From Schizochytrium sp. TIO01 (taxonomy: Eukaryota; Protista; Bigyra: Labyrinthulomycetes), in contig SMSO01000033.1 in NCBI GenBank assembly GCA_004764695.1, forward strand, positions 2,356,001-2,420,000: DNA of 64,000 nt, given 5' to 3'. The notes under the pieces were generated by a model. The model did not search any database and was not told where the DNA came from. It saw only the letters and a program-made list of their open reading frames with translations. Positions 1 through 64,000 of the stretch are shown here, in pieces; within the stretch, counting starts at the first letter, position 1; each line of letters begins with the position of its first letter. The position numbers were made by a program, and so were the translations under genes.

Positions 1-3000
1 GATTCGTTTACGACAACTTTTCAGAAATACACATTTTTATCAGTCACAGTCGCAGAACAATGTCTAGCGTTTGGACCTGGTCTGACAAGTGGTGGATACC
101 CTGGCGCCCCTACTATGTTTGTTATTCAAGCAAATGATGTCATCGGGCTCCTGCGGTCGACGGGTGGCGATGAGTTTGAAATTCGAATTCGGAACGATGA
201 TATAGCTGTTCTTGATGCTACTATTGAGGATAATGAGGACGGATCATACGCTGTTGACTTTACCATTCCAGCGGCAGGTGAATATACAATTGAAATCGAA
301 TATACTGGGCGCTTCGTGGACGAAACGGGTCAAAAATACAATACCGGGAAATCGGGCCATATTCGAGGAAGTCCATTCACAGTTTATTTCGATGAGAATG
401 CCGCAAAATCATCCAACAAAATGAATGGACCCTTGGTCCGCGAAGCAATTGAGCGTCGCTTTCAGTACACTAAAAAACTGGTCAGTGCTACGCGTGTTCA
501 GTTACTCAAGTCTATATCGCCAGGCTATGCAATTGAATTAGCAGCTGACATCAAGGCAGTGATTGCAGTGAAAGAAAAACTATTCCAAGTGGAAGCAGAA
601 CGTGCTGAGATTGAGCTAAGCCTTGATGTCACTGAGCGTGTTGCCCTTCATCTTGCCGAAAACTATGGTGTGAAGTCGGAAAAGCGAGTTCAAGATGTTG
701 CCAAAGTACGCGAGGAATGGAAATCCATATTAGACGGGCAACCCAACCTTATCGCTCAGTCGAATGCCGCTTTGCGCCCGCACGTGATTGCGCACGGAGA
801 GAAAACTAAAGACCAGCTGTTAGAATATGAAGCAAGTGTCATTAGCTACGAGGAAACTGTGAAGAGACGACCTTGTTTTAAATGGAACACAGGTCCAGAG
901 GGAGCGCTCAGTTCGCTTGTTGAAACTGTGGAGATATATGAAGCCCGCTTAGAAAAACATGAGGACATGAAAAAATTAGCAAAACTCTTTGAATTCCCAG
1001 AGCTAGTACACGGAGCAACGACCGTAATGGAGAGAATTTCCAAGCTTCTGGAGCATGCTCAGGAAATGTGGGAGGTTGCTTCTGATGCACTGATTTTCGT
1101 AGATGAATCAAAAGGTACACTTTGGCGTAAAGTGAAGCCAGATGTGTTAGAAGATGAGGCAAGAAAACGTCTTAAAATAGTAAAGGCTCTTCCTCGTGAC
1201 TTGCGAGAAAGCAATGCATATCTTGGTCTTGAACAAGAGGTTAAAAACTTTGTGCTCACCTGTCCTTTGATTGCTCAGCTTGGTAATAAAGCTATGCGCA
1301 TTCGCCACTGGGAGGAGCTTCAATCAACGATTGGCCAATCTTTTGCTGGACCTCATGAAAATAAAAACCTTCGCTTAGGTGAAGTGCTTGACTTGGGTCT
1401 TCACAACTTTGCAGCGCAGGTAGAAAGTATTGCAAATCGTGCTGGTAAAGAAGCAAAGGTAGAGGCTGCTATGACCAAAATTGAGCGTGCTTGGTCTACC
1501 CTTCAATTTCTGGAGGAGGAGCGAGTGGATCTTGATGATGCACCCCCGCGCATTTTCTTGTCAGAAGAAGACTTGCAATTACTTGAAGCAGACCAATTAA
1601 CTGTTGATGCTATGGCAAATTCACCCTACATGAAGCCTTTTGAGGATGCCTATACTACTGCCGAAGGGCTGAAAGGTAAAGGTGTAAAATATTGGAAGAC
1701 TGCATTAGGGAACATTGTGAAGATTGTGGGCTTTTTAGAACACATTCAGCAAACATGGGCTTATCTTGGTTCACTCTTTTTGCTTTCAGAGGAAGTAAAA
1801 ATTGCACTTCCCAATGATGCCAAACGTTTTGTGGCCCTAGATACTGACGTACGCAAGTTTTTAGAGGATGCTGTGAAGATCAAAATTGTTCTGAAATTTT
1901 GCACAACGCCAAAGCTTGCAGAAAACATGGAAGAAATACATGAGCAGCTTGAAATTTGCAAAAAGAGTTTGGGGGACTTCCTTGCCACAAAGCGCTCTGC
2001 TTTTCCACGTCTTTATTTTGCCTCTGAAAATCAGGTCTTAGATATCCTTACCAAAGGCTCTGATCCTAAGCACATCCTTAGTCATATTTCCAAGATTTTT
2101 CCTCAGATGTCAACGCTTCAGACAGAGAATGATACCTATGCTTCTCATTGGTTTTCTTCAGATAGACTAGAGAGAGGTGCCTTTGATAAACCTGTGATTC
2201 TCAAAGGCAAGGTTGAAGAGTACCTCAGAGATGTGTGGATTTCTAGCCAGCAGTCAGTAAAGGTTAACCTTGAAAAAAGTATAGTGCGCTACAAAACCCA
2301 GCAACGCAAGGATTGGGTTATACACAAGGCCGAAAAGGATTATGCGTTTGATCTATTGCAAATATCTCTTATGGTGTGCAATGTAGTCTCAACACAAGAG
2401 ATGGAAGGCGTGTTTTCCGCATTCAAAAGTGGAAACCGAAGCGCTATGCAAGATTACGCTGCTAAGGTTCGACAACAACTTATGGACATATCTAAAGTTT
2501 CGCGTTCCAAAAATCTCTGCAAGAATGACCGACGTCGGATATCCGCGATAGTAAGCTATGACATTCACTCCCGAGACCTAGTTGAGGATTTTATTTCCAA
2601 TGATGTAACATCTGCTGCTTCTTTTGAGTGGAAGAAACATCTTAAGCAGTATCCTGACGGGAAAACAGAAATTTGTGACGCAATTCTTCAGTATGGTTTT
2701 GAATATGTTGGAAATTATCCTCGTTTGGTCCGTACACCCCGAACAGACCAGGTCTTAATCTCTGCAGCACGCACTTTGAAACTCCAGTTAGGTGGCATTT
2801 TTACGGGGTTAGAAGTTGTCGGGAAATCTGAAATGATGCGGGAGCTTGCTTCTACTATGGGTTCATTTTGTTATGTCTACAATTGCACTCCCGAACTTGA
2901 CTTCCGTTCTATCGGCAACTTATTGACAGGCGCTGCTGCAGCAGGTGCTTGGATTGCATTTGACCAAGTCGATCGACTGACACAGGAAGTTCTATCGTCA

Positions 3001-6000
3001 CTTGCTTGGCAGCTTAAGCACATGTGCGACGCAAGACAAAGTAAACAGAGCGTGTTTCGAAATCACTCAGGGGTGGAGATTGAGCTCATGTCTAATTTTG
3101 TTGTTCTAGCATCATTGCGTGGATCTGGTTCGTCCTTAGTTCAAACACGGTGCCCACAGGCCTTTAAAACATATATGCGTCCTACAAGCTTAGCTATTCC
3201 TCATACAAAAGTGATTTGCGAGGCGCTCCTTGCAGGTGAAGGTTTTCTAGAGTATTCGGAGCTTGCAAATAAGCTTTTCGAATTGTTTGAGGCTGGTAAA
3301 ACTTACTTACCGCATAGAGAATACTATGATTGGACCCTTCGATCTTTAAAGAGTGTAATCTCTGCAGCAGGGACTGCACGTCAGGCTGAAACTGACGATA
3401 CCGTAATTGAAAGTAAAACTGTTTTACAGGTACTTCACACTCATATTATGGCGCGACTTGCAACTGCTGATACGCCTGTGATGAGGAGTATTTTGGAAGA
3501 TTTGTTTCCTAAGATAGTTTCAATCGCAAAAGTTGACCCTGATCTGGATATGGCTGTCAAGGAAGCTTGCGCAGCTCGGGAACTTTGGCCAGAGCAACAC
3601 TTTTTGAGTAGGATTGTAGACCTTGATGAGCTTTTAAAGTTACGGCAAGCCGTGATTTTGCTAGGTGACCCAGGCATTGGAAAATCAGAATGCTGGAAAA
3701 CTTTACAGCGCGCACATCAGATGTTGAAAAGGAAAACCATCGTAAAAACGGTTTATACTAAGGCTCAGAGTATCGAGCAGCTATATGGCTTTCTCACGCC
3801 ATCCAAAAATGAGTGGAGAGATGGTATATTGTCTCGCATTTTGCGAGATATTGCTAACAATAGTGATCATACTACACCTAAATGGCTTGTATTAGACGGA
3901 GAACATGATTCAGAATGGACAGACTCTATGTCAACTCTTTTTGGCGAGGACAGATTCCTAACAGTCTCATCAGCAGAAAGAATAGCAATGAAGGAAGATA
4001 CGCACATGATTTTCGAGATGAGTACCCTTGCGCATGCATCACCAGCTGCAGCATCTCGAACTGGCATCCTATACTTTTCCAATGACCAAGGAGCACAGTG
4101 GCGATCTTTAGTTGCAGCATGGATTCAACGCAAAGAGTGGGAGGACCATGTGAAGGAGGCAATCACTATCTTGTTTGAAACCTACCTTCCTGTGACACTC
4201 GCAGAGGTCCAACGTTCCTATCGATCGCATGTGAAAATGTATAACACTCATCTTGTTAGTGGCGTTTTGCATCTACTCGACGCCATAATCAGCGCAGAGG
4301 AAGAAAGGCTTACAGATACCCCAGATGACGTAAAGGAAGCTACCCGGGCAATCGAACCTAGCTTTGTTTATTGCGTTGTGTGGGGCATTGGTATGCCTTT
4401 GATTAACTTAGGTGGGACTGATTACCGCCGAGAGTTTTCAGCATGGTGGAAGACAACATTCAAAAATGTGAAGTTTCCGTCTAGGGATACTGTTTTCGAC
4501 TACTTCCTCAATGTTCCAACAGGAAAATTTGATCTTTGGAAGAATTCTCCAAACTTTGCGACTGTGTCAGTTGATGTCTCAACAATACCAATCCATGACA
4601 TCATCATACCTACTCCTGAGACAACGAGGGCAAGCTACTGGTTGGAAAGATTGGTAGCGATGGAACATCCTACCTTGCTCATGGGAAGCCCCGGAGTCGG
4701 GAAGACAAGCCTCATACGTGGCTCTCTGCGCGAGCTCGATCTTTCAGAGCAAATCCCTCTGTCCATGAATCTTGATTACTTTTCCACTGCAGCAACCTTT
4801 CAAGCTCGTTTGGAACTAGCTCTAGAGAAAAAGTCAGCAAACTCATGGGGTCCACCAGGTGATGAGACACAGCTTGTAGTTTTTCTAGACGATCTCAATC
4901 TCCCTCAAGCGGACAAATTCGGTAGCCAAGAAGTCTTGGCCTATCTCCGTCAACAAATTGAAACAGGACAAGTGTACGACCGTTCTACTCTTGCAACCAA
5001 GCAGATTCAAGGGTGTCAGTACTTGGCTTGTATGAGTCACACCTCTGCAAGCAATCCTGTTGACGCTCGTCTTTTGAGGCATTTTGTGCTCTTTTCAATT
5101 GAACTGCCGGACGTAGAATCGCTGCAGAGTATATACCAGACCATACTCGGTAGCCACTTGGAGAATTTTGACGATGGAGTAAAGGCCCTTGGGTCAGGCC
5201 TTGTTGAAGGTGCAATTGGTCTGCATCTCGATGTTAGCAATAAAATGCGTGCATCGATCTCTGCTCCGCATTACAATGTGAGCCTGAGGCATTTGACTAG
5301 CGTCTTCCAAGGCCTCCTCATGGCGCAGCCTAACGAGTTTACTGAACCTGCAAAGATGATTCAATTATGGGTTCATGAATCCGATCGTGTGTATGGAGAC
5401 CGCTTAGTGAGCGAGGTAGATATGCTTAAATATCGAGACCTTCTACAAAGTCAGGTTAAAAGGCGATTTCCAACTGCAAATTTAGCAAAATATTTTGGTG
5501 TGGATAATTCAGAGCCACTCATCTTCTGCCACTTTGCATCTGAAGAAAGCAGTCAAGACGAAGATCCGCCATATGCAATTGTTGAAGCATATGATGACCT
5601 TATCCCAGGTCTTGAATCTGCTTTAGCAGAATACAATGAGACAAAATCAAAACTGGACATCTTCTTTTTTGATGAAGTTATCGATCATTTATGCCGTGTT
5701 TCTCGCATTTTACAATGCCAGAGGAACCATGGCCTGTTGGTCGGTATTGGTGGATGTGGCAAAAAGTCACTTGTGCGTCTTGCCTCCTACGTTGCCGCGT
5801 GCCAGCTATATCAGCTTCCAATAACTTCAGGGTTCAGTTTTCAGGACTTCAAAGAGGAATTGAAGGGATTGTTTATGCAGTCTGGCATTAATCGAACTCG
5901 AACGGTACTTTTACTACCAGAGGGAGACATTATCGATGAGCGATTCCTTGTTTACCTTGCTGACTTAATATCTACGGGAAGTAAAATCGAGGAGCTATTT

Positions 6001-9000
6001 GTCCCAGAAGAGCGAGAGGCAATCGCTCAGAGTGTTCAAAGCAAAGCAAAGCTTGTTGGTCGTGGATCAGATTTGAGCAGCTGTTTTCACTTTTTTGAAG
6101 ACGCGGTTCGAGACCATTTACATTGTTTATTTTGCATGGACCCTCGGGCCGGGTCTTTTGCTTCTTGGATTCGCAAATTTCCAACATTAATGTCCTGTTC
6201 TGTTATAGATTGGTTCCGCCCGTACCCAGATCGTTCTCTTCGACATGTTGCTAGAATCATTCTCGAAGATATGGATTTTGACTCCAAAGAGGTTTACCTT
6301 GGAGTACAGACATTTATGACCTCTTCGTACCGCTCTGCTTGCAAGCTTGCAGAACAATACACTGATACAGAGAAGCACCTCATCCATTTACCTATTAAAT
6401 GCTACGTAGAAAATCTTAGGTCTTTCAAGGCGCGACTTGTTATCGCGCAGGCAGCCAATCGTCAGAAGAAAGTACGATTAGAGAGTGTTGCAGAGAAGAT
6501 GAAGGAAGCTGACCATCTCGTTGCAACTCTTGAGGAAATTATTCGCGCCCAAAGTGCAGACGCCGATGAGAAAACAATGCTAGCCTCAGCTCAAGCAGAA
6601 GAGGTCGCCCGCGATGCAGCCGTGGTTGAAAAAGAAAGCGAAATCGTTTCTCGAGAGCAGGCCAAAGTAGACGAAATTTCTGCTGAGGCGGACGCTATAA
6701 GGGCTGATTCACGGGCCGAGTTTGACAAAGCGGAGCCACTTATTAAAGAAGCACTGGATGCTTATGATCTTTTAACTAAAAAAGATCTCGGGGAGTGCAA
6801 GGCAATGAGCGCTGCACCGAAAGGTATCGATGATGTTTTCTGCGCTGTGCTGATTCTTCTCGCTGGTGTGGACCCACGCATTAAGCTTAATAAGAACGGA
6901 AAGCCGAAGAGTCTTACATGGGACAATTGTAAAAAGGAATTACTTGGAAACATCAATGAATTTCTAAACCAACTAAAGCTCTTTAAAGATGCTGTTGAGG
7001 ACTTTCGTGTTCCAAAGATCAACTGGGCCAACGTGCGCCCAATTCTCAATCTACAACAGTTTAACGCAGAAGCCATCGAGCAGAAAAATAAGGCGGCCGG
7101 TAGCCTAGCAACTTGGGTGGAAAAGATGGTTGCTTACTATGATGCAATTCTATGTGTTGAGCCAAAGCGCCAGCTTCTAGAAGAGGTTGATGGAAAACTT
7201 GCAAAAGCTACACAAATTCTTGACAAAGCCAAAGCAAAGGTTGGAGAACTTGAAATTAGATTAACAAAACTTCGAGAGGAGCTAGAGAAACTCGCTCAGT
7301 CGAGAGATGAGGCTATTGCATCGCTCAAACTCAGTCAGCTTAAGCTTGAGCTGGCTCGACGCCTTACAACAGCCTTATCATCAGAAACAGAGAGATGGGC
7401 AGCTACAATTGAAACTCTTGACCTTGAATATGGAACTATGGTTGGCGACATGCTTGTCGGTACCGCATTTTTATCATACGCTGGCCCTTTTCCGGAGCGG
7501 TACCGAAAACTACTTATTGATAGCGAATGGCTTCCTTCGTTAGTTGAGGCTGCAGCAGGTGAAGAAATCCCAGTTAGGGAAGGTTTTAAAGCTGCTGATG
7601 TCGTTACATCAGCTGCAGATTTGGCCGCCTGGCGATACGATGGCTTGTCGCAAGACCCCGTGTCTACAGAGAATGCAGCGCTCATTTTGAATGGACGCGG
7701 CTGGCCCATCATCATTGATCCCCAAATGCAAGCTCTGCCTTGGTTAAAAACCTGGGCCAAGCGCCTCGGAAAATGCCATTGTATCCACCAAAACAATTTA
7801 GAGCTTTTAAAGGAGTTAAGCAAGGCGATGTCAAGTGGAGAGACACTCATTATTGAGAACGTAAGCCTGCCGATTTCTCGCGACTTATTACCTTTAATTT
7901 TCCGCGAGATAATCATGCGCGGCCCACAGCAGATGATTCGGATAGGAGAGAACGAAGTCGAGCTTCATTCCAATTTTCGTCTCATGCTTCATTTCGGAGT
8001 TGCACACCCAATTCTCCCAGCAGATATTTTGTCGATGTGCCCTCTTGTAAACTTTACTGTGTCCCGACAAGGGCTGCAAGACCACTTACTTGCCTTGACT
8101 ACTCGGAAAGAGCATCGAGAGTTGTCAGAACAGAGTGTAAAACTGAGTCAGCTGGAGAAAAAGCTTGCTGTACAACGCAATGAACTTGAAGACGCAATTT
8201 TGGTGTCTCTTGCTGATGCTGAAGGTGACGTTTGTGCAGATGTGGATCTCATTAATAATCTTGAACGGTCAAAGAAGCGACTTGCTTCTATTGCACATAT
8301 GGCGAATACTACTGAAGAGTGCTGGCAGCATATCCAAAACTTCTTTGAAAAGTACCGTTCTGTCGCACAACGAGGGTCTCTGTTATTCTCAACGATGAAT
8401 GCAATGTATAAGCTTCATCCCAGCTACCAATATTCTCTAAACTCTTTTGTGAGCATGTTCATCCGTGGCATTGATTTGGTAACCAAACCACCTGCTGAGC
8501 AAGAGCAAACCACCATGGTTGATCGTCTTCGTGCGTCAGTGCGCAACAGTGTTGTAACAACTCGCTTTCGTTGGGATGAGGACACCCTTGTTGCTAGTAC
8601 ACGACAGCTTGCCGAGGGCCTGCAAAGTGATGATGTAGTGGGGAACCTTGATACAATTCAACAGGTATTAAATGGCATCAATATGTCGGATGGTGAGGTG
8701 GAAGAACGTTGTGTTGTGCTCAAACGATCCATCACCAACATGGTATTCTGTTACCTTCAATATGGTCTCTTTGCAAAGGATTCTTTAACGATCGCGACAC
8801 AGATTTGCTTTCAAATTCTACTTGAGGATGGTGAGTTGGATAGTAAAGACCTACTTTCCCTCATTACATGCAAGTCAATGCCAAACGTTGGATCAATGGG
8901 TCCATTATCAAGTTGGATGCCAGCCGAAGTATGGGCGCGCATCAAAGCGCTTGAGAGTAGCGTTGGCTTACAGACTATCGGTGATGATGTGATGTCTGAC

Positions 9001-11259
9001 TCTGATGAATGGCGTGATTGGTACGCATCCTTGCTTCCTGAGGAAAAGAAACTGCCGGGTGATTTAGGAGAGCTAAATGAGTTCAAACGTTTGCTAATTT
9101 TTCTAGCTATAAGACCAGATAGACTCTGCAATCGAGTATCGGAATTTGTTTGCAATACATTAGGACCTGTCTTTGTTGATCGATTTATTGGATTCGATTT
9201 AGACGCAATTTTCCAAACATCATCTCCATCTGCACCGATACTTTTGGTATCCTTACCAGGATCAGATCCTATGGAAATCGTTGCACGTCTTGGTGCTGCG
9301 ATGAATCGAAGACCCGGTGACGCGGAACGCTTCATAATTCATAACCTCCCCCTTCAAAATTTAGATCTTGTCGAAACGTCCATTCGAGACTGTGCAGAAC
9401 AGGGGCATTGGGTGATGATACAAAATATCCATCTTGCAAGTTCATGGCTGTTCAAATTAGAGGTTTTGTTATCTGATTTGTCTAAATCTGCACATGAAGA
9501 CTTTCGTTGCTTTTTAGTCACGACTCCAGAAAGTTTTCATGATAGCCTTCCAGAGATGCTCGTCCAAGCTTGTGTTAAGGTAGTTTGGGAAACTGGGATT
9601 GACTTGAAGACGAACGTAGAACTTGCGTGGATGAACTTTCCCCAAGAATTTATTGACAACTGCCCTTCAAACCGGGTGACTTTTCAACAAGGACTTTTGA
9701 TTCTTTCGTTTCTACATGCGCAACTGCTTGGACGAAAAAAGTTTAGTACGCTTGGGTGGAGTGAATCATACGAGTTTGGAGAGATTGAAATTCAGCATGC
9801 GGCTAAAGCACTACAAAAGGCTGTGTCAACGGCATCCTCTAGTGAGAATATTAAATGGGAGGAACTTCGATACATCATTGGAAATCTAATATATGGTTCT
9901 CAAATGAATAATTATGGGGATCTTCGGGTCGTGGCAACGCATGTCAACTCTCTATTCCAAAGCTCGCTTGTCACTGAAAGTTCCAAAGGTAAACCAGAGC
10001 TTGCTCCCCGCTATTTGGCCCCTGAGCCTGGGCTTCCGCATAAGCATGTTTTAGCACATATTCGGAAAGCTTGGCCTTCGGAGTCCCCAGAAACGTATGG
10101 TTTGAAAAATTATATAGATCGCCCGTATTGGGTGGCACGCCAAAAAGCTCTTTGTAATGATCTTCGTCGGTTGAGTGGCATTGACGAGCAATCACAAGGG
10201 CAAATAGACCGCCAGGGGAAATTAAGAATGCTCGTCAAAATATTGCTTGAAAAGTGCCCTGGGCCGTTCGCCTTTGTCGAAATTCGAGCAAAAGCAGAAC
10301 CTCTCATTTCTGATAGTCCAAAGGCTCCTCTAATTCTAGTTGCTCTTCAAGAGATCGAATTGATGAATACCCTCCTTGATTGCATAAGGGTGACTTTGGA
10401 GGAGCTTCAAAAAGCCCTTGAAGGAGCATATGATATGACAAATGATATGTTTCAAGTTTCAGAAGCTTTATTGAAGCAAGAAATTCCTCGGAATGGAAAA
10501 TATTCCTGGCTCAAAGCTGCGTGGCCATCGAGCAAACCATTGGATGGCTGGTTCGAGGACGTTGTTAAACACGTAGAGCAGCTCCGAGTTTGGACAGCTG
10601 AGTTTCAGTTGCCAAAGTCCTTGTGGCTTCCCGGTTTTTTAAAACCACTCGCCTTAATTACAGCAATACGCCAAGTGGTTGCTCGAAAGGAAGCAAAAGC
10701 TCTTCATGAGGTTAGACTTCAAGTGGACGTGACTACATGTCGAGATCCTGACAAACTGGTAAGCGGACCTCCTGATGACGGCCTGTTTCTTCATGGGCTT
10801 TTAATTGAAGGAGCAAGGTATTATCTTGGTGATGCTGAGGACGATGCGCTCGAAGAGCGGGAGTACTTTGCTGACGAAGAGGAGCAAAATGGACAAGATT
10901 TTGTATCTGGTAACGATGAAGTTGACAATGATGAAGAGGAGGTTGGTCAAGGAAGCACTTCACATCAATACATGAGAGGAAAAATTCTTTGTGGAGGTTA
11001 CATTGTTCAAAGCGGACTCAAAGAACCGTATACTCAGATGCCTGTACTCCTGATCCGAGGGGTAGTAGGCGGGGAGCAAGACTCAAAATCACAGCAGCAC
11101 GAAGGATGGTCCAAATTCATCTGTCCTTTGTTGGCAACCAGCGGTCTTGACGATGACGAAGGTAAAGCAGTGCTACCACTACTTTGCGTGCCTCTCAGAT
11201 CAAGAGTACCACACGAAACATGGGATTTAGCCAAAGCTAGATTATTGCTTCGAAGTTAA
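1..11259 (+). CDS. Axonemal (outer-arm alpha-type-like) dynein heavy chain with N-terminal filamin/Ig repeat; 5' end lies upstream of the window
   Basis: Frame is open from base 1 (DSFTT...CLAFGPGL...PTMFVIQAND, a filamin-repeat start; HIRGSPFTV end). Tail/linker motifs MRIRHW, KRSAFPRLYF and YGFEYVGN. P-loops: AAA1 GLEVVGKS (degenerate), AAA2 GDPGIGKS, AAA3 GSPGVGKT + FLDDLNLP, AAA4 GIGGCGKK. Stalk coiled coils and MTBD, AAA5 WPIIIDPQ..A..W, AAA6 GHWVMIQNIHL, C-terminal LFLHGLLIEGAR. Confidence 0.95.
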   Translation, partial: DSFTTTFQKYTFLSVTVAEQCLAFGPGLTSGGYPGAPTMFVIQANDVIGLLRSTGGDEFEIRIRNDDIAVLDATIEDNEDGSYAVDFTIPAAGEYTIEIEYTGRFVDETGQKYNTGKSGHIRGSPFTVYFDENAAKSSNKMNGPLVREAIERRFQYTKKLVSATRVQLLKSISPGYAIELAADIKAVIAVKEKLFQVEAERAEIELSLDVTERVALHLAENYGVKSEKRVQDVAKVREEWKSILDGQPNLIAQSNAALRPHVIAHGEKTKDQLLEYEASVISYEETVKRRPCFKWNTGPEGALSSLVETVEIYEARLEKHEDMKKLAKLFEFPELVHGATTVMERISKLLEHAQEMWEVASDALIFVDESKGTLWRKVKPDVLEDEARKRLKIVKALPRDLRESNAYLGLEQEVKNFVLTCPLIAQLGNKAMRIRHWEELQSTIGQSFAGPHENKNLRLGEVLDLGLHNFAAQVESIANRAGKEAKVEAAMTKIERAWSTLQFLEEERVDLDDAPPRIFLSEEDLQLLEADQLTVDAMANSPYMKPFEDAYTTAEGLKGKGVKYWKTALGNIVKIVGFLEHIQQTWAYLGSLFLLSEEVKIALPNDAKRFVALDTDVRKFLEDAVKIKIVLKFCTTPKLAENMEEIHEQLEICKKSLGDFLATKRSAFPRLYFASENQVLDILTKGSDPKHILSHISKIFPQMSTLQTENDTYASHWFSSDRLERGAFDKPVILKGKVEEYLRDVWISSQQSVKVNLEKSIVRYKTQQRKDWVIHKAEKDYAFDLLQISLMVCNVVSTQEMEGVFSAFKSGNRSAMQDYAAKVRQQLMDISKVSRSKNLCKNDRRRISAIVSYDIHSRDLVEDFISNDVTSAASFEWKKHLKQYPDGKTEICDAILQYGFEYVGNYPRLVRTPRTDQVLISAARTLKLQLGGIFTGLEVVGKSEMMRELASTMGSFCYVYNCTPELDFRSIGNLLTGAAAAGAWIAFDQVDRLTQEVLSSLAWQLKHMCDARQSKQSVFRNHSGVEIELMSNFVVLASLRGSGSSLVQTRCPQAFKTYMRPTSLAIPHTKVICEALLAGEGFLEYSELANKLFELFEAGKTYLPHREYYDWTLRSLKSVISAAGTARQAETDDTVIESKTVLQVLHTHIMARLATADTPVMRSILEDLFPKIVSIAKVDPDLDMAVKEACAARELWPEQHFLSRIVDLDELLKLRQAVILLGDPGIGKSECWKTLQRAHQMLKRKTIVKTVYTKAQSIEQLYGFLTPSKNEWRDGILSRILRDIANNSDHTTPKWLVLDGEHDSEWTDSMSTLFGEDRFLTVSSAERIAMKEDTHMIFEMSTLAHASPAAASRTGILYFSNDQGAQWRSLVAAWIQRKEWEDHVKEAITILFETYLPVTLAEVQRSYRSHVKMYNTHLVSGVLHLLDAIISAEEERLTDTPDDVKEATRAIEPSFVYCVVWGIGMPLINLGGTDYRREFSAWWKTTFKNVKFPSRDTVFDYFLNVPTGKFDLWKNSPNFATVSVDVSTIPIHDIIIPTPETTRASYWLERLVAMEHPTLLMGSPGVGKTSLIRGSLRELDLSEQIPLSMNLDYFSTAATFQARLELALEKKSANSWGPPGDETQLVVFLDDLNLPQADKFGSQEVLAYLRQQIETGQVYDRSTLATKQIQGCQYLACMSHTSASNPVDARLLRHFVLFSIELPDVESLQSIYQTILGSHLENFDDGVKALGSGLVEGAIGLHLDVSNKMRASISAPHYNVSLRHLTSVFQGLLMAQPNEFTEPAKMIQLWVHESDRVYGDRLVSEVDMLKYRDLLQSQVKRRFPTANLAKYFGVDNSEPLIFCHFASEESSQDEDPPYAIVEAYDDLIPGLESALAEYNETKSKLDIFFFDEVIDHLCRVSRILQCQRNHGLLVGIGGCGKKSLVRLASYVAACQLYQLPITSGFSFQDFKEELKGLFMQSGINRTRTVLLLPEGDIIDERFLVYLADLISTGSKIEELFVPEEREAIAQSVQSKAKLVGRGSDLSSCFHFFEDAVRDHLHCLFCMDPRAGSFASWIRKFPTLMSCSVIDWFRPYPDRSLRHVARIILEDMDFDSKEVYLGVQTFMTSSYRSACKLAEQYTDTEKHLIHLPIKCYVENLRSFKARLVIAQAANRQKKVRLESVAEKMKEADHLVATLEEIIRAQSADADEKTMLASAQAEEVARDAAVVEKESEIVSREQAKVDEISAEADAIRADSRAEFDKAEPLIKEALDAYDLLTKKDLGECKAMSAAPKGIDDVFCAVLILLAGVDPRIKLNKNGKPKSLTWDNCKKELLGNINEFLNQLKLFKDAVEDFRVPKINWANVRPILNLQQFNAEAIEQKNKAAGSLATWVEKMVAYYDAILCVEPKRQLLEEVDGKLAKATQILDKAKAKVGELEIRLTKLREELEKLAQSRDEAIASLKLSQLKLELARRLTTALSSETERWAATIETLDLEYGTMVGDMLVGTAFLSYAGPFPERYRKLLIDSEWLPSLVEAAAGEEIPVREGFKAADVVTSAADLAAWRYDGLSQDPVSTENAALILNGRGWPIIIDPQMQALPWLKTWAKRLGKCHCIHQNNLELLKELSKAMSSGETLIIENVSLPISRDLLPLIFREIIMRGPQQMIRIGENEVELHSNFRLMLHFGVAHPILPADILSMCPLVNFTVSRQGLQDHLLALTTRKEHRELSEQSVKLSQLEKKLAVQRNELEDAILVSLADAEGDVCADVDLINNLERSKKRLASIAHMANTTEECWQHIQNFFEKYRSVAQRGSLLFSTMNAMYKLHPSYQYSLNSFVSMFIRGIDLVTKPPAEQEQTTMVDRLRASVRNSVVTTRFRWDEDTLVASTRQLAEGLQSDDVVGNLDTIQQVLNGINMSDGEVEERCVVLKRSITNMVFCYLQYGLFAKDSLTIATQICFQILLEDGELDSKDLLSLITCKSMPNVGSMGPLSSWMPAEVWARIKALESSVGLQTIGDDVMSDSDEWRDWYASLLPEEKKLPGDLGELNEFKRLLIFLAIRPDRLCNRVSEFVCNTLGPVFVDRFIGFDLDAIFQTSSPSAPILLVSLPGSDPMEIVARLGAAMNRRPGDAERFIIHNLPLQNLDLVETSIRDCAEQGHWVMIQNIHLASSWLFKLEVLLSDLSKSAHEDFRCFLVTTPESFHDSLPEMLVQACVKVVWETGIDLKTNVELAWMNFPQEFIDNCPSNRVTFQQGLLILSFLHAQLLGRKKFSTLGWSESYEFGEIEIQHAAKALQKAVSTASSSENIKWEELRYIIGNLIYGSQMNNYGDLRVVATHVNSLFQSSLVTESSKGKPELAPRYLAPEPGLPHKHVLAHIRKAWPSESPETYGLKNYIDRPYWVARQKALCNDLRRLSGIDEQSQGQIDRQGKLRMLVKILLEKCPGPFAFVEIRAKAEPLISDSPKAPLILVALQEIELMNTLLDCIRVTLEELQKALEGAYDMTNDMFQVSEALLKQEIPRNGKYSWLKAAWPSSKPLDGWFEDVVKHVEQLRVWTAEFQLPKSLWLPGFLKPLALITAIRQVVARKEAKALHEVRLQVDVTTCRDPDKLVSGPPDDGLFLHGLLIEGARYYLGDAEDDALEEREYFADEEEQNGQDFVSGNDEVDNDEEEVGQGSTSHQYMRGKILCGGYIVQSGLKEPYTQMPVLLIRGVVGGEQDSKSQQHEGWSKFICPLLATSGLDDDEGKAVLPLLCVPLRSRVPHETWDLAKARLLLRS

Positions 11260-11325
11260 AGAGGATGTGAATGCCGCATTTTTATTGCTTTCTCAAACTA
11301 CAGCGGGCGCATTCTCATATAATTT

Positions 11326-13467
11326 TTATTTCCCCTTCGGAATCTCGATTGAAATTGAGCCTTGACGAATCGCTTTATGAAAAAGGACGCGATTCAGTTC
11401 TTGCTTCATATGCGCATCTGAAGGAAGAGGTTTGGACCATAGGAGATCAATAGCTGTTTCATCATCGATGACGCTTCCAGTAATCAAAACCAGCACACAG
11501 TTCGGGCAGGTTTCCCGTATACGATGTGTAAAGGTAGAATCAGAGAGATCTAGCAGAATAATATGAAATGATGTTTCTTGTGCCTTGAGAAGTGCATCCT
11601 GTTCGGTGCTTGCAGTTTGCACAGACATGTTTGTTCCGAGACGATTGATCGTACGTACAACCATACTTGTAGTTGTGGAGTTATTGGATACAACCAAAAC
11701 ATCCAGTTTTGTTGGGAGGGGAAGAACAGAGTTCAGCAATGCAGCGACGTCGTTAGGTTTTGCTGGGAGTGGTTTAAGTACAAAACGGTCAGCACCAGCA
11801 AGAAGATGCTCCTTGGACATGTCGTTTGCCGAGCAACCAATTATAGCACCAGCATACCCCTGCTCACGAAGCTTACGAATAGTCTCCTCTCCGGTCATTG
11901 GCACACGAAGAGGATCTGGCATATAATGGTCCATAATGATAAGATCGTAATCGGTCTGAGCGGCTTTCGTTAAAGCTTCCTCTCCACTGCTTGCTTGATC
12001 AAATTCCCATCCACGTGCTACGCGCTTGAGCATACGTGAGACAATCATACGAACCATTTTGTCATCATCAACGTGGAGAACTTTTGCTCGCGCTCGGAAG
12101 GGCTTCAGGTTTGGGTTTTGTGCTGATGCTGCAGCAGGATCTGGTACAGTTTCTGGAAGAGGGAGAGAGATTTGAAAGCGCGCTCCCGGACATCCCTCTA
12201 CGCCAGACTGAAACGTTGGATCCAAATGGATGGAGCCATCCATCTTTTCGGCAAGAAGCTTGGCTAACGCAAGTCCAACTCCAGTTCCTTGTCTCATAGT
12301 ATCCAAGGTTTCTTGGTATTTTTGAAAGAGATGGTCACATTCATCAGGGGCAATGCCAGGTCCCGAATCCTCCACAATAACATGGATCCACTTTGGATGG
12401 TCTTTGTCCCGTATAACGCGGAGACGCAAGAATCCCTTTGAAACGAATCGAAGGGCATTCTGGGCAACGTTATTGACCAGCTGTAACAAGCGAGCCCGGT
12501 CAGCTTGAACCCAAAAGTCAACAGGACAATCCAATTCTATGCTCACCCCATTATTTACATTTCGTATGAGTCCTTCTTTAACTGGCTCAAGAATATCTTG
12601 GCGCATACAGGTAGGGCCAGTGCGGAGCTCGAGTAGTCCCACAGAGAAACGATTTAAATCAAGGAGGTTGCGAAGCATCTCATCAATGAACCCAAGGCTT
12701 ACATTCATAGTTTGCAAATCATCGAGAACTCCCGTGAGCGTGTTAGGAAATAAAGGGTTTTGCGGTTTGATGCCACTGCCACTGTTTTTGTCTGGAGCGT
12801 TGCTTCGATTGATTTCTTTGTTAACGGCTGCTTGAACAAAAGATATCGCGGAGCAACATACTGAGAGGGGATTGCGAATTTCGTGAGCAATGAATTCATT
12901 CAAAGCTCTCTCAGCACCCATAGCTGCAAGAAGTGCTGTGTATCGTTCTGTAATGGCAGCGTCAGCCGTCATCGTTGCTCTTTTTGCCCGGGACTGCATC
13001 ACGGAAAGATAAAATAAAGCTATAAGAACAAAGCAAACCGCAAAAAGCGCCCCTGCGGCGATACCTGCGCCGAACCCAACGCCCACACCACCTCCAATAC
13101 CAGCAACTACAAATGCCACAGCCACCATGATGCGTTCTTGTGTAAGCCAAAACCATCGGCTGCGTTTCAGGGTTGCTGTGGATGTGGTTTCTGCATCCTT
13201 TTGACGTTCATTTGCGATAAAAATCGGTACATCATCATTGCCTAGGCCTTGGCTAGACCCAGAATAGTATCCCTTGCTCGAGCCACCATTTACGCTTGGC
13301 CTTGGTGTAGCAGCAACACTACTTAGATCGAGTCCATCAAAATTTGTTGCCAAAAATATACCTTTCCCGCTGTTGCTACCACTGGTGCTCCCTGCTGGGT
13401 TTGGAGATGTGCACGCCCTTGGCTCAGATACCAAATCTTTGGCAGAAGACATGGTCGGGGATGCCAT
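11326..13467 (-). CDS. Membrane-anchored hybrid sensor histidine kinase (TM hairpin-HisKA-HATPase-REC-degenerate REC)
   Basis: H-box FIAHEIRNPL, N-box QLVNNVAQNALRF, G1 EDSGPGI, G2 GTGVGLAL. Receiver VLHVDDD...IIMDHYMP...LKP. Second receiver-like domain (VLVVSNN...ILLDLSD...SKP). Hydrophobic Gly/Ala stretch at aa ~113-156. Confidence 0.93.
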   Translation of the reverse strand: MASPTMSSAKDLVSEPRACTSPNPAGSTSGSNSGKGIFLATNFDGLDLSSVAATPRPSVNGGSSKGYYSGSSQGLGNDDVPIFIANERQKDAETTSTATLKRSRWFWLTQERIMVAVAFVVAGIGGGVGVGFGAGIAAGALFAVCFVLIALFYLSVMQSRAKRATMTADAAITERYTALLAAMGAERALNEFIAHEIRNPLSVCCSAISFVQAAVNKEINRSNAPDKNSGSGIKPQNPLFPNTLTGVLDDLQTMNVSLGFIDEMLRNLLDLNRFSVGLLELRTGPTCMRQDILEPVKEGLIRNVNNGVSIELDCPVDFWVQADRARLLQLVNNVAQNALRFVSKGFLRLRVIRDKDHPKWIHVIVEDSGPGIAPDECDHLFQKYQETLDTMRQGTGVGLALAKLLAEKMDGSIHLDPTFQSGVEGCPGARFQISLPLPETVPDPAAASAQNPNLKPFRARAKVLHVDDDKMVRMIVSRMLKRVARGWEFDQASSGEEALTKAAQTDYDLIIMDHYMPDPLRVPMTGEETIRKLREQGYAGAIIGCSANDMSKEHLLAGADRFVLKPLPAKPNDVAALLNSVLPLPTKLDVLVVSNNSTTTSMVVRTINRLGTNMSVQTASTEQDALLKAQETSFHIILLDLSDSTFTHRIRETCPNCVLVLITGSVIDDETAIDLLWSKPLPSDAHMKQELNRVLFHKAIRQGSISIEIPKGK

Positions 13468-14220
13468 TTGTCCCGGGTTGTTGTGTTTAAGGGGCGGAAT
13501 TTTGGCTGTAGAAATGTCACGGATCTACACGAGCGAATGTCAACCAATTTACAGGAAAGTGTAACTCGAATTAAACAAAGTAAGTTTTGAGAAATTCTTG
13601 GGGTCTCTGGTAAGGTTTGCTCCAGATTGGATTCGTTCCCACCTCTCGTAGTCGAGAACTCCGCCTTTCCCACCAGTTCCGACCTTGTGCTGCACACGAG
13701 GTTGCCCTTACGGTCGCGCAGCGCTTCTTCGACTCGGGGCGGTACTTGAATCGATCCTTCCCCTTGCAATGAACGCACTGATGGGATCCAATCCTCCGCG
13801 ACAACCAGCGGCGAACCCCCCAAAACTCCCGCCGCGCGTTCGCGCAGCCCGAGCTGCAGAGGTCAGCCCTTCTGCGAAGGACGCCGCCCGGCCAAGCAGG
13901 CAAGCTTCCACAGCGAGTTGCAGCAATCGAGGTCTGCCGGAACTTCTCCTTGGCCAGAGAAACCTCATCTGTAGAAGTGGAATCAATAAATCGATCATCA
14001 AAACCCACGAATCAATAGCAACAGTAAGCAGCACTAACTTACTAACTAATGAGATAGTAACTCGTAGGTCTGAAGTGGGAAGGTAGCAGAAGCAAGACGA
14101 GCGATCGATCACTTCACCAGCATCATCAATCAAAGCGAATCAGTCAGCGAAGCCGCCTTCAAGGCGGGGAAGGGCCTGCCCAGCTGGTCCCGGAGGACCC
14201 CGGGAGGTCAGGCGTGTGTC

Positions 14221-14255
14221 TGTTTGTTTGTTTGTTTGTTTGTTTGTTTGTTTGT
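14221..14255. repeat. (TTTG)n microsatellite
   Basis: Perfect tetranucleotide run read directly. Confidence 0.95.
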
Positions 14256-16439
14256 CTGGCCACTTCTGCGAGCACGACGAGTGGAACTCACTCGCAGTAC
14301 GCAGCGAACCCATTCACAACCCCAGTCGTTCATCTCCACGCCAGAAAACGAGGACCAGGATAGGCATAGCCACCTTTCAAGGCACTCACTTCCTTCGCGT
14401 TTGTCTGCGTTGCCACGCTCGACTCGGCTGCACTAGGACCAGCTCCGCCGAGCTCCGCACGGACTCCAAGCGAAGCGCCAGCGACAATATCAGTGAACTA
14501 ACGAATGAATGAATTCGAGCGAATGAGTGCTTAAGTTAGTCACTCGATTCCGCTTCGGCGCCGATCTTTCCTGCCGGCAGCTGAAGATTCCGGGGACGAT
14601 TGGAGAGTCTTCGTGAGGAGGTGCATCTCAGCGCTGTTCAAGGGTCGTCACCGTGCGACCAATCATTCATCCATCCATCCATGGCAACTTTCAACTCCAA
14701 ATTGCAGTTCGTTCATCGTTCATCAACATCCTTGAGTGCTCCTGTACGAGTCCTTAGGCGCCTCCTACGCATATCCCTAAAGCGCTTATTCTTCTTCATC
14801 ATAACTTCAACACTCATTCCACTTCTCAAAAATTAAAACAAAGCAGTAGGAGTGGACTACTGCTTACTACAGCTATCTCTCTATTTATTTGTTTACTTGG
14901 ATTTAGTTTATATATTTAATAAAAACTTGGAGGAAGTAGAAAGCAAGCCAATTTCGGGACGGTCACGAATAACAACGACCGAATAAGGCCCAGCCTCTGC
15001 TACCAGAACACGCGCATGCCGCATGGCATCTAATACCGCAATGCGGCGGGTCTCGTATAAAAGGTGCTGGCGGGAGCGAAAGAGTGCGATACGAACGAAG
15101 AGGGCCTTGAAATCAGCTCACGCTCGCGGCGAAGCCCTTCAAAGGCCTTCGATATCGAGGCCCCGAAGCCGCCCGAGTCCGCTTCTCGTCCCAGTCCAAG
15201 CGGGTCCCTGACGAAACTGGGCACGAGCGCAGGTTTTCTGCGGCGCTTGCGAACTTGGCGCCGGCAGCTAGGCGAAACCGCTAGCAGTGCGCTAGAGATG
15301 TGACGAGATTCTTCTTCTTTCAAGTTCTGTGGGACGCGCGTGCATAATGAACGCCAGCAAAGAGAGCGCCATATTGGATTGGCTTTCGCAGAATTCGCAA
15401 TGCATTTTATTTGCGAACCCGCGAGTCCAAGATGAAAGCGCGCGACGCTGCGGCGACTCGACTTCACGCTGGGCTCGGCGGGCAGCTAGCTGGCTGGCCC
15501 GCTGGCTGGCTGGCTGACTCCGGCTGCTCGCGGTGGAGGAACTAGATGGTGGTGATCTTGGCCGACTCGCTCGCTGGGTAGCACGCGGGCGCCTTCTTCC
15601 CGAGGACTGCGAACATGAGTGGGCCCGCGCAGATGTACTCGCGGTGCGGAGGAAAAGGAACCGAGGCGGGCGCGAAGAGGGCGGGAGTCATACCCTAAAC
15701 TAAATGAGAAGCTGCGGCGATCGTGCCAGGTCTCCTTGGAGCACGGGTTTTTGCATTTTTTTAATGGCAGGTATCTGTGAGGTAAATTGACCTTCTAGTC
15801 TCGCTGCCAGTGTGCGATGCCCATCGCAGGTAATTCGCTGTGCAGGACGGTCGACGTGGGCGAGAGAAAGAAGGAGCTCTGCTGAGGATAGGGTCAAGGT
15901 TCCGGGGCAGGGTCGAGGGCTACGTCTGTCTATTTATTGTCGTGTGCATTTCGGTAAAGGAGTATGCGTGTGGGGTCCTGGACCTTTCTCAAGAGATGGG
16001 ACCATTTATGGTAGCTCTGGCGACTTGTGCACCACGATGCATGGTAGCTAGCTAACTAGCTAGTTAGCGAGCATACACGTTTGACTGGTTAGGTTATTGT
16101 GCAGAAGTAGCAGTAGAAGCAGGTGCTATTAGTACTGATGCTTTCACCTTCTGTAAGCGCCCACGCATCGCAAGTTTTGATAAATAGGAAGCAAAACAGG
16201 AGGAGAGATTGAGTAACAAAAAACAAACATATTGCCTTAGGCTGAGTTAAAAGGAGTGACTTGTAGGAGGCAAAAACTAGAATGAAAGATGATTAGGGAG
16301 ATTTGCACGAGCAAACAATCTACAAAAAAAATGGCGTGCTCAATGAAGGTGAGCTCAAGGGGGGGTGGTATTTTGGGCGAAAGTGCGAATACCTGAAGAA
16401 TGGGAGCATTTCTAATAGTTTTTTTTTTTTTGCATTCAA

Positions 16440-17636
16440 TTACTTCTTCTTGGCAACAGCGTTGGCCTTGTTTGAGACCTTGACAAAACGGTAGTGAGCA
16501 ACAAACCACTCATTGCCAGCTCCATTGCCGTTATCGTACTTGAAGAGCTCAGAGCAGGCCATACAAAAGAGACGCCAGGCTTGATATTGTTCAGATGCCT
16601 TGTCGCCATAGCCTTCTTCGAAGAACTTGATCAAGTCTTTGCGGTTCTTGTCGAGGTTAACAAGCCAGTCCTCGAGGGTGCGAGAGTAGTGAACGCCGTT
16701 AATTGCCCAGCGGTTCTCAACACGAAGGTGGTCATTGATCATCAGAAAGAGGTCATACGAAGGCATGGTGCCACCGGAGAAGAAGTTCTCGCTCATCCAG
16801 CCATCCTGGAAGTGGTATGGCATATCCTTGTGGCAGAATACGTGGACCATGACTTTGCCCTCGTCCTTAAGCCAGAGCGAGATATTCTTAAAGAGCACCC
16901 AATAGTTTTTCACGTGCTCAAACATTTCAATGCTAAGAACACGGTCGAAGCTAGCCTCGGGGAGTTCCAGATCGTTGACATCGCAAGTCTTGATATCAAC
17001 GTTCTTGTAGCCGCGTTCCTTGGCACGCGCCATGATGAACTCGCGCTGAGAGTTGGAGTGCGAGACTCCGAGCACATTGAGCTTAGGGTAGTGCTTGCCA
17101 ATGTACAAACTAAGAGATCCCCAGCCACAGCCAAGGTCGAGGACCTTGGAGCCCGCAGGAAGCTTGTCAAGTTCAGCACGGTCGCAGAAGAGCTTCAAGG
17201 CATGGTCCTCAGACTCAGCGAGTGTGGTGTTCGCATCCGGGTATAGACAGCATGAGTACTTCATCTGCGGTCCCATCTTCTTAATGAAGAACTCTGCCGG
17301 GACCTCGTAGTGCTGCTCCGCAGACGCATCAGACTGCTCTGCGATTCCACGTGTCTTGAGGTCCTCCACGAAGGCGTGGATGTACTCAGCCTGCTTCTCG
17401 ACATCGCCGCCAAAAGTAACTGTGTTGATGGTGGACGCAAGGAGCTTGCGGATTCCGAAACGCACGATCTTGTCCGGCATGTAACCCTTTTCAATCGAAG
17501 GCAGGAGAATTGGCTGCAGCACATTATTCACAATTACATCCATCTTGGTCTGATTCTCAGCGCCTTGTTTACGCATCTTGTCTGCCTCACTCACAGGTGA
17601 GCCCGCGTTGTTGTTCTCCTGCTTGGACGCCGCCAT
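16440..17636 (-). CDS. SAM-dependent methyltransferase, CFA-synthase superfamily (coclaurine N-methyltransferase-like subfamily)
   Basis: PDKIVRFGIRKL, EQHYEVPAEFF..MGPQMKYSCC, VLDLGCGWGS, SHSNSQREFI, FDRVLSIEMFEHVKN, VHVFCH, WMSENFFSGGTMPS, HYSRTLEDW, WRLFCMACSELF. Confidence 0.93.
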   Translation of the reverse strand: MAASKQENNNAGSPVSEADKMRKQGAENQTKMDVIVNNVLQPILLPSIEKGYMPDKIVRFGIRKLLASTINTVTFGGDVEKQAEYIHAFVEDLKTRGIAEQSDASAEQHYEVPAEFFIKKMGPQMKYSCCLYPDANTTLAESEDHALKLFCDRAELDKLPAGSKVLDLGCGWGSLSLYIGKHYPKLNVLGVSHSNSQREFIMARAKERGYKNVDIKTCDVNDLELPEASFDRVLSIEMFEHVKNYWVLFKNISLWLKDEGKVMVHVFCHKDMPYHFQDGWMSENFFSGGTMPSYDLFLMINDHLRVENRWAINGVHYSRTLEDWLVNLDKNRKDLIKFFEEGYGDKASEQYQAWRLFCMACSELFKYDNGNGAGNEWFVAHYRFVKVSNKANAVAKKK

Positions 17637-17963
17637 CTTGCCTTGCCAAGAAGTTGATTAGTCTAAAGTTCACGCGTGTCGCGTCGAGTCAAGTTAAGCG
17701 AAGCGAAGCGGAAAGGAGGAGAAGCTTGCGTCTCTCACAACCTGCAGCTCACGTCCTGAGGGTGGCGGAGTTGTTCGCAAGCCTGAGGCGACCTCTGATT
17801 CGACAATTGCCAGCGAAGAAGACACGAATAGTGAATGTATGAATTGCTGAATGAATGACAATCAATCAATGAATTGCTAAAGGACTGAAGATCAGCGCTT
17901 GATTCCCAATAGCAGCTATAGCTACCTAAGGTATTAGGTAGGTACCCCTCCCTACCCAATGAA

Positions 17964-17965
<2 letters not shown>

Positions 17966-18005
<40 letters not shown>
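17966..18005. repeat. (TTTC)n microsatellite
   Basis: Direct reading. Confidence 0.95.
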
Positions 18006-18198
18006 GAGCCAGGAACTGCTTACAGACAAAGCATCGACCAAAGAAAGTTGGCTGCTTTTTCCAGCCCAGACGTGAACAAGCCGCGGAGGCCACGATAAGA
18101 TATCGATCGAGGCGCTCAGGTGAACCAGCTTGTTCGCGGCGCAAGGGCATAAACACCCAATCGCGATTCGCAATCGAACGAAGGCATGAAACTGATTT

Positions 18199-18200
<2 letters not shown>

Positions 18201-18232
<32 letters not shown>
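18201..18232. repeat. (TGAT)n microsatellite
   Basis: Direct reading. Confidence 0.95.
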
Positions 18233-18233
<1 letters not shown>

Positions 18234-21200
18234 CATTAATTAATTGCCCTTTCGAAGGATCTTCAGCGGAGAGAGTCAGCGACTCAGTCTGACAGACCTT
18301 CCGAGTCTCCCCTCTCCCTCATCGCCGGCGAGGACTGCACAACCCGAGCTTTCTCGAGCCGCTGCGGGGAGAGCAAGCCGCTGCGGGCGACTAAGGGAGG
18401 GGTGCTGCGGGGAGCTGCTATCCACAGTGGGAGCCGTGCGAATTCTTGCGCTTTCGTCACAGAACCGACGCCATCGCCATAATTTGGGGAATTATTATTA
18501 CACCTCAGGCGATGGATAGATAGATAGATATATCCATCCAGCGACATGACCTAAAGATAGCAAGCAAGAACTCAACTGCCACGTAAATAGCGGCGATCGA
18601 AAGAGAGAAAGAGAGAAAGAAAATGAGCGAAAAAGAAGAGATGACAGTTCGTTCAAACTGACAACATGTTGTTATTATTATGTTTTTTTTTTTTTTTTTT
18701 TTTTTTAAATTGGAAAAAGGAAGCAACGAACGAACGGCACATTCTTCCTTCAGACATTTATTCCATCATGCAAATAATTAATTTTGATAATTCAAAATTT
18801 ATATTAAAAAAAAAAAAAAGAAAAAAAAAAAAGAGCAAACAAAGCAAACCCGAAGAACCTTTCAATCAAAATCGCCAAAAGCCGCCGCTCCCTCTGTGGT
18901 CCTGGGCTGGGCCCTTCGCGCTTCGATGGGCTTCTCACGGGGTGCAGCTCCATCCCGCCTTCTTCTCCCTCTCCTTCGCTGCGCCGGGAGAGGAAGGAGG
19001 CCCGTGGCTGGTTTATTCTTCCCTTTCGTGCCGCTTCCTGAACGATTTGGTTTTGCATATACATACATACATATATATTATATATATATATATATATCAT
19101 ATAATTTGAAATTGAAATTGAATTCAAAAAAAGAAAAAACGAATTCAAATCGTTCGCAAATCGTTCAAATCTTCTCCAAACCCCTCCTCCTCCTCCTCCT
19201 CCTTCACAGTCAGACAGGAAACCAACGACGACAGGACATCCAGCAGAGGCGCCGTTCGCAAAGACGCTCCGGCGGTCGAGTCGAGCAGGGCGTCGGCCGC
19301 CGTGACTTCAGACTCTCCTTTCTCCTCCTGGGTCCCAGTTCTTCTTCTCCCTCGAATCCGCTTCGATCTTCACTCATTCGCTCATTCACCAAATCATTCG
19401 TTCATTGAGCCATTCATTGAGCCATTCATTGATTGCCATTCCGTCGCGCTGCAGTTAATTCTCCAACTGGAGCCTCGAGGATGCCGACGCGGCGACCTCC
19501 TCATCTGATGCTCCTGAGCCTCCGCAGATCGAGCTCGAGGCGCGAGGCCATTGGCTCCGCGGTGGACGTGCTGCAAGTGCTGAGCTCGATGTATGGATGT
19601 ATGTATGGATGTATGTATGGATGTATCTTCTTGGCCAGACGATACCATGACAATTCGGATGGAGCTTTCGCAAAACTCAGCCCGTTCTCGCCGCTGGCGA
19701 CGAGCGGGTTTGCGCTCCTGGGAAGGCGAAGACGAAGACGAGACTGCGGCTGATCGGCCAATCGGCCAATCGGCCAACGATCGATTCCTCGCTGATTGAT
19801 CGATCGATGTGCTGATGGATTGATTTATTGGGGTCACTGCCGATGGCTGTGTGTCTCCTCCACTTCCATTCATTCACCTCTTCAAGGCTGAGCGGACCCT
19901 GAAAGTAAGTAACACGAAAGGAGCGGTTCGGCGCCTCGTCGGCTTGGGAGGAAGAAGAACTCAACGAAACTCAGTCGTCGTACAAAGATCGTACCGCCGA
20001 GAGAGCGCTTTGCGGCGGAAGCGACAGCGACATTGGAACTGCGCGATCATGCCGAGGCCGCATTGGCTCACAGGGAAAGAAAGATGTCATCAGCACTTGC
20101 AGCAGGCAGTGCTGGCGTATCTTTTTTTTTTTTTCTTTTTTTTTCTTTGCTGCTGCTGCTGCTGTAAAACTACGACCAAGGCGTCGAAGGTTATTTTGCC
20201 ATGGGCCTCACAAGGAGACACGTGCGGAATTCCCAGATGGCTTTAATCTGAGTCAGGGGAGTAAGGTTTGTATAGTTGGCGTATCACAGGATGGTAAGAG
20301 AAGCTACCTCGTTATATTATATACATGTGTCTTCTTAGAAAGATGAGGCGAGGTTTATGGGGAAGCCTTGCGATCATTATGGTCAAACCTGCTTCTAAGT
20401 TGCGGAAGAATCAAACCTGCCCATCATATGTTTGAGGTTGTTTCTGTTCGTATCAGGTTTTTTATTGTTGGGTTTGCTCGCGTTATTCAATTTGATACTT
20501 TGGTACACGCGACGCATGCGACGAATCAAATTGACAGCACATGAATATCTGTATCTGCTCTTGACATGATGTCACGCGAATTTGCGAGGTCACATGTGAA
20601 TGCGGCAGGAAGGCATGCTAATCTTACCTCAGTGTTGCCTTGCGCCTTGTTTTCTTTCAAAGTTTTATAAAACTCTTCGCCGTCGAGGTAGCAACGAAGA
20701 GACTTCAAGTCCGATGGAGATTTTGAGATTCCCTCAGCACACTCCTGCCTATTTGCAGAATAAATATGTGCGTGAAATTGAAATTGATCCTCGTCTGTCC
20801 GAACACGGCACTGCTGCCTCACGAATGGACCAGTGCTGAGTCCGTGCTCGCCACACCCTCCAATTTGCTTACATCACCTGCGTCAATGTTGATGATCAGC
20901 GCACATTCACTGACCCATTAATTGGAAGGAAGCCTCTTCCACCATAGTCCTTTTCCAGACTTGAAAACTATCTCTAAGATCAGTATATGCGTGATGCTTT
21001 CCTTTCCGCACTGTCATATCGAGGTTCATACAAGTGAATAGCTTTCGCAAACAACAGAAATATTCGCCAGAGAAGTAAGTCCATATCTGTCTGAGTGATA
21101 CGGATTATGGGCACTGCCCACCAGCAATCATAAATAATCTCAGCGACGAGCGTCCTCACGCTTCTCGGTTCAGGACGGGCTTCTACGCGGTTTCCTACAG

Positions 21201-21371
21201 AGGGACGTTCGCGTTCGAGAGCCTTTTACGACTTCTGCGGAGACCGCCCGCAGTCTATGATCGATTGCGAAGCGCTTCACAATCGTGTTTCACAATCTAG
21301 CCCAATTCACGTGCTACCTATTTAGCTGCTCCAGAACAGCCCGAGGATCTGTTCGCAATTTGCAATTCTCT

Positions 21372-21454
21372 GCTGCAGATTGCAAAGCTGCAAATTGCAA
21401 AAGCTGCAAATTGCAAAAGCTGCAAATTGCAAAGCTGCAAATTGCAAAGCTGCA
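21372..21454. repeat. Tandem 15-16 bp minisatellite GCTGCAAATTGCAAA(A), 5 copies plus a partial copy
   Basis: gctgcagattgcaaa|gctgcaaattgcaaaa|gctgcaaattgcaaaa|gctgcaaattgcaaa|gctgcaaattgcaaa|gctgca. Confidence 0.9.
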
Positions 21455-21942
21455 TGGAGGTGAGTGGACCTATCGTAGGAGCAGGAGCTCCATAAGGCTC
21501 GCGCCGACTTACACGACATGAACGAGGGCAACGCTGAGGATGATGACGCTGTCTACAGTACCCGCTAAGCCCACTTCTACTTGCTGATCTCCTCTCCCTA
21601 CCAAAGCTGAGCTGAGCTGAGCTGAGCTGATCTATTATTTATTTATTTTTATTAAAGTTAATTCGTCTCTTGGTTTGCTCATCAGCGCTACCGCCGACTA
21701 ACAGGTACGTACAAGTATACTTATTCTGCGAGAACGATACGTGCATGATTTATCTATGTTCTAAAACTCGAAGTTATTGCTAAACTCTTGTCATTCCTGA
21801 TGGTAATGAAGCGATTTGTGGAGCAAGTGATTGCTACTTTCACTTCCTTCTTCTTCTAGTTAGTTTGTTTGCTTGTTTATCAGTTAGTTTGCTCAAAGTT
21901 TGGCTGTTTGTTTGTTCAATATTTGTTTGTTTGTTCAATATT

Positions 21943-21996
21943 TGTTTGAATGTTTGAATGTTTGAATGTTTGAATGTTTGAATGTTTGAATGTTTG
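21943..21996. repeat. (TGTTTGAA)n octamer tandem repeat
   Basis: Direct reading, about 6-7 copies. Confidence 0.9.
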
Positions 21997-22378
21997 ATTG
22001 ATTGTGTGCCAAAGAGAGAGAGAGAAGGAGCTGATGAGAAAGGTGGGTTGAGTCCTGCGCAGAGCCTGATCGCCTTCTTCCTCGCCTTGAACCTGAGGAG
22101 CGCACGCGCCCGAAAGCGCAGGAGATCGAGCCGCGGCGACGGAGGGCGTGAACAGGGAAGCCTCGCCCGCCCGCCCACCCGTCTGTCCACGCCTGCTCCG
22201 CGAAGACGGAGACAGGCTCTGCGGATGGTTGGAGCGTAAGGAGAGCGATCGCAATCCTCTCCAATCTCTCTCTCTCTAACGAACGAACGAACGAACGAAC
22301 AAATGAATGAACTCGAAGAAAGAAACGAACTCCTTTTACTCTTCTTTATTTGTCATTTGTCGTCTGTTCTTCACGCAA

Positions 22379-22441
22379 AATGAATGAATGAATGAATGAA
22401 TGAATGAATGAATGAATGAATGAATGAATGAATGAATGAAT
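22379..22441. repeat. (TGAA)n microsatellite, about 15 copies
   Basis: Direct reading. Confidence 0.97.
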
Positions 22442-23691
22442 TATCCCAAAGTGCTTATTGCGCCATAGTAATCGTACGATGGCTTCTTCTTCAAGTTTTC
22501 GCTATTAGTTATCACCTGAAATCCACACCAAACGAGCTCTTAACAATTTTCTTCCTGTCAAAGAGGGATACGTATAAGGACTGGCGCCATCCGTCCTTTG
22601 GCTTTCGCGATGGGATCGTTGCAGAGGAGGCCTCGAAAGGCATCGCAAGGCGCACGTTGTGATGGAGAGGAGCTCTGGAGGGGACGAAAGCGCGAGCGGA
22701 GGAGGCGCTTTGACCTCGACGAGAGCCTTCAACCATGCGGCAGCAGCAGAAGAAGGAGAAGGAGAAGGAGAAGGAGAAGTGAGGGGTGATTACTGTCGGA
22801 TACTCTTTTCTTTGTTTATCTTTTCTTTTTACACTGCATAATAATGAATGTGATTGAATTCTTCGTTTGTTATCCTTCTCAGAGCGCCAGGAGGTGGAAG
22901 ATACAGCCCCGCAGTCGTTGCCAGGAAAGGCAACCCCTCACGGGGGCTACATACCACAGCTGCAGTGGAGGAGGGAGAGGCGCTCAGAAGAATCTTCCAC
23001 AGTGACTGCGGTTAGCTGCAGGAGACGCCTCACAGCAGAATGGGGGAATCACGCGGCGCAGAGGAGACGCAGTGAGGGGGTCCATGCCTCTGTCTGTCTG
23101 TCTATCTCTATTGGGTTTCTTTCTTTTTTCTTGTTTTCTTTCTTGTTTTCTTTCTTGTTTTCTTTCTTTCTTTCTTTCCTCCTTTTGGAGTTTGTGATTG
23201 AAAAAGAAATGAAAGTCAGCAATCGATCAAATTCAACGATTGATTCGAATAGTCACTCTAACATAATCGATCGAGTGCTCGATCTTCAGGGCATCGTCAC
23301 CAAACTGCAATCAAAGAAAAGCTGAGGCGGCTGCTGCGACCGCGAGGAGGATCGCGACTTCTGTGCTCGACTGCAGGAACTGAGGGCGCAGCTGCTTATC
23401 CGCGAGCAGTGGGAAACTAACTGAGTCATCAGCGAGGCCTGCTGTAGCGTGACGAACGAAGCAGCCAACCAACTGACTCCAAGAACTACGCCGAAAACTG
23501 CAGTATCGACCACGACAGTGACATCGACAGCGACAGCAAAGATCTGCGGACGATCTACCAGACCCATATTCTGGCCAGACCTGCAGAGTCCATCGGTCGA
23601 CCGGTCTTTCAAGCTAGTTGAATATTTCACAAATTGATTGATTGCTTGGTGGAATTCCGCAAGAAGGAAAGGCCACCAGAATTCATTCAAA

Positions 23692-26600
23692 ATGCAGGAA
23701 AAGGCGCCCAAAGATGGCGCTCTTCACGTCGCTGTGATCGGCACGGGCATTGCTGGCCTGTCGACCGCTCTCGCATTGGCGCAGCAAGGATGTAAGGTCA
23801 GTGTCTTTGAGAAAGAAGATCGCCTTGGTGGCCACTCCTTCACCTACCCTGGCGAAGGCGACCGCCCCCCCGTGGATCTTGGATTCCAGGTCATGAACAA
23901 TACAACCTACCCGTATCTGACGACCCTGTTTGACTCCCTTGGCGTCATCACAGAACCCTCAGATATGTCGTTTGCCTTCAGCGTGGATGATGGACGTGTC
24001 GAGTGGAGCTCTGACGTTCTCTTCGCCCAGTCTCAAAATGCACGCGACCCAGGCTTTCTGTACATGATTCGCGAAATCTTTCGCTTTGCAGGCTCCACAG
24101 AAGTTCTCGACGAGACCAAGAGCGACGAGTTTGAGAGCATGACTCTTGGCGAGTACCTAGATATGCGTGGCTACAGCCAGCGATTCCGCTCGGACTACCT
24201 CTTGCCCACCACAGCCGCTATTTGGAGCGTCCCAAACCAAAAGATGGAGCAGTACCCGATTAAGCCTCTGGTGGCTTTCATGGCGAATCACCACCTGCTC
24301 TCACCTCTTGGAGAGCGTCCGCGCTGGCGCGTGGTCGCTGATCGCAGCAAAACCTATGTCGATGTGATCGCCAAAGAACTTGAGCAGCTTGGAGCGAGCA
24401 TTCGCCTCAACTCCCCCGTCAAATCTGTTCGCTATTCCACGACGGAGAACGCATCCAAATCAAAGTCCGTCAAGGTTACCTATACGAACGGATCTGCCGA
24501 GCAGAACACTTCCGAGGAGACTTTTGACCACGTTGTACTGGCAACCCACTCTGATCTTTCCACTGCCATGCTCGGCGAGGACAACGCCGAAGCTAAAGAC
24601 CGTGAACAAGTCTCGAAGATTCGATACCAGCCCAACCGCGTAATTTTGCATTCAGACGCTTCGCAAATGCCACGTGAACGCTCTGCTTGGGCTTCATGGA
24701 ACGTTCTCGATAAACGTGCCAATGTAGATGACGATCCATCCGCTCGCGATATTTGTGTCACCTACTGGCTCAATCATTTGCAAAACTTGCCAGAGTCTGC
24801 TCCCCTTCTCTTGTGCACCCTGAATCCCATAGCAGAGCCCGAGGCATCTAGTGTCATCTACGAAACTGTTCTAGACCACCCCATCTTTGATACAGATGCC
24901 ATGCAAGCTCAGCGCGAAATCAACAAGACACAAGCCAAGGACACGCCGGCGACTCGCTCCATCTGGTTTGCTGGAGCTTGGCTTGGATCCGGCTTCCATG
25001 AAGATGGAATTCGATCTGCGTTAGCAGTGTGTAAGTCTCTGACTGGAGACGTGCCTCTGTGGGCCCAGCAAGCTGGTGCTCCGGAACACCCCGGGTTAAA
25101 GATTATTCGTGGCCCTTCCCCGGACAAGACCATTATGCAGCGCTTTGGTCTTCAAATCTTTCAGTCGGTTGCCAAACGTGGTCTGCAGAAGGGTTACATG
25201 CAACTTATGCTCCCAGATGGCAATGATGCCACCTTTGGTCGGTCATCTTACGAGGATGCCAAGGCGCGTGGAGAACCTGCTGTCCGCATGCGCATTCTTG
25301 ACCTCGGCATGATGTTCAAGTGCATCGCCGAATCAGATATCGGTCTTGGTGAGGCCTACATTAACCGCATGTTTGATGTTGACGACCTTCCAGCACTTTT
25401 TGATCTTCTGATCGTCAACAACGAGACACTCCGTGAGACATTGAACCCGCTCGGCCTCTCTGCTAACTCAGGCCTCGCCTCTTTTGTGGGAGCAATCTCT
25501 TATTGCATAGGCAACGTGATTGAAAACATCCGCCACCTTGGTAATGATAACACGGTTACTGGCTCCCGTCGTAACATTGAGTCCCACTACGATGCTGGTA
25601 ATGACATGTACAAGCTATTTTTGGATAAGTCTCTAACGTACTCTTGTGGTCTTCACCGTCGTGAGTACGGTGCTGAGAATGCAAAACCAGGTGAAATCCT
25701 TGATTTGCACGAGGCTCAGCTGGCCAAACTTGATAGTATTATCAAGAAAGCACAGCTCAAGCCTAGCGACCATGTGCTTGAAATTGGTTGTGGCTGGGGA
25801 TCCTTTGCTATTCGTGCAGCTAGTACAGTTGGCTGTAAAGTAACCGGCATCACAATCTCAACGGAGCAGTTGGCCGAAGCCCGGGAGCGTGTTCGTGAAG
25901 CTGGTCTTGAGGACAAGGTCAACCTCATCATCTTTGATTACAGGAAAATGGGTATCCCCAAGCGTAGGGCTGGCAAAGGCGACGCTCTCGAGTATGAGCG
26001 CGACCTTGCCCCAGGCCACTTTGACAAAATTGTTTCAATTGAGATGCTCGAAGCAGTTGGACACGACCACCTCCCGGAGTACTTTGAAACCGTCGACCGT
26101 ATGCTCAAGCCCGGAGGTATTGCTGTAATTCAGGTCATCTCACTCAAGGACGAACGCTATGAAGAGTATCGCCGTACGTCTGATTTCATTCGTCGCTTCA
26201 TCTTCCCTGGAGGTCACCTTCCTTGTCATGCAGCGGTCAAGTGGGCTTCTGACCCTACAAGTCTCGTGATGGACCAGGTGGATGATATTGGTCCAGACTA
26301 TGCTGTGACCCTGCGGATGTGGCGAGAAAACTTCATTAAAAAGCATGATGAGATTCGCGCTCTCGGGTACCCAGAGACCTTTTTCCGCTGCTTCGATATG
26401 TACTTTGCATACTGCGAGGCTGGCTTCCAGCAGAATTATATTCATAACTACCACTTGGTGTTCAAAAAAGATGAAACTCTCAAAAAGCAAGAGCGCGATG
26501 AGAAGGAAAAGACTCAGCTCCAAGCGCTTTACAACCGCACGTTGGTACCTGCAGTCTTTTTTTCAATGAGCCTCATTGGTTGCCTTTCGTTGACTCTCAA

Positions 26601-28817
26601 CCCGACGATACGTCAGGTTGTCAGCATTTGCTGCAGTGCTGGGCTTTTCACCTCCATTTGCGCGTACTTTTTGCCTCAAATGGACCCGGCTATGGACACA
26701 TCTTCGCGTCGCGCGAATCATTACATTCGCTTGGTGTTTGTACGTTTCTTAATCTCAGCCGCAATGTGTGCCATCGTCCTTGGCTTGATCGCCTTTCATG
26801 AAGTTCTTTACACCACACGTGTGGCTCGCGCTGGCCTATGGACTACCTCATCTGGTTTGGGGGGCAGCAATAGCAATGTTGTCGCCAGCGAAGCCGATGA
26901 CTCCACATTCAACTTGTCGACGGATGCTCCGCAATCCATCTACTTTTGTGAATGGGGAAGTGACGAGACTCTTTGCCAGACCCAGGGAGGTACTAGTGCA
27001 TCGAGTATGATCTATGTACATAGCCCTATGCACTTTGTGGTGGGATGTCTTGCATTCGCATCTGTATCCCGCCTCTTGCTGGAACGTAACCTGATGAACA
27101 TGCTCCATGCACTCGCTCTCCTTGTGCTCAATGTGCTTTCTCATTCTTCGGACACCAAAACATCAACTACTGCTCTGGGCCTTGCCATTGTCCATGGTGC
27201 CAGTGAACTTCACGCTGCGATTAGCGCAGCTCGAACCTTGCTTAGTTTGAAGGGCTTTTCCTGGAGTGACAACCTTTACCACCACATGTGGACCATTGAC
27301 ATCTCCAGCCTTCTCATTATTCGTTGGATCCCCGTTCCTGTACTTCTCTCCCCTGTCATTCTTCGTTCGCCGTGGCCAGTTTTCATTTCAATCTGTCTCA
27401 TTGCGATTCGTGAATGCTCTGTTCTCCTTGACACGCTCCTTGCCTTAAAAGAAGACTACGAGAACCGTCTTAATGCCGAGGACCTGCTCAGCCAGGCCCG
27501 CAACCGTGGTGAGATTGTGAACAACATGGTCGGTTCTCACGAATCTCAGCAGACAACTGCTGCACGTACGTAAACAGAACAGAATTTGCGAGCGCTAGAG
27601 AAAAGTCGACATTTTACCTGAAGCATATACAAAGTGTCACTTTGCCTCTAGTAAATCGCTACAAATACATGCACAACTCTAACTAACATTGCTTTATGCG
27701 ATCTTTTTTCTTTTGTGAAATTTCACCGATCCTCGTCCCATGCCCCCCCCCTTCCCCCCGCCATTCTTTGGATCTTCCTTCTCCGTTTTCATCTTTAACT
27801 TCCTCAGATGGATCAGCAATTTATCACGGTACGGTGTATCACCAGCGCAACAAAGTTGAGGGTGCATCAAATGCGCGGCATGTGTTTAAGTACAATGTTT
27901 GGATGTCACTTGTTGATCTAGCAGAGGTCAAGCACGGCAAGGCTTTCCAAAATTCAATGTTTGTTAGCGCGAACAAGCCGAATTTTTTCTGCTGGTACCG
28001 TAAGGATCACTTCATTGGCCCTGCTGGGCCAGAACAGCCCCTCGATGAATGCATTCGTGACCTTGTTCTCGAGCAGACTGGCCGCAAACTGTCCACTGAA
28101 GGTAATGTTTTGCTTTTGACCAACATTCGCTGCTTTGGATTTGCATTTAACCCAGTGTCTGTCTTTTACTGCGTCGATCCCTCCCACACGCGTCTTGAAG
28201 CTGTCGTTCTTGAGGTTTCCAATACTCCATGGCTCCAAAAACGAATGTATGTAATTCCATTTGACCATGCCGATGAAGATGGTAAATGGCGCTCGAAGTG
28301 GCGGAAGGACTTTCATGTCAGTCCATTCTTTGACGTATTTTACAATTATGAGTGGTCCCTAGATATGCCAGGAGATACTATTTCTGTCCGTGCTGTGAGT
28401 ACGCGTCGCGATCCAGATACAGATGGTGCAGAAGAGGCCCCAGCACGTAAGGGTGAGCCATGGAACCAAAAGCTCGGGACTGCTCCTACACAGATACTAA
28501 GTGACGAAGAACGAAATCAACCAGATGGTCCTCGCACATTTATTGCCGGTGTTAATCTCAAACGCTCCTCTGCAGATGAGCAATGGCGCCAACTTCTAAC
28601 CCAGCCTCTTCTGACTATCTCAATCGTCTTGTACATTCATATCCACGCTGTGATCGTAACTTTCCGTAAAGGCTGTGAGCAAAAGCTCACTCCAGTTAAC
28701 GCCCCAGCTGTTGGTCTTGTGGATGCTCTGCGGCACTTATCTTTATTTGCTGTAGCAGGTGTAGCGGGCATCTGGAGCACAATTGTTTCACCTTTTACAG
28801 GCGTAAAGACTAAGTAA
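23692..28817 (+). CDS. Spliced multi-domain lipid-modifying enzyme, join(23692..27565,27808..28817), ~1627 aa: FAD-dependent oxidoreductase (COG2907/UfaD-like) + CFA-synthase-type methyltransferase (UfaM/plant CPS-like) + TLC-like membrane domain + DUF1365 (UfaO-like)
   Basis: FAD domain: VAVIGTGIAGL, FEKEDRLGGH, VDLGFQVMNNTTYP, SDMSF, WASWN, TYWLNHLQ, WFAGAWLGSGFHEDG. Methyltransferase: IGLGEAY, SRRNIESHYDAGNDMY..FLD..LTYSC, VLEIGCGWG, SIEMLEAVG, FIFPGG, YFAYCEAGF. A multi-TM segment follows. DUF1365: IYHGTVYHQR, LLTNIRCFGFAFNPVSVFYC, EVSNTPW, KDFHVSPFF. An in-frame GT-AG intron links the two ORFs. First ATG at 23692. Confidence 0.85.
27566..27807 (+). other. Predicted 242-nt phase-1 spliceosomal intron
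   Basis: Donor C|GTACGT at 27566, just before the exon-1-frame TAA. Branch-like CTAAC at 27683-27687. About 120 nt pyrimidine-rich with no AG until TTCCTCAG| at 27807. The junction codon C+AT=CAT keeps frame (...QQTTAA-H-GSAIYHG...). Confidence 0.8.
27808..28817 (+). CDS. DUF1365 (UfaO-like) domain exon; listed as the separate ORF 27696..28817 in the track
   Basis: Family motifs Y.G.V.H.R, F.Y...M..VDL, R.FGF.FNPVS..YC, EV.NTPW, K.FHVSPF. The first 37 aa of the listed ORF are translated polypyrimidine tract. Confidence 0.88.
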
Positions 28818-29343
28818 GCAGATATCTAGCTCTTTAAAGTCTTTCTCACTTCATCCTAAAAATTCATCTTGGAACTCAAGTAAACATAATATTAAAATTC
28901 TGTATATTGCTTACGTCTGATTTCACGACACTTGCTATGGCGCATCGGAAAAGCTAATCTGCATGTAATTGTTTGCCTCAGAAAGCTAGCAGCTCGGATG
29001 TTAGATTTTAAAGGAATATCGACACCGCAGACTCCAAGTTTTTTTGGTGCTTTTTAGAGGAATGTATATCTTTCCAACCTATTTTCTGCTTACTTATTTT
29101 CACTACTGTCTATTAGTTGAACTTCAAATTAAGAAAAAAATGGTTCCAGTTTTCCTGAATTGCGTTGTATGAAATTACCTCCAGTACAGAGATTTGGTGA
29201 TGATAAACCTACTTGTACCGGCGTGTTGACTATTTTGCACTTGTGTTTAACGTGAAATATCAATACCGAAACGTCTCAAACAAAATATTTATCAATTTCT
29301 TTTCGTAACAGTGATTTTCAAGACAACTTCCTGACTAGCGCAC

Positions 29344-29754
29344 TCAGATCTCATCTAGGGAAGGGCCTCGCTGGACAGTAGAAGGTTGCGCAGGTTTTGC
29401 ATCATGGTATGCACTATCGAAGTGACCACCATCATCATCATGTGAAGGCGAAAGCAGAGGCTCCTTCGTTTCACCTGGGTTCGCTGCACCAAGCTCATCA
29501 ATCTCATTTTGCTTGTTCTGGATGTTCGCAATAACCTCATCAATCTTTACCTTATAGCTCGCGTAGATAGCTTCACGCTTCATCTCGTCCTCCCACATCG
29601 CAAAGACCTCAACACCAAATTCATGTTTAAGCTTTGTCTGTTTACGACGCAAAAGTTCGATCTCAGCCTTGAGTTTAGCACGCTGGGCGGCCTTCTTGGA
29701 TGCCTCCTTGGCGTTGACCAAATTGGTCTTTGTGCGAGCCCAGAAATCCGACAT
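29344..29754 (-). CDS. Small coiled-coil hypothetical protein
   Basis: ATG at 29754. Helical heptads KKAAQRAKLKAEIELLRRKQTKLKHEFG...IQNKQNEIDEL; coding-like codon use. Confidence 0.75.
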   Translation of the reverse strand: MSDFWARTKTNLVNAKEASKKAAQRAKLKAEIELLRRKQTKLKHEFGVEVFAMWEDEMKREAIYASYKVKIDEVIANIQNKQNEIDELGAANPGETKEPLLSPSHDDDGGHFDSAYHDAKPAQPSTVQRGPSLDEI

Positions 29755-30694
29755 AATTCTCAATGTATTTACTTTATATGTAAAGCTTAAACTGTAAAAA
29801 GTCCCGAATCAAATCAAAACCAATCTTGAGCAATACGACGTTTGTGTACGCGCCAAGTTCAATTTTCGTAGAGCATCAGTCAGTACTACAAAATCCTCCT
29901 CTCCAATTGCCGCTTTCCCTGATAAATATCCATCGCTCTCTCGGATGTCAGCTCCACAATTCCATTTTGAAGCTGACAGACGAGGTCATCTTCAGCAACC
30001 CGCGCCAGAGCTGACCACAAGTTCGAGCCCAGCTTACCTCTCCGCGAACGAACCACACCTACGTAATTATCAACTCCGCAAAGCTGTTTTGATGCAGAAG
30101 CAACAATAATCCAGGATCCTGGGAAAGTTATCTCGGATCAGGCTTTGCTCTGTGAATCGTAGGGCATATATAGATACTACTAAACCCTTACAGACTAGAG
30201 TAATATCGTGCACGATAACAATATTTAAAGTGTATCAGATGACATTTGAGCGAGCGAAAGTCGCCCAGTGGCAAGCGAACACACTTATAAGGCGCAGTAG
30301 AAGTTCTCAATGATCTCGAAAGAAAGACACTCTTGAGCAGGCTGGAGCCCAAGCTGGCGGCAGACCCTGAATACTTAAGTGTCATCCGCCAAAGCTTGCG
30401 GATCATTGAGTTGTAACTGCCTGCCGAGGTTGAGTTCCAGGTGAACTTTGCCCGGTGCTTAAGGCCGTAGACTACTGTTTCTTGCAGGGTCTAGAAGAGT
30501 TGCCGTTAGTACTGAGGGAATTGCGGTTCGAGAAGATTTGCTCAAAGTGAGCTAGAACCACGTCAGCGTATAAATAAAGGCCTGCACAAATACTTGCAAA
30601 CGAATAAATCGAAACCTCAAGAAAAAGCTCTTGCGTTTAGATAAAATTTGGGTACTGGTTTAGGCTGATTGAATAATTTTCGTGCAGTGGAAAT

Positions 30695-31840
30695 ATGGTC
30701 AGCGCAGAGGCAGAACGCGAGAAGGAGCGTGGCAACAATTTGCTTAAGGATGGCAAGTTGGATGATGCCATTGATGCGTACAGCAAGGCCATTGAAATTG
30801 ATGGCTCAAACCACATCTACTACTCCAACCGATCCCACGCATATGCCAAGACAGAAAATTTCCCAAGCGCTTTGGCTGATGCCAACCGCTGTGTGGAATT
30901 GAAACCGGACTGGGCAAAGGGATACAACCGTCTGTCCGCAGCGTTTAGGGGTCTTGGAGACCAAGCGAAGGCAGATGATGCTATGAAAAAGTTTCGAGAC
31001 CTTGGCGGTGCCCCGGTTGCTGCATCTGGCACCTCCTCATCGGGGGGCTCTGCGGCGTCTGCTCAGCTTCCGGATGTTTTGTCTAAAATGCAACTTGGTC
31101 TCCGCGTGTTCCTTGTGCTTAATTTCATGCTCTACGCGTTTCCTTTGACTTCATCTTCGGGCGCTTTCCAGCGAACCCTCTTCGCTGCGTTTGGAACATA
31201 CCTGATTCACATTTACCGTGTTCACGGCAAACCCGAACGAACACGCGAGTACGCGCAGCGCTTGGCGTTGGACTACCGCTCGCACTACGCGATGTCGGCA
31301 CTCTTGTTTGCTTTTGCTGGCTCCCCTCGTATGATCGTACTCCTTCCGCACCTGCTTAGTGAGATTGGCTACGTCGCCGATTACATTTTGACAGCGCAGC
31401 CCCAGATTGCCGCTAAGATCTCCCCTACAATGAACTCGATGGTCCTCCCTAAGTTTACGCAGACCACTCCGGATCAGTGGGCACAGATGGACCTGCGTAC
31501 TAAGTGGCAGCGCTACAACCAGGTCTCTATGCAGTACTCTTCTGGCTTAGAAGTTGCCATTGGTATTTCTCTCATTTTTGAGATGCTTCTGCCCACGCGT
31601 AACTTTTTGGCTCTCTTCGCATACTGGCACTTCTTGCGCGTGCGTTACATGTGCTCGGAAAATGTAAAGCTTGTATTTCGCAACTTTGACACACAAATTA
31701 TGAGCTACGCTTCTCGCAACGCCACTGCTATGAACCTTTACCAGAAGGTCCGTGATTTTGCCAGTGCCATGGTACAGCCCAACCAACAGCCGCAGGGGGG
31801 CGGCATGTCTGGTCTTATGTCCCGTTGCACGATCTCCTAA
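30695..31840 (+). CDS. TPR (STI1/Hop TPR1-like) + TMEM33/Pom33-family membrane protein ending in a CaaX-like motif
   Basis: EKERGN..LK.G..DDAIDAYSKAI..D..NHIYYSNRS.AY...ALADA..C..LKPDWAKGY.R (3 TPRs). TM region with EVAIGISLIF and YWHFLRVRY..S, typical of TMEM33/Pom33. Ends -CTIS. Confidence 0.82.
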   Translation: MVSAEAEREKERGNNLLKDGKLDDAIDAYSKAIEIDGSNHIYYSNRSHAYAKTENFPSALADANRCVELKPDWAKGYNRLSAAFRGLGDQAKADDAMKKFRDLGGAPVAASGTSSSGGSAASAQLPDVLSKMQLGLRVFLVLNFMLYAFPLTSSSGAFQRTLFAAFGTYLIHIYRVHGKPERTREYAQRLALDYRSHYAMSALLFAFAGSPRMIVLLPHLLSEIGYVADYILTAQPQIAAKISPTMNSMVLPKFTQTTPDQWAQMDLRTKWQRYNQVSMQYSSGLEVAIGISLIFEMLLPTRNFLALFAYWHFLRVRYMCSENVKLVFRNFDTQIMSYASRNATAMNLYQKVRDFASAMVQPNQQPQGGGMSGLMSRCTIS

Positions 31841-33727
31841 GCATTTATAAATAAGTAAACATCGTACCACGTATATTACCCTGAAACCTTTGTCAGACTC
31901 ATAATTTGAGATAAAATGGCGAAAATTTAAGAAAGTGGTAGTTTGACTTTTCAATTCATTAGATTTGGCTGTGTTAAGCTCATTGCTTGAGGCGTGCGCC
32001 CCATTCGGGTAGTTGGCCCACCAAAGCTCAAGAAAGTTTCATTACAGCTTTCTCCTGCCGCATACTGATGCACATTCTCTAATGCGTGAATGTAGCACCA
32101 CAAGCTTCTAACTACCTACTATAAAATGCCCATTTTTTTTACCCACGATGAATTTCATATTTTAAGTTTACTTTAAAAAACTAGCATAATAACAGAGCAA
32201 TAGAGAATACGAATCTTAGTTTCCCTGCATGATTGTAACTAGAACACACGACCATTATCTTGCCTTCAAATCCACTACAGCTTTCTTTGAAATCCATGGC
32301 GATCTAAGAAGACTGGTAACCAATTTCTGCTACCTTAAAACTTATTATGTGTGTCAACAGGAAGATCGTGCGTTCTTGTCGTTGTGTGCAGCATCAAAAT
32401 TAGAGTCTACGTTGAATCCTAGAGAACGGACAACCAAGACGTTAGAAGGTGCGTATACACCCACATCTGAAATAAACTCGGACTCAACTACGCTCATTTA
32501 GCGAGGTATCTACTTGCCTTCCATGGCCCCAGCAGAGACAAGCAAATAGCTCATGCATTGCTTCAAAAAGTAGCTGATCCATGTTTTAGGCAATCTCAAA
32601 GCTCGACAGAACCGTTGTACATACCCTTTTAAAAATAATCCCACACTAACAGTTAGCTCTTTGAGGCTTCACGATCAGCCAGAGAAATAATTTACATTAT
32701 CTTTTAGGTAGCGACAACAGGATGGGAGCTGACTTGCATTCGCAGATCTCGCTCCCGCCCTTACATTGGAAATTCTGTGCCGGGGTACACAAAGTGATTT
32801 GTTTAGTGTACTATAGCAAGTTTGGATGTGCAATAGCCGGATTTTGCATTAGGTCGTTCATAGAAAGAAGCCTTGTAGAGAGGGGGAAAAAAAATGGAGT
32901 AGAAGTTTTTACCCAAAGGTTCCAGGAACGTTCCTTTATAGATGCGTTGAAAGAGCGTTGCCATGGCCCTGAGTCCATCATCCAGCACGTGAAGACCAGG
33001 GGAAACGAGTAGCGATCATAGCAACAAAAGAGTTCAAAATTTGAAATAAAGCTGGAGATGGAGCCTTTGTGATCTAAGCTGGCACTCCATGAGATGCGTT
33101 TTCCGGCTCAGAGGGCAGGCCCTAGGAATTCAATTTTCAACTAATTCTAGGTTTGACCTGAAGTGTAATATGCAAAATGTTGCCCATATTCCTGCAAACG
33201 AGCTCGTTGATGCCGACATATTTGTAAACTGAGCAGCGCTTCTCACCTGAATAAACCCAGCTTCTTGCTGAAAATAAAGAAAAACAGAGCGAGACGAACC
33301 CTTAGAATAAAAGTATGTGCCGCAAAGAAGAGTCTGTCTCAAAAGTTAAAAGAATCTGTACCAGTGTGAAAGGTTGCTTTCGGTAGTACACTCCCTACTT
33401 GGAATTAAAGTTTCTTCATTCACATTCCCGAGTGCTCCTGTATCGAGAAGAGTACTCAAAATAGATACTTGGGGTAGAATTTAATAAAGAGAACAAAAAG
33501 AGAGTAGTTGAAAGTTGATTGATTGTCAGACAAAAATTATTGCAGAGTCTTTCTTGCACCTGCGCGCTGGGTTTCTGGTGAACGCGTGCGAGGGTCCTGG
33601 GCGTCAAGGCGTGCAGAGCACCCGACTGCTCAACTGGACAAAACATTGATCAGGCGCGCAGCTCGCAGCGTACATAAGCTGCCGCAATTAAGCTCGTACG
33701 TGTCAGTGTTGCAAGAAGCTCAACAAG

Positions 33728-35980
33728 ATGGGCGGAGGTGTTAGCAAATGGCTGTCGGATCATGATCGCAAGATCGAAGCTTTGCGCATGACTCCGTTTT
33801 TTGTACTCTTTGATGATGATCAGCTAGAGAACATTGCAAAATACTTCAAGTTTGAAACGATCTCTGAAGGAGGGTTGCTTGGTAATCAGGCGATGGTAGT
33901 CGTTCTCGAGGGAGAACTTGCGGTATCAACTCTAGTACCAGTTCAGGGAGGGGGGAGCACCTCCAAGGGTCATGTATCGGAGTTGCTTTGTGTGAAGAAG
34001 AAGGGCGATTTCTTCAGTCGACCATCCCGTGAACTTGTACATGGACGGGGATCATTTAATGAAAAGCACTCTAAAAATGGAGGATCCATATTTAAAGTAG
34101 TGGAGGCGTTTGACTTTACCACCATTCGGGCTATCCATACAACTCGCATTCTCAAGCTTGACTCCCATTCCATGGAATCGTATCTTCGAAGCCCTGGTGC
34201 TGCAAGTGCTGGTCTCCTGCAAACTGTGTTGTCAACTGATATTCGACAACTCCTTAAGACGGTACCCTTCCTTCGGCCTCTCAAACCTGGGAAACTCACT
34301 TCACTTTCAGAGATGTTTGTGTTTAAAGCTTTTGAAGCAGGCACTGAAGTTTTACGGGAAGGTGATGAGGATGACAACTTCTACCTCGTCCTAGCAGGAG
34401 AACTCGAGGTCACAGCCAAGGTGCATCCACATGATCCAAATGCAAAGGGTTCAGTAACTCACGCAATTGAAGAAGCAGAGGAGTCGCGACATGTTGCGAA
34501 CGCGAGCCCCATTGATTCGCTAAAGAGAGCATCCTTAGTCAGCCAGAATCGCCAGAGCACGGCAAGTACTTCGAGCACAGCGGACAGAGAACCTGCTCCT
34601 GGGAGTGGCGATGTTACATCAGAGCAGTTTCGCAATGGTAGAGCAAGCTCGGTGGCTAGCGAAAGTGGAGGAGCTAAAGCTGCACAAAAACCTGAGGAGG
34701 AGGAGGAAGATGCAGCAATGGACAAGTCGAAGGATAGTGTTGGATCGAATTCAAGCGAAAATGCAATGCAGTTTGACCTCGGACGTAAGATCGGGGTTAC
34801 TGCGTCTCCCAATGGACCTCTTCGCACGGCACCCGAAACACCGACAACACGTAGCAATAAGGTACCTGTCATCAAACCAGCGCCATCCATGAGGCTCCTG
34901 CGCAAAAGTTCAAGCTTGGTGGTCCCTGATGCGGATCGTGTGATGTTAGGCACGATTGGCCCTGGTTCTTATTTTGGAGAAATGGCAATCATGGCACAGA
35001 TGCCTCGTACTGCAACAGTAAAGAGTACTTCAAAATGCCTCCTTGCTCGCATTCATGGGCGTGACTTCCACAACGTTTTGAAACTTTCAAAGCACGTGTT
35101 GGACGCTTTTGACCTACATGCAAAGGAACGCATGGTGACAAAGCTATACGCCTTTAAGCTCCCTTTCTTTGCCGGTATCTCCAAGAGTAAGCTACTCACA
35201 CTAGCCAAGCTTTGTGAGTTGAACCAGTTTCAAGAAAATGACGTTATCATTCAAGAGAATACACGCTCCGGCAAGTTTCACATTCTTATCAATGGAATGG
35301 TTAGCGTCTCAAAGAATTCGGAGGCCTTTGTGCGCCTATCTGAGGGCTCTTACTTTGGCGAAATTAGTCTTCTCACGGACAAGCCCCATCTAGCGACTGT
35401 AACTGCTTGCGCAAAATGCGTTGTGCTAAGCGTTGACAAAAAGGGATTTGATACATTCTTTGCCGACTCTCCTACACTTTCCGCAGAATTTGCCATGCGT
35501 TTGCTCGGCGCCCATGCCATCGATCTCAAGCACCTCATTCGCCATCCCCTTGGTTTTGAGCTTTTCGAACAGCACATGGAGAAGGAATTCACAAAGGAAC
35601 ATCTCGACTTTTACTTTGCCGTAGAGAAGTTTCGACAAGGAGCCCCGGATGCTCTGAGCTCCGCAGATATCAAGCGAAAGTACATTGGATCAGAGTCAGA
35701 GACTCAAGTTAACATTTCTGCTGGTATGGCCCAAGAGGTTCTTGATCTACCCGAAAGCCCCGACATGTTCGACATTGCACAGGAGGAGGTGTACAAGCTT
35801 ATGAAACGTGATAACTTCGAACGCTTTAAGAAGACACCATTCTTTGATGAACTCATTAACGCTATCCAATGCTATAAAGATGTGAAAGACATTCCGACTG
35901 ACGATGCTGATTGCACACGCGCAGAGATTTTAGCGATCCGTGATCCTGATAATGAGGAACCTGAAGCAGAAACTGCATAA
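33728..35980 (+). CDS. Cyclic-nucleotide-binding (3 CNB) + RGS domain protein, predicted N-myristoylated
   Basis: MGGGVS N-terminus. CNB motifs LREGDEDDNFYLVLAGELEV, GSYFGEMAIMAQMPRTATV, GSYFGEISLL..KPHLATV. RGS: FEQHMEKEFTKEHLDFY..VEKF, KYIGSESETQVNIS, FDIAQEEVYKLMKRDNFERFKKT. Confidence 0.9.
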   Translation: MGGGVSKWLSDHDRKIEALRMTPFFVLFDDDQLENIAKYFKFETISEGGLLGNQAMVVVLEGELAVSTLVPVQGGGSTSKGHVSELLCVKKKGDFFSRPSRELVHGRGSFNEKHSKNGGSIFKVVEAFDFTTIRAIHTTRILKLDSHSMESYLRSPGAASAGLLQTVLSTDIRQLLKTVPFLRPLKPGKLTSLSEMFVFKAFEAGTEVLREGDEDDNFYLVLAGELEVTAKVHPHDPNAKGSVTHAIEEAEESRHVANASPIDSLKRASLVSQNRQSTASTSSTADREPAPGSGDVTSEQFRNGRASSVASESGGAKAAQKPEEEEEDAAMDKSKDSVGSNSSENAMQFDLGRKIGVTASPNGPLRTAPETPTTRSNKVPVIKPAPSMRLLRKSSSLVVPDADRVMLGTIGPGSYFGEMAIMAQMPRTATVKSTSKCLLARIHGRDFHNVLKLSKHVLDAFDLHAKERMVTKLYAFKLPFFAGISKSKLLTLAKLCELNQFQENDVIIQENTRSGKFHILINGMVSVSKNSEAFVRLSEGSYFGEISLLTDKPHLATVTACAKCVVLSVDKKGFDTFFADSPTLSAEFAMRLLGAHAIDLKHLIRHPLGFELFEQHMEKEFTKEHLDFYFAVEKFRQGAPDALSSADIKRKYIGSESETQVNISAGMAQEVLDLPESPDMFDIAQEEVYKLMKRDNFERFKKTPFFDELINAIQCYKDVKDIPTDDADCTRAEILAIRDPDNEEPEAETA

Positions 35981-36224
35981 AATAACACCAAGAGAATTAT
36001 ACAGAGAATTACCGTGCAATTATATTTTGTTCAAGCACTAGTCCAGCTCGCGTTGAATAGGTGGAACAAGGCCTTGGGAATATAGGCTCACGTAATGAAA
36101 CAAAAAAGTGTAACCCGAATATATAATATGTGTATCAAATAAAAGGGGCAGAAATTCTCCACTCATCTTTTGGTTTTTGGCAAGTCATTCTACACTTTCA
36201 AAACTTCAATCTATATGACGCTCA

Positions 36225-37324
36225 TCATTTTTTCACGTGTCCATTTGCAAAGTCAGTACCGGACACGCGCTTTTTGCCCTCGAGCTGCACGCTTTCAAGC
36301 TGAACAACACTGCCATCTTTGCAGGCTGCAAATAAAAGACCCCCTTGACTGAAGAACTCTCCAGGCTGCGTATTCGTTGGAACTTCTGGGTTAGCAGTAA
36401 GCTCGTGTAGCTTCAGGGATTTCCCCTGATACTCAGCTGCGATACCTCCGTGAGCAACAAGGCCCCTCCATTTGTTGTAGATCTCGGAAGCCGTCATATC
36501 TCCAAAGCTAATGACACGATTTTGTGGCTTGATCTTGGGGGCAAATGTCACACCTTCGTTAGTTTGCTCACGTTCCAGCAAAGAATTTGCTTGCATTTGT
36601 TCAAGTACTTGTTGCAGCTGACCTGCTCCTTGTTCTGCGAGGCGCTCAGAGAGGGTTAAGAAGGTGTCATGTGGCTCAACAGCCGCAGTTTCCTGGCTAA
36701 GAATCGCGCCCGCATCAAATTTACGCGGATCGACCCGTTGCACAGTAACTCCGGTCTCTTTGTCGCCGTTCATAAGGCAATGCTGAATAGGGGCAGCTCC
36801 TCGGTACTTAGGCAGCATCGACGGATGCACATTCAAGGCACCCAAAGGAAATGCGTCAATCACCTCTGCGGGCTGCGTATGTGTGTACAACAAATGGTTA
36901 GCTTCAATTTGTATTCTTACAGATTTCAAGATGGGACGTATAATTTTTCGTTTCTTCGTGCGACTCATTGGTAAGGAGTTTCCAGAGTTTAATGCGTGTA
37001 ACTTACGAGAAAGAACCCGAATGAGACAACAACTCCAACATCAAAGTTGGCTCGAATGTCCTGCGGAGAAGGCACCCAATCATCAGCGCATGGTTTAATC
37101 GAGCGCGAGTTAGGAGCGTCATAAATCTTGAGTCCATGTTCCTCTGCGAATCCTCGAACCACGCCCTGAGCAGTTGGCGGTCGTCGAGAGTTGCTTCTCC
37201 AACGCTGAGCAGGCGCCGGCGTCACTACCTCAAGGCGTTGCCAGAGCTTGCCATTCTGGGCGCCATGAATGCGTCGCAGTGACGCCAAGCTAAAGTGGTC
37301 AGTGCCAAAGAAAAGAATTCGCAT
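36225..37324 (-). CDS. MTFMT: Methionyl-tRNA formyltransferase, two exons: complement(join(36225..36872,37007..37324))
   Basis: MRILFFGTDHFS N-terminus; DVGVVVSFGFFL|PAEVI; LNVHPSMLPKYRGAAPIQ; ETGVTV; FDAGAIL; TFAPKI; QLEGKKRVSGTDFANG. Confidence 0.9.
36873..37006 (-). other. 134-nt phase-0 intron in the formyltransferase gene
   Basis: Minus-strand donor GTAAGT (plus acttac 37001-37006), branch GCTAAC (plus gttagc 36897-36902), acceptor CAG (36873-36875). Removing it restores FFL-PAEV. Confidence 0.9.
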
Positions 37325-38914
37325 CGTATCTCGGTCTGTCTCACGTAAACCCTGCCAAGATCTCCTCTGACCCAGAGGGTCGCGTATCTCGAATGTTGAC
37401 AGCTGCGTATTTCATTTTCATTGTCAATTTTCCCACACAGTTTGTTTGTTTGAGTAGCAGTAAAAGGGCTTAAGATATCGCTTTAAAATCGAATAGCCCA
37501 CTTAATGGGGTCCTCTTTCGCGCTTTAGTTTCTAAAAAGGAAGAGTCAATAAACGAAAATCGGCAGCAAGATGAGTGCGTGCCTACTAGAAAAATCACAA
37601 AACCACACATCACGTGAAATGACAATATGCGCGAACTTATGGCACAAGACGTTGAAGAAGTTGAAGTATCTAATGATAGCAAGGAATTTGCAATTGATGA
37701 TGATTCACACCTGAACAAGATTTGGATAAGAATAACTTGGTACCATGATTAAATATTTACTACATTTGCTGAGTGCTCATTGACCAATGATCGAAGCTTT
37801 TGTGCAAATCCCCATGCAGAATAGAAGAAGTCCTGTGAAATCGCGTTAATAAATAATTTTTATTCAACTGCTAGGAACACCACCTCTTATTACTGTAAAC
37901 ATTGTCGCATCAAGACGCTTTGATGGATACAACGATTCTCCAATCCCAAGATAGCTTGCACTAGCCTAACTTAATTTATTTTTTTAATCGAAACGAATTT
38001 AGCAGATAGGTAGCTTAGCTAGCTATCCATATGTTCAGAAAGTATAATCTCGTTTTCAATAACTTCTGATCAGCATTCCTTTAAACCGAAACGATCTTGT
38101 GATTAAATATACCAGTATAAGCAAACGTCAGAACACTTGCCATTGCTATGCCATGCTAGTTCCTAACCACAAACCCCCAGAGGTCTTGCCTTCGTAGAAC
38201 GCAAACACATTACCTCTTTGAGCTGGGATTCTAAGGCTTCTTAGGCTCCCGCCATCGATCCTCCAGGTGCCTTGGTTTTACTCGACCACGTGTATTAACT
38301 GTTACCGATTATGGTAGCAGGCCATATAGCCCATTGGGTACTCGTGTGTGAATGGAGCATTTTGGGACTGCGACATCAAAAGAAAGACTTCGTTAGACAA
38401 CTTTTGCAATGAGTTCCTGGTTCAGGCCTAGAGGCAGAGCCGGCTTTAAAAAAGATGCATCAAGTGTTTTGTGGCGAGAGATAATGGTGTATGAGGTTTG
38501 CTGTCGGTGTGAATGAGCTTGTTGTGGTTGGTTCTTAGATTGAAGTACCTGAAGTTTCTTTTTGATTATTGCTATTTTAATCTTTTGTTTGATTGAAGAA
38601 AGAGAGAGAATTTTTTTCTACACATATATCGTCGTCATCGCAATCTGAGATCAAATCGCAATCGCAGGTCTTGCGGGAGGACTCGCCACTGGCTAGGTGG
38701 GCTTCTCGAGACTCACCACTGCTTAGCTGTAGCTCTACGACAAGAATTGGATCAATACTGAGTGTCTGACGCAACTTCTCTGTTCCAACGGCGGCTTCGT
38801 AACCAGCTGTTGGTCTGTCAATCTAACACTGAGGTGTCGATCCGATTCAGAATAGATTGCTACCTCTAGGCTGCCTTGTGTGGACTCCACGAGTACAAAC
38901 CAAACGCAGAGACC

Positions 38915-41023
38915 ATGGATCTGACTTCTGCGTCTTCAGCTGTACGTTCTTTACGTCGTCGTGACGCTAGCGAAGAGGAAATTGCGGCAGGAAACGCTCT
39001 GCTAGAGGTTCTCGAGAGCCCCGAAAACTCCCAGATTCCTCTAGATCTTTTGGAAAAGCTCATCAAGGCCAGCAAATGGGAATGCAGAGCCACCGGACTT
39101 CTTGTAGGTGGAGCATTGCTCGGCAAGGCAAACTCCAGAGAAGGAAGCTCTGGTGAACTCGATGCGCAAGATGAGGACCTTGTGATCCTCTTGCAGGACG
39201 CAGCTCAAGCAAATATCGAGGACCGTGAACCCCGAGTTCGCACTACAGTAGTGAAGGCACTTGAGGCACTTGCACAACGCGATGGAAGCGGGACCTGGGC
39301 AAGATTTGGAGCTGTTCTTTGTGATATCGTGGACAAAAACTTTGACCTTGATGAATCTGAACGTGCCTCCACCCAGGCAGAGCTTGCTGTGCAGAACGCA
39401 GCATCGGTCCCAATGCTTGTTCACGAAACCATCGGCTGGAAGGCGTTAGAAACTTCTATGCGTGGCCTTGAAGCTCTCATTAGAGGTTATGGCAAGTCTT
39501 TTGTTCAGGATGGTCACACCGATGATCGTGACGGGTTCTTACTTTCGCTGGTCTCAGACAGAGCTCTTGTGCACCAAAACCGCTATGTTCGTGAAGTGGG
39601 CTACGATTTGTGTGGTGTTATGGTAGAGGCTATTCTTGCTGGCAATGGGGGGTACAGCGACAACCAAATTGACGCCATGGTGAGTGCCATTGCACGCGGC
39701 CTCAGTGACAATTGGAGCCAAGTTCGCTACGCAGCTTCTGTGGCGGCCCGCAAGCTTATGTTAGGCCTTTTGGTGGACCAGAGGCAGAAATACCTAGACC
39801 TCTTGGTGCCTCGCATGTGCTTGAATCGATACTACCTGGCGATGGGTGTGCGTCTCTACTCTCAAGAGACATGGCAGTTAACATTTGGCGACAATGGAGT
39901 TGCAGCAGTCTGTGGCCACATGGGTCCCGTGGTCCAGTTTTACTGCGAGCAGTCTGCAGCGGACAACCACGGCGTGCGTGAAGCTGCATGCCACTCCATT
40001 GCAGAGCTGTCTTCCAAGATCCCTCACGACGTTCTCAGCCCTTACGTGGATATCTTGCTCAAGGCTCTGCTTGATTGTTTTCGAGATGACTCATGGCCCG
40101 TTCGCGATGCTGCTTGCGTTTCTTCAGGTGACTTTGTGCTCGGATATCCTGAAGAGTGCCGCCCCCGCATCGAAGAGTTCTTCACGCTCTGGTTTAATCA
40201 TCTCTCGGACAACATTTGGTCTGTACGTGAAGATGCTGCAGTTGCGCTCGGCAACGCAGCACGCGCATACCCCGAAGAGGGTATTGCTAGAATTATGGAG
40301 AAGCTCCCAGCACTTTTGGAGCGCGTGCATGATGAGGTTCCCCCTGCAGAAGCCCATGATCACGACCATGACCATGATAATGAAAGTGATGCATGTTCAG
40401 TAACCTCTAGCCCCCCTGAGGCGCCGTCGTCGCCGCGTGTCATGGCTGGTGCAGAGTCTCGACCGGTTTCAATTGTTTCAGGATCATTGGCGGATCTCCG
40501 GAAGGATCTCAGGAGCGCCGACCCTCAACATTCGGATCAACAGTTATTCTCCTGTGGCTCGCTGGCGCCGAAGCTGAAACGTCGCGGTGTAGGTTGCATG
40601 GACCACGGGTACTCGCGTCCTAAACGGGCTTGGGAGGATACCGATGGCGCAATTTACCTTGTGCGGGAATTGGCAGGAGTTAAGCCAGAATTAGTCGATG
40701 CTTCCATCATGGATGCTGTACTAAGGGCTCTTGGTGCACCGCAAGCAACACGAGAGTTGCGCGTTACGATCCTCAAACAGATGGTCCCGATTAGCCAATC
40801 GTTGGGTAAAAGAACGTTTAAGCGTTGCCTCGAGGAGCTTTTGCCAATGGTTATCCAAAATCTCTCCAGTGAAAATCAGCTTGTAGCTGCTGCAGCAGCA
40901 GATTTGATTATGCACCTCATGCGTTTCCTTGGCCCGAATGTCTTCCGTGGACGTGTAGAGATGCTTCTCAATGGCCACAATATGTGGCAGGACATTGAGC
41001 GCAGCCCGCTTGTGGCACTCTAG
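38915..41023 (+). CDS. HEAT/ARM-fold repeat protein of unknown function
   Basis: Repeated HEAT signatures DREPRVR, HQNRYVRE, DNWSQVRYAA, DNHGVREAAC, DDSWPVRDAAC, DNIWSVREDAA. First ATG at 38915. Confidence 0.85.
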   Translation: MDLTSASSAVRSLRRRDASEEEIAAGNALLEVLESPENSQIPLDLLEKLIKASKWECRATGLLVGGALLGKANSREGSSGELDAQDEDLVILLQDAAQANIEDREPRVRTTVVKALEALAQRDGSGTWARFGAVLCDIVDKNFDLDESERASTQAELAVQNAASVPMLVHETIGWKALETSMRGLEALIRGYGKSFVQDGHTDDRDGFLLSLVSDRALVHQNRYVREVGYDLCGVMVEAILAGNGGYSDNQIDAMVSAIARGLSDNWSQVRYAASVAARKLMLGLLVDQRQKYLDLLVPRMCLNRYYLAMGVRLYSQETWQLTFGDNGVAAVCGHMGPVVQFYCEQSAADNHGVREAACHSIAELSSKIPHDVLSPYVDILLKALLDCFRDDSWPVRDAACVSSGDFVLGYPEECRPRIEEFFTLWFNHLSDNIWSVREDAAVALGNAARAYPEEGIARIMEKLPALLERVHDEVPPAEAHDHDHDHDNESDACSVTSSPPEAPSSPRVMAGAESRPVSIVSGSLADLRKDLRSADPQHSDQQLFSCGSLAPKLKRRGVGCMDHGYSRPKRAWEDTDGAIYLVRELAGVKPELVDASIMDAVLRALGAPQATRELRVTILKQMVPISQSLGKRTFKRCLEELLPMVIQNLSSENQLVAAAAADLIMHLMRFLGPNVFRGRVEMLLNGHNMWQDIERSPLVAL

Positions 41024-41681
41024 AAACAAAAAAACGTGCAATTAACTTCTCAATTGCTTTTGTAGTTGTCGTTGAACAGATTTAAACTTCACTAAATGAT
41101 AGTAAATACCAGTTGGAACCTCTACTTCGTCTTGCCTAGCTATGGTCATTTACGCTAGTGGATCTGCAGTGTGACTCCTCCGCAGTTGAACTTTACTTCC
41201 TTTCCTTTTTCTTTTCTTTTCTTTCTTAATGAGGTCACATGTCGATTATACAAAGCATAGACCTAGATCGAACCTCTTCCTGCACTCAATTTTACTTCCA
41301 CGTTATGCGACTACTGGAGTTATTAATTTAAACGAATCATGGTTTTCCTATTTATAGAGTGATTGAATAGGTGCCCTTTTTAAATCTTCTTGAATTTGAT
41401 TGAGCAAGAGCCGCTTTCTCACAACTTGCAAGGCTCCATCTTTCGCACTTTCATCGAAGACGGATTTGTAGGGCGGCTGAAAATTAGAAAAGAAAAGAAA
41501 AATATCAGGGTCGAGCAAGCAAATTCATAGAAAGCAAAAAATGAAAGATATAACATGTTTTTAAGCAGGTAGTACGTTTCCAGCTATCAATGGAAAACAT
41601 CCATCTATAAATTTATGTAAATCTCTGGATTTGACTGGAAACTAAGAGGGATCTAGATAAGCACATGAAAACAAGCGGACA

Positions 41682-43463
41682 TTAATCACGCATGCGTACA
41701 TCTTTGATATTAAGATTGAAAGCGGCATCAGACTCAATACCAAGCTCATCGTAAAACTTATCAATCTTCACCTTTTTGGCCATATTATCCAGAATATCTT
41801 GAACAAAGTTCTGGACAACCTCGCGGCGACTACGCCAGGCCTCCTTATAAAACTTAAACTCACACTCCAAAACCTCCTGTCCAACCTCAGCACGTGCGCG
41901 AAGATTAGCCATTCGTGATTCAGTTTCACCCTTGCCTGATGGTCCTGCGTTGCGCTCCGCAAGTTCTGTCTTGTGTTCTCGCAGAGTAGCACGGAGCTTT
42001 GCAATTTCAGCATCCACTTCATCGTCTGCAGGCTCTGTACGGAGGTCAGCAATATCCCGTTTCAAAGCAGTGAGCTTACGCTTTGGCTTTTGAGCTGATT
42101 CGGAGCGCTTCTCAAGACGGGCTTTCGTCTTACTGATGGCACTTGGGTCAGTACTTCCAAAAATTGTTTGCTCAAGCCAGTGGACTTTCTTCTCGTTTAC
42201 ATGAGCAATCCCGAGATCGACCAACTTGGACAGAGATTTTGTGACTTGCAGCTTTGTCAGACCAGTCAATGCACGTTGAATATCTAAAGGACTAAAGGGG
42301 CGATTTGTTCGCTTCAGATAATCGTAGATCTTGCGAGATGCAGCGTCAAGAGAATCAATTTCACCTTGCAAAGGGTTTTCAGGTTCGGCCGTCTGTTCTT
42401 CTTCTTCTTCTTCTTCTTCTTCTTCTTCTTCTTCGTCATCTTCCTCATCGTCATCCTCGTTATTATCTTCCTCGTCAGCATTGTCGTCCTTGGCGTTCTG
42501 ATTTGCGGTTACATCCTTATCTTGAGCTTTCCTATTCGTTTTCTTAGTAGACGCAGGCTTCCTCTTAGATGCTTTCTCTTCCTCCTCTTCTTCGTCCTCA
42601 CTCTCACCTTCACTTCCATCATCTTTTGATTCTGGGATTTCACGAAGATCTGCTGCAGCCTTGGTGTGAGTGTTGGTGTGTTCATTGTCAGAAGCAGACT
42701 CTTCTGACATTTGCGAAGTGGCGACAATTTGCGTAGCACTAGGTAAAGACTTCACTGGTGCCTTATCTGGTTGTACAACCTCTACATCTTCCTCGTCCAC
42801 CTCCTCTCCATCCTCATCTTCGTCTTCGTCATCATTGCCTTCTTCCACATACTCTTCACCGTCTTCGTCCTCTTCTTCTTCGTCATTCTCCTCATCATCC
42901 TCGTAGTCCTCCTCCTTTAGTTTTGCTTGCTGGCCACGTTGAGCTACTGGGGGGCTCTTGCTTTCTCCTTTACGGCCTCGCTTGCCGCTGTTCTGAGGTG
43001 AGGGCGAGACCGTTTTCTTATCACGAGCACCTCGCGGCGGCGTCTTTGGGGCAACCGGTGTAGCCGAAGACTTAACACGAGCATGCGACGCCTGAGTTTC
43101 ATTTTTATTGGCTACTTCAGCCTTGTTCTCGGAAGCTGCTCCAGTTTTACGCTTTTTCTTAGACGGAGCATCATCGAAGTCTTCATCGTCACTGAAGTCC
43201 TCGTCATCTTCATTCTCATCTTCATCCTCATCTTCCTCGCTCTCATTATCATCCTTGTACTGCGCAGGGTATCCCTGCATTTGTTGCATTTGCTGCATCT
43301 GATACATTTGTAGGCTTTGCTGTTGAGCTGCCAAAAGTTGATCATCTTCGAAGCTTCCGTTCGTCAGGTCCACTTCCATTTCTTGTGCCCTTGAAGGTGA
43401 CATTACATCCAGAGCACTTCCCTGCATCATCACCACTTCGCTTAGTTCTTCTTCCGTTGCCAT
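41682..43463 (-). CDS. HOP2: Homologous-pairing protein 2 (Hop2/TBPIP) with a long acidic disordered N-terminal extension
   Basis: Winged helix IYDYLKRTNRPFSPLDI...LTKLQVTKSLSKLV, coiled coil, C-terminal WRSRR...ILDNM...FYDELGIESD. Confidence 0.8.
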   Translation of the reverse strand: MATEEELSEVVMMQGSALDVMSPSRAQEMEVDLTNGSFEDDQLLAAQQQSLQMYQMQQMQQMQGYPAQYKDDNESEEDEDEDENEDDEDFSDDEDFDDAPSKKKRKTGAASENKAEVANKNETQASHARVKSSATPVAPKTPPRGARDKKTVSPSPQNSGKRGRKGESKSPPVAQRGQQAKLKEEDYEDDEENDEEEEDEDGEEYVEEGNDDEDEDEDGEEVDEEDVEVVQPDKAPVKSLPSATQIVATSQMSEESASDNEHTNTHTKAAADLREIPESKDDGSEGESEDEEEEEEKASKRKPASTKKTNRKAQDKDVTANQNAKDDNADEEDNNEDDDEEDDEEEEEEEEEEEEEQTAEPENPLQGEIDSLDAASRKIYDYLKRTNRPFSPLDIQRALTGLTKLQVTKSLSKLVDLGIAHVNEKKVHWLEQTIFGSTDPSAISKTKARLEKRSESAQKPKRKLTALKRDIADLRTEPADDEVDAEIAKLRATLREHKTELAERNAGPSGKGETESRMANLRARAEVGQEVLECEFKFYKEAWRSRREVVQNFVQDILDNMAKKVKIDKFYDELGIESDAAFNLNIKDVRMRD

Positions 43464-44533
43464 ATCCACAGATCCTCTTTCGCCACCAAGCGATTAGGTT
43501 CTTTACAAAGCCCTCTAAAATCTATGCCAGAAAATCGACGTCAATAAAGTATCGTCCACGATGAGATAAACGCGGAACGTAGGCTCAAGAGAAACAGAGG
43601 CGAGGAAGCAATGTGTCGAGACACAATAAGAAACAGAGAATCAAGGAAGAAGCGAGAATGACAAGAACAGAGATCCTATTCTCTATTTCCTTGTTCTCTC
43701 TTGGTGAAAAACACGAAGGAAAAACCGGCGATTCCGATGGGCAAAATCTGAAGGATCGAACCACAGGCTCCGCTGAAGAAGGAAGCCTGCAGATCAAAAT
43801 CGCAAACAAGCAAGCACAGGCTGGTGCCAATAGTTATGGTCCTCCAAGTCAACCTGACCTTGCAGCCACGAGACGGTGCGCAGCAGGTTCCGCTCGCAGG
43901 GCCGAAAAGGCGAGGCGGTTCGAGGTTTGCTTTCTATTCTTTGTCTATTCTTTCTCTTTTTCTGCCTCTCTTCAAGGGAATAGAGGGAACAAGCCGCGGT
44001 GTGAAAATTTTGAAATGGGAACGCTATTTAAGGTGCGTTCTCTGCTTTATTTATTGTATAGTACAACATTACCATATAATACAACATGGAGGATCTCAAG
44101 GTACCTTAATTTTGTAGCGTTCTCTCCTTAGTAGTGGGCGCGTTCCGCATTGGTAAGGGGTCTTAAGAGGTAGATATAGATTGGAGAGTCGTTAGTGGAG
44201 GCTTAGGAGAGGGTTAAGGGTGATGATGGTGGTGGTTGTAATCGAAATTAATTGACAGAGATTTGCAAAGGAAAAGAGGGGCGTAAGATTGCTCAAGAGC
44301 GATAGAGAACCAAAGTTGATAATGGCCATGGTTACGGTAACGTTGGTGGTAATGATATATTCACGGCCATTACTCTACAGAGCATCAACATAAAGACATA
44401 GAATCCTTGTGGCCTCGAGTTGGCAACTATCCTAAGGACCTCATGCACAATTTGACTGCGAAGATAGGTATTGATGTATTACCAACAAAAAAAAAAATAG
44501 GAAATACGCTCAGTTTTTCTGAAGCTGTGAGGC

Positions 44534-47500
44534 TTAAATTTGGGGGACAGACTCCCTCCCGGTGGAGCTTTTGTTTTGGGATGAGGTCTTGATTGTGTTT
44601 GAAGAGATGACGTTAGAGTTAGTGTTCTCAGACCTCTGTGCAGAACTTGGAGATGAATTGCCACCGCAATTTTCTTCTCCCATTCGCTCAAGAATCTTGA
44701 CAGCAATAACCTTCAAAGTCATACTCTTCGGAGCTAATGCAGGAGCTTGCGCGATGCACCTTACTTCAGCAAGAATGCGAGAAACATCTGATGCGTTTGA
44801 GTTCTTGCTGAGGACCTCGGAGTTGCGAATGAGGTTCCACAGCAAACCGCACGCCGGCTCTAACACGTTAGGGTCTGCACGATGACGGTGCAAGCTTGTG
44901 GCCAGCGTATTTATGAGGTTATGTTCCTTGCAAAGAATGGCTCGATTCTCCTCGAGCGTCGCCAAAGCCCATAATAGACGAAATCCAGCTTCCTGAAAGC
45001 GGGCCTCATCCATGCATCCATTCAACGTAAAGAGTACGGCTTTCTGAAAACCAACATCACATATTACCTTTTGGTTCACTGAGCTTTTCTGAGCGAGATA
45101 TGTAAAGAGTTGCAAGGCCCTAAACATGATCTCACCGCTGTGAGAATGTTTGTTCATAATATTGAGTACATCCATACAGAGAAATATGAGGTCTTCACTG
45201 AGGAGTGGCCGGTTTTGTTCCTCCTGAGCCAATGCTTGCAAAGTACAAAGCGCAAGCGCCTGGATTCCACCGTGCGGCTTAAAAGCCCGTAACGCCTCAA
45301 TGACATCTTTGTGGGCCTCATGTTGGAAGCAAATAGTTTTACGTAGTCGTTCATCCTCAACAAGCTTAGAGAGTAGATAACAACCACTCCTCTGAATTGA
45401 CTCATGCCCCGAATGAGCACGCATAGCTTGTACAATTGCCTCTGCGAATCCCACAGTGTCTGCAAACGGGATATTATTGGCCAATGCTTCAGGCATTAAG
45501 TTAGAAAGTGCAAGCATTGCGTCTTCCTGAATGTCTATGCTGTTTGTATGAGCTAACATAGCTTCAATAAGACGCGCATAGATGTACTTTTCTTGAGCTA
45601 AAATACGAGGGTTGATGGGTACTTCCAATGATAGGTACATAAGTGCCGTGCAGCTTGCCTGCTGAAGGGTCAACAAATTGGGATACAATCGCATGGCCTC
45701 CAACACTTCACTTGCGATTTGTGACTTGTAGCACAATATTTGTCGGTTTGCCGGGTGGCTAGCAAGGTTGCTTAAGAGGTAAATTGCCATGCAGTTTATC
45801 GGTTCATTGCTCCGGTGAGCACGCATAGCTTCCAGGACTTCCTCGGCAATTTCATGCTCTTGGCAAAGTATAACGCGGTTTGCTTCGTTCTGTGCAAGCT
45901 TATTTAAAAGGGATAAACTGGCATATTGTAATTCGGCATTTTTGCGGTGACCTTCCATGACATTTGCTACATCTTCGCCAACCATTAAGTTTTGACCTAA
46001 ATTTATGACATGCCGAGGGTTGCAAGCGAGAACTCTGAGTAGATTGCACACTTGTACTTGGACATCGGCGTCGCTCGAATGTGTTTGCAACGCAGAAAAG
46101 GACAGTTTGTCCACCTCTAAAACATCCACCAGTGTGTTGCTATTATCCTTGTTGACTGCACAAAGGGCGAGAACCCTGCACGCAGCTTCCTGGAGGCGGG
46201 GAGTTTCTTCATACAGCTTCATAAGTGAACAGAGTTCTGTGCCAATATCGTCTCGTTGAATCATTGATTCACAGTTCTTTGCATTGGTTGCGAGTGCAGC
46301 AAGTGCTTTACAGGCGTATAGCTGAATCTCCTCGACCTCGTGGTGAGCACGCATTACTTCAGCCAGGTCTTTGGACGCAGCAAGATCCTGCCCAAGGAAC
46401 TCGCAGCAGATTGGATCCTGTGCCAGCTTTTCTAATAAAAGACACGCGCGTTCCTGAAGCTCGCTGTAAGTAAGATAAAGACGCATGCCAGAAACGACAA
46501 GTTCACCAAGAGTTCGCAAAGTAGAGAGTTCAGGAGAGTATGCATTGGCCTTCATAAGAGCTGCGAGCACAGCGAAACCAAGACTCTGCACCTGGGCATC
46601 CTGCGGATAATCTGACAATGCTTGTACAACGACCGAACCTGTATTGCCACCCTGGAAAGTAAATGCATTTTCATCTGCATCTAACAAGAGCAAGAAGACT
46701 TGCAGACAGATTTCTTGTACTGCAAGGCTATTCCGATGGGCTTTCATGGCGTCTTCAATGTCTCTTTGCAATGCGAATTCCTGGCCAAAGACAATCTTGT
46801 TACGGTTATCTTCCAGGAGGTGAACCAGAGCAACAGCGGCTACTTGTTGAATTTCAGCATGTCCCCTATGCACGCGCATGGCCTCGACAATATCTGCTAT
46901 TGCGTCTGTTTCCTGGCCAAGAATAGTTTGATTCCGAGCATTTTCCAAAGCAAAGACACCAAGGGCCTTGCAAGCAGTTTCTTGAATCGCCGCTCGCTGC
47001 CTATGAACACGCATAGCTTCAAGGATATCTGCCGTAACGTTGAGTCCTTGGCACAATGTAATGCGGTTCAAAGTGAGACTTGCGAGTCTACAAAAGATCT
47101 TGCATGCACTTTCCTGGAGCCCAGCATGCTGCAGATGTGACCGCATGGTATCTGCGATACCTTCCCCCAGACAAAGCTCCGTACCTAGGATTTCTAGGTT
47201 GTCCTCGTTTTCAACAAGTTCTTCAAAAATCCCCAAGATGAGTTCTTGAAGGCGAATGTTGTTCTGGTGTGTTCGAAGGACTCTCAAGAGCTCAGGAGTT
47301 GCCCCAAGAGTCCGCACGAGTATGGTTCGGTTTGCATCGTTGGCAGCAAGGTTTTGCAGTACTGCACAAGCACGATCAAGCATGGGCAAGTCGTTCCGGT
47401 GTGCATGTATCGCGGCAAGGAGACTGACGCCAATGTTTAACTCCTGACCAAGAATTTCTTGGTTACGCTCGTTCGCCGAGAGGTTCTGCAAGACAGCACA

Positions 47501-50224
47501 CACACTCTCTTGTACACTGCTGAGTTCACGGTGAACCCGCATAGTCTCTATGAGTTCGACTCCAATATTAAGCTCTTCACCTAAAATACTCTGGTTTTCT
47601 TCATTCTCTGCTAGCTTAGCAAGGACCCAGCACGCACTCTCTTGAATTCTAGTATTATCTCGGTGGCGACGCAATGCTTCCACAATGTCTGCACCAAGAT
47701 CAAGTTCCTCTCCGAAAATTTGCTGGTTGTCTTCATCAATTACAAGGTTCTCAAGAGCACCACAGGCCATTTCCTGAACCTCTGAGCATTCTCGATGCAC
47801 GCGCATAGCCTCCGCTATGGCAATCCCTACTTTGACGGTGCTTCCGAGAATGTGTTGGTTTGTTGAGTTTACAGCAAGATTTTGCAAAGCACCGCATGCA
47901 CTTTGTTGAACTCCAGTATGGTCTCGATGCGTCTTCATTGCCTTAACAATAACAGAGCCAGCATCCAAATCTTGACCCAAAGTAGCTTGGTTGTCTTCCA
48001 AGAGGGATAGATTTTGCAAAGCCCAGCATGCGGCTTCTTGAAGATCTGCCACATTCATGTGGTTGCGCATAGCTTCCAAAATGTATTGCCCTGCTTGCAG
48101 AGATTGACCAAGGGATACTTGATTCTGTTCGCTCTCTGCGAAACGCTCAATAACTTGAATTCCATATAAGAGAACGTTTGCCAAATTAGGATGCCCGCGC
48201 ATGATGCCAAGTGTCAACTTGCATAAACCATTTTCTTGACCAAGAACAGTTTGATTTGGGGGGTGCAGCAAGAGATTGCGCAAAGTTTTAAGTGCTTGAA
48301 TCTGCATTGCAGCATCCTCTATATATCTGTCCATCACATCAGCAAACTCTGCACCAATGTTAAGCCGCTGCACAAGCATGCGCTGATTCTCTTCACGTGT
48401 TGATATGTTCTGTAAGACTTCCAAAGCTCTCAACTGGATTTGCCGGTTTGCACGATGGGCCCGCATCATTGACACTACTTCCGTACTAATGTTCAAGTCA
48501 CGGCCTGGAGAGACCCCGTCACTTGACTGAACCACGAGGTTTTGCAAGACCTCACAGGCACTTGCCTGTATCTCTGGATCATCTCGATGAGATTGCATGA
48601 GAAAAGCGATATCTTCTCCAACTTGAAGCGAGCCACCAAGAATGACTTGGTTTCGAGCATCAGTCGACAAATTCCGAAGGGCTCGACAGATAGATTTCTG
48701 CAGAAAACTGTTTCTCTTATGTAGATGCATCGCATCAACGATGCATCGCATGAGATCCTCTTTACCTCCCAAGTTAGCCCGGACTGTTGAGTTCTCAGCG
48801 AGGACTTCGATAAGTTTGCATGCGCTAGCTTGGAGAGCCTCGTGTCGGCGATGTTGGCGCATACCTGCAACTAAGACATTTGCGAGACAAGAGCTGTCAC
48901 CAATACTTTCCTGATTTTGCAAGTTCCGTTGAGCAAGTGCTCCTAGACTACGGCAGGCCCAAATTTGCACATCGACACTATTTGCATGGGTTTGCATAGC
49001 CTCTAGAATATCGTCAATGGCATGCAGCGATTGCCCAAGGTTATACCTGTTTGTACGCAACATGGCAAGGTTTCGGATAGTGCGACACGCACTCGCACAC
49101 ACCTGAGCAGAGGTAGGATGCATGCGCATTGCCTGAAGCACACCTGCGCCAACATCAAGCCCGTGGCCAAGAAGTCGCTGGTTAACTTCACTCAAAGCCA
49201 AGTTTGCCAATGCTTGACAAGCGCTTGCCTGAATGGCTGGGTCATCTTTGTGGATCCTCATTGTTTGAATAATATAAAATCCTGCGTCTAGTGAATAACC
49301 GAGAACAACTCGTCCTGCAGTAGTCATACTCAGGCATAGGAGCTCGTTGCATACCTCTTCCTCCACCTGGGCGTTTTCGATTTGTGCATCCATTTCCCGA
49401 ACCACAGCGGCTGCTTCGTCATGAATTCGAAGAAGTGAATCCGGGCGAATGAGATTTTGTAATGCTCGATGCGTAAGATTATCATGTCCTTGAGTTTGTC
49501 CGACTTTGAAATACTCCATGGCTTCGGCAATGGCATAACTTGACATTTCGTAGCTTGGGCTGTGTAGATCATCAAGGAAACCTATAGTCAACTGGGTGTC
49601 TCCGAGGTGGTCCAGAGCAGTCATTGCATGTTTTTGAATCCTAGAATCTTGGGGGAAGCTCTGCATGGTTACATGAAGATCATAGCCAATTGTTGGGCAC
49701 TCCTCCAGCACTAGTGGCACTGCTTGTGGATCCCTTGTCATCTGAGCAAACACAGCACACCCTGCAGCTTGAACCTCGACGGTCCTCGCATGCATTTTCA
49801 TGGTTTTCAGTGTCAGCGAGGCTAGCTGCACTGCACTTTTGAAAGTAAACCATTTCGACAAAGGCTCAAAATTGAGTAAAATATGTTCTAACACCCATAA
49901 GGTGTGTGTCAAAAGCTCCGCATCTTTTTCGAGCGCAATCATTTGTGCAAGATGGTAAAACGCAGGGTGTTCGACAGTATCTGCACGGCATTCCTTATTA
50001 AGCTGTGCAAGTGAGCCCTCATTGTCTAGTTCGACTTCATGATCGCTCCAAAGACTTTCAGGGTCTTCAGAGGAAGCGGTTTCCATCAGCGGCATCGCAG
50101 TTTTGGGAGCCGCGATTTTCACAGGATCACCATAATGAGCGGACCAGAGTCCTTCCGTGGAGCTGCCAAGCGAGGACGTGGACCCCACGTCATTCTGCGT
50201 CGCGCAATCCTCCTCCACAGACAT
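44534..50224 (-). CDS. Giant armadillo-repeat protein (1896 aa)
   Basis: Tandem ~44-aa repeats of the form 'I.EAMR.H......QE.AC.AL.NLA....NQ..LG..L' across most of the ORF. Confidence 0.9.
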   Translation of the reverse strand: MSVEEDCATQNDVGSTSSLGSSTEGLWSAHYGDPVKIAAPKTAMPLMETASSEDPESLWSDHEVELDNEGSLAQLNKECRADTVEHPAFYHLAQMIALEKDAELLTHTLWVLEHILLNFEPLSKWFTFKSAVQLASLTLKTMKMHARTVEVQAAGCAVFAQMTRDPQAVPLVLEECPTIGYDLHVTMQSFPQDSRIQKHAMTALDHLGDTQLTIGFLDDLHSPSYEMSSYAIAEAMEYFKVGQTQGHDNLTHRALQNLIRPDSLLRIHDEAAAVVREMDAQIENAQVEEEVCNELLCLSMTTAGRVVLGYSLDAGFYIIQTMRIHKDDPAIQASACQALANLALSEVNQRLLGHGLDVGAGVLQAMRMHPTSAQVCASACRTIRNLAMLRTNRYNLGQSLHAIDDILEAMQTHANSVDVQIWACRSLGALAQRNLQNQESIGDSSCLANVLVAGMRQHRRHEALQASACKLIEVLAENSTVRANLGGKEDLMRCIVDAMHLHKRNSFLQKSICRALRNLSTDARNQVILGGSLQVGEDIAFLMQSHRDDPEIQASACEVLQNLVVQSSDGVSPGRDLNISTEVVSMMRAHRANRQIQLRALEVLQNISTREENQRMLVQRLNIGAEFADVMDRYIEDAAMQIQALKTLRNLLLHPPNQTVLGQENGLCKLTLGIMRGHPNLANVLLYGIQVIERFAESEQNQVSLGQSLQAGQYILEAMRNHMNVADLQEAACWALQNLSLLEDNQATLGQDLDAGSVIVKAMKTHRDHTGVQQSACGALQNLAVNSTNQHILGSTVKVGIAIAEAMRVHRECSEVQEMACGALENLVIDEDNQQIFGEELDLGADIVEALRRHRDNTRIQESACWVLAKLAENEENQSILGEELNIGVELIETMRVHRELSSVQESVCAVLQNLSANERNQEILGQELNIGVSLLAAIHAHRNDLPMLDRACAVLQNLAANDANRTILVRTLGATPELLRVLRTHQNNIRLQELILGIFEELVENEDNLEILGTELCLGEGIADTMRSHLQHAGLQESACKIFCRLASLTLNRITLCQGLNVTADILEAMRVHRQRAAIQETACKALGVFALENARNQTILGQETDAIADIVEAMRVHRGHAEIQQVAAVALVHLLEDNRNKIVFGQEFALQRDIEDAMKAHRNSLAVQEICLQVFLLLLDADENAFTFQGGNTGSVVVQALSDYPQDAQVQSLGFAVLAALMKANAYSPELSTLRTLGELVVSGMRLYLTYSELQERACLLLEKLAQDPICCEFLGQDLAASKDLAEVMRAHHEVEEIQLYACKALAALATNAKNCESMIQRDDIGTELCSLMKLYEETPRLQEAACRVLALCAVNKDNSNTLVDVLEVDKLSFSALQTHSSDADVQVQVCNLLRVLACNPRHVINLGQNLMVGEDVANVMEGHRKNAELQYASLSLLNKLAQNEANRVILCQEHEIAEEVLEAMRAHRSNEPINCMAIYLLSNLASHPANRQILCYKSQIASEVLEAMRLYPNLLTLQQASCTALMYLSLEVPINPRILAQEKYIYARLIEAMLAHTNSIDIQEDAMLALSNLMPEALANNIPFADTVGFAEAIVQAMRAHSGHESIQRSGCYLLSKLVEDERLRKTICFQHEAHKDVIEALRAFKPHGGIQALALCTLQALAQEEQNRPLLSEDLIFLCMDVLNIMNKHSHSGEIMFRALQLFTYLAQKSSVNQKVICDVGFQKAVLFTLNGCMDEARFQEAGFRLLWALATLEENRAILCKEHNLINTLATSLHRHRADPNVLEPACGLLWNLIRNSEVLSKNSNASDVSRILAEVRCIAQAPALAPKSMTLKVIAVKILERMGEENCGGNSSPSSAQRSENTNSNVISSNTIKTSSQNKSSTGRESVPQI

Positions 50225-51083
50225 CGAAGAGCCGCCCCTCCGACGTCGCTGGCGTCACGCCGCAATCTGTATCTGCAAGGATTCCTTTTTGAAAGTGATT
50301 ACATTGATTATATTTTTCCTTCATTCATTCATCGCCAAATGTGCGAATCTCCGAAAGAGAAACCGCCGCTAAATCTTAAGTTTTTAGTTCTTCTTATAGA
50401 TTTGGATAGTGAGCCTATAACCATAGTTTGGCGCACACTCAAATCAAAAGTGATGACGTAGGAGGCAGAGCAGCGCTTTGGAGTGTGACGAGTGAAGTGA
50501 ATCACTCTACACCAGTCTATAGGGGCAGCAGTGGACTGTTCGAAGCTGCCTCTGATCCGTTCAGGTTTGCTCAGTATCGTGCCTTCATTTGAGGATGACT
50601 TGAAGGGGAAGCTGCCATCTACAGGGGTGTGAATACTCACAAGTGACCAAAAACGTGCCGGTGAAACGAAGATGTACATTGGACTGATCACCAGCGGGTC
50701 AGCATGGGTGCAATGCTGAAGGCTGGGCTGACTGATGGTACTGTAGGTATCTAGTGTGCTCAAGCTGGCGGCGAACTGTGGAGACGTGGGACGCTCCACT
50801 CGTTCCGATCTGGAAGGCCTCGGGACTTTGTCTGGCGTACAATGTACAATGGTCTTAAAACGAATCATAAGAGCTTCTCAATACTGATTTTATAATTGCA
50901 CTATTAACAGGGAAAGGAAAGACTCAGATATCAGACGAATAAAATGACCATTTGTATAATTTTTTTTACGAAAGATAGTTAGTAAGTGTTGAAAAAGGGC
51001 GTATGCGCGCCGTAAAACAAAACAGTTTAGGCCCTCTATTAGTAACTGAGTTGCTCAAAGTGAGATCTGTACGATTTACATTC

Positions 51084-54000
51084 TTACAACCCACAGAATT
51101 TCAGAAAGTGCACACCACCACCATCATCACCAACAATGAGAACGTCACCCGAACGAAGGCACTGACTGACATTTTCATCAGGTGAAAACCCAGCTAAATT
51201 ATCAAATCCTACATGAGCTTCATTAAAGGGGAATAGAGAAGCACTGGAGTCAACAAACTCTCGATTTGATAACGACTTTTGGTTTTCGAGATCCCAGGTT
51301 ACAACTCGTCCTGAAATATCCCTTGCTGAGATAACCTTCAAGTCAAATAATATTCTAGCAAAGGCTTTGGGCTCGGAATATGGGTTGCGTAGCACATGAA
51401 GCATACTTCCAGACAAAAGATCCCACACACGTAGAGTTTGGTCAGCAGAGCCAGAAGCAACAATATCATTTTGCACAGTTACGCAAGTGACAGCTGTAGT
51501 GTGACCAAGCAAAGCATTCAGCTCATCGCCAGATTCGACATCCCACACTCTCACGGTCAAGTCGTTGGACCCCGACACAGCATAGGTGGTATTTTGCAGC
51601 GCCACACTATTAACACCATCTGTATGCCCTTCGAGTATCTTAAGCAATTCTCCAGACACTGAGTCCCAGAGGCGAATTGTCTTGTCAAGGGACGCGGAGG
51701 CAATCAGGCCATCTTGGATTGTGACACTTGCAACATTGTCTGTGTGGCCCTCAAGGATGTGCAATTGCTCGCCATTGTCAATATCCCAGACACGAACAGT
51801 CCTGTCCCACGAGCCTCCTGATACTACTAAATTGTTTTCAATGGCAATATCAAGGATCCAGCCTTCATGACCCTGCATTTCATACAATTGTTTGCCAGTA
51901 TTCAAATTCCAGACATTGATGGACTCATCTCTAGAGCCGGTGACAACAATGTCATTGTCAACTGCAAGGCACGACACTGCGTACCTATGGCTTTCACGCG
52001 AATGAGCCTGCAAGTCGTTTGAAGCATCCCAAATTCGGACTGTGGCATCATCTGAACCAGAGACAATCCATCTACCATCTGAGCTTACAGAATTGATAGC
52101 AGAAGAGTGGCCCTTAAATTGGTGAAGTGCCTCCCCGGTGTTTATATCCCAAATGCGAATTGATTTATCCCAGCATCCAGAAATAAGTTGATCATTCTTC
52201 AAGGAAACGCCAGTTACACTTAATGGGTGCTCAAGGGAGTGAATAATTGCACCCGTCTCAAGATCACAAATGCATACGATTGCATCATCTGATCCCGACA
52301 CGAGCGTGTCACCGTCAATAGATACACTATTTACTGAATCAGAATGGCCTTTGAAAATATGCACCTTGGTTTCTGGCTTTTCAAGATTCCAAACATGCAC
52401 CATAGAATCATAGCAGCCGCACGCAACCGTCTTCTCGTATAATGCTACTGAGAGCACAGGCGACCCAATATCGTTGAATACGGAAAGAGAGCTATTAGTA
52501 TCATCACAAGCCCAAAGCCTCAGAGTCATGTCCTTGGACCCAGAAAGAATATATTCCCCTTGAATCGCAACACTTGTGACTGCATCTGTATGCCCAGAGA
52601 ATATGGATTTCAGTTGGCCAGTGCGAACATTCCACAGGCGCACCGTACAGTCACTATCCTCGCGCATGTCTTGCTTATAGAGGGGGCCGGAACCAGAAAC
52701 TGCGTAGTATCCTGCAAGGGCAACACATAAAATAGGATCATTATGGCCAGTCAAAGCAAATATCTGCTGACCGGTAACTGCATCCCAGATGCAAAGTGTC
52801 GTATCCTCAGACCCTGACGCTACGAGTTGACCGTCGACTGCCACACTTGTGACTTGCTCTTCGTGACCCTCTAAAACTCGTAAAAGAGGGCTTTGCGGAT
52901 CAGGTAACGACAGTTTGAATGGGTCAAGAGACGGTTGATTGGGCTTGATTAGAGTGTTCCGCAATGGTCGATTCTCGTTTTCATCGATACGCGAGAGAAC
53001 TTGGGAAGATAACTCCTCAGGATACTTACTAAACTCAGAGATCTTTTTACTCATCAATCTTGCCCCGTCACTCTCGTAAAGAATCGAAAGCTCGTTGAAG
53101 TCGCGAATCAACACTGCCATGAAGGCCTTGCGTTCTTCTGGTGTATCGCCTCCAACTCTAATAGCTCGCTGTATCCAGGGAAAGTAGTCAAGAGCCTGTA
53201 TGGCCTCGGACCTCCGGTTGGCCTGAACGAGATGATATATCAGATGTTGATAAGCAAAGGTGGTATCATTAGCTTGGCAGTAATTTGCCAATGCCTCATG
53301 TCCCTCGATTGGTTCAACTGAGAGGTCGTAACTCACTTCATAGTCAGTGAGCCAATCTGCCATGCGCTTGTGCACCAGTCCAATGCTGCCATTACCAGTT
53401 TGGGTGAGGAGATTTCGCGCTTTACCAATCAAAAGATGCATTTCTCTTTGTGAATGAATACCAAGAAGCTCTTGAATAACTTCCACACGAAGAGGTTCAC
53501 GTGCAGCTACGATTGGCGCAAGAAGCTTACTATAGTTATTGTCCGTCGCCAAGGTCTTTCGAAGGCGTTTAAAATATTTTTTGAACATACCACTCAGGCC
53601 AACTGGAAACCTGTCTTCGGCAAGGATGTCGGTGACCGTCAGAGGATTCTGCAGATCTCGATGGATCTCATTCAAGGTGTCTGGTAGAAACGATGCCCAC
53701 AAAAATAGACCTTCTGAGCGTTCTGTGAGGATATCAGCACTTTCGTTTATCGCAGAGGTTTCAATGAGTTCACTTTCGGCCATACCAGTTAACATATGCT
53801 GGAAGTGAGCGCGAATGTCGTGGATATTTCTCTCGTCTTCTAATGACAGCTTCGAAGGGCGAAAGTCGCGAACAAAAGACGGGATGGCGTTCTCGGGACG
53901 ACTGCTTACAGCTAAACATAACCATGGTGGTAACTCTTGAGCCCATCGCTGCACGATGATCTCGTCAAGAAGACGCTCCGCCTCGGAACATTCGTCAAGG

Positions 54001-55613
54001 GCATCTAGTACGACAACGTGACGCTGGCTAGATTGCACACCTTGAGAAGGCTTTACAAGCAATATTTTAAAGAGGTTTGTCAGAGGCTCATCTATAAGGC
54101 TGAGGTTTGGAGGCACTTGAAGCGCTTGCGCAAACTCTGGAAACAAAAGACAGAGTTGCCAGCATACATTGATTAAAGCTCCTGATGCTCTACTTTCTAT
54201 TGTATTATCATGCCGAAAGAAGTGACATGCAGCTACCGAAACAGGTGAGCGTCGATTGTTAGTTTTACGCCACAATTTGCGAACATTTGATAGGCGTTGT
54301 CGTGCCATATTTTCATCTTCTGGTGTCTCGCAAAGTCCCATCGCACCGCCGCGCCTGCAGATTTCTGCCATAACGACACTTTTGCCAACCCCTCCGTCAC
54401 CTTCTAGGAAAAAAATTCGATCTTTGTCACTGTACCAATCTGACAGTTTGTTAAAAATCCAGCTTCGCGTTCCCTGCGTAAATTTCTCGGCTTGGGTTTT
54501 TACAAAGAGGTTGTTGTCGGATGCGTACGGTGCTAAGATGGGTTCAAGGTCCCGAAGATGTGGTGTAAGACGACCAGCTGGCGCACGATGGGCCATGCGC
54601 ATACGTATATTTGAAGAAAGTACTTCTAAATTGGATTGGGTAATCTCAGTCAAATTCGTAGGCACTAAGTTTGATAACGCAAGTTTGAAGTCGGATGTCC
54701 AAAATGTTTCCTTATTGAGCATATCAGGCTCCAGAGCAGCAACAACCGTGCGGTCAAAACGAATGTTGGTTCCATGCAAAAACTCTTTGAGACAATGATC
54801 GTACCGGTCACGACTGTTGACCTTTTCCATGTATTTCTTTGTGGCTAGGATTAGAAAAATCTTAGACCCTTCAATGCCATTAGTCATTGCTGAATCAACG
54901 GAACCATTCATATATTTATCATCAATCCAAACCTTTAAACCATAATCTCTCTCTAAGGCCTGCCCAATTTCTACAGCTTTTTTATGTGTGGACTGGTTTT
55001 CACCCCATTCATGTGAGAGAAAGACATCCCAATCTTTGTTTGGATATTGCCCTTTTGTTTTCCCTTCTATGTTTCGTTGGAGCAGAGCTTCTTTCAGACT
55101 GTCGCTGGAGAAGTCGATATAGAGTTCGTTGGAAAGGTACCAGCTGATTTCTCTTTGCCAAGACTTCTGCAGAAGCATTTCTTCCTCAATAACCACAGGT
55201 AAGAGTGCGTTTGATTTTTCTTCACACAGAACAAGGAAACCAGAATGATTGCTCGCATGTGCTTGCATCATCCGGCTCACAAGCACTATAATAACATCAA
55301 ATCTTTCAGCAACTTGCTCATCGATGGTAGGCGCTGTGGCACTATTGTTTACGTGGAAAATAGGATACATGACGAACTTATCAAGAATCTCTGTAATCTG
55401 ATCCGCTTTTTCAGAGTCACTTTCGTCATAAACCAACGCAACATGGACATACAGTTGTTTCGCCTCCTCAAGATCTTCTTCTAGAATCTCTTCATTCTCC
55501 ATTGTCGCTTCGCCAAGTATTTCTTGGACCTGTGAAGCTTCCTCGTGGGAAGAGTCTTGGTCAAGTGGCGGTCTTTTCGCCTTTCGAGCTACCCACGCAA
55601 AGAATCTGCTCAT
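51084..55613 (-). CDS. NLR-like STAND protein: (degenerate TIR)-TIR-NACHT-WD40 (HET-E/NWD-like)
   Basis: TIR WDVFLSHEWG...KVWIDD...GIEGSKIFLILATKKY...CLKEF. Walker A FLEGDGGVGKS, CHFFRHD, Walker B VVVLDALDEC, VSSRPE, SEGLFLWA, VHKRMADWL. Many GH...VSGS.D.TVR.WD repeats. Confidence 0.92.
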   Translation of the reverse strand: MSRFFAWVARKAKRPPLDQDSSHEEASQVQEILGEATMENEEILEEDLEEAKQLYVHVALVYDESDSEKADQITEILDKFVMYPIFHVNNSATAPTIDEQVAERFDVIIVLVSRMMQAHASNHSGFLVLCEEKSNALLPVVIEEEMLLQKSWQREISWYLSNELYIDFSSDSLKEALLQRNIEGKTKGQYPNKDWDVFLSHEWGENQSTHKKAVEIGQALERDYGLKVWIDDKYMNGSVDSAMTNGIEGSKIFLILATKKYMEKVNSRDRYDHCLKEFLHGTNIRFDRTVVAALEPDMLNKETFWTSDFKLALSNLVPTNLTEITQSNLEVLSSNIRMRMAHRAPAGRLTPHLRDLEPILAPYASDNNLFVKTQAEKFTQGTRSWIFNKLSDWYSDKDRIFFLEGDGGVGKSVVMAEICRRGGAMGLCETPEDENMARQRLSNVRKLWRKTNNRRSPVSVAACHFFRHDNTIESRASGALINVCWQLCLLFPEFAQALQVPPNLSLIDEPLTNLFKILLVKPSQGVQSSQRHVVVLDALDECSEAERLLDEIIVQRWAQELPPWLCLAVSSRPENAIPSFVRDFRPSKLSLEDERNIHDIRAHFQHMLTGMAESELIETSAINESADILTERSEGLFLWASFLPDTLNEIHRDLQNPLTVTDILAEDRFPVGLSGMFKKYFKRLRKTLATDNNYSKLLAPIVAAREPLRVEVIQELLGIHSQREMHLLIGKARNLLTQTGNGSIGLVHKRMADWLTDYEVSYDLSVEPIEGHEALANYCQANDTTFAYQHLIYHLVQANRRSEAIQALDYFPWIQRAIRVGGDTPEERKAFMAVLIRDFNELSILYESDGARLMSKKISEFSKYPEELSSQVLSRIDENENRPLRNTLIKPNQPSLDPFKLSLPDPQSPLLRVLEGHEEQVTSVAVDGQLVASGSEDTTLCIWDAVTGQQIFALTGHNDPILCVALAGYYAVSGSGPLYKQDMREDSDCTVRLWNVRTGQLKSIFSGHTDAVTSVAIQGEYILSGSKDMTLRLWACDDTNSSLSVFNDIGSPVLSVALYEKTVACGCYDSMVHVWNLEKPETKVHIFKGHSDSVNSVSIDGDTLVSGSDDAIVCICDLETGAIIHSLEHPLSVTGVSLKNDQLISGCWDKSIRIWDINTGEALHQFKGHSSAINSVSSDGRWIVSGSDDATVRIWDASNDLQAHSRESHRYAVSCLAVDNDIVVTGSRDESINVWNLNTGKQLYEMQGHEGWILDIAIENNLVVSGGSWDRTVRVWDIDNGEQLHILEGHTDNVASVTIQDGLIASASLDKTIRLWDSVSGELLKILEGHTDGVNSVALQNTTYAVSGSNDLTVRVWDVESGDELNALLGHTTAVTCVTVQNDIVASGSADQTLRVWDLLSGSMLHVLRNPYSEPKAFARILFDLKVISARDISGRVVTWDLENQKSLSNREFVDSSASLFPFNEAHVGFDNLAGFSPDENVSQCLRSGDVLIVGDDGGGVHFLKFCGL

Positions 55614-56776
55614 ATGTCTGTAAACAGCACGTTCTACCCACTCAGGAGGCTCTTATACCTCAATTCGTTCCTGGGCTGCACAAAGCTCGCGTGGTTTCAA
55701 GATCCTCGTCAGTTTGAGAATTGCCACAATCATCATCCTTCAAATGAGCAAAGGGGTACCCAATCGCCCTGTTCTTGTACCAATGAAGGTACGCCTGCTA
55801 TAGTTATTATACTAATCATCACCTACTCCTGGTAGGATGTTCACACTCTCGCAATCCTTCCAGTGGAGAACAACTCTGGAGAACTGCTTATACTACCCAC
55901 TTCTTAGAACCAAAGGAATATCACACCGAATGCTCTCGAGCTGGAAAACTTGACACCATATTATTAGCGGAAGAGGACACAAAAAGTTAAATTTTTAACT
56001 TTGGAGGGACAAAGCAGTAGGTAGTGTGCAGTGCACACCTCTGACAAATGATTTGGTACCGCACTCTGTAAAAAAATGCATATGGAGACAACGAATGGGA
56101 ATAGGCACCTAACATCCTTTTACTATTTCGACCTATTTTCTACATTTGCTTGAGGGTTTCCTACCATAGGGAAAGGGTTACGCAGAACCCGAGCTGACTA
56201 TTGGTGCTGCAGGTTTCTGAAGTAAAGACTGAACACATCGATTTATTTATAGTCATACTCTTCTTGGATATGCGCTTCGTGAAGAATACGCCTTAACAGA
56301 GGCGCCGTTCTTTTACCATCTAGATGGCTGTTTGACCAGCTGCACCAATAAGGTAACCAAATGAGCCGAAACCTGCAATTTGGAGATCCACTCTCGTCAG
56401 ATAGGGGCTCTTACTTTTCAGCCTATTTGCTTTTTGATAGCTCATGTTTACCAACCTTCAGGATTTGATAAAGGGCGCAAATTATAATAGTTTAATCATT
56501 CCATATGAAGAGCTGCCAACACATCCCGTTTAATCAAAGCATATTATAAATCGAGGTATTTTAATTCTTTAAACAAACAAAACAGACGAAGTGCATACTG
56601 AAAGTAGCCACTGTAAGAGCATTGAGAGGCAAGACGGTTCGTGCAAAGTGTCTTTTGCAGAGTGAGATGTGCTTCTGGCTTTGTCTTGACTCGCTTTCTG
56701 AGAAGTAGAAAATCCAAACCAAAGATAAACAGAAAAGACAAAAAATAATAACAGAATTTCAACAAAATTGAAGGTT

Positions 56777-58687
56777 TTACCAGTGAAGGTCACTTGCCGG
56801 AGCTGCGGGAGAAGCAGCGGGTGCAGGTGCAGAGAAATCTTCGTCATTATTGTTTTGGTTTGCTGCAAGCTGATCTTGGAGTGCTTCAATGACCGCCCAG
56901 AGCTTGTTGACCTCTTCCTTAAGATCTTCAACCTGGCCACGGAGTTGCGCTTCGACAGCTGTTCCTGAGCCGCGGTTACGGTTAAGAAGCTGCTTAGTAA
57001 TTCCACAGCGCTTGAGGATTTCATGAATCATTGCTTCACGCTGAAAGGCACGGCGCGCCATAGGAATAGCCTCAACAGACATTAGCCAATCCTTGAACTC
57101 GGGGAACTTTGCGGTGCAGCGAGCAACCAAGTCGGTGTACTGACCACCACCATGACGGTTGTCTGACTCGAAAATAATGATGACCTTTTTGTTGTTACGC
57201 ATGGCATATGTGGATTCCATGCGGCAAAAGAATCGATCAAGGTACCCTTCAGTAAGGTAGAGCACAAAGTATTCCGAATCACGAATACCGCGAAGCATGT
57301 CAACTGGTTCAAGCTTTTCAGCATCCATATCGTACCAACAAGGCACATCTTCTTTCCGAAGTAAGAGGTGAAGGGATTGCACCTGATTCTGTGCCTGATT
57401 TTGCGCATGCGAGAGAAAAAGAGTCCAAGATGAAGGACGGAGGTTTTTGACTGGAATAAACTGGCCAGCCTGAGTTGAGTCATCAAGAGCGTCGCGCACC
57501 ACTACTACGTCGTCCGATTCATCAGGAGTGGTCAACACTACATACTTGTCAGGTTTGCGCGAACGAGTCTCAACAAGCTGACCCATGTAAAACAGATCAG
57601 GTGTATCATTGGCCATTTTCTCCTCGGTGTGCTCAAGGAAGATCTTAAGCTCCTCATTTTCCTTTTCAAGTCGCTTCCGCTCTGCAACAGTGATGTAGCC
57701 AAAGCGAGTGATAATCTTGTTCAGGCGAGCAGCTGCAACCTCATCAATGTTAAGACGACGACGCTGATCAGAATCATCAATGATTTCCGCCCACTGAGCA
57801 ACACGAGTGAGGTTGTTGCGCTCGAACATAGGAACGAGGCTGCTCATGCCGTTTTGACTAAGCATGGCAGCCCAGGTTGCGCGGTTCGTAGTCAATGCAA
57901 GACGCAGGGTCCAGAGAGGAGCAATTCTTCTCTTCTCTTCGTCGTCATCTTCAGCAATATTGAAGAACAGAAATATTTCAAGCTCAGCATCTTGTGGAAC
58001 ACGGTAAAGCGTAAGTTGTCCGTCTTCTTCCGCCAAGCAGCAGTTACCCAATTCACCAAGATAGCGGAGCTCGGCCCAGTGAGGTTCATCATCCCCAAGG
58101 CCGTCCTCTACCCCTGGGGAATCTTCATCAAAATCTCCAATGTCCTCACCAGCTTGGGACATTCGCAAGTATTCCATAAGTCCCTCAATAGGATGGATGC
58201 CAGGTTGACCAAATTTGGTCTCATACTGATCCCATACTGCCTCTTTTGTACTGGTGAATTGTTGCATTTGCCTCATTTTAAGTTGGGAGGCTTTAGTCAT
58301 TTCCTGCGGCGTCAGCTTTCCAATTTGAGAAAGTTGATGCTGCTGCTGCGCCCGATTTTCAGCGAGAGCATCTAAAAGCTTCTTGCGCTCGTCCTTTAGA
58401 CCAACAGCAACAAGTATGGGTTTGCCAATAAATTCTTCAGGGAGGGCATAGCCGAGGATGAGAATGTTATCTCGCTGCTCTTTAACCCAAAGTTGCGGCT
58501 TCACCTCTTTTTTGGGTACAGACGACTTCTTCAGGCTCAGTCGTGGAAGCGAGTGGCGTTTTTTTTCGGCAGCATCCTCTTCAGCAATTTGGTTCTCCTC
58601 GCCGAGGTCCTCTCCATCATCATTTGTCAGAGGTGGCTCAGCTGTCGTAGCTGACTCCTTGTGCCTAAGGCTACGGAAGATCTTCAT
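56777..58687 (-). CDS. SAM-like + TIR + C-terminal coiled-coil protein
   Basis: SAM-like WAAMLSQNGMSSLVPMFERNNL...IIDDSDQRRRLNI...RLNKII. TIR LFLSHAQ...CWYDMD...MLRGIRDSEYFVLYLTEGYLDRFFCRME..YA...KKVIIIFE. Coiled coil AQLRGQVEDLKEEVNKL. Confidence 0.82.
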   Translation of the reverse strand: MKIFRSLRHKESATTAEPPLTNDDGEDLGEENQIAEEDAAEKKRHSLPRLSLKKSSVPKKEVKPQLWVKEQRDNILILGYALPEEFIGKPILVAVGLKDERKKLLDALAENRAQQQHQLSQIGKLTPQEMTKASQLKMRQMQQFTSTKEAVWDQYETKFGQPGIHPIEGLMEYLRMSQAGEDIGDFDEDSPGVEDGLGDDEPHWAELRYLGELGNCCLAEEDGQLTLYRVPQDAELEIFLFFNIAEDDDEEKRRIAPLWTLRLALTTNRATWAAMLSQNGMSSLVPMFERNNLTRVAQWAEIIDDSDQRRRLNIDEVAAARLNKIITRFGYITVAERKRLEKENEELKIFLEHTEEKMANDTPDLFYMGQLVETRSRKPDKYVVLTTPDESDDVVVVRDALDDSTQAGQFIPVKNLRPSSWTLFLSHAQNQAQNQVQSLHLLLRKEDVPCWYDMDAEKLEPVDMLRGIRDSEYFVLYLTEGYLDRFFCRMESTYAMRNNKKVIIIFESDNRHGGGQYTDLVARCTAKFPEFKDWLMSVEAIPMARRAFQREAMIHEILKRCGITKQLLNRNRGSGTAVEAQLRGQVEDLKEEVNKLWAVIEALQDQLAANQNNNDEDFSAPAPAASPAAPASDLHW

Positions 58688-61600
58688 TGCGTCTTCTTGT
58701 ACAGCTTGCGTTTAGCGTTTGGTTTTTATAAACGAAGTGCCAACAAAGTGGGCCTTTCTTTAAGAAAGCTTCTTGCAAACGTTTCTCGTTTGCTAACGAA
58801 TTGATCTTTGAGAGTCCTTTCGGGCTTTGGTGGGTGGTGCCAAAGTCCAGCCGCATCGGCGCGTGCAGAGACTTTGCTAGAAGTACCTCAACTTATTTTT
58901 TCTTTTATTTATATATATATATTTTTATTTATTTATCACGATACTATCTACGCAGGTACTAAGTACATATGGAAAAAAATGCTTTCGAAAAGAAAAGAAA
59001 AAGTAGTACATTTTTTCAAAGTGAATAATACTATTAGCATCTATCCAAAACTGGTAGTATAATAATTCTTTTTGGCGCACTTTTCAGCTTAAAGAAAATG
59101 AACAAAAACAACAAAGCTTGCAGCTGCACTTGGTTATCATGATGGTGGTCTCATTTTCATGCAGTCTATCCCTGCTAAGAGTTAATACCATCTCTCCTCA
59201 CGCTGGTCTTAATACCTTCTTCCTTCCCTCGCAGGCCTCCATCTTTGGCTATTTTTCTGCTTCTCTTGAAGCAAAACTAGTGTTACTGGCACTCCTATAT
59301 TTATGTATATGATGTCCATCTCTAACATGTACCTACAGAAGAGAAAGCACAGTTACCTACCAACTATTGAGGTGAATACTCCAACATAGAACGATGCATG
59401 GCCTTAGTATTTTCTCCTCCTTTGAGCTCTACAAAAGCTTTTAAATGTCCACGCGTGCTAAAGCGGAGTGATGATTTGATGGTAGGTTTGCTTTCAAAGG
59501 TTGCATACTACAACTTGTGTATTCTTCAAAGATCTCTTTTCGTTACTTTAGGCGGCAAATGCATCATTGGTACTTAGCAAATTTTGTTTTCTATTTATGT
59601 TTTAATTTCTTTAAAAACAATTAAAACACATCAATGCCTATAAAATACTAATACCTACTAGGGTGTGAAGGTTGCAACAGAAGTTTGATTACGACCAGCT
59701 TTTAAAGAAAACTGCCCGAGCATGGCACCATGGCAGGTATTCACCAGAGAGGAGCCCCTTTCCTCTGCAATGTCACAATTCCAAATTCATGCGTCTCATT
59801 GTATTTTGGCACAATTCGTTTAAGTCGATGAGGCATTCTTCAAGAGATTGCCTAACTCTGAGACTTTTAATTTTTATGTTTTCCCTCGATGATAGCGGTC
59901 CTTTGTGCACTACCGCTCAAAGCTACGAGAAACCCTAGGATCACCCAATTCGCCCAGAGCAACATTTTAGTTTCTACAGCAAAAAGGAATCCACGGAAGT
60001 GACGATGACTCGATGGTGCATGGCCGCTCTGCCTCCATATAATGTCGTTCGCAGCCTCTGCGTGTCAGGGACAGCTCGCGAGGCAGCCTGAGCACGCAGT
60101 ATCGATTGCCTGCCTGTCAGTGGAGGCTTCAAGTCCTAGGTCTAGCTTTCCATTTCTCGGCATTACATCATTCATTTTGGCCGGGCCCAATTTGGCTGGA
60201 TGCACAAGGGATCTCGACCCTATGGTCTGCTTCAGAGAGCATCCTTCTTTCCAGCATTGACCCCAAAAGCGTAGCGCTCATCTTGGAAGCACAGAGATTC
60301 TGTTGCCATGACAATCGATCATCCATCAACAAAAGACGGCTCAGTCCATGGCTAGCTAGCTAGCTCCATCTTCGGTTGTTTATGCTCAAGTTGCGTGTCG
60401 AGAGGTGCCTTCTTTGCGGTTCTTCTTCGTAAGCTAAGGAAGCGACTGCGATCGGTGCGGACCTATTCAACGACACATTTCATTTCATGGCTGACGATTA
60501 TGCTTTGATAGTTGGACCTGATCTTCTTGCGGTCATTTGCACTTTCGAGGTGCACTTAGAGCATGGCGGCGAGCCAGCACCCTCTTTCGCAGCAGCTCGT
60601 CCTCGAAATGCTGTGGCAAGATTTGCACGTGCACATGGAGATGCGGCAGACGCTCTCTGCGCGGCGTTGTCGAGTTGAACTTGAAATTAAAGGCATGGGC
60701 CCATGGGGGCCAGGCTACAGAAGCAAATCAACGCGACAATTCGGTACCCGTGAAGTGCACACCTTTCATTAAAATATATCATATGAGGTGAAAATTAATT
60801 ACTTAAAAGAAAATAAAAAAAATCAACTTGCGTAAAGGATCATGAGTTTTTAATGACTCCGATTTTTGACTAATCAGGGTTGCGATCAATGCCTGATGAT
60901 CGGTGGCTTTATGGAAGGGTGGGTATGATCAAGGCCTTGAAACTGAGAACCCTCACAGTTTGCAGTTGACAGTAGATACTTTCGTATAATTCCAGCAGCC
61001 CAAGGGAAATTCCAACAAATTCTGAGCATGCTTTTTAAGGTTGAGGGTGATTTTTGGATCAATAACTCCGAAGACATGTTGAGTTCGAGGTCTTCAAGGA
61101 TGTTACATTTGTAGCTATGTTTGTGGTGCAGCATTTGAGCAGCAAGACCTGCCAGTTGGAGTGAAAACATCATAATATTTCATAAAAAGCAAATCCTAGG
61201 CTTACTACCATATGCAATCTGATAAAGATTGCGTAAGAGTCAACCTGAAGTATCAGGAGTTGAATTGAATTGCAACCCTCCACGGACTACTTCCACCTAT
61301 GAGTAGGTAGGTACCTACTTTCGATAAGTGATATGCTGTGACTAGAGTTCTTACCCAAGCTTTCAAATAAAAGGATATATATGTGTTGGTTTGAGCTGAA
61401 GTATTTTAAGGGGCTGCCTCTGACGAGAGAGAGGGTACCTACCAAATAATATAATAGTCCTGGTAGCTTCGCAGTACGACCAGCGTGAGCGGTACGCAAT
61501 GTGTATGAGCCAGCTTGAGATAAGATCATGGAAGAAAGTGAACTACACAAATATACAAAAACAAACGAATACCGTGTGCAGTCTTCAGGTGTAATTAGGC

Positions 61601-62274
61601 GAATCCGTTCCTTGCTCATGAAAGTTTAGATATTGTTTTATATTATAGAAACATATTGGTTGGGTCTTAAATGTCAAGCAAAGGGCGGCGTCTGGCACGC
61701 AAATCGTGTCGCAGCTACAAACCTGGGTTTCCGAAATAAGGTTTCCTCATACTGAGTATTTTGGCGACCTAGCTCAGGATCAAGACGCTACCTTGAATAT
61801 TGAAACTTTTCAAACAGCAGGGCTCCTTCCATAGTTCGAGGATCTTTAAGTTCTTTGATCTGCCAGAACTACGGACGATAACTGAACGACTTCCCTTTCA
61901 GAAAATGAGTGTGCCCCGCAACTTTTCATTGGTTGTAACAAAGCAATGACATCATTCAATGTCAGAGCCTAACATTTCTTGCTCTTCACAACTCCGACTA
62001 CTAGTGACGGATTAGCCTCCAAACGAATGTTTGCATGCAATTGCGTAGATACACCCAAATAAATATCTGGATCTCTGGTCGGCGAGGCCTCTACAATGTT
62101 AACACCAAGTTCGCCGAGAAATTAAAATCCCGATTTCACGCGCAGACCCTTGGACGCTCGTACATAGTAGTAGCGCCACTTGGACACCAAGGATCATCGT
62201 ATCGCGTTGTTCTGCGAAATATCAGTAAGTAAACTTCTGAGTTGGATTGGCAAAACGATTGATCCGTGCAGAAT

Positions 62275-62790
62275 TCACTTTCTGATTGTGAGCTTGAAGC
62301 CGAGCGGATTACTCCGTGTGGTCCGGGTTCCTCTGAGCCCACGGATTGTGACCTTTTGTGTCGAGCCCCTCATTGAAGATGATGATGAGACACCAAGTTT
62401 ACTCAGGTCGTCTAGCAAAGATGAGGTGCTCTGGGCTACAGGAATAATCACCTTTGCAGACCTTGCAGTTTCGGAGTGAACAGGTCTCAAGCTTCCTGCA
62501 ACACGTGCTTTCCGAGCAGACTGGCGGAATTTGCGAAAGTTAGCACTACGCTCTGCGCGCGTTTTTCTAGATCTCTCCCGTTTTCCATTCGATTGGGTTG
62601 TGGCCTTCTCTCCTGAAGAAGATGAAGATGAAGCGGGGTTCGTGACGGTTGTTGACATTGTCTTGTCGACGCTGGACTTTGCGTCTTCGTGGGTTTTGGC
62701 GGCAGTCAAGTTGGCTTGAGTATTCTGGTCTTGCTGCAATGGCCTCAAATGAGCTTGTTGGTCCTGCAGTGATGCCTCATCCACCTCCAT
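62275..62790 (-). CDS. Hypothetical low-complexity, basic protein
   Basis: 171-aa ORF with a real ATG in good context and coding-like composition; no recognisable domain. Confidence 0.45.
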   Translation of the reverse strand: MEVDEASLQDQQAHLRPLQQDQNTQANLTAAKTHEDAKSSVDKTMSTTVTNPASSSSSSGEKATTQSNGKRERSRKTRAERSANFRKFRQSARKARVAGSLRPVHSETARSAKVIIPVAQSTSSLLDDLSKLGVSSSSSMRGSTQKVTIRGLRGTRTTRSNPLGFKLTIRK

Positions 62791-63906
62791 GATCGCTCAA
62801 GGTTGCGCTTCCTTCGATTCTTGTTTGGTGTTTACTCGCTTGGTGCCTCTAGTACTACTACTATGACATAGTTCCTATCAACAACTAGGTAGTTGCTCGT
62901 TATAATTAGGGAGCGACAATTCTGAATAATCAGATAAACACAGAGTAGAAACGAAGTTGTGAAGACTGGGACTTACTCAAAATCATCTTAAGGATGACAT
63001 TTCATAAATGCATGTTTATCAAGCGTCTGGTGGTTTGATACGAAAGAAAAGCCACAGAATCTGCAGGCAACAATCTTATGGGTGAGAATAGCGTATCGCA
63101 TTTAGGAGTATACTGCAATACCACCTGAAGTGAATGTGTGCGTGGGGTGATTTGTATATAACATTTAAAAAAGCAATGTCTCTTTAAACGTAGGTACACT
63201 CGTGGAGGATCGGTAATTTGCTCAAATGCTTTGCAATCTCACCGTTCCTCAATTCGCAAATTTCAAGAATTCTTTTCACAAATCCCTTCTCTTAAAACCA
63301 TAAAATCTCGTCAATGCCTAGACCCTAATTCCCGATTTATCACTCGTCTGCTAGTGCCTACCACGACTCCAGCTCGTTTCGCTTTCATTCCCAATCTCCT
63401 CTTCTGGCCACATCTCATCTCATCTCATCGTCGTCAATGTGTTCTGATTCACTTGTGTGTCCTATAACCCACTTTCCAACCTTTTCCTCTTTTCCAACAA
63501 GTGAGTTATTCTGCACTCTATAAGTGAGTTAAAACTCTCCCAAGTCAACTATTCCCCGCTCTGCTGATCGTGTGGGTGGCGCTGCCCCTACTAGCACCTT
63601 CTTAGGCTAAACCGTAACCCGGCCCGTCAACCCATCGCACTTACAAACCAATAGGGACCTAGCAATCAACCTCCACAGACAGACACCCTTCAGCTTCTGC
63701 TGCGCGCAACCTCGTTTCGTGCCGCAGCGACTAGGTCCAGTCGCTGTAGAATTCATTTGATTCTTCTCGCACACCACTCGCACGCCAGCGTCTGCCTCGG
63801 CTTGAAACTGTCGCTACTTACCCCGTCTTCAGTTTGTCTGTAGCCATCGGGTCAAGCAAGCAAGACAAAAGATCAGGTCAGACTAGATCGGAGCAGATAA
63901 GATAAG

Positions 63907-64000
63907 ATGTCTACACAGGCTGCCGCAAGCGTGAAGGCAGGCACCAAGGCTGGGGCTGCCTTTGGAGGTTCAGAGTTTCAGGCCGTGGTGCTCGCTGGAG
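63907..64000 (+). CDS. EIF2B3: 5' end of translation initiation factor eIF2B gamma subunit (nucleotidyltransferase-like fold), truncated by the window end
   Basis: ATG at 63907 gives MSTQAAASVKAGTKAGAAFGGSEFQAVVLAG; EFQAVV.A is the conserved eIF2B-gamma N-terminal motif. Only 31 codons are visible. Confidence 0.65.
   Translation, partial: MSTQAAASVKAGTKAGAAFGGSEFQAVVLAG

What the first reader, a model, noticed from the sequence alone, without database searches (positions are those of the whole stretch)
16440..28817. Operon-like eukaryotic lipid cluster: a second methyltransferase divergently paired with the fusion enzyme
Seen: a stand-alone CNMT-like CFA-superfamily methyltransferase (minus) sits head-to-head with the fusion gene (plus), with no credible gene between them. 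Established: bacterial FAD-oxidoreductase/DUF1365/cfa operons often carry a second methyltransferase, and R. palustris uses a second methylase (FufM) to make dimethyl-furan fatty acid. Inference: this gene supplies the second ring methylation, so two genes would encode the complete pathway. That points to a co-regulated biosynthetic gene cluster, possibly of bacterial ancestry.
Basis: partly seen in the sequence, partly recalled or inferred. Interest (0 to 1): 0.82.

Follow-up and report, generated by a model that had tools for sequence, protein, structure and literature searches.

The report
FufM-like methyltransferase beside furan-lipid fusion gene
In this thraustochytrid, a methyltransferase related to the bacterial furan fatty acid methylase FufM sits head-to-head with a fused gene carrying the other three enzyme domains of that pathway, mirroring a common bacterial operon, which is genomic-context evidence for a still unproven eukaryotic route to furan fatty acids.

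Summary
A single-exon 398-aa methyltransferase gene (16440-17636, minus) faces the FAD-oxidoreductase/CFA-synthase/membrane/DUF1365 fusion gene (23692-28817, plus). The 6,055-bp spacer between them has no detectable gene.

The methyltransferase is not an ordinary cyclopropane synthase. It belongs to a sharply separated subfamily that holds R. palustris FufM (42% identity) and the plant alkaloid N-methyltransferases (CNMT).

In bacteria this subfamily is tied to the UfaD/UfaO/UfaM module:
- 35 of 36 carrier genomes also have DUF1365, against 127 of 365 non-carriers.
- 23 of the 36 have the methyltransferase within about 5 kb of DUF1365.
- In Caulobacterales it sits head-to-head with the FAD gene, as in this window.

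In Hondaea and in a JGI thraustochytrid both genes appear to share one contig. The tree shows no recent bacterial transfer.

A shared function in furan fatty acid synthesis is a well-supported inference, not a demonstration. Co-regulation is untested, and the 6-kb spacer argues against a shared promoter.

The homology idea is already published for Arabidopsis (LIME1/FUFM1, UFAMD1, UFAO1). The eukaryotic clustering is the new part. This scan noted the fusion gene separately on the same DNA (s1-851759).

The parts
16440..17636 (-). Single-exon gene for a 398-aa SAM-dependent methyltransferase of the FufM / LIME1 / CNMT-like subfamily of the CMAS superfamily
   Evidence: Pfam CMAS 1.9e-42. Best solved relatives are CNMT 6gkv at 6.8e-65; CFA synthases reach only about 1e-27. 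It is 42% identical to R. palustris FufM candidate P0245. It keeps 72 of 77 family-wide conserved columns. The AlphaFold model has pLDDT 89.6 and TM 0.92 to CNMT.
17637..23691 (.). 6,055-bp spacer between the two divergent start codons; no gene detected
   Evidence: No ORF above 170 aa and no Pfam hit. No Rfam family and no tRNA. 23 tandem-repeat rows. Unique in the genome apart from simple repeats and a dispersed element of about 150 bp near 21859-22008.
23692..27565 (+). Exon 1 of the fusion gene. It holds an FAD amine-oxidase-type domain (UfaD-like, about 23749-25080), a CMAS domain (UfaM-like, about 25564-26451) and a multi-pass membrane tail (about 26515-27564).
   Evidence: Pfam Amino_oxidase 7.6e-22 and CMAS 2.5e-73. 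The tail has no Pfam hit. Green-algal homologues carry TLC (PF03798) in the same protein.
27566..27807 (+). Predicted 242-nt intron (GTACGT ... CAG) that begins just before the stop codon ending exon 1's ORF
   Evidence: Read directly from the sequence. The phase is consistent: one base of a codon lies before the intron and two after. Hondaea's annotated 1526-aa protein and an MMETSP transcript of 1586 aa carry FAD, CMAS and DUF1365 together. The exons were not joined here.
27808..28817 (+). Exon 2 of the fusion gene: DUF1365 (UfaO-like) domain, about 27819-28673
   Evidence: Pfam DUF1365 6.9e-51. It is the only DUF1365 in the 64-Mb genome.

Best explanation
The 398-aa gene encodes the thraustochytrid orthologue of the FufM/LIME1 family of SAM-dependent methyltransferases. 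It most likely works in the same lipid pathway as its neighbour.

Proposed pathway:
1. The fusion protein would methylate an unsaturated acyl chain through its CFA-like, UfaM-type domain.
2. Its FAD domain (UfaD type) would desaturate the product to a conjugated diene.
3. Its DUF1365 domain (UfaO type) would close the furan ring with O2.
4. The stand-alone methyltransferase would then add the second ring methyl, converting monomethyl- to dimethyl-furan fatty acid on lipid-bound chains.

Shown here: family membership, an intact SAM site and conserved residues, adjacency, conserved bacterial linkage and co-occurrence.

Inferred: the substrate, the order of steps, and any co-regulation.
For: Family membership:
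- 42% identity over 345 residues to P0245. I take P0245 to be FufM/RPA0924 for four reasons. It is the single family member in 19 of 19 Rhodopseudomonas genomes. It is found on a contig of 5,459,214 bp. It lies at about 1.01-1.04 Mb in two complete genomes. A DUF1295 gene overlaps its start.
- phmmer at one database size gives FufM 279.8 bits, against 223 bits for CNMT and 33 bits for the neighbouring CFA domain.
- Profile scores over 401 Pseudomonadota genomes are bimodal: 36 genomes score 289 bits or more, and all others 167 or less.
- In the tree the family is split from CFA synthases by a long, fully supported branch, with FufM nested inside.

Bacterial context:
- 35 of the 36 carrier genomes have DUF1365, against 127 of 365 others (Fisher p = 3.5e-14).
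- 23 of the 36 have the methyltransferase within about 5 kb of DUF1365.
- Among the best 80 bacterial loci, 42 of 55 with full flanks carry FAD, DUF1365 or CFA genes next to it, and 34 carry all three.
- The linkage spans Gamma- and Betaproteobacteria, Planctomycetota, Verrucomicrobiota and a cyanobacterial MAG.
- Caulobacterales loci have the methyltransferase head-to-head with the FAD gene, the same topology as here.

Relatives:
- Hondaea methyltransferase and fusion both report a contig of 216,769 bp. A JGI thraustochytrid pair both report 301,552 bp.

Biochemistry from the literature:
- FufM methylates 9M5-FuFA to 9D5-FuFA and does not use 18:1 (PMC7380195).
Against: - No furan fatty acid is reported for thraustochytrids in the library searched.
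- The eukaryotic pathway is still only 'putative' in plants in 2026 (PMC13247531).
- The only solved structures of this subfamily are plant alkaloid N-methyltransferases, so the fold tolerates very different substrates.
- The window protein differs from the near-invariant family residues at five positions: A105S, N106A, L121M, A180G, N193H.
- The usual bacterial partner DUF1295 is not clustered here; its four copies lie on other contigs.
- The 6-kb spacer makes a shared promoter unlikely.
- The co-occurrence statistic ignores relatedness among genomes.
- The identification of P0245 as FufM is indirect, because its UniProt accession was not displayed.
Confidence: 0.6

Rival explanations
1. The gene is a true FufM-family member whose substrate has changed in eukaryotes, for example to another lipid or a small-molecule amine, as in plant CNMT. 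The adjacency would then be a historical relic without present functional coupling.
For: Plant members of the same fold methylate alkaloid nitrogens. A 2026 review notes that substrates may have changed between kingdoms (PMC13247531). The spacer is 6 kb. The window protein has five substitutions at near-invariant family columns.
Against: The window protein is closer to FufM than to any solved plant N-methyltransferase. The linkage seems to be kept in two relatives at 82% and 63% identity, which suggests selection. The family is almost confined to DUF1365-bearing bacterial genomes.
Confidence: 0.2
2. The neighbouring fusion enzyme makes cyclopropane or methyl-branched fatty acids rather than furan fatty acids, as is known for FAD-CFA fusions of Malvales plants (own knowledge). 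The second methyltransferase would modify those products or something else.
For: The best NCBIfam models for the fusion's methyltransferase domain are cyclopropane synthases, though below their cut-offs. Many algal homologues are annotated as cyclopropane fatty acid synthases.
Against: The fusion also carries DUF1365, the UfaO ring-forming enzyme family (PMC7380195). The same four families travel together in bacterial operons.
Confidence: 0.13
3. The adjacency is chance. Two unrelated genes happen to be neighbours.
For: The spacer is long, and the flanking genes are unrelated signalling and housekeeping genes.
Against: The chance of lying within 10 kb is about 3e-4 in a 64-Mb genome. The same pairing recurs across bacterial phyla. 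Same-contig placement in two relatives has a chance of about 0.3-0.5% each.
Confidence: 0.04
4. The pair is a recently transferred bacterial operon fragment.
For: The gene content and the head-to-head topology match Caulobacterales loci.
Against: The methyltransferase groups with other eukaryotes: a 7-row clade at 100 and an 11-row eukaryote group at 85. No eukaryote is nested in bacteria. Eukaryote monophyly is not rejected (p-AU 0.446). The fusion gene has a spliceosomal-type intron, and GC content is like the surrounding sequence.
Confidence: 0.03

Closest known systems
FufM (RPA0924) of Rhodopseudomonas palustris, the 9M5-FuFA methylase (PMC7380195)
   Same: Same subfamily. 42% identity over the full length. 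All 77 family-wide conserved columns are present in FufM and 72 in the window protein. Both occur in genomes with UfaD, UfaO and UfaM homologues.
   Different: FufM is bacterial. It is unlinked to ufaMOD in R. palustris and is translationally coupled to a DUF1295 gene. The window gene has a 43-residue N-terminal extension shared with thraustochytrid relatives, no adjacent DUF1295, and sits next to the fusion gene. Its activity is untested.
Arabidopsis LIME1/AtFUFM1 (AT4G33110) with AtUFAMD1 (AT3G23510) and AtUFAO1 (AT1G30130) (PMC10940516; PMC13247531)
   Same: Same proposed set of eukaryotic homologues of the bacterial furan fatty acid enzymes, including a FAD+CFA fusion. The function is likewise only inferred from homology.
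   Different: In Arabidopsis the three genes carry locus names on chromosomes 4, 3 and 1, and DUF1365 is a separate protein. Here DUF1365 is fused to the FAD-CFA protein and the methyltransferase is its direct neighbour. No plant sequence could be fetched here for a direct comparison.
Plant benzylisoquinoline N-methyltransferases (CNMT 6gkv, PavNMT 5kn4, TNMT 6p3m)
   Same: Same fold (TM 0.90-0.93). phmmer E-value 6.8e-65. The E-x-x-E-H motif is shared.
   Different: Lower similarity than to FufM (223 against 280 bits). Their substrates are alkaloid amines. The shared motif is conserved across the whole family, including FufM, so it does not indicate N-methylation.
Bacterial FAD-oxidoreductase / DUF1365 / CFA / DUF2878 / DUF1295 / methyltransferase operons (for example Kangiella, Stenotrophomonas, Xanthomonas)
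   Same: The same four enzyme families are physically linked. Divergent methyltransferase/FAD topology occurs in Caulobacterales.
   Different: In bacteria they are separate genes in one or two transcription units with 0-2.4 kb between CFA and the methyltransferase. Here there are two eukaryotic genes, one of them a multi-domain fusion with an intron, 6 kb apart. The DUF2878 and DUF1295 partners are not recognisable in the fusion's membrane tail.

Membership tests
FufM / LIME1 (CNMT-like) subfamily of CMAS-superfamily methyltransferases | Full-length similarity to the characterised member FufM, well above that to CFA synthases | tested here: met
   42% identity, 6e-93 to P0245. 280 bits against 33 bits for the neighbouring CFA domain. 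P0245 = FufM is inferred.
FufM / LIME1 (CNMT-like) subfamily of CMAS-superfamily methyltransferases | Falls on the family side of the branch that separates it from CFA synthases | tested here: met
   The tree of 133 rows has a fully supported long branch to the CFA outgroup. Profile scores are bimodal at 289 or more against 167 or less. NCBIfam CFA models score 150 bits against a cut-off of 400.
FufM / LIME1 (CNMT-like) subfamily of CMAS-superfamily methyltransferases | SAM-binding GCGWGS motif and family-wide conserved residues intact | tested here: met
   72 of 77 columns conserved at 95% or more are kept. The five changes are conservative. The model is confident.
FufM / LIME1 (CNMT-like) subfamily of CMAS-superfamily methyltransferases | Methylates monomethyl-furan acyl chains (9M5-FuFA to 9D5-FuFA) | not testable with these tools
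   This needs lipid analysis or an enzyme assay. It is known only for FufM (PMC7380195).
Plant benzylisoquinoline alkaloid N-methyltransferases (CNMT/TNMT/PavNMT) | Common fold with N-terminal helical lid | tested here: met
   Foldseek top hits have TM 0.88-0.93 and 28-34% identity.
Plant benzylisoquinoline alkaloid N-methyltransferases (CNMT/TNMT/PavNMT) | Placement inside the plant alkaloid NMT clade and an alkaloid amine substrate | not tested
   No plant sequence could be fetched as a stored protein. The window protein scores higher to FufM than to any solved plant enzyme.
Cyclopropane fatty acyl phospholipid synthase | Reaches the curated equivalog score | tested here: not met
   NF008686 scores 150.4 bits against a cut-off of 400. 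Identity to the adjacent CFA domain is 22%.
Eukaryotic metabolic gene cluster (co-regulated neighbours of one pathway) | Physical adjacency of non-paralogous genes of one pathway | tested here: met
   The genes are 6,055 bp apart with no gene between them. The chance is about 3e-4.
Eukaryotic metabolic gene cluster (co-regulated neighbours of one pathway) | Linkage conserved in related species | tested here: inconclusive
Eukaryotic metabolic gene cluster (co-regulated neighbours of one pathway) | Co-expression | not testable with these tools
   No expression data are available. MMETSP transcripts show only that homologues of both genes are expressed in related protists.

The most novel reading that the evidence does not exclude
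The thraustochytrid pair is a surviving piece of an ancient operon-type neighbourhood. The methyltransferase has stayed next to the FAD/CFA/DUF1365 genes since the pathway entered eukaryotes, while the other three genes fused into one polypeptide. This would make it a conserved, selectable two-gene cluster and the most compact known eukaryotic furan fatty acid locus. It would also give direct genomic-context evidence that LIME1-type enzymes of algae and plants work in furan lipid synthesis.
Probability: 0.25. Interest if true: 0.7.

Novelty: new variant of a known kind. Interest (0 to 1): 0.55.

Why it matters
Furan fatty acids are potent radical scavengers found in algae, plants and fish. Only the bacterial pathway is proven. 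The plant homologues were still called 'putative' in 2026 (PMC13247531).

A eukaryote in which all four enzyme families sit in two adjacent genes, echoing a widespread bacterial operon, adds independent evidence that the FufM/LIME1-type methyltransferase belongs to this pathway in eukaryotes. It also points to thraustochytrids as a compact system for testing this: two knockouts plus lipid analysis.

The result also corrects likely misannotations in Hondaea ('pavine N-methyltransferase', 'sphingolipid C9-methyltransferase').

Tried and rejected
- The metagenome scan returned only bacterial-type loci and no thraustochytrid contigs.
- The fusion's membrane tail shows no similarity to the bacterial operon's DUF2878 or DUF1295 proteins, and has no Pfam hit.
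- A histidine kinase lies downstream of the methyltransferase both here and in Kangiella. That arrangement occurs in only 4 bacterial loci and the proteins are barely alike, so it was dropped as coincidence.
- Spacer ORFs have no Pfam hit, and the spacer has no Rfam family and no tRNA.
- The UniProt accession of FufM (Q6NBA4) was never displayed by the cluster look-ups, so P0245 is identified indirectly.
- Plant CNMT and LIME sequences could not be fetched as stored proteins, so they are absent from the tree.
Full report
**What is there**

The window is part of a 64-Mb eukaryotic genome (G000, contig 32). The nearest named relative is the thraustochytrid Hondaea fermentalgiana, at 82% identity for the protein in question.

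The minus-strand ORF 16440-17636 encodes a complete 398-aa protein with a CMAS-family methyltransferase domain.

The plus-strand ORF from 23638 (first ATG at 23692) to 27573 encodes three parts: an FAD amine-oxidase-type domain, a CMAS domain and a multi-pass membrane tail. The next ORF, 27696-28817, encodes DUF1365.

A GTACGT...CAG interval at 27566-27807 joins these two ORFs in a consistent phase. Independent support for the fusion comes from two sources:
- Hondaea's annotated 1526-aa protein carries all three Pfam families.
- An MMETSP transcript of 1586 aa at 55% identity does the same.

The two genes are divergent, with 6,055 bp between their start codons.

**Is the spacer empty?**

- No ORF exceeds 170 aa, and the eight longest have no Pfam hit.
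- There is no Rfam family and no tRNA.
- The DNA is rich in microsatellites.
- It is unique in the genome, apart from simple repeats and a dispersed element of about 150 bp.

A spliced or non-coding gene cannot be excluded without RNA data. The spacer is the longest intergenic gap in the window, so 'head-to-head' describes orientation, not a compact shared promoter. The flanking genes are unrelated: a hybrid histidine kinase, a TPR/TMEM33 protein, a cNMP/RGS protein and a formyltransferase.

**What the 398-aa protein is**

It is not an ordinary cyclopropane synthase.
- NCBIfam CFA models score about 150 bits against cut-offs of 400-650.
- It shares only 22% identity with the CFA domain next door.
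- Its best solved relatives are plant coclaurine, pavine and tetrahydroprotoberberine N-methyltransferases (6.8e-65 downwards). CFA synthases come far behind.
- A confident AlphaFold model (pLDDT 89.6) gives the same ranking.

Thousands of homologues exist. They include many bacterial proteins at 45-50% identity that are annotated only as CFA-synthase family proteins.

**Locating FufM**

The literature gives FufM as RPA0924 of R. palustris CGA009. It is 26% identical to UfaM (PMC7380195) and 37.9% identical to Arabidopsis AT4G33110/LIME1 (PMC10940516).

1. A profile of the family found a Tardiphaga member.
2. A family-level search and then a genus-level search found exactly one member in each of 19 Rhodopseudomonas genomes.
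3. The cluster look-up returned P0245. It is 341 aa, labelled R. palustris '(strain ...', and seen on a contig of 5,459,214 bp, the size of the CGA009 chromosome.
4. In two complete genomes the gene lies at 1.01-1.04 Mb, which fits locus tag 0924.

I therefore take P0245 as FufM. The UniProt accession itself was not displayed.

The window protein is 42% identical to P0245 over 345 residues. At one database size it scores higher to P0245 (280 bits) than to CNMT (223 bits).

**Family structure**

I built a maximum-likelihood tree of 133 rows with three CFA domains as outgroup.
- The family is separated from CFA synthases by a very long, fully supported branch.
- FufM sits in an alphaproteobacterial clade (support 100), nested inside the bacterial group (support 91).
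- The window protein pairs with Hondaea (100), inside a seven-row thraustochytrid/stramenopile clade (100).
- That clade lies inside an eleven-row eukaryote group with fungi (85).
- No eukaryote is nested among bacteria.
- A single eukaryotic clade is not rejected (p-AU 0.446).

The root lies on a very long branch, so the direction of any ancient transfer cannot be read.

The window protein keeps 72 of the 77 columns that are at least 95% conserved in the other 129 members. This includes the GCGWGS SAM motif and the E-x-x-E-H motif. FufM keeps all 77.

**Gene context in bacteria**

This is the main new evidence.

Among the 80 best bacterial loci, the usual layout on one strand is:

FAD oxidoreductase - DUF1365 - CFA synthase - (DUF2878 - DUF1295) - methyltransferase.

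This is shown gene by gene for Kangiella. Of 55 loci with at least 5 kb on both sides, 42 carry at least one of the three partner genes and 34 carry all three.

These 80 are the best matches and so not a random sample. I therefore also searched 401 evenly drawn Pseudomonadota genomes.
- Profile scores are bimodal. 36 genomes have a true member at 289 bits or more, and everything else is at 167 bits or less.
- 35 of the 36 also have DUF1365, against 127 of the other 365 (Fisher p = 3.5e-14). This p-value ignores relatedness among the genomes.
- In 23 of the 36 the two genes lie within about 5 kb. In 10 they are unlinked, as in R. palustris. In 2 the position was not listed.
- In Caulobacterales-type loci the methyltransferase is head-to-head with the FAD gene across roughly 130-250 bp. 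That is the same topology as in the window.
- In R. palustris the gene overlapping the start of the FufM candidate is a DUF1295 protein. This is the same DUF1295-methyltransferase module seen in the gammaproteobacterial operons.

**Linkage in this genome and its relatives**

The genome has one DUF1365 and three real CMAS genes. The chance that the methyltransferase lies within 10 kb of the fusion gene is about 3e-4.

The protein tables still give indirect evidence:
- The Hondaea methyltransferase (P0002) and fusion (P0265) each report one contig of 216,769 bp.
- A JGI relative's methyltransferase (P0003, 63% identity) and fusion (P0266, 61%) both report 301,552 bp.

Same-contig placement has a chance of about 0.3-0.5% each. 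This suggests conserved linkage, but distance and orientation remain unknown.

**Interpretation**

The four enzyme families of the bacterial dimethyl-furan pathway (UfaM, UfaD, UfaO, FufM; PMC7380195) are all present in these two genes. The stand-alone methyltransferase belongs to the FufM family, and that family is tightly bound to the other three in bacteria.

The most likely reading is that it acts in the same pathway as its neighbour, probably as the ring methylase. My confidence in this is about 0.6.

Points against certainty:
- No furan fatty acids are reported for thraustochytrids in the library searched.
- The plant homologues are still only putative.
- The same fold methylates alkaloid amines in some plants.
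- DUF1295 is not clustered here.
- The 6-kb spacer gives no support to a shared promoter.
- A recent bacterial origin is not supported.

**Novelty**

The equation of a CNMT-like enzyme with FufM, and of the FAD-CFA fusion with UfaM plus UfaD, is already published for Arabidopsis (PMC10940516).

What appears new:
- the physical pairing in a eukaryote, next to a fusion that also includes DUF1365;
- the measured strength of the bacterial linkage for exactly this subfamily;
- the matching divergent topology.

This scan had already noted the fusion gene (s1-851759) and its intron (s1-851794) on the same DNA. I checked both only as far as was needed here.

Noticed in passing
G000:C33:3027057-3028457 (L002:997-2397, plus): The genome's third CMAS-family gene encodes a 466-aa protein with hydrophobic N-terminal segments before the methyltransferase domain (Pfam CMAS 9.9e-64). 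From memory, this architecture resembles fungal sphingolipid C9-methyltransferases. If so, the Hondaea label 'sphingolipid C9-methyltransferase' on the fusion protein is misplaced.
   Followed up: partly
L121, L122, L126, L128, L129, L138, L143; also L177-L181: In many bacteria the DUF1295 reading frame runs into the methyltransferase frame without a stop. Open frames reach 410-700 aa, and the DUF1295 C-terminal NYFFE motif lies just upstream. One 90% cluster even mixes DUF1295 and methyltransferase entries (cluster 7). This points to translational coupling or real DUF1295-methyltransferase fusions.
   Followed up: partly
P0002 and P0265 (Hondaea fermentalgiana): The public names 'Pavine N-methyltransferase' and 'Sphingolipid C9-methyltransferase' for the Hondaea orthologues look like best-hit transfers. 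The first is a FufM-family protein. The second is a FAD + CFA + DUF1365 fusion.
   Followed up: partly
window 21859-22008: A dispersed repeat of about 150 bp overlapping the TGTTTGAA tandem array has more than 60 copies at 70-80% identity on many contigs, often as neighbouring pairs.
   Followed up: no
window 11326-13467 (minus): A hybrid histidine kinase/response regulator lies downstream of the methyltransferase on the same strand. A histidine kinase also follows the methyltransferase in Kangiella and three other gammaproteobacterial loci. The proteins are barely similar, so this is probably coincidence.
   Followed up: yes
P0285, P0294-P0296, P0306, P0315 (green algae and others): Homologous FAD+CFA fusions in green algae carry a TLC domain (PF03798) in the same protein. 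The window's 350-aa membrane tail has no Pfam hit but may be a divergent TLC-like region.
   Followed up: partly
P0348, P0350 (Monosiga brevicollis), P0351: Some eukaryotes have FAD oxidoreductase + DUF1365 fusions of about 720-760 aa with no CMAS domain. Oomycetes (Pythium, P0339) have FAD + CMAS + DUF1365. Several independent fusion orders of the same module seem to exist.
   Followed up: no
G061 (8.0-Mb genome of the Tardiphaga/Bradyrhizobium family): This is the only one of the 36 methyltransferase-bearing Pseudomonadota genomes with no DUF1365 match. It could be a gap in the assembly or a real exception.
   Followed up: no

What the first reader, a model, noticed from the sequence alone, without database searches (positions are those of the whole stretch)
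23692..28817. Candidate one-polypeptide furan-fatty-acid synthase: FAD oxidoreductase + methyltransferase + TLC-like + DUF1365 fused through a hidden intron
Seen: two ORFs that the track lists separately are joined in frame by a GT-AG intron (27566-27807), giving a ~1627-aa four-domain protein. Established (from recall): in Rhodobacter/Cereibacter sphaeroides, methyl-furan fatty acids are made on phospholipid by UfaM (CFA-family methylase), UfaD (FAD/NAD-binding desaturase) and UfaO (DUF1365-family, O2-dependent ring formation). These families co-occur in many bacterial operons. Plant cyclopropane synthases fuse only the FAD and methylase parts. Inference: this protist packs all three catalytic activities plus a membrane anchor into one enzyme. 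It may make radical-scavenging furan lipids that protect a PUFA-rich membrane. The eukaryotic route to furan fatty acids is poorly defined genetically, so this would be a notable system.
Basis: partly seen in the sequence, partly recalled or inferred. Interest (0 to 1): 0.93.

Follow-up and report, generated by a model that had tools for sequence, protein, structure and literature searches.

The report
Fused furan-fatty-acid-type lipid enzyme gene
A thraustochytrid protist (Aurantiochytrium-like) expresses one spliced gene that joins, in a single membrane protein, relatives of all three bacterial enzymes known to build furan fatty acids; the fusion is real, but its product has not been tested.

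Summary
RNA-derived contigs from three studies show exactly the predicted GT..AG splice (27565|27808, 242 nt). A DNA run does not show it. A public transcriptome ORF of 1627 aa equals exon 1 + one residue + exon 2.

The protein has four parts:
- a UfaD-like FAD oxidoreductase;
- a CMAS-family methylase;
- a multi-pass membrane region that is remotely TLC-like (profile and fold evidence, no direct Pfam hit);
- DUF1365, the UfaO family, and the only copy found in this genome.

In 80 bacterial DUF1365 loci the same three families are almost always adjacent, in the order FAD>DUF1365>CMAS. This gene's methylase belongs to that cluster-linked clade, not with E. coli Cfa. The next gene upstream is a CNMT/LIME/FufM-like methylase.

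The furan-fatty-acid reading is the best supported, but it is unproven:
- plant relatives make cyclopropane acids;
- no furan lipid is reported from thraustochytrids;
- A. limacinum SR21 reportedly lacks vaccenate, the bacterial substrate.

The homology idea was already published for Arabidopsis in 2024. The four-part protein already sits, mislabelled, in public databases. The new points are the fusion with DUF1365 and its meaning. This scan had already noted the neighbouring methylase (s1-851768) and the intron (s1-851794) on this same stretch of DNA.

The parts
23467..28904 (+). Approximate transcript span (5' and 3' ends not mapped precisely)
   Evidence: In run X5 the contigs cover 23467-27565 and 27808-28904. 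The X1 and X7 3' contigs end at 28902 and 28885 (table 8).
23692..27565 (+). Exon 1 coding part (aa 1-1291 plus the first base of codon 1292)
   Evidence: Continuous ORF. Single RNA contigs cover it without a gap. It matches P0132 residues 1-1291 at 1289/1291.
23692..25101 (+). UfaD-like FAD oxidoreductase domain (aa ~1-470; GxGxxG at aa 15-20)
   Evidence: Pfam Amino_oxidase E 7e-22 and NAD_binding_8 E 2e-15. It is 39% identical end to end (E 3e-102) to the FAD oxidoreductase encoded just upstream of DUF1365 and beside sigma-E/ChrR in Phyllobacterium.
25156..26499 (+). CFA-synthase-family methylase (aa ~489-936: N-terminal CFAS domain plus SAM-dependent catalytic domain)
   Evidence: Pfam CMAS E 2e-73. 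NCBIfam CFA synthase models align aa 489-936 but score below their cut-offs. PDB CFA synthases match at E 2e-43. Gln replaces E. coli Cfa His266. It lies in the clade of DUF1365-linked CMAS genes.
26539..27456 (+). Multi-pass membrane region, remotely TLC-like (aa ~950-1255)
   Evidence: Hydropathy shows 6-7 segments. There is no Pfam hit. hhalign gives 88% probability, E 2.8e-6, to the tails of algal homologues, inside their Pfam TLC matches. The AF2 model has pLDDT 77. The best three of 48,161 chains are ceramide synthases, Z 10.5/9.8/9.8.
27566..27807 (+). Intron, 242 nt, GT..AG, phase 1. If retained, the reading frame stops at 27571-27573 and gives a 1293-aa protein without DUF1365
   Evidence: Sequence. 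The joint is seen in 3 runs and is absent from the DNA run. Intron-retaining unitigs are also present (X5 depth 64 against 190 spliced; X7 29 against 66; X1 30 against 24). MMETSP holds both forms, P0131 (1293 aa) and P0132 (1627 aa).
27808..28817 (+). Exon 2 coding part (last two bases of codon 1292, aa 1293-1627, stop at 28815-28817)
   Evidence: 335/335 identity to P0132 residues 1293-1627.
27819..28673 (+). DUF1365 (UfaO family) domain
   Evidence: Pfam PF07103 E 5e-51, profile positions 1-226 of 235. It is the only DUF1365 match in the 64-Mb genome. All family-invariant residues are kept. The AF2 model has pLDDT 94.9 and shows a closed beta-barrel.
28611..28799 (+). Two C-terminal hydrophobic helices after the barrel (exon-2 aa ~268-330)
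   Evidence: AF2 helices 268-286 and 303-330. Hydropathy peaks at P0132 residues 1559-1577 and 1602-1620. The first helix is conserved in the family; the second is absent from the ~255-aa bacterial members.
16440..17636 (-). Neighbouring gene: 398-aa CNMT/LIME/FufM-like methyltransferase, head to head with the fusion gene across a ~6-kb ORF-poor spacer
   Evidence: Pfam CMAS E 2e-42. Best PDB match is coclaurine N-methyltransferase 6gkv, E 7e-65. It forms a clade (SH-aLRT 100) with 8 bacterial methylase paralogues that lie within 8 kb of DUF1365 clusters. No credible ORF lies between 17.6 and 23.6 kb.

Best explanation
This is one two-exon, expressed gene of an Aurantiochytrium-like thraustochytrid. 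It encodes a 1627-aa membrane enzyme. The parts, in order, are a UfaD-like FAD oxidoreductase, a UfaM-position CMAS methylase, a TLC-fold membrane domain, and a DUF1365 (UfaO family) beta-barrel with a hydrophobic tail. All of that is shown.

The rest is inferred. It is the eukaryotic, fused equivalent of the bacterial ufaD-ufaO-ufaM module. It probably works on an unsaturated acyl chain of a membrane or lipid-droplet lipid in three steps: SAM-dependent methylation of a double bond, FAD-dependent desaturation to a conjugated methyl-diene, and O2-dependent ring closure to a methyl-furan fatty acid. The TLC-like domain would anchor the enzyme and perhaps hold the chain. The neighbouring FufM/LIME-like methylase is a candidate for a second methylation. 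Intron retention yields a short form without the ring-closing domain.
For: Gene structure:
- Splice joint in three runs, absent from the DNA run.
- Public ORF P0132 equals exon 1 + exon 2.
- The same architecture occurs in Aplanochytrium (P0006/P0121, 1586 aa) and Hondaea (P0002).

Domains:
- Pfam and NCBIfam matches.

Module logic in 80 bacterial DUF1365 loci:
- A UfaD-like gene is present in 77 and CMAS in 68. Among loci with full flanks the counts are 47/47 and 43/47.
- The order FAD>DUF1365>CMAS is seen in 48 loci, plus 10 with a second CMAS.
- Pairwise bacterial fusions exist (L013, L072, L076).
- The Phyllobacterium locus sits next to sigma-E/ChrR, the singlet-oxygen regulon. Its link to the R. 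sphaeroides ufa operon is partly from recall.
- In R. palustris the adjacent RPA2571-2569 are UfaD, UfaO and UfaM, and they suffice for 9M5-FuFA (PMC7380195).

Placement of this gene's domains:
- The FAD domain is 39% identical to the Phyllobacterium cluster protein.
- The CMAS domain lies in the Gln-type cluster-linked clade, apart from E. coli Cfa (SH-aLRT 91).
- DUF1365 keeps all invariant residues and is single-copy in the genome.

Other links:
- The upstream neighbour is FufM/LIME-like.
- Arabidopsis homologues co-localise on lipid droplets.
- The Chlamydomonas homologues CFA1, CFA2/CPLD27 and DUF1365 are co-induced by singlet oxygen.
Against: - No furan fatty acid, and no product of this gene, is reported for thraustochytrids in the searchable literature.
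- A. limacinum SR21 is reported to lack 16:1n-7 and 18:1n-7, the bacterial UfaM substrate class.
- Plant FAD-CMAS proteins (Sterculia, cotton) make cyclopropane acids. This is from recall and is cited in PMC4067076.
- Four of the five bicarbonate ligands of cyclopropane synthases are kept.
- In R. sphaeroides the cluster-encoded CMAS (RSP1089) was dispensable; UfaM is encoded elsewhere.
- The characterised UfaM, UfaD, UfaO and FufM sequences could not be fetched. Orthology rests on synteny proxies.
- The eukaryotic pathway is still only a hypothesis.
Confidence: 0.55

Rival explanations
1. The enzyme is a plant-CPS-like cyclopropane (or mid-chain methyl/methylene) fatty-acid synthase. The CMAS domain makes a cyclopropane or methyl-branched chain. 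The FAD and DUF1365 domains modify that chain in another way (for example a cyclopropene or another oxygenated product) or are accessory. No furan ring is formed.
For: - The FAD+CMAS architecture is shared with plant CPS and with algal proteins named 'cyclopropane fatty acid synthase'.
- Cys139, Glu239, Ile268 and Tyr317 of E. coli Cfa are conserved.
- The best PDB matches are cyclopropane synthases.
- The vaccenate substrate is reported absent in A. limacinum SR21.
- RSP1089, the cluster-encoded CMAS of R. sphaeroides, is not needed for FuFA.
Against: - His266 is replaced by Gln in this protein, in all 120 FAD-fused homologues and in 43/44 DUF1365-adjacent bacterial CMAS.
- E. coli Cfa lies outside that clade.
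- The only known activity of a DUF1365 protein is furan ring formation.
- Covalent fusion to DUF1365 argues that the three domains serve one pathway.
- No cyclopropane acids are reported from Aurantiochytrium.
Confidence: 0.25
2. The enzyme acts on a lipid other than a glycerolipid acyl chain, such as a sphingoid base (as the Hondaea record's name 'Sphingolipid C9-methyltransferase' implies), a sterol or an isoprenoid. The TLC-like domain would reflect sphingolipid chemistry.
For: - The Hondaea homologue is named 'Sphingolipid C9-methyltransferase'.
- The membrane domain resembles ceramide synthases in fold.
- The FAD domain has weak similarity to HpnE and phytoene desaturases.
Against: - That name is an automatic annotation.
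- The CMAS domain clusters with bacterial DUF1365-linked fatty-acyl methylases.
- The genome holds a separate 466-aa CMAS protein with an N-terminal membrane segment (L084). It is a better candidate for a C9-methyltransferase; this was not tested.
- The HpnE and CrtI matches cover little beyond the Rossmann fold and score far below their cut-offs.
Confidence: 0.1
3. The fusion is an artefact. The two ORFs would be separate genes, and the joint would be a rare read-through or mis-assembly.
For: - Intron-retaining molecules are common (X1 depth 30 against 24 spliced).
- An ATG at 27696 inside the intron opens a 373-aa ORF.
- The run types are only guessed.
Against: - The exact GT..AG joint is seen in three studies and not in the DNA run.
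- An independent MMETSP assembly gives the 1627-aa ORF.
- Aplanochytrium has a 1586-aa ORF with the same order of parts.
- Exon 2 begins at position 1 of the DUF1365 profile with no start codon of its own in the exon.
Confidence: 0.02

Closest known systems
Bacterial furan fatty acid module UfaD-UfaO-UfaM (Rhodopseudomonas palustris RPA2571-2569; Cereibacter sphaeroides RSP1091, RSP1090, RSP2144; PMC7380195)
   Same: The same three protein families are involved: COG2907-type FAD oxidoreductase, DUF1365 and CMAS methylase. The bacterial genes are adjacent in nearly all of 80 loci sampled. The FAD domain is 39% identical to a cluster protein and the CMAS domain 35%. A FufM-like methylase lies nearby here and in 8 bacterial loci.
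   Different: Here the parts form one polypeptide in the order FAD-CMAS-membrane-DUF1365, whereas the bacterial gene order is FAD-DUF1365-CMAS. A TLC-fold membrane domain and an extra C-terminal helix are added. The host is a eukaryote and the gene has an intron. The substrate is probably not vaccenate. Activity is untested. The characterised sequences themselves were not compared.
Arabidopsis UFAM1/UFAD1 (AT3G23510), UFAO1 (AT1G30130) and LIME1 (AT4G33110), proposed lipid-droplet FuFA enzymes (PMC10940516, PMC13247531)
   Same: There is a eukaryotic FAD+CMAS fusion, a DUF1365 protein and a CNMT-like methylase. The homology argument to the Ufa proteins is the same. Function is hypothetical there as well.
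   Different: In plants DUF1365 is a separate gene and the FAD-CMAS protein has no TLC-like tail. Here all parts are joined and the LIME-like gene is the chromosomal neighbour.
Green-algal, haptophyte and cryptophyte FAD-CMAS-TLC proteins (e.g. Chlamydomonas CFA1 class; P0010, P0035, P0053, P0064)
   Same: They are 42-45% identical over FAD+CMAS. They carry the same Gln signature. Their membrane tail is homologous. The short, intron-retaining isoform has exactly this architecture.
   Different: The algal proteins end after the TLC domain. Their DUF1365 is a separate, co-regulated gene.
Plant cyclopropane fatty acid synthases (Sterculia foetida, cotton CPS)
   Same: An N-terminal FAD oxidase-like domain is fused to a CMAS domain that acts on lipid-bound acyl chains.
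   Different: Their assayed product is dihydrosterculic (cyclopropane) acid (from recall). They have no TLC-like domain and no DUF1365. They were not retrieved here, so their residue at the His266 position was not checked.

Membership tests
UfaO / DUF1365 (PF07103) | Match to the family profile over its full length, above the curated cut-off | tested here: met
   174 bits against a cut-off of 25, profile positions 1-226 of 235. The genome-wide search gives a single copy, 173 bits.
UfaO / DUF1365 (PF07103) | Family-invariant residues retained | tested here: met
   Y147, K166, S171, P172 and F173 are invariant, and 28 near-invariant columns were found, in a 79-sequence alignment numbered on this protein. 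G7, H11, R13, F26, D36 and L37 were also read directly in the exon-2 sequence.
UfaO / DUF1365 (PF07103) | O2-dependent conversion of a methyl-diene acyl chain to a furan | not testable with these tools
   This needs an assay. Only RSP1090 and RPA2570 have been assayed.
UfaO / DUF1365 (PF07103) | Groups with the characterised UfaO sequences in a tree | not tested
   No tool could fetch Q3IYV8 or RPA2570 by accession. The 80 loci include six Bradyrhizobium but no Rhodopseudomonas or Cereibacter.
UfaD (FAD-dependent acyl desaturase, Amino_oxidase/COG2907 type) | N-terminal FAD Rossmann motif and end-to-end similarity to the oxidoreductase encoded beside DUF1365 | tested here: met
   GTGIAG at aa 15-20. 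39% identity over 451 columns, E 3e-102, to the Phyllobacterium protein, and 32% to the Legionella protein.
UfaD (FAD-dependent acyl desaturase, Amino_oxidase/COG2907 type) | Desaturation of 11Me-12t-18:1 to the 10t,12t-diene | not testable with these tools
   Biochemical assay required.
UfaM-type methylase (CMAS, PF02353) | CMAS profile match and SAM-binding motif | tested here: met
   247 bits. The motif VLEIGCGWG is present.
UfaM-type methylase (CMAS, PF02353) | Belongs to the clade of CMAS genes encoded next to DUF1365 (the position of R. palustris UfaM) | tested here: met
   The tree places it with 17 cluster-linked bacterial CMAS. E. coli Cfa lies outside (SH-aLRT 91). The FAD-fused clade has support 99. 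It shares Gln at the Cfa His266 position. UfaM itself is not in the tree.
UfaM-type methylase (CMAS, PF02353) | Product is a methyl-alkene rather than a cyclopropane | not testable with these tools
   The sequence does not decide this: 4 of 5 bicarbonate ligands are kept and His is replaced by Gln.
TLC domain (TRAM/LAG1/CLN8, PF03798) | Pfam profile match | tested here: not met
   No PF03798 hit at E<=10 on aa 937-1291.
TLC domain (TRAM/LAG1/CLN8, PF03798) | Remote homology to TLC-bearing relatives, and a TLC fold | tested here: inconclusive
   hhalign gives 88% probability over 96 columns, inside the Pfam TLC matches of the algal homologues. In the fold search the three best of 48,161 chains are ceramide synthases, Z 10.5-9.8, with 179-188 residues aligned. 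That is below the tool's caution line of about 13 for helical bundles. Foldseek E-values are not significant. The Lag1 catalytic motif was not examined.
Cyclopropane fatty acid synthase (E. coli Cfa / plant CPS type) | All five bicarbonate-site residues (Cys139, Glu239, His266, Ile268, Tyr317; list from recall) | tested here: not met
   Cys, Glu, Ile and Tyr are present, but His266 is Gln. NCBIfam CFA-synthase equivalog scores of 228 and 222 are below the cut-offs of 600 and 400. Whether Gln abolishes cyclopropanation is unknown.

The most novel reading that the evidence does not exclude
A single 1627-aa membrane enzyme of a non-photosynthetic, DHA-rich protist carries out the whole route from an unsaturated acyl chain to a methyl-furan fatty acid. 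It would do so on a substrate other than vaccenate, with the chain held in its own TLC-fold domain. Regulated intron retention would switch between a ring-closing long form and an algal-type short form that stops at the methyl or diene stage. That would give the first genetically defined eukaryotic furan-lipid synthase, as a one-gene tool.
Probability: 0.3. Interest if true: 0.8.

Novelty: new variant of a known kind. Interest (0 to 1): 0.58.

Why it matters
Furan fatty acids are radical scavengers found in algae, plants and fish. Their eukaryotic synthesis has no proven gene. A natural fusion of all three bacterial-type activities is Rosetta-stone evidence that the eukaryotic FAD-CMAS and DUF1365 proteins work in one pathway. 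That idea is so far only proposed for Arabidopsis and Chlamydomonas.

Thraustochytrids are transformable and are used industrially for DHA oil. One knockout, or one cDNA expressed in yeast or in a ufa-mutant bacterium, could therefore test the pathway. It could also provide a single-gene route to these lipids.

The work also corrects public annotation ('Sphingolipid C9-methyltransferase', 'Amine oxidase domain-containing protein'). It further shows a sequence signature (Gln at the E. coli Cfa His266 position) that separates DUF1365-linked methylases from E. coli Cfa and from the FufM/LIME-like clade.

Tried and rejected
- **Direct TLC detection.** Pfam on the membrane tail found nothing.
- **DUF1365 fold.** Foldseek against the PDB gave no significant match for the DUF1365 model. 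VIA-align gave only middling hits to calycin-like barrels: OlmO spirocyclase Z 7.0, nitrobindin 6.2, Rv2717c 6.1, phycobilin lyase CpeS 5.8. These are below the Z 8 trust line, so the fold is described only as a closed beta-barrel.
- **Membrane-domain fold by Foldseek.** Not significant.
- **The look-up of encoding contigs.** I could not show that P0003/P0291 and P0005/P0139 are adjacent on their shared contigs, nor name the organisms of P0159, P0174 and P0237.
- **The search for related loci.** The call with the 79-sequence alignment failed for lack of a conserved stretch. A 5-sequence alignment worked.
- **Characterised sequences.** UfaM, UfaD, UfaO and FufM could not be fetched by accession. 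They did not appear among the 80 loci or the plasmid hits.
- **Land-plant CPS.** These did not appear in the top 120 hits, so their residue at the His266 position is unknown.
- **Literature.** Searches for furan or cyclopropane acids in thraustochytrids found nothing relevant.
- **Artefact reading.** Considered and rejected; see the rival explanations.
- **Tuberculostearate-type BfaA/BfaB pair.** Considered and set aside. From recall, its flavoprotein is a FAD_binding_4 type, not the Amino_oxidase type found here.
- **Joining the exons.** Exons were searched separately by reference. Full-length numbering comes from the public ORF P0132.

Full report
**1. Observation**

The + strand holds an ORF 23638-27573 (first ATG at 23692) and an ORF 27696-28817. 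The sequence at 27566 reads GTACGTAA and the sequence ending at 27807 reads ...CCTCAG. Removing 27566-27807 (242 nt) joins c(27565) to at(27808-9). That gives a His codon, and the frame continues as GSAIYHGTVYHQR.

Read laying on 23300-29200 shows one joint only, 27565|27808, 'skips 242, GT..AG'. It appears in X1, X5 and X7, which are three studies with three organism labels. X19 shows no joint; there a single 19.7-kb contig covers the whole stretch, as DNA would.

In X5 the contigs run 23467-27565 and 27808-28904 without another gap. The gene therefore has two exons, and the transcript spans roughly 23.47-28.90 kb. The run types are the tool's guesses, and X7 is flagged 'probably DNA'. The joint, and the contig breaks at the exon ends, are nonetheless what RNA gives.

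Independent support comes from the 90% cluster of the exon-1 protein. It holds a public MMETSP ORF of 1627 aa (P0132) and one of 1293 aa (P0131). P0132 equals exon 1 at 1289/1291 residues and exon 2 at 335/335, with one residue between them.

**2. Organism**

The best named relative is Hondaea fermentalgiana, at 72% identity. Aplanochytrium stocchinoi has a 1586-aa homologue.

The near-identity to MMETSP0958 transcripts points to Aurantiochytrium, probably A. limacinum. That assignment of MMETSP0958 is from my recall. The header's taxon number 87120 now resolves to a fungus, whereas A. limacinum is 87102.

**3. Parts**

Pfam and NCBIfam give three domains:
- an FAD Rossmann/Amino_oxidase domain at aa 12-290, extending to about aa 470 by alignment;
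- a CFA-synthase-like region at aa 489-936 (CMAS E 2e-73; the equivalog models score below their cut-offs);
- DUF1365 on exon 2 (E 5e-51).

The stretch aa 950-1255 has 6-7 hydrophobic segments and no Pfam hit. Three results bear on its nature:
- A profile of the labyrinthulomycete tails aligns with a profile of 59 algal, haptophyte and cryptophyte tails at 88% probability (E 2.8e-6, 96 columns). The aligned stretch lies inside the Pfam TLC matches of those proteins.
- An AF2 model of the region (pLDDT 77), compared with 48,161 chains, has yeast Lac1, yeast ceramide synthase and human CerS6 as its three best matches (Z 10.5, 9.8, 9.8). TMEM120A and ELOVL7 follow.
- That Z is below the tool's caution line for helical bundles, and Foldseek is not significant.

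I therefore call the region TLC-like on two concordant but individually modest lines.

The DUF1365 model is very confident (pLDDT 94.9). It shows a closed beta-barrel (aa 1-255) followed by two long helices. No solved structure matches it clearly. The best, sub-threshold, resemblances are to calycin-like ligand barrels.

**4. Relatives and architecture**

FAD-CMAS proteins with a TLC tail are common in green algae, haptophytes and cryptophytes. In the exon-1 homologue search, only labyrinthulomycete proteins add DUF1365 after that tail: P0002, P0006/P0121, P0007/P0127 and P0132.

A whole-library search with exon 2 found 3361 DUF1365 proteins. Among the best 150 are three other fusions, FAD-CMAS-DUF1365 or CMAS-DUF1365, without the membrane spacer: P0174, P0159 and P0237. 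Their organisms are unknown. The three catalytic parts have therefore been joined more than once, or in more than one layout.

DUF1365 is single-copy in this genome.

**5. Link to the Ufa pathway**

Lemke et al. (PMC7380195) showed three steps:
- UfaM methylates vaccenate on phospholipid;
- UfaD desaturates the product to a methyl-diene;
- UfaO, a DUF1365 protein, uses O2 to form 9M5-FuFA.

The adjacent R. palustris genes RPA2571-2569 suffice for the whole route.

I could not fetch those sequences, so I used synteny proxies. Annotated plasmid loci show FAD oxidoreductase > DUF1365 > CFA-synthase-family, plus DUF2878, DUF1295, DUF2177 and photolyase, in Legionella. In Phyllobacterium they show sigma factor/ChrR divergent from FAD oxidoreductase > DUF1365.

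Across 80 named bacterial loci (scripts 71, 72, 74):
- a UfaD-like ORF is present in 77 and a CMAS ORF in 68 (47/47 and 43/47 where both flanks are complete);
- the same-strand order is F-D-M in 48, F-D-M-M in 10 and F-D in 10;
- three loci have pairwise fusions.

The window's FAD domain is 39% identical end to end to the Phyllobacterium protein. Its CMAS is 35% identical to the Legionella one.

At the position of E. coli Cfa His266, a bicarbonate ligand (ligand list from recall; alignment):
- this protein has Gln;
- all 120 FAD-fused homologues have Gln;
- 43 of 44 DUF1365-adjacent bacterial CMAS have Gln.

In a quick IQ-TREE tree, E. coli Cfa lies outside a clade (SH-aLRT 91) that holds all these Gln-type sequences. 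The FAD-fused proteins form a clade (99) whose sister is the CMAS of a bacterial DUF1365-CMAS fusion (L076).

**6. The neighbour**

The ORF at 16440-17636 (-) is a 398-aa CMAS-family protein. Its best solved relative is coclaurine N-methyltransferase (E 7e-65). That is the class of Arabidopsis LIME1, which Omata et al. relate to FufM, and of Chlamydomonas CFA2/CPLD27.

In the trees it groups (SH-aLRT 100) with eight bacterial His-type paralogues that lie within 8 kb of DUF1365 clusters. No credible ORF lies between it and the fusion gene; the spacer is low-complexity sequence.

This agrees with the earlier scan note s1-851768. The 6-kb spacer is not a compact shared promoter, and conservation of the pairing in other thraustochytrids was not checked.

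**7. What argues against furan lipids**

- No paper in the library reports furan or cyclopropane acids from thraustochytrids.
- A. limacinum SR21 is stated to lack 16:1n-7 and 18:1n-7. If this is that species, the substrate must differ from the bacterial one.
- Plant FAD-CMAS enzymes make cyclopropane acids (recall).
- In R. sphaeroides the cluster CMAS RSP1089 is dispensable.
- The eukaryotic pathway remains a hypothesis in 2021-2026 papers.

**8. Isoforms**

If the intron is retained, the frame ends after two more codons (…A-R-T-stop, 27571-27573). That gives a 1293-aa FAD-CMAS-TLC protein with the algal architecture.

Retained unitigs are sizeable beside the spliced ones (k-mer depths 64 against 190, 29 against 66, and 30 against 24). 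MMETSP assembled both forms. This may be unspliced precursor or a real short isoform; contig depths cannot decide. It matches scan note s1-851794.

**9. Verdict**

- The gene model and the four-part protein are confirmed (about 0.97).
- I put about 0.85 on it being the fused eukaryotic counterpart of the bacterial ufaD/ufaO/ufaM module.
- I put about 0.5 on its end product being a furan fatty acid.

The homology idea is published for plants, and the protein is already, mislabelled, in databases. The DUF1365 fusion, the cluster-linked Gln signature and the FufM-like neighbour are new observations. I class it as a new variant of a known kind, of moderate to good interest.

Noticed in passing
window 16440-17636 (-): A 398-aa CMAS-family methyltransferase of the coclaurine-N-methyltransferase/LIME/FufM-like class is the next gene upstream, head to head with the fusion gene. 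It groups with bacterial paralogues found near DUF1365 clusters.
   Followed up: partly
window 27566-27807: Intron-retaining molecules are abundant beside spliced ones in all three RNA-like runs, and MMETSP holds both ORFs. Retention gives a 1293-aa protein that ends two residues into the intron and lacks DUF1365.
   Followed up: partly
window 17640-23460: About 6 kb has no credible ORF. It is rich in simple repeats and low-complexity runs (poly-K/E-like and poly-F-like translations, short tandem motifs).
   Followed up: no
L013:6825-8765, L072:2106-4424, L076:7992-10031: Bacterial single ORFs carry two of the three domains: FAD+DUF1365 (647 aa) and DUF1365+CMAS (773 and 680 aa). The L076 CMAS is sister to the eukaryotic FAD-fused clade. 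The open frames were not checked for internal start codons.
   Followed up: partly
L042, L046, L050, L062, L075, L076, L077, L079 (flanks of the DUF1365 match): Eight of the bacterial loci carry a second, His-type CMAS paralogue of the CNMT/FufM-like clade within 8 kb of the FAD-DUF1365-CMAS cluster.
   Followed up: partly
L084:1058-2458 (+) = G000:C33:3027057-3028457: A third strong CMAS gene of this genome is a 466-aa ORF with a hydrophobic N-terminus. It is Gln-type but sits on a very long branch. It is possibly the real sphingolipid C9-methyltransferase type.
   Followed up: no
P0159, P0174, P0237 (public proteins, organisms unknown): These are FAD-CMAS-DUF1365 or CMAS-DUF1365 fusions with only a ~40-aa linker and no TLC-like spacer. 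Their FAD-CMAS parts are 39-44% identical to green-algal proteins.
   Followed up: partly
window 30695-31840 (+) and 33728-35980 (+): Two downstream genes were seen: a TPR + TMEM33/POM33 protein, and a protein with three cNMP-binding domains plus an RGS domain.
   Followed up: no
P0132 header (MMETSP0958): The source header gives TAXON_ID=87120, which is now a fungus (Rhizopogon burlinghamii). Aurantiochytrium limacinum is 87102. This looks like a digit transposition in the source.
   Followed up: yes
P0002 (Hondaea fermentalgiana, 1526 aa): The public gene model is named 'Sphingolipid C9-methyltransferase'. It holds only profile positions 109-226 of DUF1365, and its CMAS match is split into two stretches. 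The model probably mis-splices this gene.
   Followed up: no
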